64,000 bases of DNA from positions 290,346,001-290,410,000 of the forward strand of contig OZ360220.1 of NCBI GenBank assembly GCA_977017645.1, in the 5' to 3' direction. The notes under the pieces were generated by a model. That model saw only the letters and a program-made list of their open reading frames with translations. It searched no databases and was not told where the DNA came from. The stretch is from Torpedo marmorata (lineage: Eukaryota). Of the stretch, positions 1 through 64,000 are shown piece by piece. The number at the start of each line of letters is the position of its first letter. Position 1 is the first letter of the stretch. Made by a program: the position numbers and the translations under genes.

Positions 1-170
1 GGACAGGTCAGTACTTGGAGGGGAGACCGCTAGGAACACCAGGTGCTGTAGGTTTCTGTGAGGGGCGCTGGACAAAGTAGTTACTGTCTGCCTTACGGTA
101 GACAAATATTAAAGAATTTCATGTATGTTACATTCTAAATGTAGTATTACATGACAATAATGGAACCTTA
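1..170 (+). mobile_element. 5S rRNA-derived SINE (SINE3-type), cut by the window start
   Basis: Positions 1-54 match the 3' half of 5S rRNA (GGTCAGTACTTGGA-GGGAGACCGC-TAGGAA-ACCAGGTGCTGTAGG). The non-5S tail that follows is near-identical to 18050-18170. Confidence 0.85.
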
Positions 171-402
171 ATGTAAAGGTTCTTGCTTCAACACAGCTCC
201 ATTGGTGTTGACTACGCAATTTGTTTCAGATTTGAGCCGTGGATTGAAAACAGACAGATTATTTAAACCTGAGGCACTCCAGTTTGCCAAGGGAAGTAAC
301 TAACTCGCGACTCTCTTAATCCAGATTGCTTATTTCACAAGGCAGTGTTTTAGTAACTGAACCATTTTGGAACTTGCAATTTTTGTATTGCAATGAGTCA
401 TA

Positions 403-1066
403 CAGTGAAACCCCGATTTTACACGCCCCGATTTAATGCGAATTCGGATATAACGCGATGAGTCATTGGACCTGCTGATCAGCCTGCGCTGTCTGCCCAG
501 CACCTGAAGTACACCGTCTGGCCCTCGGCCGCCGGCACCCGCTGCGGCGACCGCTCCCGGATCCGGGGCTTGTGGCAGGCCAGCGAGTGGTGGAGTACGG
601 CGCCGCAGAACTCCGGCAGCCCCACAGGTCAGCCGGAGACGCGTACACCAGCGGCCGCTGGTCGAAGCTGAGAGCTGGGCTGGTCTGCAGCAGCCAGCGC
701 AGGTGGCAGTCGCAGCACAGCGGGTTGTTGTCCAGGCACAGCATGGCCGGCGGCAGTGCGCTCTCTTCCAGTGTGGCCAGCGCGTGGCGAGCTCCCTCAG
801 ATTGTACAACTGCTGAAGGTTCTGCTCCTGCAGGGAGCTGATGCCCAGGTAACGCAGCCGGAATGTGGCCAGGTTGTGCAGGTAGGACAGGGATTCTGCC
901 GAAATGGAGGTGAGGCAGGTTGAACAAGTTGCCGAAATCGCCCGGTTCCACGCTGCGGATGATGTTCTCGCTGTATATGTAAGTAACCCTGATTTAGCGC
1001 GACCCCGCTTTTTTCGCGATGACATTTTATGGACCCAAACAATCGCGTTATAACGGGGTTTCACTG
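403..1066. mobile_element. Non-autonomous Tigger/pogo-like TIR element carrying captured gene fragments (Pack-TIR)
   Basis: TA at 401-402 and 1067-1068. TIRs are CAGTGAAACCCCG (403-415) and CGGGGTTTCACTG (1054-1066), with subterminal (T)AACGCG/CGCGTTA-type repeats and a GC-rich interior. Confidence 0.88.
487..973 (-). pseudogene. Fragmented LINGO-family (LINGO3-like) LRR/LRRCT/Ig coding sequence inside the TIR element
   Basis: Minus-strand pieces in changing frames: SENIIRSVEPGDFGNLFNL; LTSISAESLSYLHNLATFRLRYLGISSLQEQNLQQLYNLREL; LATLEESA...LDNNPLCCDCHLRWLL...ASPADLWG; CHKPRIRERSPQRVPAAEGQTVYFRCWAD. These match LINGO LRRs, LRRCT (GNPLACDCRLLWI) and the Ig-domain start in the correct order. 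Confidence 0.85.
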
Positions 1067-1186
1067 TATAGTTCTCATCAGAAAAAAATAGCTTCAATAC
1101 CAAGAGCAGAATGCAAGGTATGTTTGCATTCCTACACCATGATCTTGCATTATCAAATCCGTGGCACCTTTTGAATAATTGTAACT

Positions 1187-1800
1187 ATTACCATTTTTAC
1201 ACAGAGATAACGGGATTTTCCCGTCATCAATATGCATACTTACCCTCCAGAGTGGTCGTTCACACAGGATGGAGGTTCTGGGACGTGGGTCGACATCGAT
1301 TCCGACGTCCAGCTGCGTCCGACGCACCGCGTCATTCTGTAGTTGGTGCTGGACTGTTCCTTATTTAAAATTTAATAATCTGTGGTCTTTAAATATCCCA
1401 TTTAATTTTTATTTCAATATTGATCACAATTGAGTAATGCATACTACAGGTCTTCTGTTGTGACGCTTGGAAGCCTCCACTTAGCACCTTCTAGATTGCG
1501 TGCTGGAAGTCTAATGTCTCCTTGGCGTGCTGCAGATTTAAAAATCCTGCGTTGCATGTCGCGAGCTGAACGCGTCATCGCGCGTCGTCAGGTACGCCGT
1601 ATTCATTAACCCATTTTTACAGACCGCCTGCAGTTCAGTTCAGACTGCAGGCAGTCCGCAAATATGTCTAGGGCTGCTGCAGGAAAAATGTCGGGACGGA
1701 AATTAGTTTGTAATTTTCGTCACAACATTTTTACACAGCCAGCAGAACGGAAAATTTCCGAGAATTTTCCGTTATGCTGCGGCTGTGTAAAAGTGGTAAT
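1187..1800. mobile_element. MITE, probably PIF/Harbinger-like
   Basis: Ends are ATTACCATTTTTACACAG (1187-1204) and CTGTGTAAAAGTGGTAAT (1783-1800), a 17/18 inverted match. TTTTTACA(CA)G recurs internally near 1610 and 1727, and the interior is CpG-rich. Confidence 0.7.
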
Positions 1801-2442
1801 TGTTAATAAACAAAATAACTCCTGGTGGGATTTGACCTCTCTAAAAAACACATTAACTTGGTATTTATGTATATTTGATATGATTATGAATAGAGAACTG
1901 TCAAATAGGTTCTGTTATTCAGTTTCCAAATATCAAAATTACTAGTTACCACCCTAAAATGACAGCATCTAGTTCAAAACCAGTTCAGCATCCAAACATT
2001 CAGTGGTCAACTTTAGGAAACCCAGTCCTGGCATTTACCTCCACAAAAGGATTTTACAAACCTACACAAACAAACATGCCGAGGTTTATGTTTGCAGTCA
2101 AATGAATGGAAATAGTTTGATAACTGCAAAGGGTGTATACTACTCACAACAAAGGACACGGCAGATCAACTGCAAGTGTTTACAGTCAATCCAAATAGTT
2201 GATACACTCTTCCAAAGAATGTTCAAGCATAGCACATATGAGATGTACATCATAAAAATACACTGACTATTTTTCATAGACATATTGGCTGTCATTATCC
2301 AAAGGTTATTCTGTGAATTACATTGTAATAAGATCTGGTTCACAGCTCCAGAACTTAGTAAAAAATGTAGAAATGTACAGATGCAACAGATTAGAAGCAG
2401 AAACTGAAAACGTTCAATTGATGCATTGTCAGTTCTTTCACT

Positions 2443-2700
2443 GCACGGTTGGCGTAGCGGTTAGCGCAACGCCTTTACAGCGCCAGCGATCGGGACCGGA
2501 CCTGGGTTTGAATCCCGCGCTGTCTGTAAGGAGTTTGTACGTTCTCCCCGTGTCTGCGTGGGTTTTCTCTGGGGGCTCCGGTTTCCTCCCACACTTCAAA
2601 AACGTTAATGGGGTGTAAATTGGGCGGCACGGACTCGTAGGGCCGAATTGGCCTGTTACTGTGCTGTATGTCTAAATTTAAAAAAAAAAAATTAAAAATT
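2443..2700 (+). mobile_element. tRNA-derived V-SINE (HE1-like)
   Basis: A box TGGCGTAGCGG, B box GGTTTGAATCCC, V-domain-like GGAGTTTGTACGTTCTCCCCGTGTCTGCGTGGGTT...CTCCGGTTTCCTCCCAC, and an A-rich tail. Confidence 0.88.
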
Positions 2701-2989
2701 GTAAGCCAGCTTTTTCTTATTTTTGAAAGTACCTGTTTGGCATCTTTTCAAATCACATCAACTGTTGCCCTTTTAAACAATGCCATACTTCAATAGCTTA
2801 AAGGTGAACAGCAGGAGCTTAGTCATTAAGGCGATTCAGCAAAGGTTTGATAAAATAGACAAGCCACAGTATTTACTTTCTTAATTGTCAAATAATGGGA
2901 CAGTCTTAGCACAATAGTATAAAATGATAATCAGAAAGATGCACAAAAGATAGCTTATTCACTGCGATTTTCTTCTGAAGCAAGGTAGG

Positions 2990-5450
2990 AGATGACTTGC
3001 TTCCAATCCAGTTCTGTGATTCTGAGATGGCTGATTAAACGATATATCCATTAGATTCTGCTACGTGGGGCAGGTATTGCTTGACTGGAGAATCAGTTGG
3101 ATGGTTTCAGTGATTGTGCCCTTCTCCTGTCATTTGCAAAGAGCCTCGTCATGCTCAACTCAGAGACTCTTTCTAGATGCTCCTTCTCCAGGGATCCAAA
3201 GACCTGATGAGGATGTTACCCTTTGTCAAGGAGACAGGTGAACATTTCTTTGTCCTCTTAAAACCTCTGCCTTGATAGAGTTGAGGGTAAAGTGCTTGTT
3301 TCAGAGGTCTGGTGTTGGACATACAGACAAGATTGCTGCCCAAAGCTGGTTGTGTGTGATGGGAGCACCAACGATGGGAATATTGCCTTGGAGAAGATGC
3401 CAACATCTGTCCTGCCAATTAACTTGGATAATTTTGCAGGGATGGTTTTGCTGGCATTTCCCCAGCCTTTGAGATGCCCATGGTTGGTTGTCCAAATCTC
3501 CTAAACATATAGGGAGGGCAGGGATCACTGCTGCCCAGTATGAGCTTGGCACCGAATAGGAGGTCTTGGTCTTCAATTATTTTTATTGTCAATCTACCAA
3601 AGCTGTGCTGGCACACTGGAGGCACTGGCACATTCTGACATTAATGTCTATCTTCCCTTGTAAGCGAAAGAAAGAACTATGTTTTCCAGGTTTAGCCACC
3701 GATTTTGATTGTCAGGGATATTATAGCATGATAGGGAAGTTTGGAAAAAGATCAATGTGTTCTGAATGTTTAGGGTGAGGTTCATCTTTCGTAACTTCAG
3801 TAAAGTTGTTAATGATGACTTGGAGTGAAGCCACCAAGTTTGAGTCTATGCTGACCGAGAGTGAGGTAATCTTGATCTGGAGTGGAGGCACCACAGGTTG
3901 TTGAACTGTTTCCACTTGTTCTGTAGATTAACTCCACCCCATCGGGGAGCTGGTTGGCAGTGAGGTGCAATTTTGCAGCAATAAAGATTTTAAGTTGGCA
4001 TGATACAGCTTTGTTTAACCTCAGTCTCTATTGGGATTGAGTCTATATTGCAAAGGATCATGGCTAACACTATTATGGTAATGAACTCTGAGTATCCTCC
4101 AATCATAGTAATTAACTCTATCCCTCCTGACCGATGTTTCTTTCAGCTGTTGAATGTCCTATTTAACCTCTTGCCAGGCTGGGGAAATGCCAAGATGGTG
4201 GCAGATAGTTTGCTGATGTATAGTGTCAAGGCCACTCAGGTCAAAGGCTCAAGACTCAGTTGAAGTGCTCCTTCCAGCAGACACTGGCTACTTCTCTGCC
4301 TTGATAAACACTCCTCCAGCTTGTCTCTCACTGACGTAGGTCCTTGGTTGTTTGGGTTGAAGATAGTGCTGGGGGATCCATGCATGTTGTGGCAATTGGC
4401 TAGTTGCTGGATTCCCTGAGTTACTATCCCTGTTTGTTCTTTAGAGCCACATTATATGTTGGACCTCATCCTTCAGATGGCTCTTTATCCCCTTGAGACT
4501 TGATGATGGCTACAATGATTTTGATTAATTAGTTCCTAGATCTACTGCTTGTTCTCATCAAAGCAGTACTAGTGTTTTCTGGCCTTCAGAGCTCCAAATA
4601 ATGATGAGCACCAGAGCAGTTCAGGTACACTGGGCATTCTGTGACATCTGTTGGCTGGGAGTTACCAATTGCTTGTGAGGTCCTGACTGAGTAGAGCTGT
4701 TTTTTGGGAGGTCTTTGGATCTTCCAATGTTGTCATGCCATTTTGGGGCTGCGTTGTTGGGGGCAATAGGCCAGATAAAGTTGTAGTCAGCTATCAGTTG
4801 TCAGCATCTGCCTTGATGCAAGTTGTTGTCATCCTTGAAGTCTATTACTCGGACAATGACTGTAGCAGGTGCCAATGCTTAGCTCAAGGGAATTTCCAAT
4901 GAGGCCTTGTATTTTCTCTGAAGAAACTAGATATTCAGTATGTCAAACTGGTCCTCCAAGTATTGTCAGGAGTATGACAGCAATGGAGAGAGTTTTCCCT
5001 GCTCCTTCCTTGCCGATCGCACCTTTGCAGAATTCAAGCGCTTTCTAACTCTGCCAAGTGAATCCTTATGTCTCCTGCTGCAACACTGGCAGGAGACATA
5101 AGGTCAGAGTGCAATTCTCCTTGGCCTCATGCATTGCTTCCAGAGTTGGAGTGCGTGCACTAGTGACTGCAGTATGTTGCTTGAGTTTTAGAGTGAGCTG
5201 GAGGATCATGAGACGTTCACCTAATCAACAGTAGAAATAACTAAGGCAATAGACGAGCTCATTCTTCACGGTAAAACCCACAAAATTAAACTGCGGTTCC
5301 TTAGCTGGCTTTCCTTTCCAAAATATGCTCTCAGTGCCTTCCCCTTTGAGCTGGACATGTCCCACTGAGAGTAGTAGTATGCATGTCAGAGTTCCTGGGC
5401 TATGATAACAGGGCAATATTCAGATTTGATGCTGCTGGCATTGTCCACTA
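2990..5450 (-). mobile_element. Decayed RTE-clade LINE
   Basis: Minus-strand remnants include endonuclease-like FWKGK...VGFTVKN (about 5260-5330), WKEHF (about 4260-4280) and a 3' end resembling that at 60790-61050. There are many stops and frameshifts. Confidence 0.7.
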
Positions 5451-5644
5451 GGGATCATGCCTTTCCAGATCTCAATCTTTGTATTGAGTTGTGGAAAATA
5501 TCTGGGCATAATTTAAGAGGAGGGGGTGATTGGTGTCCACAATGTTTGGAGGCCTTGAAAGCTAAGTTTGTTACATGGAACAATACATATGCACACATGC
5601 AAAGATGCCCGATGGCACACTGATAGAGCAGATGTACAGTGTCA

Positions 5645-5717
5645 GTGAACACACACTTGAGCACACACAAATAAACACAAACACACAAACGAACACTAAC
5701 ACGAACACACAGACACA
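5645..5717. repeat. Degenerate (CA)n / ACAC-rich simple repeat
   Basis: ACACACACTTGAGCACACACAAATAAACACAAACACACAAACGAACAC... Confidence 0.6.
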
Positions 5718-8088
5718 GGCAGTCTCTCCCTCGTTGCTTGTGATTTGAGGAGGTCCAGGAAAATTGATGGATTTTTTTGTTACGACAAGTTGAAACTCAC
5801 TGGGTTATTTTTCTTACTTCCTTTAAACTCAGCAGTTGCAGTCTCCCACTCTCTTTAAACTTGCCGAGTTCACATTTTAAAAGTTAAATAAACGTGTATT
5901 TGGATATTAACAGAAGTAACATCGAATAATCCAAAAAATCTTCGAGTCCGGCACCACCCAAGTCCTGAAAACACTGGGTTATCAGAGTTTTATTGTACAC
6001 TGTTAAAATCAAGTTTAGGAGTAACAATGTTTCTCAATGAGAGTACATACGCATTTTCTACTTTCCAAATCATGTTTATGACTTTTCCAAATTGGAATGT
6101 AATATGTTACAACCAATTATGCATCATCTTCCACGTTTACCAGGAAATGGAATTGGACCCACTCTGCCCAACCTTATTCTCAGTAAAACCGCTGCAGCTA
6201 TCAGGGAAAACTAACCGTTCATGTCCAAGTTGGATTCCAGCGCAGAGACTGGACACAAGTTTATTCACACAGCTATCGAATCACAAGCGAGCACACCAGC
6301 TTCTTTTTAAAAACCTCAGTTCTTTCCAATGAAGTTTCAAATAATATTGTGAGTTAATTTTAGTTCAGCCAAGGTTCATTTCCATTTTTGTCAAATTAAT
6401 TTCATAAGATATAAAATCAAAGAGTGACACTCAATTGGACGCTGTACATATTGTACAGTTAATACACAATATGGATAATGACCATCCTATTTTCTTCCCT
6501 TTCTATCCTTTGTACAAGGTGTGGATGCATGCTGAGATAGGACTCACTCATTCAAATGACATAACGATACTTTCTGCTTTTTTTTGAGGAATGAAAGCTA
6601 TATTCCAACAGCACAGGCTCAGTCTAATTTGGGTATAGATTCACACCGAAGAATGCCTGAGAAGAGGGGATGACAGATTAGACCATTCACATCTCAGATG
6701 CCAAGGTAGTTAAGGGAAATTGTTTTTGACCACCTGCTGGCTGGGAAATAAGTGAAAAGTAACACTTACTCATTTACAGGGATTCCTCCCTGTGTATTCA
6801 GAAAATAAACAACTTGCTGAGAGATAGATTGGCTTCTAGTCACTAGACTAACAGCAGCAGGATCTGCGGTGCCAAGGATCAGCAGGCAACCACCAAGGAA
6901 AAAAAAACGAAATGAAAGCCAGACAACTGCTTTAGCCAGACAATACACAATGTGTCAAAGAAAACAAAACGGTCAGAAATTTCTCCTTCAATAGCTTGTG
7001 GACTAAAAATGTCGAAAGATATTGGGGTGAAAATTAATATTGTAGCAGTGTACGAGACAAACAGAACTTACTTTGATTGTTCTGCAAATGTTTTGGAGGA
7101 CAATATATTCACATGCAAAGTCACATGCTTTACATATTTGGATGTCTAAACATGTTTTATATTGGTCCAATATTGCTCCAAGCATCTGTACCGAAGGCAT
7201 TTCAAACAATTTTACTGTACGTGATTCCTCACCCACAGATATCGCCACCATTGTCTTTAAAATGTGCCACCCATCCACTGTTGGGTAACAGAGTCTAGTT
7301 TTGAGTGAGACTTCAAGTTATAACAGACAAAGAAATTGTTCTAAACAATTTTCCTTCACCAACTTCCTTGTCTGAGGACTAGGAATGTTATTTATGAACA
7401 TCTGTCATAATCAGCTTTAATAGCAAAGCCAAAGTACAATTCCAACACATCTCGAAGTTAAACTCCCCTCTCCTTTACTTAAACTCTGTTCTTGGCAAAA
7501 AAAATGAACACACTGCTCCTTGCTATAATTCTTTTTTTACATAAAATAGTGCAAGTGATCAGATTTTTCTTTGGTCAGCTTTATACTGCTAAATGTTTCC
7601 AATCTGCTTTAAATTGTAACCCTAAGAGGAAGAATTCCATCCTTTTGGTACAATGGCTACTGTGACTAGGTGGGGTAAATAGCGGATGAATCCCAGATGG
7701 ACAGTGAGTAGGAGAACACAGAAGTCTCGAAACACACACCACTGACAGGAAGAAACATTTCACAGGCAACAAAAAAAAAACCTAAATGATCAAAGAAAGG
7801 GAGTATGTCTTTAATTTTCCTTTAACTAAATCTCAACTGAACTGCACCCAAAAAGATCAAGGTGGGATTCCCTTTCCATTAAGGTGTTTCCATGCCGGCT
7901 CTTTAGGATGCCCTTCGCTCTTTTGTAATACGTTACAGATTGTTGCTGGTTTCCATTTAAAAGGCTGGTCACAGCCATCAATTAGAGGCTTGTTCATTGT
8001 TTACATTGGTAAATTTCGTTAATATTGGAAGCAAGTGAAAGGATTTTTGTCAGATGCATTTTCATAGTCAGAAAATTCAGATTTTGGT

Positions 8089-9270
8089 TGTTACGAACTA
8101 ACAAACCCTGTTAGTACTAACAAAGGAACAGCAATGGAATATGCACCAGACAATGTAAATTCAAATATAGTTTTTATTTAAACTATTAATAACATAACAT
8201 ATCTTACTTATCTCTAAACTTAACTCTAACTTAAACCCCACTATGCGCAAATGTAAATGTGTATGTGTTAAAGTCCAAACTATTTCAATTTAAATTTAAA
8301 TCTGAAAAAAGTCAATTTTTAAAGTCCAGTTTCCAACTTATTTTGTTGAACTTCAGGATCCCTTTAAATTGTGATTCAGAAGTTATTATAAAGCAAGAAT
8401 GGAGTATTTGATTTCTGTCAAACTCACTCACGTCTGTTGATGAGTGGTCTTTCAGAGATAGTCTTCATACGAGTGTGTTCATAAGTTTCCCCCTTTCTTG
8501 TTAGGGTTACGGAACTGTGATCTTCACGATGATTTCTTTCTTAATCAGGAGTAACATACGGTGATGTTCTCTTTTCTTAGAAACAATTTGAAAGTGGTCT
8601 TATTTTAAAAGCCACTTATATGGTGTATCTCCTATGATAAGGATAATATACAGAAACAGCACCTCCATTCATTCAGAGATCACTGCTCATAAAATGATTC
8701 TGCCTTTCCAGAATATCAAAGTTCTTCATACTTTAAATCTTTGTCTTTCCAAAGTGTCAGAGTTTCTTCAGTCTGGTGCAGTCTGTTTCTTTTTGTTTCA
8801 TAATGTCTCTCTGCTTTCATTATATATTTCTGACATCATGTGACATTACATCACCACAGTTTTAGTTTCATTTTTAAAGCATTAGCTCATGCCTTTCTTC
8901 AAAATCACTTACATCCACAAAAACATCTGACCTCATCTCTGTTCCAAGATTATAAGTGATTACGACTCCGAATAGTCTGGCACATGTCACTCAAATGGCA
9001 CTTGAGTTTGCAACAGCTGCTATCATAAGGCTTTTAAAAACCACACATTGTCCTTAAATCACTTAAATGCACTTCTGTTTCATTATTGGCTGTTGTCTTC
9101 TTAGACGCGGCGACTCCAAACTGAACTCTCTCTCTGAGTAATGGGTTTTTCCTGCAAATGTGCTGTGACCTGTGTGTGACCCTGTACCAGCCCACAACTA
9201 ACCTTACTAAGATATATAATTATATAACTTAACTTTAAATATTAATATTAACATTAACACATCCATTACA
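8089..9270. mobile_element. Solo LTR (gypsy/ERV-like), 1182 bp
   Basis: Begins TGTTA (8089) and ends TTACA (9270), flanked by a 4-bp direct repeat TGGT at 8085-8088 and 9271-9274. No ORF. Confidence 0.7.
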
Positions 9271-10751
9271 TGGTTGATTGGAACATTCTCAATGGCATCC
9301 TTTTAGTAAGATGACATGTAACATGCTGGACAAGGTTGGTTTGAGAATCTATTACATTTTAGAAGTGTATGTTTAAAATAAGGGTTGCCTTTACAGCACT
9401 TTACATCAGTGCTTAGCAGCTCAAAAGCACTGAAATGTTAACAAATAATGCTTTGTCAAACGATATGGTTCTTGGAAGCAAACAATGAGCTGGGAATCTA
9501 ATCTTTCCTTTCCGTTATGAATGCAGGTGGTCACTTCTCCAGCTTCTTGTGGGTCAAAATACTTAATCAATTCAAATTAAATTAATTGTTGGTTGACAGT
9601 GCCCCCAACCAGAAGAAAAGAGTCATTCTCATCTCAATGTAAACAAACTATCAGTTTGGCAGAATCCAACATGGCACCAGGCGCTGGGCTCACTTGCAAT
9701 TTTGTTTAATATGTTTAAAGAATTTAATCTGGGAAAGAACTACATGAAAATCATATTCATCAATCTCAGTGAAAACTGTCTTCGTAAACAGACTGTCTGA
9801 TACTGAGTTTTATGCTTATGGTTGAGGTTTGTTCCTTGATCTCATGGTTCTAGTTCCAGTGTAGAAACCCAAGGCATAATAAGGAAGGTATGTAAAAAAA
9901 AAATGCACACTCAATTCTGTTATTTTGCTTCTTGAGGCAAGCAGCGCACAGTCATTCCTTTAAGGTCAGCTGTTGTCTATTTCTCAACCTATTTTCATGC
10001 AAGCAAGTAGCATTATGTAATGGAAGGTAGATTTTAAATGTTTAGTTCTCTTCATGCCAATACCATTCTGAAATACTGCACATGAACCTTGCTCTGAAGC
10101 ATCTCTTTAGGCTTGACAGGTGTCAACAATTCTTTGAAATAGCAGACAGAGACATTTTCCACAAAAGGATCAGAGCATTCATTGCTAAATTCTCATTCTG
10201 CAATTTCAGTGCCTGATCCCAGTACAAGTGTAGCTACATTTACACTCATTCCTTGGATATGAATGGGTAATTTGTTATCACATCTGGTCAAGGTATTGAG
10301 CAGCAACATTCACAAATGAGCAAAACAGGTGAATCCCATTACAATTGTAGAAATTAAATTTAGAATGAACGCTCATACTCAGCTGGTTGGGAAGTCAATG
10401 CACTGTAGCCTAGAGTACAAGGCTCTAAGTAGTCAATGGTATTAATGTGCTATTTTCAACAGTGTGTAGAAAAGAGAACATTTACAACCATTGAGGGGCT
10501 GAGACCAGTGGGAAAGCCCTTCAAACAACTGAAGAGGGTGTAAACCCAGGGAACCACATTAGAGGCAATGGTGTCATGTAGTATGATGATGGGCTAACAC
10601 TGCAATGTATAGCAACAAAATGTATATGGCAATATGACACCAAGAATGTAAAAATACTTTGCACTGTTTCCCTTTGTATATACTGTTTATTGTGAATACA
10701 GTTTATTTGGGGGGGGAGGGGGGTAAAAATAGAACAAGTTCACAATAACCT

Positions 10752-10937
10752 GTAAAAACACACAATGCTGGAGAAACTCAGCAGGTCAAACAGTGTCCTT
10801 TATATAGCAAAGGTAAAAATACATAACCGAGGTATTTTTACCTTTGCTATATAAAAGACACTGCTTGACCTGCTGAGTTTCTCCAGCATTGTGTGTTTTT
10901 ACTTCAACCACGGTGTCTGCAGATTTTCGTGTTTTAC
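10752..10937. repeat. Penelope-terminus-derived fold-back (71-bp inverted arms)
   Basis: Arms 10752-10822 and 10832-10902 are reverse complements with 2 mismatches and a 9-nt spacer. The arm contains TGCTGGAGAAACTCAGCAGGTC, also found at the Penelope end at 34505. Confidence 0.85.
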
Positions 10938-12199
10938 TTCTTACCTGTGCTAGGTGGAATAATACATCCATTGTTATGTTTTTTTGTTGGTTGGGGTCCA
11001 AATACGGTAGGCTGCCTTTGGCAGAAATAAAGAACTGAAAAGATTCTGCAAACACAGCACATCAGCCATTATTGTTGAAACGAACACTAGAGCATTTACC
11101 AGTGGCGTAAACCGAGTCAGGATGTCCTCAGGCTAATGTGCTTAATCCTCATTTTGGTATTTCTTGCATACAAGCATATAAACTACTTTCACACTACAGC
11201 AGCTAATGGCTGTAACGTGCGAACTTAAATATGGCTCCATGATGATGGTTTGTGTTCAAAAAAGCACAATGATGTAAATTCCAGGTAACATTTTCTACCA
11301 CTTGCATATCACCAGCTTTATGTGCAATAAAATGCCAGGAAGAATCAGGACTCATTGATACAAACAGCTTATTGACGAGACTAAAAAAGGGGGAACTTTG
11401 ATATTACTAGAACAAGGTAAACTCTCACATTTCATGTTTTCAAGTGTAATTTGAACATTGCAAGCACCATCTACTTCACATTTTAACATAAAGGCACTTT
11501 TAAAGGTGCTTAGCTCTGCACCCAATTTTATTTGGGCATATGCCCATAATTCTTGCCATTGACATGTCAAGGTATACTGGCCTCTTGCCACCAAATGGAG
11601 CACTCAGTATTTCCTCATTGGAAGTCATGCTGTTGCAGCTGTAATTCACAAAGGAAATGGTTCTAAATGCTGGTCTTTGCCATCACCAACCAAAGGCAAT
11701 TGGCTAGGAGGGTAAAAAACATTAAATGGCTGTTTTTCTGCCAACACGCTATCACTGTGGTGTTTTCTTAAAAAAAATGTTGTGCTCATTAGAACTTGAT
11801 GACATGAGGAATTTATTTCTGCATGCTTTTCAGAACTATTCCCACCTGCTTGATTCACTGAATGACCCATCACCAACACGGCCTCCTGTTCATATTCTTA
11901 TTCTCGATCCCTCAAAGGTCTTGTTCCTCTGGTTGTCTAACAAGGAGTCTGTCTAGCTGTCCTTAATCCTGCTGCTGGGCACAATGACCATAGAGTGTTT
12001 GACTGAATGTGTACCTGAGAGGTGCAGCAATGCTCCACTGTCCTACATTTTATTGCTGAAAATCACCATGTTCCCATCATGGTCCCTTGCATTTTCTTCC
12101 TCCCTTCCAATTGTTTCCTCCATCATCTCTTGTGAGTGGAACCACCCAAGGGTAAACCAAAATTGAAATACCCTTCACAGCCCACGTAAATGAAAATCA

Positions 12200-12835
12200 T
12201 AAAACTGCAGACACTGACAATCTGTAATGAAACAGAAAATACTGGAAAAAGCTCAGCAGGTCAGGCAGCGTCTGTGGAAAGAAAAATAACATTACACAGA
12301 CTTTACAACTTTAGCAACATATTATTATTAAAGGAGCTTAACTGCCTCTTAATGGCCCCATTATTTCACCCTGTTCTCTTTGTTCCACCCTTTGCCCTCT
12401 CCCATCTTCTCTGCTATGTAGACCAACATGTTTCAGTCACTCAGTACTGATAGTCTCTGACCTGTAATGTTAAATTTTAATTTTAAATTTTAAATTAAAT
12501 TTAAATTTTTAAAATTTAGACATACAGCATGAGGCCATTTCGGCCCACGAGCCCGTGCCGCCCAATTATACCCAATTAACCTACACCCCCAGTACGTTTC
12601 GAACGGTGGGAGGAAACCGGAGTCCCCGGGGAAAACCCACGCAGACACGGGGAGAACGTACAAACTCCTTACAGACAGTGTGGGATTCGAACCCAGGTCC
12701 CGATCGCTGGCGCTGTAAAGGCATTGCGCTAACCGCTATGGCAACCGTGCCGCCCCTATGCCAACCGTGCCGTTACCCTTTTCAGAGATGATGCCTGACC
12801 TGCTGAATTTTTCCAGCATTTTCTGTTTATATTAC
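12200..12835. mobile_element. Penelope-terminus-derived inverted element, interrupted by a V-SINE
   Basis: AAACAGAAAATACTGGAAAAAGCTCAGCAGGTCAGGCAGC near 12230-12270 has its reverse complement near 12790-12828. Confidence 0.65.
12470..12772 (-). mobile_element. tRNA-derived V-SINE (HE1-like)
   Basis: Reverse complement of the 2443 element, with a TTTAAA-repeat tail at 12470-12518 and a short tandem duplication of the 5' end (ATG(G/C)CAACCGTGCC x2). Confidence 0.88.
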
Positions 12836-13194
12836 AGCCCATGTCAACAAGGCTCAAGGAAAAATGTTGAGTGATCCAAAGGATCATTCCCAAAGATCAA
12901 TTTTCAGCACCTACATTGTGTGTCATGGAAAATCTGGTGGAGACTTTTAGGGCATTTTTGGAAGGAGCCAGAATGATGAGAGGGGTAAGGGATGAATTTG
13001 CATGAGTTATACACCAGTGTGTTCATCTGACAAAAATTAAGCTAAGTAAAAGTCAAATGTTTATTTCCCACATTTCTTTACAGTTTACCAAAACAAAGAA
13101 ACTAAAATATAACACAGTACATTATCCATGAAATAGAATCTCAAAATTTTACAAGTTTCATTGTTGACTGATAGTTTTCAGGGAAAATTTATAT

Positions 13195-14790
13195 GTATTG
13201 GATCAGGAATTAGCTGGCACAGAGGCAAATAGTGGAAGGGTGTTATTCAGGCTGGAGGCATGTGACCAGTGGGTTTCATAGGGATCGGTGTTGGGACCCT
13301 GTGGATGAAAAATTAGGTGGGTGGTTGGTAAGTTTGCAAATTACACTAAGATTGGCAGAGTTGTGGCCAATGTAGAGGGCTATTAAAGAATATAACCTGA
13401 TATTCATCAGTTACGGATATGGGCAGAGAAATGGCAGTCAGAGCTTAATCCAGACAAGTGTGAGGTGTTGCGCTTGGGGAGATCAAATGTTCATGGAAGG
13501 GCATTGATATGCAAAGGGATCTGGGGGTCCACATCCATAGCTCATTAAAGGTGGCCACACAAGTAGATAGGGTGGTTAAGAAACTGTATGACAAACTTGC
13601 CTTTATTGGTCATGGCATTGAGTATAAAAGTCAGGAAATCACATTGCTCTTGGAATACTGTGTACAATTCTGGTTGCCCCAGTGCAGGAAAGATGTGGAG
13701 CCTTTTGACAGGATGTTGCCTGGTTCATAGGGTATGAGTTATGGGGAGAGATAGGACAAAATTAGGTTGTTTTTTCTGGAGCATAGGAGGCTGGGGGGAG
13801 ACCTGATAAGAGGTTTATAAAATCATGAGAGACATTGATAGGCTGGACAGTCAGAATCTTTTCACAAGGATAAAATCAGCACACACTAGAGGACATGTGT
13901 TTTAGGTGAGGGGGAGGAAGTTTAAGGGAGATGTGCAGGGCAAATATTTTACAGAGTGGTGGACGCCTGGAATGGGCTGCCAGGAGTGGTGGTACAGAAC
14001 GTTTCCGATTATCCGAAAATCAGTTAACCGAAAAGCTCAGTTTCAGAACTTTTTTTCGGCGGCAACATGACGTCAAAAGATGGGGAAAGAATTTCACCCA
14101 ACGTGCTCATGTGGGGCTCCGGCACGCTGTTAGCGGCAGTTTGTTAACAACAGAGCTCAGAACCAGCTGGGAAGACAGACGCTGGATGTCGGCTCAGAGA
14201 AGCAGGATGGAATCTCGAGCGACTGGAGGAAGTCGACGGGTCAGGCAGCGCATGGGGAGATTGTCCTAGTTTCAGGTAACTCCCTCCCCTCTCTCTTTCC
14301 ATTTCTTCTTTACCCTCCACTGTACTTGGTTCTCCGCTGTCGCGGCGTCATCAAGGAGAGCGGCCTCCCGGGCAGGAGCGGGGACCTCGGGCTCCTGGGC
14401 AGGATTGGCGACGGAGGTGGGGAGATCGGTGACGGCGGCAGGAGCGGGGACCTCGGGCTCCCGGGCAGGATCGGCGACGGCGGTGGGGAGGTGTCGGGGA
14501 TCAGCGACGGACGATACAAGTATTCTGCTGATGCTACTGGGCTGCTTAAAGCCATTATTCAGTTATCCGAAAAATCCAGTTAACCGAAAAACGTCCGATC
14601 CCAAGCTTTTCGGATAACCGGAAACGTACTGCAGTAGCATTTAAGGGGCTTCTGGATAGACACACGAATATGAAGGGGTTGGAGAATGATCTATCAAATG
14701 CAAGCAGCAGAGTTTTAATTTGATTTGGGGCAACGTGTTCAGCACAGATACGTAGGTCAAAAGACCTGTTCCTGTACTGTTCTATGTATT
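13195..14790 (+). mobile_element. 5'-truncated, decayed CR1 LINE (3' part of ORF2 and 3' UTR), interrupted by a TIR element
   Basis: Remnants GSVLGP, RDLGVHIHSSLKVATQVDRVVKK and LEYCVQFW. The CR1-type end is CCTGTTCCTGTACTGTTCTATG. Confidence 0.85.
13995..14631. mobile_element. Tigger/pogo-like non-autonomous TIR element with GC-rich interior
   Basis: Left TIR CAGAACGTTTCCGATTATCCGAAAA versus right TIR (reverse complement) CAGTACGTTTCCGGTTATCCGAAAA, 23/25. TA is present on the left; the right flank reads CA. Confidence 0.85.
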
Positions 14791-15407
14791 ATTTTAAACT
14801 CAAGGAAGGACTTTTCCTAAATTTAGATTCACTAAACATCTTGTGCAACAGTGTAGCTAAAATGCTGCTTTTTATTTTGTTCCCCAACTGTTCAAAGATG
14901 AATTCTTCAAGGAGATACCATTAAAACACAATAATTTAAGAGCCATTAACAGAGAGTTATTACCCAAAAGGAGATAAAAACATAAAATGTGAAATATTAT
15001 ACCAACTCAATAATAACATAATACCCAACAGAAAAATAAGCATGAATTATGCAGAAACAGCATTTACTGCAGTGGAGCCTTGCAGCCATAAGAAGGTTTT
15101 CTACTGAATTTTAAAACATTATATTATAAGGTAATAAATAAGAAAAAAATATTTTACAGCACTTGAGAGTTGTGGAATACTAAATATACTTAATATAGAG
15201 GGAAGTTGATACAATTAACTCAATTGAACACTTCCAAAGAAATTGATTTAGCAGAATTGAATGCTTCCCAATTGGCCCAAATGGAGATCAGGTGGTTAGG
15301 TTAGTGAAATTTTCGTTACCCTATTCAGAAATAACTTTTTTTAAAGCGATCAGCCCAGGTGCTGTAAACCTTCAGAGAGACAAGGTTCACTTCTAGGACA
15401 TTGTACA

Positions 15408-15665
15408 TCGTGGTTAGTGTAGCGGTTAGTGCAGCGCTATTACAGCACCAGCGACAAGGAATAAGAATCCGGCACTGTATGGAGTGAGGTTGTATGTTAT
15501 CCCCGTGTCTGCGTTGGTTTACTCCAAGTGGTCTAGTTTCCTCGCAAATTTGAAATATGCAAGGGGTTAGAATGTTAATTAGTCACATGGGTGTATTTGT
15601 GCGGTACGGGCTCGTGGGCCAGAAGGGCCTGTTACCATGCTGTATCTCTAAATTTTAAAAAAATA
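15408..15665 (+). mobile_element. Diverged V-SINE (HE1-like)
   Basis: GGTTAGTGTAGCGGTTAG head, CCCCGTGTCTGCGT core and GGGCCTGTTACCATGCTGTAT tail. Confidence 0.8.
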
Positions 15666-17437
15666 AACCCCTTTATCTGCCCATCCGCAGAAGTGGGCCA
15701 CTTTCTCAAAAGGGGTGGAGTTAAGTGTGAATTGGTTTTAACCAGAAGCAGGTAGAAGCTTTGATGAGCAATTTCCAAAATAGGACATACAAAACATTTT
15801 TTTAAAGTTTCAAAGTAGCAGGGCTAAAGGAAAGCAACAAGAGCCAGTTAAGCTCTTGAATTCCTGGCAAGGTGCAAGCCCTCTAGCCACAGGTGGCTTG
15901 TTTGCTTTCATGCTTTCTTTTAAAGACTACAAAATATTTTCAATCTGTTTGTCAGAAAAAGAGAAGAGATTTCTGCCAAATAACTGCAAATCTTATTTAC
16001 AGTCTCAGATATTTGAAATTTATGACACAGCTTTAATGAATAACAATGGAGCTCTCCGTACCCCAACTTCCTCAGCTCTCCGTCAAACTGCCCCTGAACC
16101 ATTCTCTTCTCATACAGGATCTGGAGGCAATTTAGAATTGCTCTTCCTTTAGATATGCCAGCAGTACAAATATAGCAGTATTCTATCTTTTCTTAAGAAA
16201 AGCAAAAGTCAACCTGGGATTGCAAAACAAAGGACAGGAAGTTAACCCTCTCCTGTTTAGGTCTCTCTTATAGCTATTATCCATTACACAAAAAAAAAAT
16301 TAATTGATTAAATTTGAGCAACATCATTGTTACAAATGTGCAAGGTTTTAATTTTCATATCCAATGACATCTTAACACTTCACGCGTGCTTCCAAAATTA
16401 ATAATAGTTACGACAACAGAAATTACATCAGTGATACAAATCCCAACAAGCAGATTAAACCTATTGGCTATTAATTAGGTTAGTCACCTTGCTGCAAGTA
16501 AGGCCAAAATCCCTTAATCTGTATTTATTTGTTATCTTCTGAAAACCTACTCTTTTTAAAAATATGTACCGGTACTTTGTTTAAAAAACATGAAGAAATG
16601 AGTGGTCATTAAGCTTTCAAGCCCAACCCACACATCAGATCCTGCTTTCCATGAGATTAAACAATTCTGAGTAATTCTTGAAGCGGTGACAATTACCGGT
16701 AAATACTTTGCATTTACCCTTCCTCGTCTTCCCCCACTCTCACCCTGGATAATAATAAGCGTGCTTTCTAGTCACTCTAACAACACTTGTCAGACATTTC
16801 AAACACGACCAGTTTTGCAGTTACTAATTTATCCCATATGGCTCCCACTCCCATTGGTGCTGTTCACCATTTCCTCCAGAGTTCACTTTGATCCAAAGTA
16901 AACAATTATCGAAGAAAAGGCCCAATTCAGTTGCTGTTAGCTGGGACTCAGTTTCCCTTCTCCTCAATACCCCTCTTCCAAGCCTTAAAGCCACAGAACT
17001 GGATTTAAGGGGGAAAATGTGGCCCAATGTGCAGACGGAAGCTCTTCTTTATCTGGGAAAGTTGAAGAGGGAATATGGAGAGTATTACAAGATAAAGTTT
17101 CTATTAAATTGCAAGGCAGTGAAAGAAATAGCAAAAACAAACCAAATTGTCAAGTACAATCTATTGAGGCTCACCATTTTCCACTGTGATACATAACAAA
17201 ACATTAGAGCTGATTAGTAAAGTCTAGTTTGTGTACTATAAATCATTAACAGAGAAACCACCCATGTTTTTATAATACAGCAATCTGCAGATTTTGCATC
17301 ATATATGAACATTCAGTATAACACAATGATTAATAGATTTCTTCTGTTTATAATTTTGCTCAAAGTCAAATGTTAAAGTCCATTCTAAGCACCCTTATTT
17401 ATATATAGTGACCACAGATATTCTTATCCTGGTGTAA

Positions 17438-17690
17438 TGGGCGGTACGGTTAGCACCACGCTATTACAGCACCAGCGACCCAGGTTTGAATCTGGCGCTG
17501 TCTGTACGGAGTTTGTACGTTCTCCCTACATCTGCGTGGGTTTACTCTGGGTGCTCTGGTTTCCTCCTACCCTTCAAAACGTACCGTGGGTTGTAGGTTG
17601 ATTGGTGTATTTGGGCGACACGGGCTTGTGGGCAGAAGGGCCTGTTACTGTGCAGTATGTCTAATTTAATTTTAAATATAATTTATTTAA
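17438..17690 (+). mobile_element. V-SINE (HE1-like)
   Basis: Same head, core and tail as the 2443 copy. Confidence 0.82.
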
Positions 17691-17930
17691 ATATACAGTA
17701 CATGTATTAAAATATTCTGTACAATTCTATAGTTTATGAATATTCAAATTACAAAATATTCTGCACTGACCCCAGGGCTGTTTGGTTTCTCCCAAACTGA
17801 CTTCGCAATTATAAACTGATGGAAATGGCACCATACCGAGCAAACAAATTCAGTGTATCACATTAAACTACATAGTTCAAACATTTCTGCATATCATTCA
17901 CTGAAGACAGCTCCCTTTATATGTTATTTT

Positions 17931-18185
17931 CTTCACAGCACCAATAGCCTGAATACGACTGGGATTGTCTGATCTCGGAAGCTAAAGCAGGCACAGGACT
18001 GGTCAGTACTTGGAGGGGAGACCGCCTAGGAATACCAGGTGCTGTAGGTATCTGTGAGGGGCGCTGGACAAAGTAACGACCCTCTGTCTGCCTTACGGTA
18101 GACAAAAATTAAAGAATTTCATGTATGTTACATTCTAAATGTAGTATTATGTGACAATAATGGAACCTTTACCTTTTACCTTTAC
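17931..18185 (+). mobile_element. Full-length 5S rRNA-derived SINE (SINE3-type)
   Basis: About 120 nt of diverged 5S head (GCCTGAATACG...TCTGATCTCGGAAGCTAA...GGTCAGTACTTGGA...GGTGCTGTAGG), then a tail shared with 55-170 and terminal ACCTTT(T) repeats. Confidence 0.88.
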
Positions 18186-18626
18186 ATTTGTTCTTGAGGG
18201 TGGATTTGACCAGAACTCTGTGGAAATATCTGTACTTTTTCAATTAAATGACAGGTGTGAACAGTGCTATTTTGCATATTTTATCTTCTCCCAGGGTAAT
18301 ACCACATTATAATTGTAATTGTTATGACATCATGAAAGCACGTTGCTGCAATAAGTTGTTCAGCAAAGGAATTAATCATTTCCTGGGCTTCAGAGAAGAA
18401 GAAAAAAGCAGCAGCTAGTCACGTGGAACTCATTCTAATTGATTCAAGTAGAAATGAGTGCCCATAAGCCAAAGAGGATGGCTGCAAGCAGCCAGTTCTG
18501 TGCATTTCGTTGGTGTATCCTATCTGATCAGGTCAGAGAAGATTGCAAAACATCTCAAATGGACAAATGCTGGAAGAGGGACTGTCATCACCTGATGGGT
18601 GATCAGGAGCCTGAAGACGAACAGCC

Positions 18627-18820
18627 AATGGTACAGAAACAGCTTTTCCCCTCTGCCATCAGATTTCTGAATGGACAATGAACTACAGACACTACCTCAC
18701 TTTCTATAATTCTGCACGAATTTTTTGGTTTAAATATAATTTATAACAAATTTGCACCTGTGATGCTGCCGCAAAACAATGAATTTGTGACATGTTCATG
18801 ACAATGAATTCTGATTCTGA
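18627..18820 (+). mobile_element. LINE 3'-end fragment (Rex1/Babar-like)
   Basis: AACAGCTTTTCCCCTCTGCCATCAGATTTCTGAA ORF-end remnant and a tail ATGACAATGAATTCTGATTCTGA with a short terminal repeat. Confidence 0.6.
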
Positions 18821-21800
18821 TCACCTCTCCTTTGTCTTGCTGCCAATTTCATTTTGGGAAAGCCTGACAACATGCACCAAACTTTTGCTCCAGAGTAGAT
18901 GCTGTGTTTATGAAGTTACAAGTTCTTCACTCCGCATTCTCCTTTGAAAATTTAGTTTTATACATACTAGTTCATCACACAATGTTTGTTTAATTGATTA
19001 AAACTTTTTTTCATGACTTTGCTGTCTATTTCTGATAATTTGTGAAAGAAGATCAATGCATCCACTCAGCAATATGCCTATCCTGATAAGGGAATGGGAC
19101 TGCAAATGCCAGCAAAATCTTAACCAGTTCGGTGTAAGATTGGTTAGGGAACCTAAGTTAGGCATCTTTCATTCCTCGGCAAAAATTGCATTAGCAAACG
19201 AGAGAAAATTCCTTGACGAGTTTATATTTGATAATAAAGAAATCCTCCAGTTCCTTTGATGAATGTTCTCACTAGTTTACATAATACTCTGTGTCTCATA
19301 TGTCAGATGCATTTTAAAAACCAATGCAATCAGAAATTCGTGTTAACGTGGCTGCCTCATACGACAATGGGGAAGGCATTGAGTGTGTCTGTCCACTGAA
19401 AAATAGACATGGGTTACTGCTCACTAGCATCTGCCTGCTGGTCATATTCTGTTAATGATTGAAAAGAGTTGGTGGTATGCCTATACTTTTTAAACGCAGC
19501 ATTAGAGATTGTGGTATTGCAGTCATCTAGATTTTTTTAAATATAATTTTAACACCACTGCTCATTCATTCATTTCTGCATTACACTTTGGCATATGGTC
19601 AGTGCCCAAAAGAAAATATCACTGATGCTAAAATAATAACAAAAATATCAGCATTAATAGGTACATTCAACTGTTGATAGAACACTATTTTTAGGAGCCA
19701 ACAGCCTGAAACATTCTATATCAGCAAAGAATGCATTTTCATGAAATCCCTCTGCCCATTTTTTAAATTCACACATAAAATATATGGACTAACACTTCAT
19801 TAAATTAGGAGACAAAGGAATTTCATCTGAATGTGTTAATACTGCATAACGCAATTTCAAAACATATGCAGAGTAATTTTCTGCCTGCTGTTTTAACATG
19901 CTGAATAATGCACGTGTTAAATTCAATTCTGTGCTTTTTTAATATAGTTAACCCATTTAAAATAAAATGGGTTAATATAGAGATTAAATAGTGCATACAG
20001 GAGTTTAATGCAAATGCCAAAAATAGCATTGAGAGGAAATTAAACCCCCAAGTGTTTTTATATTGTAATGAGGTGTGTGCTGCAGTAAATGTCCCACAAC
20101 AACATGCAACGTAACGTGAGAATATCAAGAACCACTTTGAGTAGCTTTCTGAATGAAGCCTCTGTTATGTTCAATATTTAGAATGAGGCCAGGGTGCTTT
20201 TCTGAAATGAACTTTCCATCCAAGGATTTGACTTCTTAGGCACCACTCATTTATAAATGCATTTGCTTAAATCAATATTTTCAAATCACTAAGTTTGCAT
20301 GTAACCTTACAAGTCAACAAAAACTGGTTTTTAAAGGTTTAAAGTAGAAGGAAAAAGAAAAACAAGATGGATAATAATGTGTCAAAATGTCACTCATCTG
20401 TGTATTGAGAAGGCAGTGTATAAAAGGTACTTTGTCTTTGCAAAGTCTTAAAAAATTACCCTCTAGAATCTAAGCTTGGAGAGTCACTCTTAGGCACCTG
20501 TTCTAATGGATGTTCCAGTCTTGGAGAATTCCTTACTCAAAACATCAAATGTCTTGTGCTCATTGGCAGCAAAGAGCCCTTTGATCTGTCCCCCATGTTA
20601 TTAGCATTAACCGCCTGACTAGCACAGCCAAATCAGACAGAGGCATATAATTTGGAGTGAAAACTAGCTTCCACACAGCATAGATCTCTGACATAAGAAT
20701 ACTGTGCTCTGGAATGAATCAAAAGAGTTTATATCCGTTAACCCCGAGGCTGGTGAAGGAGTATTCTGACCGCTATAATGCTAGGAAAGATGACACCATT
20801 CACAATATTTCAAGGGGAAGTGAAGAATAAAAATGTAGGAAATGTGTTCAGGAATTGCATCATTTGTTCTTGTTTGCATAATTCTTTTGAGTTTTTTTTA
20901 AACAATGTCATTTACAATATATTCCTTTGCATGAATAGGATAATCACAGTAACAATTCTGGGTTCCTTTCTTATCAAATTATTTTTAAACAGTTTTTCCC
21001 TCATGGGCTGTTTGGGCGAAACACAAAGTCTCAAAAATTTGTAGAAAATTTCACCTCTGATCAAAATGCAATACTTAACCATCTATTTTCTTTCACTCAA
21101 AGGTAAAATGTAGAAAAATATCTGTCTAAGGAGAGCCATCATCACTGTGCTGCTCTTTGGCATAGCAAACATTATTTACAGATCTCTCTCCTATAGTCCA
21201 TATGAAACAGCTGCTAAAAGGGTCCATAGCTTCTAAAGATAGTATCACAATGAAGGTTCAGTGCATTTTTAGATTGGTATTAGATAATGCAAAATTTGAG
21301 GTTCCAGGGCAAGGATTTTGTTTTTTTTTGTTCTTAAATAAATGGCCTTAAAATATTAGCAATGCATTTTGATAGCTATGATTGTCACATATGAATTAGA
21401 ATTCAGCAGAGTACAATGTGATTGCACTCAATGCCACTGTCTCAATCAGAAATACTTACCTATTTGGCTGCTCCTAAATATTCAATCTTTCTGAGCGTTC
21501 TTTGCATAATCACACAAGCATGAAAGAGGAGATATGACAGATAGAAGCCAGCAAAAAAATAAAGACCAAGATTTGGGAATCGATTTGTTGCAGTCGCTCC
21601 CTTTGAGATGGGCAGCAGCAAAAATGTAATATTGCTGATATTTTCATTGAATGTATTTCAACACCACATTTGACTTATTTGGTTGACTTGATTATTGGTT
21701 TTTTTTTAAGAATAATTAAGAAAGCCCAAATGCAGATCTTTGTTATGATTGGAATCAATGGTAAGATTCAATTTACAGCTTTTACACTGCCCAATAGCAC

Positions 21801-24800
21801 GTTCTCAAGTAAGGAATTGAAGCTAAGAAACTCACTTACAGGAAGGAACTCAGCCGGGTTCAAATCAATTTACAATCAAAATCCATAAGATCCTCCCTGT
21901 TTACAGTTTCATGATGTTTTCAATTCACTGCCAATATCAATCTGTTTCAATCCACCTTCTCTGTGGCAAATGACAATGATTTTTTTTAATTTTGTTTTTT
22001 ATTCCAGAACTAATTTGGTGTAAAAATAAGCCTGGTTTTGAAAGATAGCACTATGTAAAAAATTTAATGTTTCCATTCTTTATTATGCATTTTTGTTTGT
22101 TTTGCAAAATAAAGTTATTTTAAACTTTGTGATTGTCGTCAATTGTTAGTTACTACATTTGTTCTATATAATCAGTATTAATTATTTCAATAGATTTCAC
22201 TATATGCCTTATACTATACCTCTTATTTTCTTCCAATAAAATTAATGAAGAAAGTTAATTCTCTGTCAAGCAAAAGATCAATTAACAAAACATTGAACCA
22301 CATATTACCTTGGACTAAAAATTAATTGACCATTACTAAAGGAAAAGGTAACATTGTACTTTCTTTTTCTCTAAACTGAACTGCCCAGCCAACAATTTAC
22401 CTAAATTCTTAGCTCTACTCCAATATTGTCACTTTGAGAAAATAATACCTTCAATGCAAATAAAAGATTTGAACTTAACATTGTTTAATTACTGAAATAA
22501 CTGTGTTACCCTTCCATTATCCTCAAAACAAGGTCTGTGACTGCACTTTAAAAATCTAATTCTGTTACTAACCAGTCTATAAATCAGCTTCTGAATCTGA
22601 AGAGTTATTTAAATGTTTTAAATCGCATTAAGTGTTGAACAATTACAGTTTGAATTGAGAGTATAATTTTCCTGGAATTTTATTTTTCTGAGGATCGCTT
22701 TATTGTACATAATGTAAATATTGATGGAGAACCATATTATTTTTTGGACATACCAAGGGTTCCATAATGCAGATGAATGTAACAATTAACTGCAAATAAA
22801 TTCCCAAAGGATAATGATAGGATACTGTTTTGTGGATTAAAGCCTTGCCATTTTACAACTGTCCTGCCTCTTTGTCCTTTTAAAATACCTGTACAACTTA
22901 ATGTTTTTATTAATTTTAAAACCATTGTTGTATGCTTGTAAATACATTTATGTTTGTATATTGAATTTATTTTGTTTTAAAATCAAAATTAAAAGTAAAA
23001 TTATGAATAAAATTGGAGAATGCTTCATAATTTACAAGCATAATATACAATATCTAAAAATATTTTTAAATACAGGTATAACTAAAAATTTGTCAGTTTA
23101 ACTTAGATGCCAGGCAATATTCAATGGCCCATCTAGCATTAATTTATAAGATACTGTAATTATAAACTGCCTTCCTATCTTCTCAAAACGAACAAGAGCA
23201 TATAATAAAATAATGTGTTCTTTTATGCTGTTAGGGATATTATCAAATGAAATGATTTCATTGAAATTAGAGAGTTGATGCCTGTCAGGGAAGAGTACGT
23301 TTCCCATTCCGCCACTTGCGTGCACGCAGCAAGAATTTATAGCACGAGAAATGTTAACGCTCCAATGGGTTGAAATGGAACTCGAGCAGCGATCACGCTG
23401 TCTGAAACAAATTTTAAAATGGCTTAATCTGCCCTGATAGATGAATGGTTTTGATTTCCCATTGCAGAGAAACTTGATTACAAAACATATTTCAAGTCTT
23501 TCTCTGTGTGCAGATAATGATTCATTAATCAGTGCTTTCATTAACCCCCTACTGGCTCCCCAAACATACACAGTCCTGTTTTTTTGAAGTGCAGTAGGGA
23601 AATGAATGCAGAGAAAGTGACACATTAATGGCAGCAACTCCGATATTCCTCCCTGAAACTTAATTATCTGCTTGTCTGTGGTGGTTGCTAGGCTGTATTG
23701 GATTTTCAGCTGATTGTAATTTTACAACAGAAGAAAACTGTTTTATGGTCTATGAGGACTCTTCATTTTCTAATCTTCAAAGAACTGGACTAATATTTCT
23801 GCGTTGCTTCAATACATAGTGGAAGATTGTCTAAATTCAGTTATTTAGCTTGGTTTAGTCCTCATCGTTATTTGCTCAAATCCACATTAACGATTTTACA
23901 AATTACATCTTTTCTAAATTAATGGGAGGCTTTACCTTATATGATAAATTAATTCACTGTTATGCCAAGAAAAAAAATGGAAGCAAAATCCTGGAACATT
24001 TTCTTCTAGTAAAGAAATTTATACATAACGTTAATGAAGTATTGGCTATTGTGCTGTCCAAAGAAGAAAAACAATAGGGTTAGGGTATTTATTTTTAGAT
24101 TTTTTCCTTATTTTCTTAAGAATCTTTTGAAGCTCTTCTAGCAATTTTCATTCCATTGGCTCTATTCAGTTGCCGTGAATAAGATGGTGCAGCAAACTGA
24201 CCTCAAAATGAGCAACGATTAGGCATTTTCCTTGACTGCTTGCCTTGTGCGATTGTTCCATCAAACATTATCAAAGTGTGCAGTTATATAGGAAATGGTA
24301 CCAGGAGTTAAAGGAAACTGCACCTGATATTTAAGGTTAAGAATACATACACATTGAGGCATTTCAATGTGTGGAGATAAGGATGTTGCTTTGCTAACAG
24401 TTCATCACCTGTCCTCTCCCGTCACTCCCCGGCGCTCAAAGCTCAAGACCGCAATTTATTTTGACAAGGATTATTGGTGTGTGGTGGTTAAGAATGCAGA
24501 AAATGGTAGATGTTCTGATCTATGGTTGTGCAATTCGTTCCTGGTCTAGAAATGCAAAAATCAAAACCCATCAAACAGTTTATAAGATGCTCTTTTTGGA
24601 AAGTGCACAAAAGCAATAGCTTTCACATCAAGAAACCCACATCAATAGCAAAATTTTAAAGGAAAAACAATATTGTGCTTAATTCATTTTGGGATGTACT
24701 CCAATAACACATATTACGCAGGCATTTTTCACAATGACCAACCAATGCCAAATTATATTGTATGCGACAAATCATCATCAAATAAAGCGTGTAATAAAAA

Positions 24801-27800
24801 AATGTGAGCTTGTCTCAAAAATGTGATTTTTATCCTGGTGCAATAATTCTACAACATGCAAAATGGTCTTACTCATAAACAGTAATTAAATAAACCACTG
24901 GCTTCCATGATCTTTTGATGGAAAAATGTGGAAAATACTTTTATTTATTGGAACCAAGTTCAAAAATCATACATGATACCAATTTGAAATATTCAAAGCA
25001 AGACCTGAATTTAATTCTCTCCATGTGAATTTTGCAAACGATTCCCTATGCACAAATATTACTGAAATCTAAACTTCTCCATAAAATTATGTCAAACATT
25101 ATGAAAAGATGTTCATAGGACAATCTCGTAATGTGCATAGGTCAATACAGTGAAATAAACCACAGAAAAATAATTTCTGTAATTTTCACATGATTCTGGA
25201 ATAGCTAGAAAAAGGTGACATTTTTAGCAATGGATTATAGACAAATAAAAATACATTTTTCTTCCCTTCGTGGTCTGTGACCTTTCTTAACATTCCCTAA
25301 TTTGTAACAGTTAATAATAATCTATGGGTTTCTGAACAGGGTTTTCAACCTTCTAATGTAACACAGATTTAGAACACTGAATTCCTGATAAACAGAGATC
25401 TACACATGCTATGCTCTGAAAAGCACTCTTAGTTAATAATTTTATTTATAGTTGTGATTTTTTTAATGAATTTATAGCTGTGGACCCTTCATAAACAAGT
25501 CCTTTATAAAGACCTTTGATCTTCTGTTCAGTCTCTTTTTTGAATATAATCTTACTGCAGTACTGTACTAAATTACACTTTAACAAAATTTAGCTGTAAA
25601 ATAAAAAAAATCATGCTGCCTCAAACTGAGAAGTTCCATTGTAAGATGATACAGTATTGTCTTGCTTTAAAATAAAATGTGGCAATACTTAGATGCAGAT
25701 TTATTTGCAAACAATAAAACTTTGATTATCCACTTTTTTCCTCCTAATGCAAAATGGCAATGGGCTATACGAAGAAACGGAAAAATGTGTTGCAGGCATT
25801 TTGTGCCCAGCAACACTGGGATAGCCACTATTGGAACCGTCGCCTTCCCTACAACAGATGGTTTGTAACTGTGAACCAATATATGATCTGACTGCCATCC
25901 AGTCATTGTTATGTATCAGGTCCTGTTATATTTGGATGGTTCCTTTCTCTACTTCTAGCTATGCATGTAGGGCTTATACACGCAAACCAGTCATTACTGT
26001 ACCACCACATCACTGCAGCGCAATGCCAACTGACTGACTTTCTGCCTCAATGTACATTTTCATCACATTACTTCTGCTATTCTAACTCTTCCAGTTCTGA
26101 ACACTATCAATTATGCAAAAGAATAACAGAGCCATGGCTTTGAGATGTAACATAAAGGACGATTATGAGTGTAAATAATTTAGACACCTGCGTGCCATGC
26201 TCGTTTTAGCAGTGATACTAGCCCAGTGCAAGTAATGTACCGACAGGGCAAGTTCCTCCTCCTAATGTACTGACAGCTCCCAGTTTTACTTTCAAGCCAG
26301 CACAATGTTACTGCATTATTCAGTCAGTAGTCTCTTGTCACTGCTGAATTTCAGTATATATTTTTCATCATCTTTTCCTATTCATCGTTTAGAGGCAGAA
26401 ATACAAATAAAGATTAGTCCAAAAAGGGTCTTTTTTTAAATAGAGGTCAAGTATTAATGTGGCCTCTTTGGACATTTGTCTAAAGTATTACCACACCTTT
26501 CTTTGTTAAGAATTAAAAGTAAATCCCGTGCCCACATTGCAAGGTCCTCACATCTCCCCAGACTTCGGAAACGCAGCTGCAGTCACGTCACTGAAACTAA
26601 TGGGAAGATTGCGTGTTACCGATCAGTTCTCAAATTTTTTTTGTATCCTGGGCTGAGGTCACTCTCTGTAGTTACAAAATTTTAACTACGAGTTTGTCTC
26701 ACGCTACCTCAGAAACCAAAGCACTTAAGCTATCTTATTTCTTTAGAAATTGCAAATTGAAAGAATAGATATATTTGTATGAATGTTTTAAATTTCATAG
26801 ATTAATACATCTGAGAATTATAATTGCCAGTGTAAAATCATTTTTTAAACACTCAAAATAAAGTTAGCTTTCTCTCTATTTGACGTGCAAGGTTTTTTGA
26901 ATTGCCACTAAAAGAATGCCGCTATAAATGAATGGGCAATCTGTTCCTACTTTCATCCCAGTAAAACAAAAATTTTCAATAAAAACAAATGCTTCTAATG
27001 GAGCACAAACAATAATTACAGTTCTGTAGTTTTTTTTTAAAACAGATAACCAGTCACATGCCTATGGTTACATTTCAAGGAAATTTATAACTCATAATAT
27101 AGACTTAGAATCTATGTTGGATCTTAAATACCAACAATAAGTTTATCAACGGACTCAAGAAAATTACAAGCTCAAATACTTGCATTATATTTTTTCATGC
27201 ATGCTGTAGAATTAAAAGATCGGATAATTCTGGAAATGCATTGCAGGCTTATTAACATTTGTAAACACATTGTAGATTCAATGTTTATAGTAGAAAATTA
27301 TGAATAGAACTGGAAATTTATTAAAGGGGTTATACCCAAAGCACTAACCTCATCTTTTTACAAATCGTAACATCTTTTATCACTACTTTAATTCATGGTC
27401 GATAAAACACTGCATATTTATTAACATTTGTAAATGGAAATTATAATGGTTATATTGCAGATCTTTTAATAGAACTAGGATTCTTTTAAAGGGTCAACTC
27501 CCAAAATATTAACCTCTCCTCTTTTCACTTACACTGTGATTTTCTAGCGTTACTTTTTCTCAAACCATTCTTTCATGTGAGTGAAGACAATTTTATCTCC
27601 ATACGAATACATTTCTAAAATTATTTTTGATTACTGCAATCAGAATTTAACAACTATATGGAAAAAACTGTAATGTCTGAAAAAAAACACCATCTTGAAC
27701 AAAAAAATGCATTTCTCTTTCATTCAACCATCAAAATAAAAATTATTTTCATCATCAAGTTTAGATTCTAAACAATGGGAAAAATGGCAACATTCTAAAA

Positions 27801-27952
27801 TGTCAACTATGAATCTGTTCACATTTTTTAAAGGATGTTATGTGACAGACATTGTGTTTTTATATAAAATAAAGCATCCAAATATTATTATGAAATAAAG
27901 GAAGCACAATTTCATGAAAAGCTCCCATTCCCTGCATATGAAATTTGCATGT

Positions 27953-28782
27953 AGAAAATTATAGGAGACCAATCTATAATGTACATTTATAGCAATTAAC
28001 ATACTATTCTGACACAATTCTTCATCACTTATATTTGACTCCACAGAAATTTCATAAATTTAAACCAGAATTATCAGAGATGTGCTTTAGATGTGGAACG
28101 GAGGTTGGTTCTTTTTTACATTCAACATGGATGTGCTGTAAGCTGAGACAATTTTGGCATAATCTCTGTGACATTTTATCTAAAGTTACTGGAGTTACTC
28201 TAATTTTAGATCCAGAGATATGCCTTTTGGGAAATTTTACTACTATTAAGACACCTTAACCAGATATCAAATTATATTTTTGGGAATAGCTTTTTGTGTG
28301 GCTAGAAAGTGTTTAATGACTACTTGGAAGTAAGATTCCCCATTGTCTGTTGATAGATGGACCTCAGAAATAAATACGGTAGTTGTATTCCATTGGAGAA
28401 AATTACATATAACATTAAAAACAAACAGGTTATTTTTTATAAAATTTGGCAACCTTATTTAGATTATTTGGGGTCAGGATAAATTAAATCAAAGAAGATT
28501 TGTTATTAATTTGTTTTGGGTTCCTTCACGCGACAAGCCCTGTTGCTGGGAAGCCTTGGAGTTTTTCTTTTATATATTTGAAATTAGTAATTATATAAAC
28601 ATTGTCGACCATTTGTTTTGTTTAGTTTTTTTTCTCTCTGGGGGGGGAGGGTTGGGGTAATTGTTTTTTTTTAAATATTATATATGTTACTTTTATTGTA
28701 TTACTATATAATGTGATATCTGCTTTTGAAGTATTTTGTTTCATTGTTTGTTAAAAATTAAAATATATATATTTTTTTAAAA
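27953..28782 (+). mobile_element. 5'-truncated L1-clade LINE with inverted 5' segment
   Basis: The forward part encodes HLYLTPQK...CFRCGTEVGSFLHSTWMC...IPLEKITY. The segment 27953-28025 is the preceding ORF2 piece (ELCQNSMLIAINVHYRLVSYNFL) on the minus strand. TSD ATGAA(A/C)TTTGCATGT at 27938-27952 and 28783-28797. Confidence 0.88.
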
Positions 28783-29295
28783 ATGAACTTTGCATGTCTT
28801 GTTTACTACAAGTTCTCAATGATCTTTCATGTTTTTATTGGCCGAAAAACACTGAACATGCCAAAATTCAATCAAGGAAATGTGTCATCTCTTCCTTCAC
28901 AGACCAATAAATGGACACAACTCAAACCAGGCCAGATATTAGAAAATAACACAAAATGATGGAAAATCAAACAGAATTTGCTTAAAATGTAATGGTTCCT
29001 CTATCGAATTGTATACAAGGAAGCAGCTGTAACTTTGATCAAATATATAAAAATGTGTATTTATGTAGCAGCTTTCAATGAATCCCTTTCAGTGGGTTCC
29101 AAGGTGATTTAATGAAGTATTTTTGAAGTGTGGTTCCCCATTGTAACATCATAGCCAACTTATGAATAGCAGGCTCCCATAAACACTAATGTGATGATAA
29201 CAGATAATTTGTTGAGTGAAGCTTAATGAGGCATAATCATTGGCAATAACCAGGAATAACTCCCCTTTTCTTCTACAAAGTCCTGGATCTTTAAC

Positions 29296-30385
29296 CCTGT
29301 TCCCTATAAGGATTCCATTCCATTCTCTCAATTCCTCTGTGTCCGTCGCATCTGCACCCAGGATGAGGACTTCCATGCCAGATCATCAGAGATGTCCTCC
29401 TTCTTCAAACAACGTGGCTTTCCCTCTACCACCATCAACTCACCCGCATATCCTCCATCAACCGCACATCTGCACTGGCCCCCTCCGCCCCCATGCGCAA
29501 CAAGGACAGGATTCCCCTTATCCTCACCTGCCACCCCACCAGCCTCCGCATCCAACATATCCTCCTCTGCCATTTCCACCACCTACTACGTGATCCCATC
29601 ACAAGACACATATTCCCCTCTCCGTCTTCTGCAGGGACTGCTCCTTCCGTGACTCCCTTGTCCACTCCTCCCTCCCCACCAATCGTCTCCTTGGTACCTA
29701 CCCCTGTGACTGCAGGAGATGCTCCACTTGCGCCCGCACCTCCTCCCTCACCACTATTCGGGGCCCCAAACAGTCCTTCCAAGTGAAGCATCATTTCACA
29801 TGAATCTGCAGGGGTCATCTGCAGCATCCGCTGCTCCTGTAATGGTCTCTTCGACATCAGAGAGACTGGGCGCAGACTGGGAGATTGTTTTGTTGAGCAC
29901 CTCTGCTCTGTCCGCCGCAATAGCGTGGATCTCCCAGTGGCCACCCATTTCAACTGCCCATCCCATTCCCTTGCTGACATATCTGTCCATGGTCTCATGC
30001 ACTGCCAGACCAAGACCACTCGCAAATTGTAGGAACAACACCTCATCTTCCGACTGGGCACCCTCCAACATTGACTTCTCTGGCTTTCGTTAAACACCCC
30101 CCCCCTCCCCTCCCCCAGCTTTGTCTCTCTCCTTTTTCCATCTCCTTTCACACAGAAAAAATCAATTCTCACCTCTCCCCTTATCCTATCCAATTAACAC
30201 CTTTTGTTGGTCTGGACTCCTCCCCCAGACAGCACTGTCTGTATTCTGAGATTTCCTGTTTTTTGATCATTCTGCTTGTTCCTTGAAGAAGGGCTCAGGC
30301 CCGAAATGTCAGCAATATATCTTTGTCTCCTATGGGTGCTGAAAGACTGGCTTAGTTCCTCCAGCATTTCAGTGTGTTTCTACTA
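29296..30385 (+). mobile_element. 5'-truncated Penelope-like element (GIY-YIG region and terminus)
   Basis: Remnants NKDRIPLILTCHPTSLRIQHI and SAGVICSIRC-like, homologous to 34487-36157. Perfect 10-bp TSD GATCTTTAAC at 29286-29295 and 30386-30395. Confidence 0.88.
30277..30316 (+). ncRNA. Minimal type I hammerhead-ribozyme-like motif (variant core) in Penelope terminus
   Basis: CC-TTGAAGA-A-GGGC-TCAG-GCCC-GAAAT-GTC: a core-like box, a 4-bp stem II, GAAA and a GUC triplet. Stem I is degenerate in this copy. Confidence 0.5.
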
Positions 30386-30761
30386 GATCTTTAACATTCA
30401 ACTGAAAAAGTAATCATGCTCTCAATTTTGTTGCCTCACCTAAAATACAGTATTTAAGTACTGCAATGAAGTATTACGGTAATCTACATATAATGTTCAA
30501 GTCTTTTGAGTTGAAGTGAACAGAGACTCAGAGGCATCAGTGCTACCTATCGAGTTAAAGCTGACATTGAAATGTTTACTGCTTTAGGCTTTAAGGAATA
30601 CTAGAAATAAATAATATTCTCTTAGGCCTTTAACCCAAATTGAAATGACCACAAACCTTATAAACAGGTCAGTGAATGATAACCTGGAATGAGCATTTTG
30701 TAAATTTCCACTCTCTCTCTCCCCCTCTCACACACACACTTGGATAAAGATTTTGTTGACA

Positions 30762-32698
30762 GAACCAATAAGTTCACTACGTAAATTATATTTAAGACTG
30801 GAAGAATATGGGAAAGTATCGGGTTACAAAATAAATTGGGATAAGAGTAAAATTATGCCCCTCACTACAGGGGATTATACTCAGTGTCAAAGAGAAACCC
30901 AATATAAATGGCCGACAAATGGTATAAAATATTTAGGTATACGAGTAGATAATAATTTAAACAATTTATATAGACTGAACTATTTACCTTTACTGAAGAA
31001 AATTGGAGAAGATCTCAATAAATGGATGACGTTACCAATAACATTGTTGGGTAGAGTTAATTGTGTAAAAATGAATATATTTCCTAGAGTACAATATTTG
31101 TTTCAAACATTACCGATATTGTTACCACAAAAGTTTTTTCAAGAATTAAATAAATATATAAGGAAGTTTCTTTGGAAGGGTAAGATGTCGAGGGTTTCTT
31201 TAGAAAAATTAACATGGAAATTTGAGTTGGGAGGCTTACAGCTTCCAAATTTTAAGAATTATTATAAAGCATCTCAAACGAGATTCATTGCATCTTTCTT
31301 TGAAGGAGAGAAAATACCAGAAGATTTTATATATAAATGGGAACCTAAACTAATAACAGGTGAGAGAGAAACCCCTTTGTTGAAACATTTAATTAATATT
31401 TGGAATAAGATAAACATTGATGATGAAACGAGGGGACCTCTGTTATTAAAAATGCCTTTGATCCAAAATCGACTTATTCCTTTTACAATGGATAATCAAC
31501 TTTTAAACATATGGTCTCGTAAAGGAATTAGATACATAGAAGATTGTTATGAAGGGGATAAATTAATGTCATTTGAACAATTAAGAAATAAATATGGGAT
31601 ACAAAATAATACACTTTTTTGTTATTTTCAGTTAAGAGCATATTTAAGAGATAAATTGGGACCAACAATGTTATTACCGAAATCTAGTGATATTGAAATT
31701 TTGATTCGAAATTTTGATTACTTCAGTCATGTATACTTTACTACAAGAGAGAACTTCTAAAAAAGGGATTCATAGGTCTAGACAAAGATGGGAGATGTTT
31801 CTGATTATTAATATTGACTAACAAAATTGGACGGAATTATGTCGAGATAGTATGACAAATACAATAAATGTTAGGTCTCGATTGGCTAAATATAACTTTT
31901 TACACCAATTATATCTTACACCACAAAAATTGAAAAGGTTGAAATCAGATTTATCAGATCAATGTTTTAGATGTAATCAGGAAATAGTTACTTTTATGCA
32001 TTCTACTTGGTCCTGCCCTAAAGTAAGATCTTTTTGGACAGACTAAGAACTCTTTTGGAGCAGATTATAGGAATTAAATTTCCACAAGATCCAATGTTGT
32101 TTTTATTAGGTAATATTAAGGGGATAAGACCCAAATTGAAATTAAATATCTATCAAAAAGAATTTGTAAAAATTGCACTAGCAAAAAAATGTATAGCAGT
32201 AACTTGGAAATCAGACTCCCATTTGGGTATGGAACGGTGGAATACAGAAATGAGTAGCTTTATTCCACTTGAGAAGATTACTTATAATTTAAGAAATAAA
32301 TATGATGTATTTTTGAAAATTTGGTGCCCATATTTACAAACTGTGGGAATAAATTTATAGATATTTCCCCACCTCGAGTACCTTGTCAACCTCCCTGAGA
32401 GAATTTTTTTTTAAAAAATCGTAATTAATTAGAATCGTGTGGTGGGTAGCGACTTCTTAGCAGCCAGGTTACTTTATCTTTCTTTATAATTTTCTTTTCT
32501 TATTTCTCTTCTTTCTCCTTTTTTTTTCCTTTCTGGGGTTTTGGTTCGGGGGAGGGGGGTGGGGATTTTCTCTCTTTTTCTTTTTATATACAATCATGTA
32601 TAAATGAATCAATAATTTAATATTCTATTATGTATTTTATAAACTATACATGTATGGATGAAAATTTTTCTTAAATAAAATATTCCAAATAAAAGAAT
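30762..32698 (+). mobile_element. 5'-truncated L1-clade LINE (ORF2 C-terminal half, frameshifted)
   Basis: ORFs 30753-31760, 31852-32046 and 32034-32360 contain YGKVSGYKINWDKS, IKYLGI, GRVNCVKMN, GGLQLPN and CFRC...HSTWSC. Possible TSD ATTTTGTTG(A/G)CA at 30750-30761 and 32699-32710. Confidence 0.92.
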
Positions 32699-34149
32699 AT
32701 TTTGTTGGCAAATAAACAAATACAGTATTTGTTTGTTTGAGACTGGAACAGTCAGGTGTATAGTTTTTTATCCGTATATGAAATAATTGTATACTCATGT
32801 CTGCAGAACAATACTTCCTTAGCAAAATGACTTATTCAAGCAAGTAATTCTTAGTTAAATTTGTAAATCACTGCACATATTTCTCCAACTACTACTCTCC
32901 TAGACACTAAGCATTATTATATGTTACTAACAAATTATTTAAAATAAATGAATTATTTGAATTAACAGCAAAGAACAAGTTTCATCGAAATTTTGATTAG
33001 CTTGGTCAAGACATGATTTCCGTACACAACCTTACACGTAGTCATGATCAAAAGATTTCACAAAATCCTTAGCATTTGACTTTTTCAATAAATATTTTAT
33101 TTTTGGTTCCATTCTGGTGGGTGTTTGTTTTTCAATTTTTAATCAGTGTTTACCAACATAAATTATTGTCAGTAATCTATATTCCTATTTTGAAGGCAAT
33201 GTGGAACATTCTTAAAACAAGAAAAATTAAAATGCATATTCTGCAAGGCTGAAATATACTGCCATTATGGAGTTTTGTCAGTGGGGAAAAAAACTGAAGA
33301 CAGATTTTTCCTGGTAATGCCCTCTAGGGATTTTTTTTTTTAGTTTGTTAATGAGTTGAAATTGAATAATCCATGCCGATAAATTCTCAAATCATACTTT
33401 TCACTCAATAGATTTCCATGGAATATATTTTTTTCCCAAAGCAGTATTGCTACTGCTTGCATATTACAGATAAACCACAGTACTAAAGGAGTTCAAAGTC
33501 CTGTTAAAAGAAATACGAACTAAGTTTCTAACAGATGTCATTGACTTTGAGATTTAACAAGATTAATTTGCTCAAAAGATTACATTCCAAACATTAAGCA
33601 AGATCGTTCATCCTGAAGTGGTTTAAACAATTCAGTTACAATTCACTCAATTTTACAAAATACTGGCAAACCTTTTAGTGGTAACCTGTCAGTACAAGAG
33701 CAATACCTGCACAGTATAATGTTACATTTTGTAACAAACTCAACAATACACATAAGTAAACATGAGCAAGAACTGCTTTATAATTAAATTGATACAAACA
33801 TAAATATTCTATGGATGTGGGCACACAAACTCTTCAACCATTTTTAAATTCAAGTGCAGTCAGTTGTGTGAGCTTGGGATCAAACTGCAAATGCAAATCA
33901 TGAACTAAATGGTCATGTTTGCATCAGTGTAATTTAGAAATTATTTTACTTTACTGTAATTGTTGGTAATAACCAAAACTGAAAATGCAATTTTGATAAT
34001 ACAATCTATTACTACAATGTCCATCTACTCTGATAATACAGTCCATCACTATTTTCAGCCAAACTCAATGGAGGCCGCCCTCAAGACACAAGAATACATG
34101 GTCAACTCCAGAAACCTGGGTACATTATTCAGGTTGACCTTTCATTACA

Positions 34150-34440
34150 CTTCTGATGTAGTGCTGCATTATTGGAAATTCTAACTTTCCAATGCAACCA
34201 TTAGATAATTAAGGTCACCTTTGTCCTTGTAGATCAATGTCAAAGATCATGAAGCACTTTTTAATGTATGTAAGAGTTCTTCTGGTGCTCTGTTCAGGTT
34301 TTAATACCCGATCACAACTAGATAAGCTGGTCATTGATCTCATTGTTGTTTGTAGAGCCTTCTTAAACACTTCATGATTAAAAAGTATTTATTAACAATC
34401 CCACGATTGGAAAATGTGCCACTGAAATGCGAGTTCTTCC
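34150..34440 (+). mobile_element. Highly decayed DeuSINE-like fragment
   Basis: GTGCTGCATT...AAAGATCATGAAGCAC...GAGTTCTTCTGGTG...CTGGTCATTGATCTCATTGTTGTTTGT resembles the Deu domain. Confidence 0.45.
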
Positions 34441-34556
34441 TTTCATATCTTCCTTTATTATTGTACCAAAATATCTGCCACTTATATCAATAAAAACACA
34501 GAGATGCTGGAGGAACTCAGCAGGTCTCGCAGCGCCCATAGGAGGTAAAGATATAT

Positions 34557-34592
34557 AACCGATGTTTCGTGCCTAAGCCCTTCTTCAAGGTA
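34557..34592 (-). ncRNA. Minimal type I hammerhead-ribozyme-like motif (U3 variant)
   Basis: Minus strand reads ACC-TTGAAGA-A-GGGC-TTAG-GCAC-GAAAC-ATC-GGT: stem I ACC/GGT, stem II with one mismatch. Confidence 0.55.
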
Positions 34593-34784
34593 CGAGTAAA
34601 TAGCAGGCAGGTGCCTGAAGTAAAAGGCTGGGGAGAAGGGAAGAAAGGGCAGGGGGAGGGAGGAGCATAGACCGACAGACAAAAGGGTGATAATTGGATA
34701 TGGATAGGAGGACAGGAGAGGAAAAGTGAGAATTGATCTGGGGAGGGGGTGTCTCTGTGAATGCAGAGCTGGAGGATAGGAGGC

Positions 34785-34801
34785 AGAGGGAAAGAGAGAG
34801 A

Positions 34802-34839
<38 letters not shown>
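34785..34839. repeat. (AG)n microsatellite within the Penelope 3' region
   Basis: GAGGGAAAGAGAGAGAGGGAAAGAGAGAGAG... Confidence 0.9.
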
Positions 34840-34842
<3 letters not shown>

Positions 34843-36189
34843 CAAAGGAGAAATAGGGATAGAAGAGGGAGGGGGGTGCTAACGGAAATTAGAGGTCGAT
34901 GTTAATGCCATCTGGTTGGAGGGTGCCCAGATGGAATAAGAGGTGTTGTTCTCCAATTTGCAGGTGGTCTCAGTCTGGCAGTGCACGAGTCCATGGACAG
35001 ACATGTCAGCATGAGAATGGGGCAGGAAATCCCCGCTATTGCAGTGGACAGAGCCAAAATGCTCAATGAAGCAATCTCCCAGTCTGCGTCCAGCCTCTCT
35101 GATGTAGAGGAGAGCACAACGGGAGCACTGGATGCAGTAGATGACCCCTGCAGATTCACGTGAAGCGTTGCTCCTCTTGGAAGGACTATTTGGGGCATCG
35201 AATGGTGGTGAGGGAGGAGGAGTGGGCACAAGTGTAGCACTTCCTGCGGTCACAGGGGTAGGTGCCAAGGGGTAATTGGTGGGAAGAGAGGAGTGGACGA
35301 GGCAGTTGTGGAGGGAGCGGTCCCTATAGAAGGCAGAGAGGGGAGAAGAGGGGAAGATGTGTCTGGTGGTGGGATCACGTAGTAGGTGGTGGAAATAGCG
35401 GAGGATGATATGTTGGATGCGGAGGCTAGTGGAGTGGTAGGTTAGGACAAGGGGAATCCTGTCCTTGTTATGCATGGGGATGGAGGGGGCTAGAGCAGAT
35501 GTACGGGTAATGGAGGATATGCGCGAGGACTGAGTTGATGGTGGTAGAGGGGAAGCCATGTTTTTTAAAGGAGGAGGATATCCCAGATGATCTAGCATGG
35601 AAGACCTTGTCCTGGAAATAGATGCGATGGAGACGGAGGAATTATGAGAAAGGAATGGAATCCTTACATGGGACAGGGTGTGAAGAGGTGTAGTCGAGGT
35701 AGCTGTGGGAGTTGGTGGGTTTGTAGAAAACGTCTGTTGAGAGTTTGTCCCCTGAGATGGAGCCAGAGAGATCGAGAAAGGGAGAGTGTTGCTCGAGATA
35801 GACCAAGTGAATTTGAGATCAGGGTGGATCTTGGCAGCAAAGTGGATGAAGTTGACAAGCTCACCATGGGTGCATGAGGCAGCATCAAAGTAGTCGTCAA
35901 TAAAGAGAAGAGTTGAGGGGCCTTACCTGTTTAGGCTTGTAGCATTGATTTTTCCACGTAGCCAACAAAAAGGCAGGCAGCTGGGTCCCATGCGGGTACC
36001 CACGGCTACCCCTTTGACTTGGAGAAAGTGGGATGAGTCAAAGGAGAAATTATTCAGGATGAAGACAAGTTCTGCCAGCTGGAGGAGGGTGGTGGTGGAG
36101 GGGGACTGGTTGGGTCTGTTGTCAGGAAAAAAAAAAGAAGGGTTTTGAGGCCTTCGGTATCTCACTTATACTGTGTGGTTTTTGTTCGA

Positions 36190-36520
36190 TCACTAGGGTA
36201 TCTACACAGGGTGATAGTATGATCCATCACTAGTGTAGTTCCACATTGTGACATTACAGTCAGAGTATAAATTCATAGTTGATCACTGAGGCATTTGTGC
36301 AAGAAAAATTACAATCAAGTCACTAGTACAGCTATAGTGTTATGCTGTAATCTACACAGTATGGCATCATAATTCATTACAATCATACCTACACAAAATG
36401 ATATTATGATCCATCTCAGATGTACCTATGCAACACGTTGTTCTGATGTATCACCGGTGTACTTTCACAATGTGACGTTGCAATTTATCAGACCTATACC
36501 TGCACTATATTATGTTAAGG
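36190..36520. repeat. Degenerate tandem repeat, about 37-bp period
   Basis: Units such as TCACTAGGGTATCTACACAGGGTGATAGTATGATCCA and TCACCGGTGTACTTTCACAATGTGACGTTGCAATTTA. Confidence 0.6.
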
Positions 36521-38485
36521 TCTCGCGCTAATTCATCATCATTAGGAAAATACAATATATGCCCACATACATGAACAATAAACACGTGTGCCCTTTAATT
36601 CCTGTACTGCCAAGATATAATCTAGAAATGCTCTAGTTCCACAGGATGAAAGGTTTTCTTTAGCTACTGAAGACTGTTACTCGTTCGACCCATATGCATA
36701 TGGTAGGTTGAAATGGCTCGGACTTCCAGCTGCCATCACCTCGACAGCACTAAGTCCAGCTACTCACACAGCACCAGAATAAGTACTTCAAGCACTCCAG
36801 CTTATTAATCCTCTGAGGGCTCAAGGACTTTTCAAGCTTCTGTGAAGAAAATGTGGTTTGTATCGTCTGTCTGTTAATAAAAGAATGTGATGAAGACAAA
36901 GCACAGAGCACACAAAAGGTGAGTAGTTTTGGATTGAAAAGGAACATTTGGAGCTTTGGCCTTACTAGATGTGGGGCAAAGAAAAGCCCCACAAAAAAAT
37001 AAAATCCTATTGCTCTTGTGACCCAGTTAGAGATCTTCATGGATATTAAGCAGCCGCTTACATGAATAAAATCTCCAGCTGCTACCATTTATGAACTTGA
37101 GTGGACAAAGGGGAAAAATGAAGGCTAAAGGGGTAGGTTATTCAAATAGACTTTACTGACAGCAAGTCAACAGCTAAGTCCCCAGTAACCAGCTCAGTCT
37201 TTCCTGCCTTTCCCATGGTATTTTCCACCCAAAAAAAAAGCAAACTAATTCCTTCTTTCATTGTTTCTCAAGCCTCGTCAGCACATGATTGAACAGGGAG
37301 GGGGCAGCCTAATACCCGAGGTAAACCTGAGAATGTGTTGACATATTACAAAAACAAGAACTAGCTTTTCTCTGAAGTCTAATCCATTTTTCCCACCCCC
37401 CCACCCCCCTCCGCACACATAAACTGGCCTCCTTCCCTCTCTTCAAAACTGCTGATGTGGAGGCCTTGGGACAGTTTGAGGTCCCGCTTAAGATCCATTC
37501 ATCTCATTAGTTTTAAGCCGATTAATAAGAATGGCCAGTTTGCCCTCTGGATATTTAAGTGAAGAAGTTAGCTGAAAGATCTTAACGGAAGGGTTTTGTG
37601 CTCAGGACAATGATAAGGTGCCTTTCTAAATCCTTCATTGCTCTCCTTGGGATTTTGCAACCAAATGAATTGTAGTTTGTCAAATCGAGTTCTTTGTGCA
37701 ATCAATTTAATTTGTCATACATGGTAAAAAAGAAAGAAAAAAATCTTCGAATAAGAGGTAGCGATTCAATGCAATAGAAATTCACCCTCTGTTGTACACA
37801 TCGTGGAACTTTGCTTCTGCAATCTGATTCTGAAATGTGGAAATATTTAAGTCAGTGTTCAACATGCACATGTTATTTCAGAGTGCATTTTGCATGTACA
37901 ACAGCCGATAAAATTCTTCCTCCATAATATTTCTACTTTGAACAGTAATTATAGAGAATAAAACAATAACTTCCACGCCTACTTAAAATGAAACTCTGCT
38001 GATAATTTTCTTCCATGAGACATTTTTTTTAAATTTGGAAAGATTAGATGAAAATGATTCTAGGATTAAATGTGGGCAAGATACACCGCCTGTGTATCAC
38101 TGGAGATGCAGCACGCGCATTTTTAAAAAAAATCGGCTCAAGACGAGGGAGAGATGGGAAAATGGTGCCTAAACACAATATCTCAAATGATTTATATTGC
38201 GACATAAAACTATGGCCATGGAAAACCTGCAATAAGACTGCAGTTATAAACAGGGTCACAGAACTCTGCAATGTCTCTCCATTTTGTGAATGAACCTGTA
38301 AATCAGTGCAAAAAATGACAAAATTTCACCAATACAAAAGAATCTGCATTCGTACAGCTGGATATGAAGCTTTATTAAAAAGCATTTCTGCACTAAAAAT
38401 TGTAATTCTATGATATTTTCAACAACACAACTAATGTTTAACATCTCTCGCAATGCAGATTTACAGATTAAAAACTGGAGTGAAT

Positions 38486-39444
38486 CTAGACAGAGATGGG
38501 AACAAGATCTTAATGTTATAATTGATGTAAAAAGATGGTCGGATTTATGTCACGATAGTATGACCAACACTATTAATGTAAGATATAGATTAGTACAGTA
38601 TAATTTTTTACATCAACTATATCTTACACCACAAAAATTGAATAAGATAAAATCCACATTATCAAATAAGTGTTTTAGATGTGGTGAAGAGGAGGGAACT
38701 TTTTTTACATTCAACATGGTTATGCTCTAAGGTAAAACATTTTTGGATGGAGTTAGGGAATCTGTTAAAACAAATTACAGGTGTCACATTTCCACAGAAC
38801 CCTGATTTATATTTATTAGAGAATGTGGAAGGAACTAGACCAAAGTTGAAGTTATCAACATATCAACTGAAATTTGTAAAAATTGCTTTAGCAGTAGCAA
38901 GGAAGTGTATAGCACTAACTTGGAAATCAGATACTAATTTAGGCATGGATAGATGGAACATAGAGATGCGGAGTTGTATTCCATTGGAAAAATAACATAT
39001 AATATGAGAAATAAATATGGGGTCTTCTTGCAAATTTGGCGTCCATATATCCAATCATTAGGTATGAATATTTAAATGTGTTGCTCTACATCCTAGACCC
39101 TGTTGACTCTCTCAAATTTAAATAATAAAAATATTGTTGAATACCATGCGTCGAGCTGTGGACCCAGCAGCGATCCGTACAGATGTTTTTAATAAGTAAT
39201 ACTAATGCCTTATTTTCTGTTTTCTTTTTAGTTTTTAGTAAGGGGAGGGAATTAAAGGGAGGGAAGGGTGGAGGGTGGGGTAGAAATATAAGGGGTTGGG
39301 GGGGGGTTAAGGGAGATGTTAGATACACTATGTAATACAAATTGGTTTTTTATTTACTGGAATTAATAATGCATACTATATACATTGTATTACTGTGTGA
39401 AAAATTAAAAAATTTAAAATAAAATATTCCAAAAAAAAACAAAA
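38486..39444 (+). mobile_element. 5'-truncated L1-clade LINE (ORF2 3' end, 3' UTR and poly-A)
   Basis: SRQRWEQDL...CFRCGEEEG...IPLEK. Perfect 16-bp TSD AAAAACTGGAGTGAAT at 38470-38485 and 39445-39460, at a TT/AAAA site. Confidence 0.93.
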
Positions 39445-40750
39445 AAAAACTGGAGTGAATAATTCAGAATGCTATATATAATTTTAAAGTAGTCTTGGCT
39501 CTATCTAATTTGCACTATGGGGAGGTTGAGATTTTTAAAATCATCTTTCTCACTGTCATAGGACATTGAAGTTGAGGTGGGGGCAAGGGTTTTGTTCCAA
39601 AACATGCATTGCTCCACCAAATAAATCTTTTGTTTTTCAAACTGAAGTAAACTGACTAAATGGAACACTTTTGGCACCATTGCTATTTTAAAGCCATTTA
39701 CATACACAGACCAAGTAAAGGTTGTGCCATGGGTTTCAATTTGCAGCTCAGTTTATATGGCCATCAAAAATAACCCATTTTTATTGAAATACATTGTTTC
39801 TTTAACAATCAAATCTCAATCATCAAACATCAGCCTTACGCCCACATGTCAAATCGCATAGCATTCCCCTCTCCTGCACCCATCTCTTATATCCCTCAAT
39901 TGATTCCTGCCATATCGCAGGATGAGCCAAACAGAATACAAAACTTTTCCAAGATTTTACTTCTGTGAGCCAAGTACATGTCAACACAACCATTATGGAG
40001 GTGGATGGAGAACTGAATCCTACCAAATAGGCTCTACCCCAAGTGATTCCAATGATTTTGCTTCACGATCAGCTACAAACTGGAAACCAAGCCTGTGATT
40101 CTACCATGCTGTGCAGCTACCCAGTAAACGCACTGGGGAATTTAGACTGCAATCGCTTTCACAGCTGAATAACCAACTGTGCTGAATTACTTTCAGGAAA
40201 TATTAAGCTATCTCTGTATAAAAAAATCCAGATGTGTGCCAGCTATTGATGCCTGCTTGAGAATTTCCCAACTCAGGAGGTAAAGCTTATATTTCAAACC
40301 AAGAATGGCGCAAATCCCTCTGCGACCATCACACTCATCCACTCATTGTGATTCAGCTGTAATTCACATCAAATGCAAGTTTGCAGCTGTAGCACGAGCG
40401 AGGCATTGGTTCTTATGAAATAAAATCTCAGATCAATCAGAATTAGATGTGATCCATATATTTCAAACATTTTAACTCCATACAATGTTAGCTCATGTTG
40501 CAACGTGTCACAGATAGGATCAAACTGAACCTGTTCACACTTGGCCTTTACAACTGGCAATTAAACTATTAGCTCAATATTTGCAAATACATGAAATGAA
40601 GAGCGAACTGACACCATGGATTCAGTATTTGGTGAACAGTGGTCATAACATACTCTTCTACAAGTAAATAAATAGTCTTAAGCTGCATTGTTAAAAACAT
40701 TCCTTTCGATTAACAAAAAAATTCCCTTTTGCTTTTAAAATAGAGAAAAC

Positions 40751-40945
40751 AGGGTGGCACTCTTATTACAGCGCCAGCGACCCTAGTTCGAATCTGCCGC
40801 TGTCTGTAAGGAGTTTGGGTTTCCTCCAGGTGCTCCTGTTTCCTCCCACCCTTCAAAACGTATGGGGTTGTAGGTCAATTGGGATATTTGGGTGGCATGG
40901 GCTCGTGGGCCGGAAGGGCCTGTTACCATGCTGTATGTCAATATT
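40751..40945 (+). mobile_element. Internally deleted V-SINE
   Basis: TTACAGCGCCAGCGACC...GTTCGAATC...CTGTCTGTAAGGAGTTTG...GGGCCTGTTACCATGCTGTATGTC. Confidence 0.8.
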
Positions 40946-42487
40946 TTAAAACAGAAAATACTGAGGCCCATAATGTAAAACAGCCACCAAAAGCAGTCAG
41001 AAGAAGGGATGAATCAGAAAGCCGGGTACTGAGATTATGCATTGACAAGTTTAGGTTTTAAAGGACTCGATGGAAGAGAGGATTATTGAATAAAAAAGCA
41101 TGACGGTTTCAACATCCAAAACAAGAATAGGTTTTTGCAAGGAACTATGTAATTAATTTTGAATCCTGACTATGTAGGCAAGAAAAAATGCACGCAGGAC
41201 AACGTTCTTGTAGCTTTAGTGGAATATAAAAAATAAATTTCACATGAGCTCTGAGTATTGCAATATTGGCAATGAAAGTAAATGATGGTTTTTATTATGC
41301 TCAATGAAGTATCGCTAAAAATACTTCATTTCTAGAGATTGTTTGTATTGGAAGTAAATCACAAGTCAGAAAATCACAGAAAGCAAGTTAAGCAAGGCAA
41401 GTTTAATGATGCTTAAGCAAATATTTATAAACAAAGTAATTACTGCCCAGCAAACAATCTAAATGTTAGTCAACATACCAGCACAAATTCAGTATCGGAC
41501 AGCCACATATCAATAACATTTTGAATAACTGAGGTTAATACCTCAACAAGGAGGAATTCTACAGTTACAGTACCACAACAGTCATTGGCACAAAACCAAA
41601 TAAATGAGCACAAGATGAAGAGGATCTGTTTATCATCCTGCAACAAAAACAGCATTCTGCCTCCATGCTTTCATGATGTTCAAAATATACGGTAATTGTT
41701 ATTGTTATCACTTAGCCTCGCATGATGGCATTAATACTGGCTGACCTGATGCTGCTGCTTTAAGCTACCTGCACACAAACTCCAAGCAGAAAATCAGATT
41801 TTCAAAGACAGACAAAACACTCATCTAAATGGCCTTTTCTTCCTCTACCTTATTTTATTTTTTTTGGTAACAAGACATTAATTTTGAAATTGAGATGCCA
41901 AAAGATCAAGACCCACAGTGCAAAAATAAACGTTTAGCACTTTGTAATCGTCATCATGGCATATCAATGTGCAATTCTGTATGGATCATCTTCACATGAC
42001 ACCAACTTCAGGATAACGCTGACAATATTTTGGTGCACCTAAATTGAACCAACAATTTGCAGGAAACAAATTTTGTAGCTATTAAATAAATACATATCAG
42101 CAAGCTTATTCAAAGCTGAAAGACGACTAAAAACCTCTTAAATAACTTGCCACATGCTTGTTCCCATTCCCTTAAATTATCCAATAAATCTGCTTTGTAA
42201 ATGTGACTAACCAGCTCCAATCAAACAAGGCGCTTGTATTTTGTTACATCTTTTCAAATGCAGTATGTCTTCAAATATCTCTCAACTACAAATTCTTCTG
42301 AGATCTATCACATTCAGCTTCAACAGTACACAATTAACTGAAACAGCTTGTACTTGCAAGCCCACCAAACACTAATGTACTGCAACAATTTCCACAATAT
42401 TGGAAGGACATTATTGAATTGATATCATTACTTCTCCAATGCATCAACAACAGAATTGGCCGCTTACCTGAGCATCCAGACTGAATA

Positions 42488-43444
42488 CAGTACAACTCCG
42501 ATTATCCGAAATGGTCGGGACCGGACCTATTTCGGATGACTGAATTTTTCGGATAAATGGTCATTTTTTAAAAACAGCCCAGTAGCAACAGCAAATCACT
42601 TGTATCAATGTTTAAACAACAACAGACAACAAGGGAACGCTTTTTAAGCATTAAAATAATGTTTAATTCTCACCAAAAAAATGCTGGCCACCGCCGATCC
42701 CTGACACGTCCACAACGCCACCGCCGATCACCAAGATCTCCCAACCGCCGCCGCCGATCCCCGACACGTCCCCACCGCTGCCGCCGATCCCCGGGGAGGC
42801 TTCCCAGGCAGGTGGAACACTCACTGGCGAGTCGGCAGGCTCCTGTCTCCCCGTGGGCTCGTTCCGGCAGGGGCTGTTCCGGCTTCATGACCTGGTTCTC
42901 GATGTTGGAGCCCGACACAGACCCAGTCTTCGCCTGCGCACACCCCCCCTCCCAACCACCACCGCCGATCCCCAACACGTCCCCACTGAGGTCCTGCCCT
43001 GCCCGGGAGCTCGAGGTCCCCGCTCCTGCCCGGGAGCCAGAGGCCCTGCTCCTGCCCGGGAGGCCACTCTCCTTGATGACGCCAGGACAAGGGATTCTTC
43101 CGACCGCTTGCGGCTGGGAGACAGCAGCACGCAGTTTGAGAGGGAGAGTTGGAGAGAAAAGTCAATCGGGGAAGGTAAAGAAATGGAAAGAGAGAGGGGA
43201 TAGAGTTACCTGAATCGAGAACAATCGTTGTTCTAATTTCATGTCGGGTGAATTTTTTTTTCAACCTGTGAAGTCAGTTTGGCTCCTAAAAAATTTCGGA
43301 CAACTGAGGATTTCTGATTATTTCGGATATCCTCATTTATCCGAAATTTTTCGGAGGCGAACAGATGTCACTTACGGGTCCAAAAAAATTTCGGATAAAT
43401 GAGGATTTTGGATAATCCGATTTTGGATAATCAGAGTTGTACTG
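42488..43444. mobile_element. Tigger/pogo-like non-autonomous TIR element with GC-rich interior
   Basis: TA at 42486-42487 and 43445-43446. TIR CAGTACAACTC(C/T)GATTATCC(G/A)AAA, with many subterminal TTCGGATAA/TTATCCGAA repeats. Confidence 0.9.
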
Positions 43445-43614
43445 TACTTTATTTACACTTAAACCTGCCAAGCAGACCATTTCACAAGTCAGTCATAATA
43501 ATTTTCAATGTATCCAACCTAATTTAGGTGCAAATGCACACACAATATAATTCACATTTCTGAACAAAATGGGTAAAAGATGCATAATTAAGATGCATGG
43601 TGTTCTAAAGATCA

Positions 43615-43760
43615 AGTACAGAGTTTTACAGCCCCTTCCACCCAACTTGTCTACTCTGACCAAGTTGTCGACCTAACCTACTCCCATTTGCTCTGGCTGG
43701 AACTCATCCCCCTAAACCTTTCCTCTCCATGTACTTGTCTAAATGTCTTTCAAATGTTCT
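43615..43760 (-). mobile_element. Short CR1 3'-end fragment
   Basis: ACAGCCCCTTC...CCCATTTG...CCCCTAAACCTTTCCTCTCCATGTACTTGTCTAAATGTCTTT is a reverse CR1-type 3' end. Confidence 0.55.
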
Positions 43761-44349
43761 ATTTATGCCAATGAAAATCAATCTAAGATCATTTAAATTT
43801 AGCCAAATCTTTCTATCCAGGCTGAATATGCTATGTGCTTAAATCCTGACCAATAACAAAAAAGGGCAAATGTTAAGTGAGTCAATTAGCTCCCTCCATT
43901 TATAAATACCGTCTCTCCATGAGGGCGGCTTTGTGAAAGGTTCTTTAATTCAGCATATGTTCATGCCTTTGTAGGTTTTACTTTCCTTCAAATTAAGTAC
44001 TTACAAGTTCCAATGTGTTGCCTTTTTTAATTCCCACCCTCATCGCCTTGTTGCCCTGTATCCTTCTTATGCCAATTCTTAGCTTTTAACACACACATGC
44101 TCTGGTGTCAATTATGGAGCAGAGCCCCAAGGCAGAACAATAGCAGCTTTTAATTTGCTGATTCCTGCTTTCAGAGTGGTCAAAGCTCTGAGACAGTCAA
44201 TATTTGCCAGAGTTTGATGGTACCATTTTATAGCTCCCTCCAAGTGGAAAAGCAGCAGGGAGCTAAGCCAGTGCTTGGGCTACCAGAAATATCAGCAGAA
44301 CAAAAACAAAACATAACAGAATGTTAAAGAAAATACTGTCCCAGACGAC

Positions 44350-44565
44350 AAAAGACACAAAGACTGCAGATGCTGGAAAATAGATTTAAAAAAACAATCT
44401 GCTGGGGGGGGAGCTCCGTGGGTCGAGCAGCATCAGTGGGAGAAAAACAGTCGATGTTTCAGGTAAGAACACTACATCAAGATGCTAGTTGAAACGTCAA
44501 CCATTCTTTTTCTCCCACTGATACTGCTCCATCCACTGAGTTCATCTACCAGATTGTATTTTGCC
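44350..44565. repeat. Penelope-terminus-derived inverted remnant
   Basis: AGACTGCAGATGCTGGA head. CAGCATCAGTGGGAGAAAAA is inverted against TTTTTCTCCCACTGATACTG. Confidence 0.6.
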
Positions 44566-45334
44566 CCAAATATCAACATGCTGAGATACTGTCACGGTGC
44601 TCCCCAGAATAGAAAATCTATCTAAACAATCAAAAGAGCAATGGGAAAAAAAAAGTGTAGAAATACCACTAATTCCATTTGCTGACTTGTCAGAAACTGA
44701 TCATGCATATAACTCCTGCACCACAAACTAATTTTCTCCACTTTCTCTGACAAATCTGCTGGATTTTAATGACAGGTTATAAGAAATTAATGTATTATAC
44801 TGCATTGGCAAAAGGGAGACAAGTCTAGTATCAAAAGTCAAAACCATCTAATGAGTTTTATATTAATTCAATAATCGAAACCCATGCACTATTTAGAAAG
44901 AGAAACTGTTAATGCATTAATATATTGTTTACACAAATCTTCCTAAAAAATAACAAAAATCAAAATGTTCTCATGGATTAAAAAAAAGAAAGATGATGTC
45001 CTACAAATACAGACATATTGGCTTGTTTTTGCAGTGCTTTGTATCTTGAAATCAAGACCTGGACACAATTGCAACTATTTGCACCACAAATAATTTCATT
45101 CTTTAAATTAATTATTTCTCATGGAAATTCACCTTTTCACCAATGACACACATTCCACAACAATCACATGAAGGATGAAGTTATTCACACTGGAGCACCT
45201 GCCCAGGAAATTACGATAGGTCAAATTGGTCAAAGGTACATTGGACATTCTCGGAACAATGGTGCCTCGGTAGGGATCCTCCCATTGAAGCAGGGGGGCC
45301 AGACTGAGGAACCCAATTCAAGTAGGTTCCTTTA

Positions 45335-47917
45335 TTACCTCTGTATATGGATGTAGTAAATCAAATTACAGAAACCCATTCACTACCGGATACAATTTTA
45401 AATGCAATAATTACAGTATTACCAAAAAAAGATAGAGATGTATTGAAAACTGAATCATATAGACCTATCTCATTGTTAAATGTAGATTACAAGATAATGG
45501 CAAAACGTTTAGCAAATAGGATGGCTAATTATTTACCAGATTTAATTCATGTAGACCAAGCTGGTTTTATTAAGAATAGATATTCAAAAGATAATATAGC
45601 TGGATTAATTAGCTTAATTAATTTACAAAAAAAGAAAGAAGATTTACCATTAGTATTAACGTTAGATGCCGAAAAGGCTTTTGATAGACTAGAGTGGAAT
45701 TTTTTATTTAAGGTGTTGGAGAAATTTGGTTTTGGAATTACGTTTATTAATTGGATTAAAACTATATATAAAGAACCATCTGCTAAAGTGGTTACAAATG
45801 GACAGATTTCTTCAAGATTTCCTTTGACTTGATCTACTAGACAAGGATGTCCTTTGTCACCAGCGTTATTTATTTTGGCGATAGAACCTTTGGCAGAATT
45901 AGTTAGAAAAGATCCTAAAATAGTTGGTATTAAAGTTGGAACGGAAGAACATAAAATTAGTTTATTTGCAGATGATGTATTGATATATATGACAAAATCT
46001 ATTACATCTTTAGTACAACTGTCTGCGTTATTGAGAGAATATGGGGAAATATCTGGATATAAAATTAATTCTGATAAAAGTGAAATTATGGCATTATCAC
46101 AAGGGGATTATAGTAAATGTAAAGAAATTATACAATTTAAATGGGCAAAGGAAGGAATTAAATATTTGGGAATAAGGATTGACACAAAATTGGCTAATTT
46201 ATATAAATTAAATTATTTACCATTATTTGTGAAAATAAAAAAGGATTTAGAAAATTGGAAAGATTTACCTATAACTTTAATGGGAAGAGTAAATTGTATT
46301 AAAATGAATGTTTTTCCAAGAAATCAATATCTTTTTCAATCAATTCCTTATGAAATTCGTCAAAAAATTTTCAAAGATTTAAATTCAATTATTAGAAAAT
46401 TTTTATGGAAAGGAAAGTTAGCAAGAGTAGGTATGGAAAAATTAACTTGGAATTATGAAATGGGTGGTTTACAACTTCCTAATTTCCAAAATTATTATAA
46501 AGCAGCTCAATTAAAATTTGTTAATGAATTTTTTGATTCAACTAAATCTTCTGCTTGGATTAAAATAGAACTAAATAATATAGGAGAAGATTCCAAAGAA
46601 GAAGTTATTTATAAATGGGATTCTAAATTAATATCAACAAGAAAGAAAAATTCTCCTATTCTTAAACATTTGTTAGAAATATGGAATAAGACGGAGAAGG
46701 AAATAGGAGGAAAAGGATTGATTTCTTCAAGGATGCCTTTATATCAAAATGGACTTATTCCATTTACTATTAATAATCAATTATTTAGAATTTGGTTTCA
46801 AAAAGGAATTAAGAAAATAAATGATTGTTTTGAAGCTGGGAAATTTATTACTTTTCAAAGAATGAAAGATAAATTTAATATATTAGATAATACACTTTTT
46901 GCTTATTATCAAATTAGAGCTTTTTTGATTGAGAAATTAGGTTATGCTTTGACTTTACCAAGACAGAATGAATTAGAATTATTAGTTACTAAAGGAGATG
47001 TAAACAAATTTATTTCTCAAATGTATAAATTGTTTCAGAGGAAAATTCCTAAAGTAGGAATTCATAGATCAAGATTAAAATGGGAATTAGATTTGAACGT
47101 AACAATAGATGAAAATCATTGGAAAGAATTATGTAAATTAAGTATGACGAAGATTATTAATGTTAGATATAGATTAGTACAATACAATTTTTTTCATCAA
47201 TTATATTTAACACCTAAAAAATTAAAGAAATTTAACCCGACATTATCAGGTTTATGTTTCAGATGTAATAAAGAGGATGGTTCTTTTGTACATTCTACAT
47301 GGTTTTGTCCAAAAGTCTACGATTTTTGGTTCAAAGTTAAAAAAATTTTAGATAAAGTATTTAAGATTATATTCCCGATGGATCCTATGATATTTTTGTT
47401 TGGAGATATTAAAAAATTTAGTATTAAAATGAAATTAAATATGTATCAAATAGAATTTTTGCGAATTGCTTTAGCTGTTTCAAAGAAATGCATTGCTATT
47501 ACTTGGAAATCTGATGTTGATTTAGGGTTAGAAAGATGGCATGCAGAACTTCGTTCATGTATACCACTTGAAAAAATTACTTATAACTTACGGAATAAAT
47601 ATCATTTCTTTTTAAAAATATGGAGCCCTTATATGAAAGCTGTTGGATTAAGGATTTGAAGATCTCTGGACATTGGATCTACTGGCTACCTAACCTCCAT
47701 AATAGAATTAGTTTATAGATGTATTTATTAGATTGACATTCTCCTTACCTTATCTTTTTCTTCTCTATTTCTTTTTTTTTAAATATTTTATTAGATTAGT
47801 GAGGTTGAGAGGGTTGGGGAGGGGAGGGTGTAAATGTATCACAAGTATTTTTGATAATTTTATATTTTATTCTATGTATTTTGTGATTTAAAATTTTAAA
47901 TAAAATATTTTTTTAAA
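45335..47917 (+). mobile_element. 5'-truncated, young L1-clade LINE with RT domain through C-terminal zinc knuckle
   Basis: ORFs 45347-45832 and 45854-47659 are in the same frame, separated by one TGA. Motifs are YRPISLLNVDYKI, QAGF, LDAEKAFD, RQGCPLSP, LFADD and CFRC..H....C. Perfect 15-bp TSD AAGTAGGTTCCTTTA at 45320-45334 and 47918-47932. Confidence 0.96.
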
Positions 47918-50900
47918 AAGTAGGTTCCTTTAGTTTTCTTTAATTTGCCTACTCTCCTCGGTCTTCTGACTAACCCCCCACATCATTACCACCATGGCCC
48001 CGATTTCTGGGCAAGCAATAATCACAATGACAGGAGAATTTAGGCAGCAAAACTGATTTATTTACATGTATTTTGAATATTGTAAATTGATCAACATCGG
48101 GGAAAAATGTAAACCCATTTACGTTATTGTCAAATTCATAATCATAAAGACAGCCCATTTTCCATGCCCCCCATTTGAATCGTCATCAATTTCAAGTACT
48201 TGTAAATAACACAACTTTTAAGATCTAAGCTGAGCCAAATAGTCTCATTCATCTGTAAAGTTAATGTGAAGTGCTGTTACAGATGCATTACCACCAGTTT
48301 TAGAAACTGGATGCTGCTGCCTTTACAGTGATTGTCAATTGAAGAAGCCACAAGTTTATTCTGTGTAGTTAAACTAATCTCATGAAGACAAATCTATCTC
48401 ACTTTTACACACCTGAATGAGCATTTTGTTTTTACTTGCAATGCTCTCAATCTGTTTTGTGGAGGCTTTGTTGAATATGTACAGGCATGAAATGTACGAG
48501 AATTCTGTGCCTTCATTGCATGCAAGGACTTGTAAATTGGATCCCCTTTTTATGTATTTCTTCCCCAACTTTAGATTTTCTTTCCTTCTCTCATTTCTCC
48601 AAAAATGACACAACATATTGCTCTCTAATAGAATGCCTGTGTTGACCTTAGCCTACTTTTAAACCTTTACAATCTAATCTTGATCTGATTAGCTACAGTG
48701 ACAATTCCTTCTCTGATACTCTGTTTGGATAAATTTATGACCTCTTCAGTTATACTTGTACATACTACCAAGTTCCTTTCTTAAAATGAAACACATCAAA
48801 CAGAATAATCAATATTAAAAAATTTCACACTACAAGATGTCACCACCCTTCAGTTGACATTACAGCTTTCAAGAATCAATATGGAACGTTTTTTCACTGT
48901 TTTCATGGTCTGACAATTATAATTAAAAAACATTTGGCCAACATATCAATTTTCATTTTCTATAATAAACGGCAACTAGATTGAAAATGACAACAATATC
49001 TGCTCGTTTGAAATTGTCCATAACTCCCTGCATTTTTACTATTTCAGCAAGTCACATCTTTGACTACCTTAAACTATTAAGTAGCCACAAATAAATGCAA
49101 TTGGTCAATTGTGCAATACAACGTCTCCATTTTGAAAGCTATATTCTTAATGGAAAATGCATGACTCGCACTATAAACACATCGTCAACCAGTTACTAGT
49201 GTAAAATAATAAATAAAAACAAGATTGTTTTCTTAGATTTTATTGTTAAGCTTTATTATTTTACTCCAGTCATGATTTTACTCCAGTTGCAAGGTACAAC
49301 ATTAGTTTTAACACAGAAGCAATCTCAGTTACTGAAAAACGTAAAACTACAAGATATTGTATGCATTCTGATTAACACCCCAGAAATTAGTAACCAATGG
49401 GAGTGTCGACATGAAGAGCAGCAATCTTCCTTTCCGTCCTCACCAAGCCATTCTCTTGCACTTAATCAGTAATCATTTATTGGTTTAGAAGGGTATTAGA
49501 CTCACAAATACAAAGCATTAGCTAAACTGTTCACAACCTATCAAGAGCTCATTGCAGCTTGTGCAAAGAGGAACTGGCTCAGCTTTGCCCTGTACTCTGA
49601 AACTACACATGGATCTCCATTTTGAAACTTGTATATAGTTACCTCAGTCAGATCTGAGCACGTGTGCCCAAAGGTCATTCTGTGCAACTACTCTCAGACA
49701 TTGATACCAAAATGCAATAACTAAACGCAATTTTCTTTCACACAGATCACATACATTTAACAAAAAATTACAGACTAAAAATCTTAATTTTTCTGGTATA
49801 GTTACATGAATGTATTTTAAATATTTGTTCCACTGCAACTTAAATGAACAAAACTTTCATTTGTAACCCATTACAACCCTCTCCCTCACTGGTGACTCCA
49901 ACCCATTCATTTCTTTGTCCTTTCCTTGGGTGATCAGAAAGAAACACTCCAGACTCCTCTGGGGCTAGACCTGTGGAGATGTGGAACTAAACTGCTGAGA
50001 CTTTGCAATCACCAGTCTCCTTCACAACACACAGCAGCGTTATTGTTCTTCTCAGGGCTGTGCATGAGGAGGCACCTGTTTGCACAGAAAGAGGAAATGC
50101 ATTGTTCATTAGTTAAAGATTCTGAAGTTTCCTTAAATGAAAGATAGGATTTATGAACAAAAATTACTGTTTGTTTTAAGACTTTGGTGAATTAGTCAAG
50201 TAAAATTCACCTTTCAGACTGATGATTGCTTCCCGTTTTGCTGTCCAGTACTTTGAAATATCTTGCTTCTTGGGAGCAATATATATGGGTGCCAAACTAA
50301 ATCAAGAGTAATGCAATTGCCTGAGCTCAATGCAAAATAAACAAATTTGAAGGGTCAGGGAATTCCCAGACATTGCCCGAGGTTTTAATTAAGAGCAGGT
50401 AGTTTATTTCTGGGATCACTACTTTATCAATATGCAAAGTTGGTATTAGTTGCAATGCACACTTGTGAGCACGGCAGTTCCTGTGCTAATCAGAACTCCG
50501 AAGAACCATCACAGTAATTTTGAACAGAACACCATAAACAATAAATAAATAGGGGAGAAACGAATCTCAAGACTAGAGAGTAGTAGCGACAAGATGGAGC
50601 TGTGCAACAAATCTTTGCAGATGGAAAAGATTGAGGGATAGAGAACTTTCTCCCCAAAAGGCAATAACACTTCCTTTAGTGCAGATGTCATCATCATAAA
50701 CAGTCACTGGTAAAACATGTACTTTGTCATGTTTTTTCCCCCAAATGACAAGTTTAACAAAAGTAACAGCCCTGTGTGTAATTAGTTTTCATTGTTCCCC
50801 TGACAGTCGTTGCTCACAGCAGACCTTTGTCTTTTCTGTCTTAAATATTATGGAAAATTCTCTTTTGACAAGTATTTTAATTGCTACATAACCTAAAAGG

Positions 50901-51107
50901 AGTGCTGACAGGCCATCATGGGTGCCAAGGAAAGGTGGACTGCCACAGTGGATTAAAAAAAAATGAGGACTGGACAAGAAAGTCATTCCAGTTTTTCACC
51001 AAGTCACATTCAATGAAAGCATTTTGCTTTTGTGAAGTGCCTATAAAATTTCTTAAATGTAATTTCTGGAACAACAGGGATAAAACGAAATTAGGAGGTG
51101 GCAAGTA

Positions 51108-51435
51108 CAGTCCCCGGGTTATGAACGAGATCCGTTCCTATGTCTGTCTTTAAGTCGAATTTGTAGGTAAGTCGGAACAGGTACATACAGTTCTTATTTA
51201 GCGTCAGTTAGTCAAACTTCTAGAAGTAGGCATCAAGGAAGGTTTGTACAGAGCTTTTCTTGCATCGGATTTACGCTTTGGAGGCATGGTTACAAGGGTA
51301 AATAACCATGATCCGACTTAAAATGGCGGACGGCGTTCTCCTTCCTCGAGCCGACGAACCGCTGAAGCTGCACATAGTCCGTTCGTAAGTACGAGTTGTC
51401 CGTAAGTCGGATGTTCGTAACCCGGGGACTGCCTG
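51108..51435 (-). mobile_element. Internally deleted Tigger-like element
   Basis: CAGTCCCCGGGTTATGAAC on the left is inverted against GTTCGTAACCCGGGGACTG(CCTG) on the right, with TA flanks. The minus strand retains ATGCCTCCAAAGCGTAAATCC (MPPKRKS), like a Tigger transposase start. Confidence 0.8.
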
Positions 51436-52496
51436 TAGTAGGTTTTAAGAAAGTTGAAAGGCAAAGAATTTTTAAGTATGAATTGTCGAGCTTGAAATCC
51501 AAGGAGTGAAAGGAATCAAAAATGTTGTGAAAAGACAGCAGAATGCAAGAAACCCAAATCACAAGAACAAGAGATCAAAGAGAGGGCAATATTGCCGGAA
51601 GAGTTTGCAGAGGTAAAGTGGGATAAAACCCCACCATCACTGACAAAGAAAACATTGCTTCTTCATTTGATTAGGTCCATGTCAGTGCTGTGAAAAGATG
51701 TAACTGTAATTAATGACTATTAATTTGAAAAGGTAATTGCAGATATTTGGGATGAATGATCAACATGCGTTTCTTTTTGTAGAGGAAGGGGAATTTAGAG
51801 GAAAGACAACAGTTCGCAAAACGGAAAAGTCAAGAGGGTTTAAAAGAAAAGATACAGGTCATGACAAAAATTTTGGTGGGGAAGGAAGCAGCACTTGAAT
51901 GGAAGGAACCATCCACAATCTCAGTAAAGAACCTCATTTGAATTATCAAGCAATTGGACGTGTTTGTTTCTGATAGCAAAAGTGACATGGGACTATCAGA
52001 ACCTGCTGCACATGTACTGGAGTATACAATGAACGGCTGCTTCTTAAGTTTTCTCCCTCTGGTGTATTAATTTATTTTCCTTAAGTTAACCAATTTACAA
52101 CCGGCCTGAATAACTGCAATTATTTAAAAGCATTTGCTCTAACTGTAACTGCTTTGTTACTAAAAATTGTAATTAATATTAGCACAGCTAATGAGAGAAA
52201 GAGAAATGCATGCAAATGATTGAAAAGATGCTTTTACATTAAACATTCAGGTGAAGGTTGTTGCTAATAAGGCAAAATATTTAATCCTGGAATAAGACAA
52301 ACATGAAAAAAAATCGAATGCACCTTTTTTTATTATAAAGAATCCATATAGGTGAAAGTGTTCCTTTTGATTGTTTTACATCTACTCTTTGGAGATCAGC
52401 AAGATGCTTCCATATTCGTAAGATAGCCATTTCTTACTTCGACTGTATTTCACTGATTAAGAAATTCATTCAAGAAATCAGTATTGCAGAAATTTA

Positions 52497-52712
52497 ATAC
52501 ACAAAAGTGCTGGAGAAACTCAGCAGGTCACGCAGCGTTCATAGGAAGCCAAGATATATAACCAACGTTTCGGGCCCGAGCCTTTTGTCAAGGTATGAAC
52601 AAAAAGTAGGCAAGCGCCTGAATAAAAAGATGGGGGTAGGAGGTAAGAAGGGGCAGGTGGATATGGGTGGGAGGGCAGGAGAAAAACGCTGGGAGTGATA
52701 GGGGAGGGGAAA
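52497..52712 (-). mobile_element. Penelope terminus fragment with hammerhead-like motif (about 52559-52595)
   Basis: TGCTGGAGAAACTCAGCAGGTC. Minus strand reads ACC-TTGACAA-A-AGGC-TCGG-GCCC-GAAAC-GTT-GGT. Confidence 0.75.
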
Positions 52713-52989
52713 GCATAGCAGAAATACTCATTGATACAATTACAGCAAATTGTTGCATATAGGCAATCAATTAAAAAATATTAAAATTATTTTTATCAAA
52801 GTCTTTATTTCTCGTTATTATCAGGGCTCTGCTACTTGCAAAAGTGACACTTTTATTTCCTTACAGGAAAGCACAAAATGGTGCCTTGTCACATCTATGT
52901 CTTGTTCATTGCTCATCCAATTTCATATTCCATATAAAGATAAGCTATGACTGGTTTGCTTTTCGTGACTCGGAAAACTTATGTAGTCA

Positions 52990-53303
52990 TATAGTTATCG
53001 AGCACAGAAACAAGCCTTTCAGCCCATCAAGTGTGCACCAACCATTCGTCTATGCAAACCCATCTTATTCTCCCCACATTCCCCTCAAATCCGCCACCCA
53101 TCTCGATTCTACCATGCACCTACAAACCAGGTGCAATTTACAGCAGCCAACTAATCTACCAACCTGCACATCTTTGGGAAACAAGAGAAAACCAGAGCAC
53201 CTACGGAAAACCCATGTGATCATGCAAACCACAAAGATAGCAGCAAAGGTCAGGATTGAAACCAGGTTACTGTAACTGTGAGGCAGCAGCTCTGCTAACT
53301 GTG
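52990..53303 (-). mobile_element. Old HE1-like V-SINE
   Basis: GAAAACCAGAGCACCTACGGAAAACCCATG...GGTCAGGATTGAAACCAGG...CTGTGAGGCAGCAGCTCTGCTAACTGTG is a reverse HE1-like head and core. Confidence 0.7.
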
Positions 53304-53307
53304 TCTT

Positions 53308-53677
53308 TAGCCCTTTTCACACTGGAACCTTGTCCTAGTAATTGACGGTCGATTTACCGGTTAAGGGTCCAGTGTAAAAGCGAATTAATCGGTACGCAGG
53401 TGTCAAATCACGCTGGGGATGGGCGGCCTCGACCCCTACTCGCATCCCCGGTGTCAGCTGACGCCTGCGTGCCGATTAGCCCAGTGTGAAAGGGACAATT
53501 AGTATCGGGACGTTTCCGGTAGAAGGTAGACTCTCCTATCTCTGGGGATTCCTTGTGGTGAATGTGAAAGGACGCAGTGTCCCGGTTAACAGTGGCTCAG
53601 TGTGAACAGCAAAAACGGCTTCTTTAACCGGGTCACTGAACGGCCAATTTACTGGTTAGACAATGTGAAAGAGACTA
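53308..53677. mobile_element. PIF/Harbinger-like MITE
   Basis: TAGCCCTTTTCACACTG versus reverse-complemented right end TAGTCTCTTTCACATTG. Internal repeats of (C)AGTGTGAAA-like motifs near 53370, 53482, 53562 and 53599. Confidence 0.72.
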
Positions 53678-56600
53678 TTGAGACGCCTCAAGCATCATAA
53701 CCAGTACATAACATATGAATATCATGCAAATGAGCAAAACCATCACACAAATGAATCCGTAATTGCTTCATCGTAGTTAAAATTATATTCAATAGAGCTT
53801 TAAACTGAAGTACCCAATATGCTAAGAGAATATGTAGGAGTTTTCAAATTCGTACAGGTCTATTTGCTTACATTACTTTAAATAAGAGACAACACAAATC
53901 TCACACATTTCCCAAGTTTCTAGGACAAGAATTTTACCTCAAGATCCATTTTGTGTTTAACAACAATAAATGTGTGCTCAACCGTGCCAATGAATAGATT
54001 CCATGATTCCATCATTTCCCCTTTCCTAATTTTCTCTCATCTCTCGCACAGTAAGCCCTGAGTGAACTCCTTTAAGACTAATTACATTCATTCCTTTACT
54101 CTGCACAGCATGGTATTGTTAGATTACCAGATCCACAGCAACAGGGTGGCAGAAAAGACTCATCTTCAGCTGCACCTCACCAACCAGGATGCAGCATCTG
54201 GGTGGATTGGAATGCAACCCCTTCATTAATGTATTTGCAGATCAGAATGGAAAGAATTTATCTCTTTTGAGGGAGAAGGGTAATTAACCTCCAATAAGTT
54301 GCTCGTCAGTTCCCTTCTCTCTGGTGTCAGCAGCCTCTGAAACCCTTATTTGACCTGGTTTCTCTCGGCTTCACACAAAGGAACCACATTGAAGGAACTG
54401 GGTTTCCTCCTGTAACAGTCATTGGATAGAGGCAAAGCCATCAACTTTAACTAAGCACCAAATAATGAACTGCAAAACCCTTTTCTGTTGAATTTTACAA
54501 CCAGAAACAGAACACATTTATGAGCAGCAGCAGTCTCCCTCCTCCTACCACCCCCTCCACCCCCCCCCCCTCCCAAACCACAGTCACAATCTCCTGGAAG
54601 TGCTGAAACAGTAACTCAAACTTTCTCTACAAATAAAATGCAGTCTCCAACCCCACCTTAATAATCAGCATTAACCCTGCTGGCATGGACTATCTCCAGC
54701 CAGCAAGATGCATTCTCTTATTTCTATTGCTCATCAGTGTATCCATGTTTCAATTAATATTTCTAAAAGATTCTTCCTCAAAAATAGGGAAATTGAAAAG
54801 CCAAGGACAGTAACAACACAATGATTTGTTTGTAGTGAGTGCTAAAGGAATATGGCATTCAAAGAATGTCTAATTGCGAGGCGCTCTGGAATTCTTATCC
54901 TCAAAGCAGTTATTAAATTTATCTTGTTTATGCTCTGTCAATAAATGTAACTTTCCCTTGTATTTTTATTCAGTTATAACATTTGTTTTTAAAATTTACT
55001 GATTTGTGGATTTTATCAATATAACAGAGAAACAAAGGAAAACAACTCACTCCATTTTCTTTAAAAAAATACATAACATTTACTCAGTTGCAAGCAGAAA
55101 AAAGGAAGATTTAGTGTCATTACAAGCTCAACAAGGATAGCTAAAGATGTCAAAATGTGCAGCCAGAGTCATTTCAGGATGTGGCCAGGAAAGTGTCAGG
55201 ATACACTAAAATGCAAGAGGGTTAACCCTGCCACTCAGATGATATCTTAATATTTGATATTAAATATTACTGGTAGACAATTCCATTGCCATTTCTTAAC
55301 CTATTTTTAAAACAAGGGAATAGTACATTGAGATTAGGATCAGTTCTTTGCATCAATACAAAGTTTTCACATTATTGCTTATACTTTAACTTTCACTTTC
55401 CCAGTTTTCTGGAAGAGGAAATATGAACAAATAAATTAATCCAGCACCTCAGAGCCCACACTGAAAAGTGTTTCAACCACTATTCAATTGCTCCAATACT
55501 GCTCAAAATTATAAAGACTAAAAGCTGCATCACACAGCTATGGGTTTTATGTCTTATGATCTCTCCGCACAGCACAATATAATGTACTGTTCAGTTCAAT
55601 GTAAACAGTTTTAAATAGAGTTCCAAATGGTTACTTTTTTATAGATACTTGAGGTAAAAGGCCAACTCGTGAAAGGTGTAACACTGCAGGAGTAGTTTTC
55701 TTTGATAAAACATTGTTAAAACCTACGAGTATATCAAATAACTGGTAAGTGCAACGAACGTTGGGTGAATTGAGTGGTTTTTAAAAATTATTCCCAATAC
55801 ATCATATTTAGACCCACTAAGGAGATAACAGTGCCTTCAATCATATCAGCCCAGGTGAGGAAATTCTCCCAATAGCTTAAAATCCAATTTGTAAACTGGA
55901 AACACATTCTTGCCTAGCAGTCTAGTAAATGCAAAAAAAAAAACATGCCCTGTGACCTAAATCCATTTGTTCATCTCAGCTCAAACTAGGACATGCGTTA
56001 GAGGTTTCTACCTCTGCATTAGAAAAATAGGAGATACACAAGGCAAGAGGGAATGTTGCATAGAACATACCAAGTGGGATACAGATTGAAACAATGTCAG
56101 AAACACAATATATACGGTAAATGATACAGTATTAGAAAAATATAAAGTGATGAAAGTATACAAATCATGATGAAAATCCAAAAATGCTTACAAATAAATT
56201 TAGTCATTTACAAAGAGCAATAGATACAGCAAGAAATCTCTCCAAAAGAAAAATGCAACTCATTGATTCATGGGAAAAAGGTAAATTAAATAGAAGACAA
56301 TAAGAGAGTGACAAAGAGTGCAAAGTTGATGAAATAGATTTATATATAATTTGTGAGCAGTAGAGGTAAAAGAGAATTATACACACATAAAACCACACGA
56401 AGCAGGAATACTTATTAAAAATGACAGAATCAGCCAGTGAAGCGCTTTGAGTAGCACCAACCTCAACCGCTAATTGTATGTTTAAACTACAGAATGCTAC
56501 TTCATATGAAACAATAAAATAAGTACTATACTTTTTGAGAAAAAAAATAATGAATTTGAGAAAAATCGTTAAGCCAAGTTTAAAATTAAGTATGGGCATT

Positions 56601-56999
56601 GTTTGTTTGTTTTCAATAGTTCTACTTAATGATTTTTTAATATATTTCAGTAAATGATTGTGCAAAATATTTTCATCTTTGCAACTCACGTACAATTTTA
56701 TGATTGGATTGGAATAATTTAATAAATGACACAATTAATCCATTAAATTCCTGGGAAAAGCTTTTGCTGAAGGAACGAAAGTGAGCAGAAATAAACCAAC
56801 GACAAACGAGGCAGGGTTTCGAAAGATTTGTTTAAATTTATTTGCGGCAGCAGACGCTGGAATTGTGCTGAGGTGTCCCCTGAAATGGAAACATTTCAAC
56901 TCGTCCCTCTTGAACTTTTTGCTTGCTTTAATTCACGAATCCTTCATCGTTTTTTAAAATTAAACAGAATAACCTGCATTTTTGGTTGACTTAAGAAAC

Positions 57000-59500
57000 G
57001 AAAACTTTCGCTATCTTCTAACAATTCGAAAAGAGAGGGGGGTGGGTGGGGTCTCTCGCAGAGATGCAGCTTAAATTGGAACCTAAATATTGCGCTTTTA
57101 TTGCAGAAAGAGATTTTGTTATGTTTGATCTCGTTAAAAGCAGACCGGCATTCGTGGAGCAATTGCTAAATCTTCGACCGTATCCGGGCACGTTAAAAAC
57201 CAGAACATCGGTGAGCATGGTCACGGTTGCACAGATGGGACGGCAACACTGCGAGGTTTTGGTGGCTGTGGATCGGATGCTGGAAGTTGGGCCCAGCCTC
57301 ACACTGACGGCTGAAGCTGTCTCCAAGTTTCACTCAAACTTTAGCGCCTCTCCCCGCTCACAAGAACCAGGAGGCGCCCGCTGAACAACTCCCAAGTAAT
57401 TGCCTTAGGATTCCACCGCTTTCCTTCCAGATTTAATTTCCCTCCAGCCCAACATCTTTTATACTTTAAAAAAAAAACCCTTTAAAGCCGTGCAGGCGGA
57501 CGGTCTACCATCCATGTCAGTGGTGGGGCAGCGGACGGGTAAACTTCGCACCACGACCACAGGGTCGCGGCCGCAGCGTTAACTCTGTCCCGGGGAGGCG
57601 GCGTAGCGACTTGTTGGAAGCACAGGAGTTGGAAACTCCACCGCTGGCAGCTTTCCCCAGACGCACACAACGCGGGCGGAGTAGACAGCGCAGCGGCTGC
57701 ATTCAAACCCCGTGTGCGCGCCTTTGAACCGGAGCCGGCGCCTCGTTGCCATTCAACGCACTTAACCCGGTTTCCATGTGCCTGTCACCACAGCGAGAAG
57801 CGCGGTTCACCTGGAAAAATGCTCTTCTCGTCTGTTGAACGCCGCTGTTCCCGACACCCCCTCCCGTTTGAATCATTTATTTGTGCAAACAAAATAGCGA
57901 CATCCCCAGAGTTTACCAGAAAGGTAACCCGAACCAGTATTTTTCACCCCCCCCCCCCCCCCAATCCCCAGCAGTGATTTTTGTCTTTAGTATTAAAAAG
58001 AGCCAACTGCGGGCGGCGCAGCATCCCCTCCGCCGCGGTGCAGCCGGGCCGCGCCGCACTCACTCCGCCCCCCGCGGCCCGCTCCAGCGCGCCTTACCTC
58101 GGGTTGGTGCTGTTCCAGTAGACGGCGTACCGATCGGCTACCACTTTGCCGGGCTCCTGCGACCAAACACACATCCAGAGCAGCAGGAAGACGACAAGTA
58201 CCTCCGTGTTGATCATGGCTGCGGAGAAGATGAGGAGAACCCGCCCTTTAAAGTCTCTCTCTCCCTCTCTACTCTTCCAAAGTTAAAGCTTCAGATTCCC
58301 ACTCTCATTCAGCGTCTTTTCAGATAAATCAGGCTCGAAGAGACCAAGTCCAAAACTGTAGCAAGAAATGGGAAGGAAGGAGCAGTGACTGTGCAGACCA
58401 CGTCAAAGCCAGAGACCTGATGGAGATTTTAATTCATCGGAACACGATGAGAGGCAGTGGTCTGTGAAATCAAATCAAACAATTACGAATCCCCGGGCAG
58501 CAGGGAATGAGATTGGCGCAAAGTTCTGTAAAACGAGGTTAAGTCCGCAATCTGTATGCAACTGGGGCAGCAATCGGCAAGAAAAAAGTCGGTGCAAAGA
58601 GAGCCCGAAGTAACGACGTGCGTTGTTGGTGCTGCTGGTGGCGGTGATGTGTGAGAGAGATCGATGTTTTAAATTATATGTATTCAGTTACTGGGAGTAT
58701 AACAAGACCGGCTGGAGATTCCCGAGGCGACAGCATCCAGGCAATCCGTCACAGCATCCCTTTTTCTTTGCCTCGCCCACCCCTCCCTCCCCAAAACCCA
58801 CCCACCCCCGTCCCCAACTGAAGATGTGGTTTGCAGAGCTGGAGGCAAGTCGCCGCTGCACCCCAAGTGCAAAGCCCTCTGCAAACACAGCCCGGGCAAG
58901 CAGCAACGGAGCCGCCCCTCCCGCACAGTGGGGGGGGGGTGGGGTGAGGTAGATGGGTGGGTGTTTGATTTGGTGGTGTGCCCCTCCCCTTGACGGGCTG
59001 AGCAGCCGGGATCCGGAGAGAAATCCGAGTCGGGGCGGAGAGCAGAGGCTGCGGGACGAGAGTGCCGCCGCTTCATTGACAGTCTTGGCGGCGCCGACTT
59101 GTTTGGGGGGCTGGCAAGGGAGGCGGGGCGGCTCCGGGGGAAGGGGCGGGGATTGCAGCCGAGGAGTGGGGTGGATCGCCAGCTTCTGACACCCCCCCCC
59201 CTCTCCTTTAACCGCCCTCGCAACCGCTGATAGGCTGGCCCTGACCCCACCCCCCAGCCTCTCCGCCAATACGTGCACTCGTCCAAAACCCGGCGAAGTC
59301 GGGTGTCGGCGAACACAGGCGGCTGTCACCTCGTATATCCTCAGCATCCAGCCTTGTTTGCTCTTACCTTTCCAGCCTGTTCTGCACAAGCCGGATCACG
59401 TCGTCGAAAATAACTCTGACCTTCTCCACGACCGTCTGCCTTTGTAGGGATCGCGCTTTGACTTCATTGTCGAGAAACTCACCTGTTCATTTACAAGCTC
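57000..59500 (-). promoter_or_regulatory. CpG island / promoter and 5' region of the ephrin-A gene
   Basis: GC and CpG density rise sharply around the first exon. GC boxes (GGGGCGG near 59125 and 59143), CCAAT near 59266, and G-runs. Confidence 0.8.
58098..58216 (-). CDS. efna5: Ephrin-A (most likely ephrin-A5), first coding exon: signal peptide and start of the receptor-binding domain
   Basis: GCAGCC-ATG Kozak context. 119 nt encode MINTEVLVVFLLLWMCVWSQEPGKVVADRYAVYWNSTNP(R), ending in a phase-2 donor AG|GTAAGG, matching the EFNA5 exon 1 motif LWMCV.SQ.PG..VADRYAVYWNS.NPR. EFNA2 cannot be fully excluded. Confidence 0.9.
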
Positions 59501-60229
59501 GGGAAAGATGAAATCGGCGGCTTTCCCAGTGTGCTGGGGATATGGAGGTTCAGCTTGAATGGAGAGTTAATTCATGTTATTCGTCCCACATCATTAGTTA
59601 TAAATCCTTTCAAAATAAAGTCATAGACCACCAGTGGGGCACTCTTCACTTGTCACAGCATCTGCCATCACGTCGTCTAGCTTTGCTCCAACAAACGCAG
59701 TCTATCGAATTTAACGAGGATGAGGGGTTTGCCCGCTCTCTTCGCACGTTGCTCTTTCCGCTTCCCTGTTCGGGAGGATGAATTTGTCTGCTCTCCTCAG
59801 CCAGCTGCCGTGATTGAACTTACAAGTCGGAACCGCTTGTTAGACAGCTCCAACACTCCTCCTGGCGGCCTCGCCGCTCGCTGCAGTGGGCTTCACACAC
59901 TCAACCTCCTGAGTGAACCTTTGCACAGTCACCGTCCAGATTACCAATTCGTCAAAGAAAGTCCAGTTGATGTGTTCAACGATATAGAACCAAATACTTC
60001 AAATTCCAAAGAAAATCGCCTATAATTCTGAGATGCAGACGCTATTCTTTCCTACCTCTGCATTTGCTTGAAACCTGCTTAAAAACTTTCTCAATCCAAT
60101 GAAACATCATGTAATTGGTAAGCGTTCTTTTGCAGTGGACTTGAACAAAATTGTAAATGGGAACGAAGATATCAAGAGCCAATTTCAGTCGGGCCTTTGA
60201 TCTGAAAATAAAACTGGTAGACATTGATA

Positions 60230-60320
60230 ATAAATACTCAAAAGTGCTGGAGAAACTCAGCAGCTCCCACAGCGCCCATAGAAGGCAAAGATATGTAACC
60301 AAAGTTTCAAGGCCGCAGAC
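60230..60320. repeat. Penelope terminus remnant
   Basis: AAAGTGCTGGAGAAACTCAGCAG...CAGCGCCCATAGAAGGCAAAGATATGTAACC, as at 34500-34560. Confidence 0.7.
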
Positions 60321-60789
60321 TTTCATGTTTCACTGGACATTGATAGCTTTGATTTGACAGCTAGTCAAAGTTTGGTACATAAGAGATAAGATGCAATACT
60401 ATAAATTATGATTTATTAGTCAGCCAATTTTTATATGTCCTGCTGTATTTATTTTCAGTGAAGTGAATAGGAATTTGAAAAGATGTTCCATATAATGGAA
60501 GAAAATTTTAAAATACTGTATAGCAGATTCTGAAAGAAATGGAGGAAGGGGGCAGATGGAAAGGGGCACTAGAATATAAATATTGTTGGAGATCAATTAT
60601 GTTAAATGGCCTGTTTCTGTGACTTCAGGAGGTTTAGAAATTGCTGGAATTACTGTTGAGACTGCAGCAGTCATAGCAACAGCAAGAAGGCAACAAAGAT
60701 CAGTGGAAATGAAAAGAAGATGGTAAAGGAATCAAGGGCCATTGAAACTTGCAGCACGTGGTCTCCCTGGATTATGTGTTGAATCCCTC

Positions 60790-61050
60790 AGAATCAAGGA
60801 TGACTTCCTTTCACTAAGGTTTTGAAGATTCTGAGATGGCAAATAAAGACGATATGGAACAGCAGACTCTGCCACAAATGGGGCAGTTGGTGGCTCATCG
60901 GGCAGCAGGTGGATAGTTTGTGATGTAGTGTGCTTCTTCTGCCTTCTGTTGGTTCCCGATGTATGGTTCTCAATACCACCCTGGACTAGAGGCTTCCAGA
61001 GGTCAGTAGTGGTGTTCCACTTCTTCAAGGAAGTGTTGATTATATCCTTG
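60790..61050 (-). mobile_element. RTE-like LINE 3'-end fragment
   Basis: The minus strand encodes a CPICGRVC zinc-finger-like remnant followed by GGAAGTCATCCT, similar to the 2990-3080 end. Confidence 0.6.
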
Positions 61051-61717
61051 ATTTTTTTTCTCTCTGTCCATCTGGTAATCTCTTCCTATGACAGAACTTG
61101 GAATAGGGTGTCTGTTTTGGGATCCTGCTGTCAGACAATTGAATATCGTGGGCAGCTCAAAGCAACAGATGGAGAGTGCTTTGGGCCTCAAAGCTGGAAA
61201 TATGTTATACCTAACATTACAGAGTTGCAGTGTGTGAGGAAGCTGTATCACAAACAGGCAAAAGAAATTGAAACCAAAGAAGAGCACATGCAGTCTTTGG
61301 CTGTAAAGATAATAGTGGTTCTGAAAGTCCATATGCACATTTCGGCTTTAAACTGTAACGGGTTAGATCAGAAACAGTCATTATGCTGACCTGCTGGATT
61401 CCTAACAAGCTACAGATGACTTCCATGCTTGGACAGAACAATGCAACACTTTCTCAATGCAGTCTTCAAGGCACAAGGATATTTTCCCACTCTGCTTGAT
61501 CTCTCCATGTGTTTTCACCTGTTCACCCATTCCCCTGCATCTTTTATTTCAAGAAGATGAGCATCCTTTTTTTCCAACAGGAATTACCTGTACTCCTACA
61601 TTTTTCTGTTGACTGTAACTGTAGGCAGTGAAAATATTAGTGTTTGCACAGTTTCCTGGCATTCATCTTCATGCCTTCATTCTGCATCAGCCCTCAGTTT
61701 CATCCTGATATAAAATA

Positions 61718-61875
61718 TAAACAGATAATGCTGGCAATATTCAACAGATCAGAGAGCATCTGCAGAGAGAATAACATTTCAGATGGTTAACTTTGCCACT
61801 CTCACCACCAGTGCTGCCCAACCTGCTGAGTTTCCAGAATTCTCTGTTTATTTTTCAGAATTTCAGCATCTGCCT
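61718..61875. repeat. Penelope-terminus-derived inverted remnant
   Basis: ATGCTGGCAATATTCAACAGATC...ACCTGCTGAGTTTCCAG...TTTCAGCATCTGC. Confidence 0.55.
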
Positions 61876-62336
61876 TCTTTCATTTCTCAATTTTAGTTTA
61901 ACCTTTTTGAACCAGACAAGTGGCTTTCATGCTGTAGAGATAGGACTTAAATCATGTCTTCTATTACGACATGGGGACAGTGCATCAAAACCATGCGAGG
62001 GATTTAGATGTCAGAGATCCGTTGAGCAAACAATGGATATCTACAAACAATGATTTCAGAGCATGGACCAATCTGATGGAATCTCACAGTACAGTCCAGA
62101 ACAACTCTCCAGACTTGTGTAGAATTCAGCAATCACTACAAATACATTATTCATTGTGTCAAGCTTTGCAGTTACAACAAGAGGAAAAATCCCAGAGCAT
62201 TGAAGTGCAATACACAAATATGCTGGAGAAACTCAGCAGGTCATGCAGCATCCAGAGGAAGAAAAGGGTATCCAATGTTGGAGCATTGAAGAATGGGTTT
62301 GGATAAATGATTATAATCAAATGAGAAAGGCTGCAT

Positions 62337-63200
62337 TTCAAGATTCAATTTACGATTCAAGATTCAATTTATTGTCATAGTAATAAGACAGTGTCATATT
62401 CCATGAAATTTCTTTTTGCCTGCTGCAAGGCAGACAGATTCGCCACCGGCAGAAATTGCCTAAGCGCCTCTAACATTCTTTACAGTCAGAGAAAGAGAAG
62501 CAAAAGAGAGTCCCCCCAGAGTCACCGAGTGTCCATAGATTCGCCTCCAGCGCTTCCGCAGCCTCCGCAGCCACACAGAGTCCAGTCCAAACCATCGGCA
62601 ACCCGAGCTCTAGATCCGAACCTCCAACACGGTCAGGTCGCCTTCGGCACCCCCTCGCATCTCGGTTCTGATACTTGGTACTCCTCCAGCCAGTTCGAGC
62701 CAGCCTCCAGCAGTCCACAGACCGGCGTGAGTCCCCCGACAGCAGTCTCCAGCAGCCCACAGCCTCCGCGGGTTCCTCGCCTCGAGTCACCAGCAGCCCG
62801 CCGCATGCACTGGTCCTTCAGCCTCAGAGCCCCTCACTGGTCCGCCGCCGTGGTCACCGTCCCATGGGTCGTCTCCTCCGTTTCTCCTTCTCAGACGGGG
62901 GGGGTGATCTTCCCGTCCTCTGGTGCCCTGCTCCAGTCCTCCGTTTCCCCAGAGTCTGCAGCCCCTCATGGCTGCTGCCGGTTCAAAGGCGCTGCCATCT
63001 TGGGCACAGACCCCGTGGTCACGGGATCTTAAATAAAACCATCGTCGGCTCCCTCAACGGGCCGTTCAAAGCCCGTGCAGAACCAATGGCAGTTGACTGG
63101 GCGGCTGGACCCCGCGGGAGTGCTGTATCTCCCGCTCCCCGCGGGTCCGCACCAGCGGCAGCGCTGCAGCTACAGCGGCTCCGGCAGCGCCGCCATGTTC
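62337..63200 (-). mobile_element. Non-coding retroposon: GC-rich 5' part plus Rex/Babar-like 3' tail
   Basis: The minus strand starts AACATGGCGGCG and ends TGTCTGCCTTGCAGCAGGCA...AATTTCATG...TGACAATAAA-(TTGAATC)n. An older homologous copy lies at 63595-63900. Confidence 0.7.
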
Positions 63201-63594
63201 AAATGTGAATTTTGTGGCCTTGTTCAAATGAAATTTGCCACAGCCATAAAGCAAAACATATTTAAGGATTCTCTTTATACTATCCAGAATGTCAATAGTC
63301 CAACATTTTCTGAAAGGGCCCCAGCAGTACTGACATGTAAGGCTTTCTCACATGCAACTACAAATTTGATACCTAACATTAATACAAATAAAATGATCCT
63401 CTTTACACTGCACTACACGTTTTGTAAGTATAATAACCTTTCCTTCTCTTTAGACTGAATTGAAATCACTTTGGTGCAACAACTTAGTGTCTGGAGTCTC
63501 TGATTGTTTAGTAATACCAATATGTCATGAAAACCTGCCAAGATAAAGCATGAGAGCCAGTACCATCTTCACAATATTAGCCATCTACTCTGCA

Positions 63595-63900
63595 AGAATC
63601 AGGTTCCTTTATTATCATGTACATAATACACAAAATTAGTTTGCCTGTAAAGGCATGCAAAGAGACACCACTAGTCATTCTTGAAGCAATCCTAAGAAGC
63701 AAAAGAGGGTCCTTTCAGAGACATTGAGTATCCATGGATCCCTGCACCTCCTCTGATGCCACTGCCTCCTGTGCTCTTGTAACCTTCATAGCCACATGGA
63801 TTCCTGTCTGTTCCAGCGGTGAACCCGAATTCCAGCATCGAAGTCACCCTCTTTGGCCCCTGGTTTCAAACCAGAGCTGTTAATGCTTGAGGCCCTTCAG
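63595..63900 (-). mobile_element. Diverged copy of the 62337-63200 retroposon (3' part)
   Basis: TTTATTATCATG...TTTGCCTG...AAGAAGCAAAAGAG...CAGAGACATTGAGTATCCATGGAT aligns with 62370-62540. Confidence 0.6.
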
Positions 63901-63918
63901 AAGTCAGTCTAACTAGAG

Positions 63919-64000
63919 CAGTGGTTTTCAAACTGCCCCCCCTAAACTCACATTCCACCTTAAGCAATCCCTATGCCATAAGTGCTCTGTGATTAGTAAG
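63919..64000. mobile_element. Left end of a hAT/Charlie-like MITE, cut by the window end
   Basis: CAGTGGTTTTCAAACT terminus preceded by AACTAGAG, a TA-centred 8-bp Charlie-type target. The other end is not visible. Confidence 0.6.

Follow-up and report, generated by a model that had tools for sequence, protein, structure and literature searches.

The analysed window, a stretch of 64,000 nucleotides of Torpedo marmorata (contig OZ360220.1, positions 290,346,001 to 290,410,000 of the forward strand), contains the coding part of an ephrin-A exon 1 and, close to its left end, a 664-bp transposable element.

The element at 403-1066 and its host locus

Exon 1 of the ephrin-A gene lies on the minus strand at 58216-58098, and the next ephrin exon on this strand, whose best match is ephrin-A5, is located 174 kb beyond the element. 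Based on strand, order and position, the two exons presumably belong to one EFNA5 gene, and the element would be situated within its first intron of 232 kb. The cargo of the element is sense to the ephrin-A transcript, as stated in the first-pass annotation; this copy would therefore be part of the EFNA5 pre-mRNA, and an intronic LINGO RNA is predicted from the position of the window copy alone. Inside the same putative intron, at G000:C2:290177834, lies another end belonging to this transposon family. Further repeats are found in the window: an inverted-repeat-bounded element with several internal hairpins and 23-nt arms that are 91% complementary is located at 1182-1805, 115 bp from the element described here, and long open frames at 45326-47659 and 30693-31760 (both plus strand) resemble, as judged by eye, remnants of LINE reverse transcriptases.

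The element at 403-1066 is flanked by TA on either side and bounded by perfect 13-bp terminal inverted repeats (TIRs; CAGTGAAACCCCG), and the earlier description of a 664-bp element with a TA target-site duplication is thus borne out. The TIR length of 13 bp holds for the window copy; the TIR of the parent element is around 22 bp long, and 13 bp are the part that is still perfect in the derivative. The GC content is 66% in 487-973 compared with 39% in the whole window. The following features were assigned:

401-402: left TA target-site duplication
403-471, plus strand: left arm, the first 69 bp of an autonomous pogo/Tigger-type element (transposase 5' side), with the TIR at 403-415; 84% to parent copy L214
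472-489, minus strand: LINGO3 piece D (18 nt), from the Ig domain of the donor, CDS 1368-1385; microhomology of 2 nt with the left arm and 3 nt with piece C
487-785, minus strand: LINGO3 piece C, donor CDS 1016-1333 (last LRR, LRRCT, Ig start); consensus 318 nt, 99.4% to the donor
776-792, minus strand: B/C junction region with a short duplication, which is complete in 41 of 56 copies
788-915, minus strand: LINGO3 piece B, donor CDS 588-715 (LRRs); consensus 128 nt, 99.2% to the donor
915-973, minus strand: LINGO3 piece A, donor CDS 288-346 (LRR), overlapping piece B by 1 nt; consensus 59 nt, 100% to the donor
974-984, plus strand: 11-nt filler, unlike donor or parent at that position; 9 nt in another subfamily
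985-1066, plus strand: right arm, the last 82 bp of the autonomous element, with the TIR at 1054-1066; 93% to parent copy L214 over 72 nt
1067-1068: right TA target-site duplication
58098-58216, minus strand: exon 1 of the host gene ephrin-A5, coding part; the element would lie in the first intron of this gene

The cargo indeed consists of four pieces, as first proposed, but their boundaries are 973-915, 915-788, 785-487 and 489-472. A piece boundary had been placed near 618; however, 787-620 and 618-487 form a single donor piece of 318 nt, and the split between them stems from a later 7-nt deletion shared by 4 of 56 copies. In the window copy, this piece additionally carries a later deletion of 12 nt. 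The true fourth piece is the 18-nt segment at 472-489, which was absent from the earlier reading.

A single-copy LINGO3 exon as the donor

The minus-strand translation of the cargo has LINGO-1 as its best PDB match (E 1.3e-8), and five LINGO genes are present in the 6.2-Gb genome. Comparison with these genes revealed that the cargo of the family consensus corresponds to L034 (contig C54), with 99.2-99.4% over the two long pieces and 100% for piece A, whereas the other four LINGO genes reach 70-83% over short stretches. L034 is an intact frame of 614 codons, and the LINGO3 CDS is a single open frame without introns. The named homologues of L034 are LINGO3 proteins, the closest being LINGO3a of Callorhinchus milii (69%), and all four named LINGO3 proteins tested favour L034 over the other four LINGO genes. 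Two of these, L031 and L035, are divergent LINGO genes with 35-42% to LINGO3 references. The sequence at 487-973, which had been described as LINGO-like and closest to LINGO3, could therefore be mapped to the genome's own LINGO3 exon with a consensus identity of 99-100%, and LINGO homology is confined between the element ends. A distant donor had been predicted from the GC content; indeed, L034 is a single-copy exon on a contig other than that of the window copy.

Of the parts of the donor exon that were measured, the one that supplied the largest captured piece (CDS 1016-1333, 76% GC) is the richest in GC and CpG. It is also the most diverged part of L034, with 58-64% to the four closest proteins tested, compared with 72-73% among those proteins. 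The copies share this diverged form, and the divergence thus predates the capture.

All four pieces are colinear and on the same strand of the donor (CDS 288-346, 588-715, 1016-1333 and 1368-1385; 59, 128, 318 and 18 nt), within one span of 1,098 nt. A genome search with the two long skipped stretches and with the exon beyond piece D returned the donor and its paralogues only. Since the skipped stretches are found in the donor only, the skipping preceded the amplification of the element. Neither a founder copy nor any other family sequence was found in 229 kb around the donor (about 110 kb on each side). As L034 is not itself flanked by an element and the skipped stretches are single-copy, the arrangement does not stem from a segmental duplication. 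Splicing was ruled out as the cause of the skips because the skipped stretches are not GT-AG introns, and a processed pseudogene or retrocopy was rejected because the consensus shows no poly(A) tail, no target-site duplication of its own and no spliced junctions.

Amplification, parent element and sister subfamilies

The copy number was determined using a 26-mer that spans the A/B junction and is unable to match the donor. Allowing up to two mismatches, it yielded 393 matches, compared with none for the control, so that at least 393 copies exist; as 28 of 30 independently picked copies fit the 26-mer, a number of around 400 is a floor. The matches are spread over many contigs. A DNA search with the element returned 2,346 candidates, among them sister elements with the same ends, and of 40 scored candidates, 39 other copies span nearly the whole query at 89-92%. 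Thirty copies were used to derive a consensus of 683 bp, from which they diverge by 4.1% on average (11.6% at CpG sites, 2.0% at other sites), and their flanks are unrelated. The copies thus occupy independent TA sites but have their junctions in common. Among 56 distinct copies examined, 46 have both ends, and 45 of these are bordered by TA on both sides. For 15 copies that are inserted in other repeats and have a spanning paralogous empty site, the empty site contained a single TA in 10 cases. Thus, the window element is a Pack-TIR, with transposon ends and a TA duplication around an interior of host DNA from an identified donor, present in multiple copies with unrelated flanks. Its classification as a pogo Pack-TIR that carries LINGO3 cargo at high copy number is practically certain.

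The 30 copies picked by their junction comprise 16 of the full type, 12 with a shared 89-nt deletion and 2 that are truncated; the diagnostic changes are partly mosaic between the full and the deletion type. Contigs bridging the A/B junction were also present in all four runs inspected, which are coded as four different organisms, and the family probably predates some species splits. Run X8 gave at most a hint of an empty orthologous site: contig depth was equal on both flanks, but none of the listed joints crosses the element.

The first-pass annotation had called the element Tigger-like and expected its ends to belong to a dispersed repeat family; both the copies with cargo and an autonomous pogo/Tigger-type parent were found. 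The parent was reached via an internally deleted sister subfamily that shares the ends and the transposase start, while the 30 best DDE_1 loci had no match to the element ends. Autonomous parent elements are around 1.85 kb long and have TIRs of about 22 bp, TA duplications and the same ends as the LINGO3 element. One of them contains an open frame of 556 residues with CENP-B_N, HTH_Tnp_Tc5 and DDE_1 domains and a DD34D triad; for parent copy L209, these three domains were recorded with E 1.7e-40 for DDE_1. The right-end 23-mer has 1,362 matches with at most one mismatch, a figure in which both ends of parent-type copies are counted. The LINGO3 element retains the first 69 and the last 82 bp, which correspond to about 8% of the parent, and around 92% has been replaced. 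The cargo is antisense to the direction of the parent's transposase.

Based on the DDE_1 domain, the DDxxD triad, the CENP-B-type DNA-binding domains, the TA duplication and the short TIR, the parent belongs to the pogo superfamily. In the available part of Gao et al. 2020 (PMC7386202), Tigger elements are characterized by a TA duplication, a TIR below 40 bp, a CENP-B_N domain as well as an HTH_Tnp_Tc5 domain and a DD29-36D spacing, all of which apply to the Torpedo parent, with DD34D inside the Tigger range. The same source gives pogoR a spacing of DD29-59D/E and the same DNA-binding domains as Tigger, so that pogoR overlaps these features of the parent in a comparison made by domains and spacing. 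Domain set and spacing would thus suit both families, and the parent may be either a Tigger or a pogoR element.

The element ends are shared with sister subfamilies that carry other interiors. The exact left-end 25-mer has 566 matches; among the first 30 of these, 2 contain the full LINGO3 cargo, 3 contain only its first 27-30 nt, and the rest have other interiors. In the three partial copies (L045, L053 and L064), the LINGO3 segment includes the C/D junction and is fused to an interior of 26-bp tandem repeats. As they carry this junction, the three copies postdate the capture and show that sister elements exchange parts. In the sister subfamily of L047, which has the same ends and gave 54 and 55 matches for two patterns, a stretch of 335 bp also occurs at C74:11,729,199-11,729,533 (L244:1499-1833). 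This locus, one of 12 candidate loci examined for the L047 interior, matches with 95%, exactly to the module borders and without element ends. It probably served as the donor of a second capture and has no evident coding frame; none of the 12 candidate loci supplied a donor for the latter half of the L047 interior. Another interior module, present in L055, L060, L061, L071 and L072, gave 215 matches to its pattern and contains a splice-donor-like site. No source for it emerged from the 30 loci examined, all of which are elements. Taken together, repeated capture and module swapping between subfamilies are supported.

Several other features of the sister elements were observed. Just inside the right arm of L043, L047, L048 and related copies, the interior ends in TA and a copy of the element's left end, which is fused to the right arm, as if DNA flanking the left end of another copy had been copied in. 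The interiors of L050, L051, L057, L066, L067 and L070 start with a near-perfect palindrome of around 190 bp. L245 and L246 are inverted sister-subfamily copies that lie 12 kb apart on C48 and share a variant, which suggests that they arose by a local hop or duplication. Searches against Rfam (6 loci) and Pfam (the cargo translations and one sibling frame) gave no match.

Capture mechanism, fate of the copies and related systems

In gene sense, the A/B junction has an overlap of 1 nt, the C/D junction an overlap of 3 nt and the junction of D with the left arm an overlap of 2 nt, while A is joined to the right arm by the 11-nt filler. The B/C junction is read as a switch at a 5-nt microhomology followed by a back-slip of 10 nt at a 4-nt microhomology, thereby leaving the short duplication. 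The junction microhomologies of 1, 5 and 3 nt add up to 9 nt (P ~0.008 compared with random CDS junctions, which average 0.8 nt), a value that is derived from three junctions, for which the B/C reading was chosen after seeing the sequence and in which the A/B overlap is as short as 1 nt. The breaks in the element lie near its termini, which is the pattern that section 8 of Tan et al. 2021 (PMC8277862) predicts for excision-induced repair and the opposite of the single-copy cases described in the available part of that paper. From the position of the breaks and the junction microhomologies, we infer a single repair event in which the template was switched several times in series. The element likely originated when a gap left by excision was repaired, with all switches made in one event, and was then transposed in trans; the earlier suggestion of template switching or discontinuous gap repair, in which long stretches were dropped, is a probable route that fits the junctions.

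According to this model, a family member would have been excised or broken near its ends, and repair synthesis would have moved from the element, after its first 69 bp, into the GC-rich LINGO3 exon. Three skips along the same template at short microhomologies, one of them with a back-slip, would then have been followed by the addition of the 11-nt filler and the rejoining of the right arm. As the product kept both transposase-binding ends, it could be mobilised in trans, likely by the parent transposase, and successive master copies would have given rise to the 89-nt deletion subfamily and to hybrids with sister elements.

The skips may also have arisen after the capture. A contiguous LINGO3 stretch of about 1.1 kb (CDS 288-1385) could have been captured first; three deletions in a founder line of low copy number would then have yielded the 683-bp form that was amplified, a course of events that would account for four colinear pieces on the same strand within one 1,098-nt span. 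The family does produce and amplify microhomology-flanked deletions, as the 89-nt deletion in 12 of 30 copies arose later; this argues against one-step skipping and makes deletion after capture a real alternative. Moreover, shorter derivatives are commonly favoured in transposition. However, no copy with the two long skipped stretches was found, as only the donor and its paralogues match them, whereas for every later deletion many copies of either form persist, and the short duplication at B/C is better explained by template slippage than by plain deletion. Capture followed by deletion is thus considered unlikely.

A very unlikely origin is LINGO3 RNA or cDNA, either through repair on an RNA template or through retroposition into a small element that was already present. 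All pieces are coding, and since the LINGO3 CDS lacks introns, these cannot discriminate between a DNA and a cDNA template; however, the skipped stretches have no GT-AG ends in any register shown, the consensus contains neither a poly(A) tract nor a duplication around the cargo, and the donor of the sister subfamily is a stretch without an evident reading frame.

After their capture, the LINGO3 pieces appear to have evolved without protein-level constraint. The pieces are mutually out of frame in the consensus; neither a signal peptide nor a membrane anchor is present, and a piece is interrupted by a frameshift in 23 of 30 copies. After removal of four duplicate loci, five shared sites and indel-adjacent positions, 56 copies gave a pN/pS of 1.14 (0.93-1.36) when only non-CpG sites were counted and of 0.89 (0.79-1.00) when CpG sites were included; a coarser first pass, which pooled unlike mutation types, had given 0.75. 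The lower values with CpG sites are tentatively attributed to differences in CpG mutation by codon position. The mean non-CpG divergence from the donor is 2.9%. Thus, the copies look neutral, and the cargo would be a decaying passenger that cannot encode LINGO3.

That the copies were instead kept or amplified for a benefit to the host, with LINGO3 pieces acting as peptides or as regulatory RNA on LINGO3, is extremely improbable. Such a role would be in line with the high copy number, the non-CpG identity of around 97% to the donor, the orientation of the cargo antisense to the transposase and the all-site pN/pS slightly below 1; however, the reading frames are disrupted as described, decay at CpG sites is about six times as fast as elsewhere, and sister subfamilies without gene cargo have also reached 55 to 215 copies. 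A broader proposal sees the pogo/Tigger family as a vertebrate counterpart of plant Pack-MULEs, with repeated capture of host DNA, module swaps and hundred-fold amplification, in which around 400 LINGO3 copies feed small or antisense RNA onto LINGO3; as a whole, this is speculative and rather improbable. The system allows a direct vertebrate test of the idea that fragments, once captured, attract silencing by small RNA or methylation to the gene they came from. As parent, donor gene, junctions and subfamilies are all legible in one genome, models of capture can be tested at base level. In practical terms, around 400 LINGO3 look-alikes can inflate gene counts and lead to mis-mapped reads in genomes of the Torpedo marmorata lineage.

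A literature search on LINGO3 together with transposons or the expansion of transposable elements brought up no publication that describes it; as the search did not extend to repeat libraries (Repbase, Dfam) or to the majority of subscription journals, the repeat may already bear a library name. Foreign DNA has been multiplied by other vertebrate DNA transposons. As described in the available part of PMC6887750, MER6/MER6A is likewise a Tc1/mariner-type MITE with a TA duplication and a foreign interior at hundreds of copies, but its cargo is a SINE inserted into the MITE and not a set of joined host coding pieces. Bat Helitrons also carry host gene fragments at high copy number (12,382 copies, 54 genes), but, according to the available part of Thomas et al. 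2014 (PMC4224331), they are rolling-circle elements that lack TIRs and use another capture route. The plant Pack-TYPE and Pack-Mariner elements covered in the available part of Gisby and Catoni 2022 (PMC8903248) resemble the Torpedo family in being non-autonomous and TA-targeting, in containing gene fragments, in forming subfamilies with variable cargo and in exchanging parts. Plant Pack-Mariners are mostly low-copy, and the model given there is the capture of DNA beside neighbouring insertions; in contrast, the Torpedo LINGO3 donor has no nearby element, and the cargo is discontinuous.

The closest comparison is provided by the animal Pack-TIRs of Tan et al., which, in the available part of the paper, the one survey devoted to such elements, are nearly always single-copy repair accidents. 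Four multicopy cases in frog and alligator are reported there among 100 animal reference genomes, the described one having three copies and a 5' UTR cargo; the elephant shark has 0 Pack-TIRs, and LINGO was absent from the 12 supplementary files searched. The Torpedo element shares with these Pack-TIRs the TIR ends around host DNA, an identified parent copy and short microhomologies, and with the multicopy cases a distant donor, a GC-rich cargo and recurrent transposition evident from separate target sites. What is new, relative to the example published there (PMC8277862), is a cut-and-paste element that has amplified vertebrate host coding DNA around 100 times further. Unlike the cases described in that source, the Torpedo family comprises about 400 copies, its cargo is a four-piece coding mosaic, and its breaks lie near the termini of the element.
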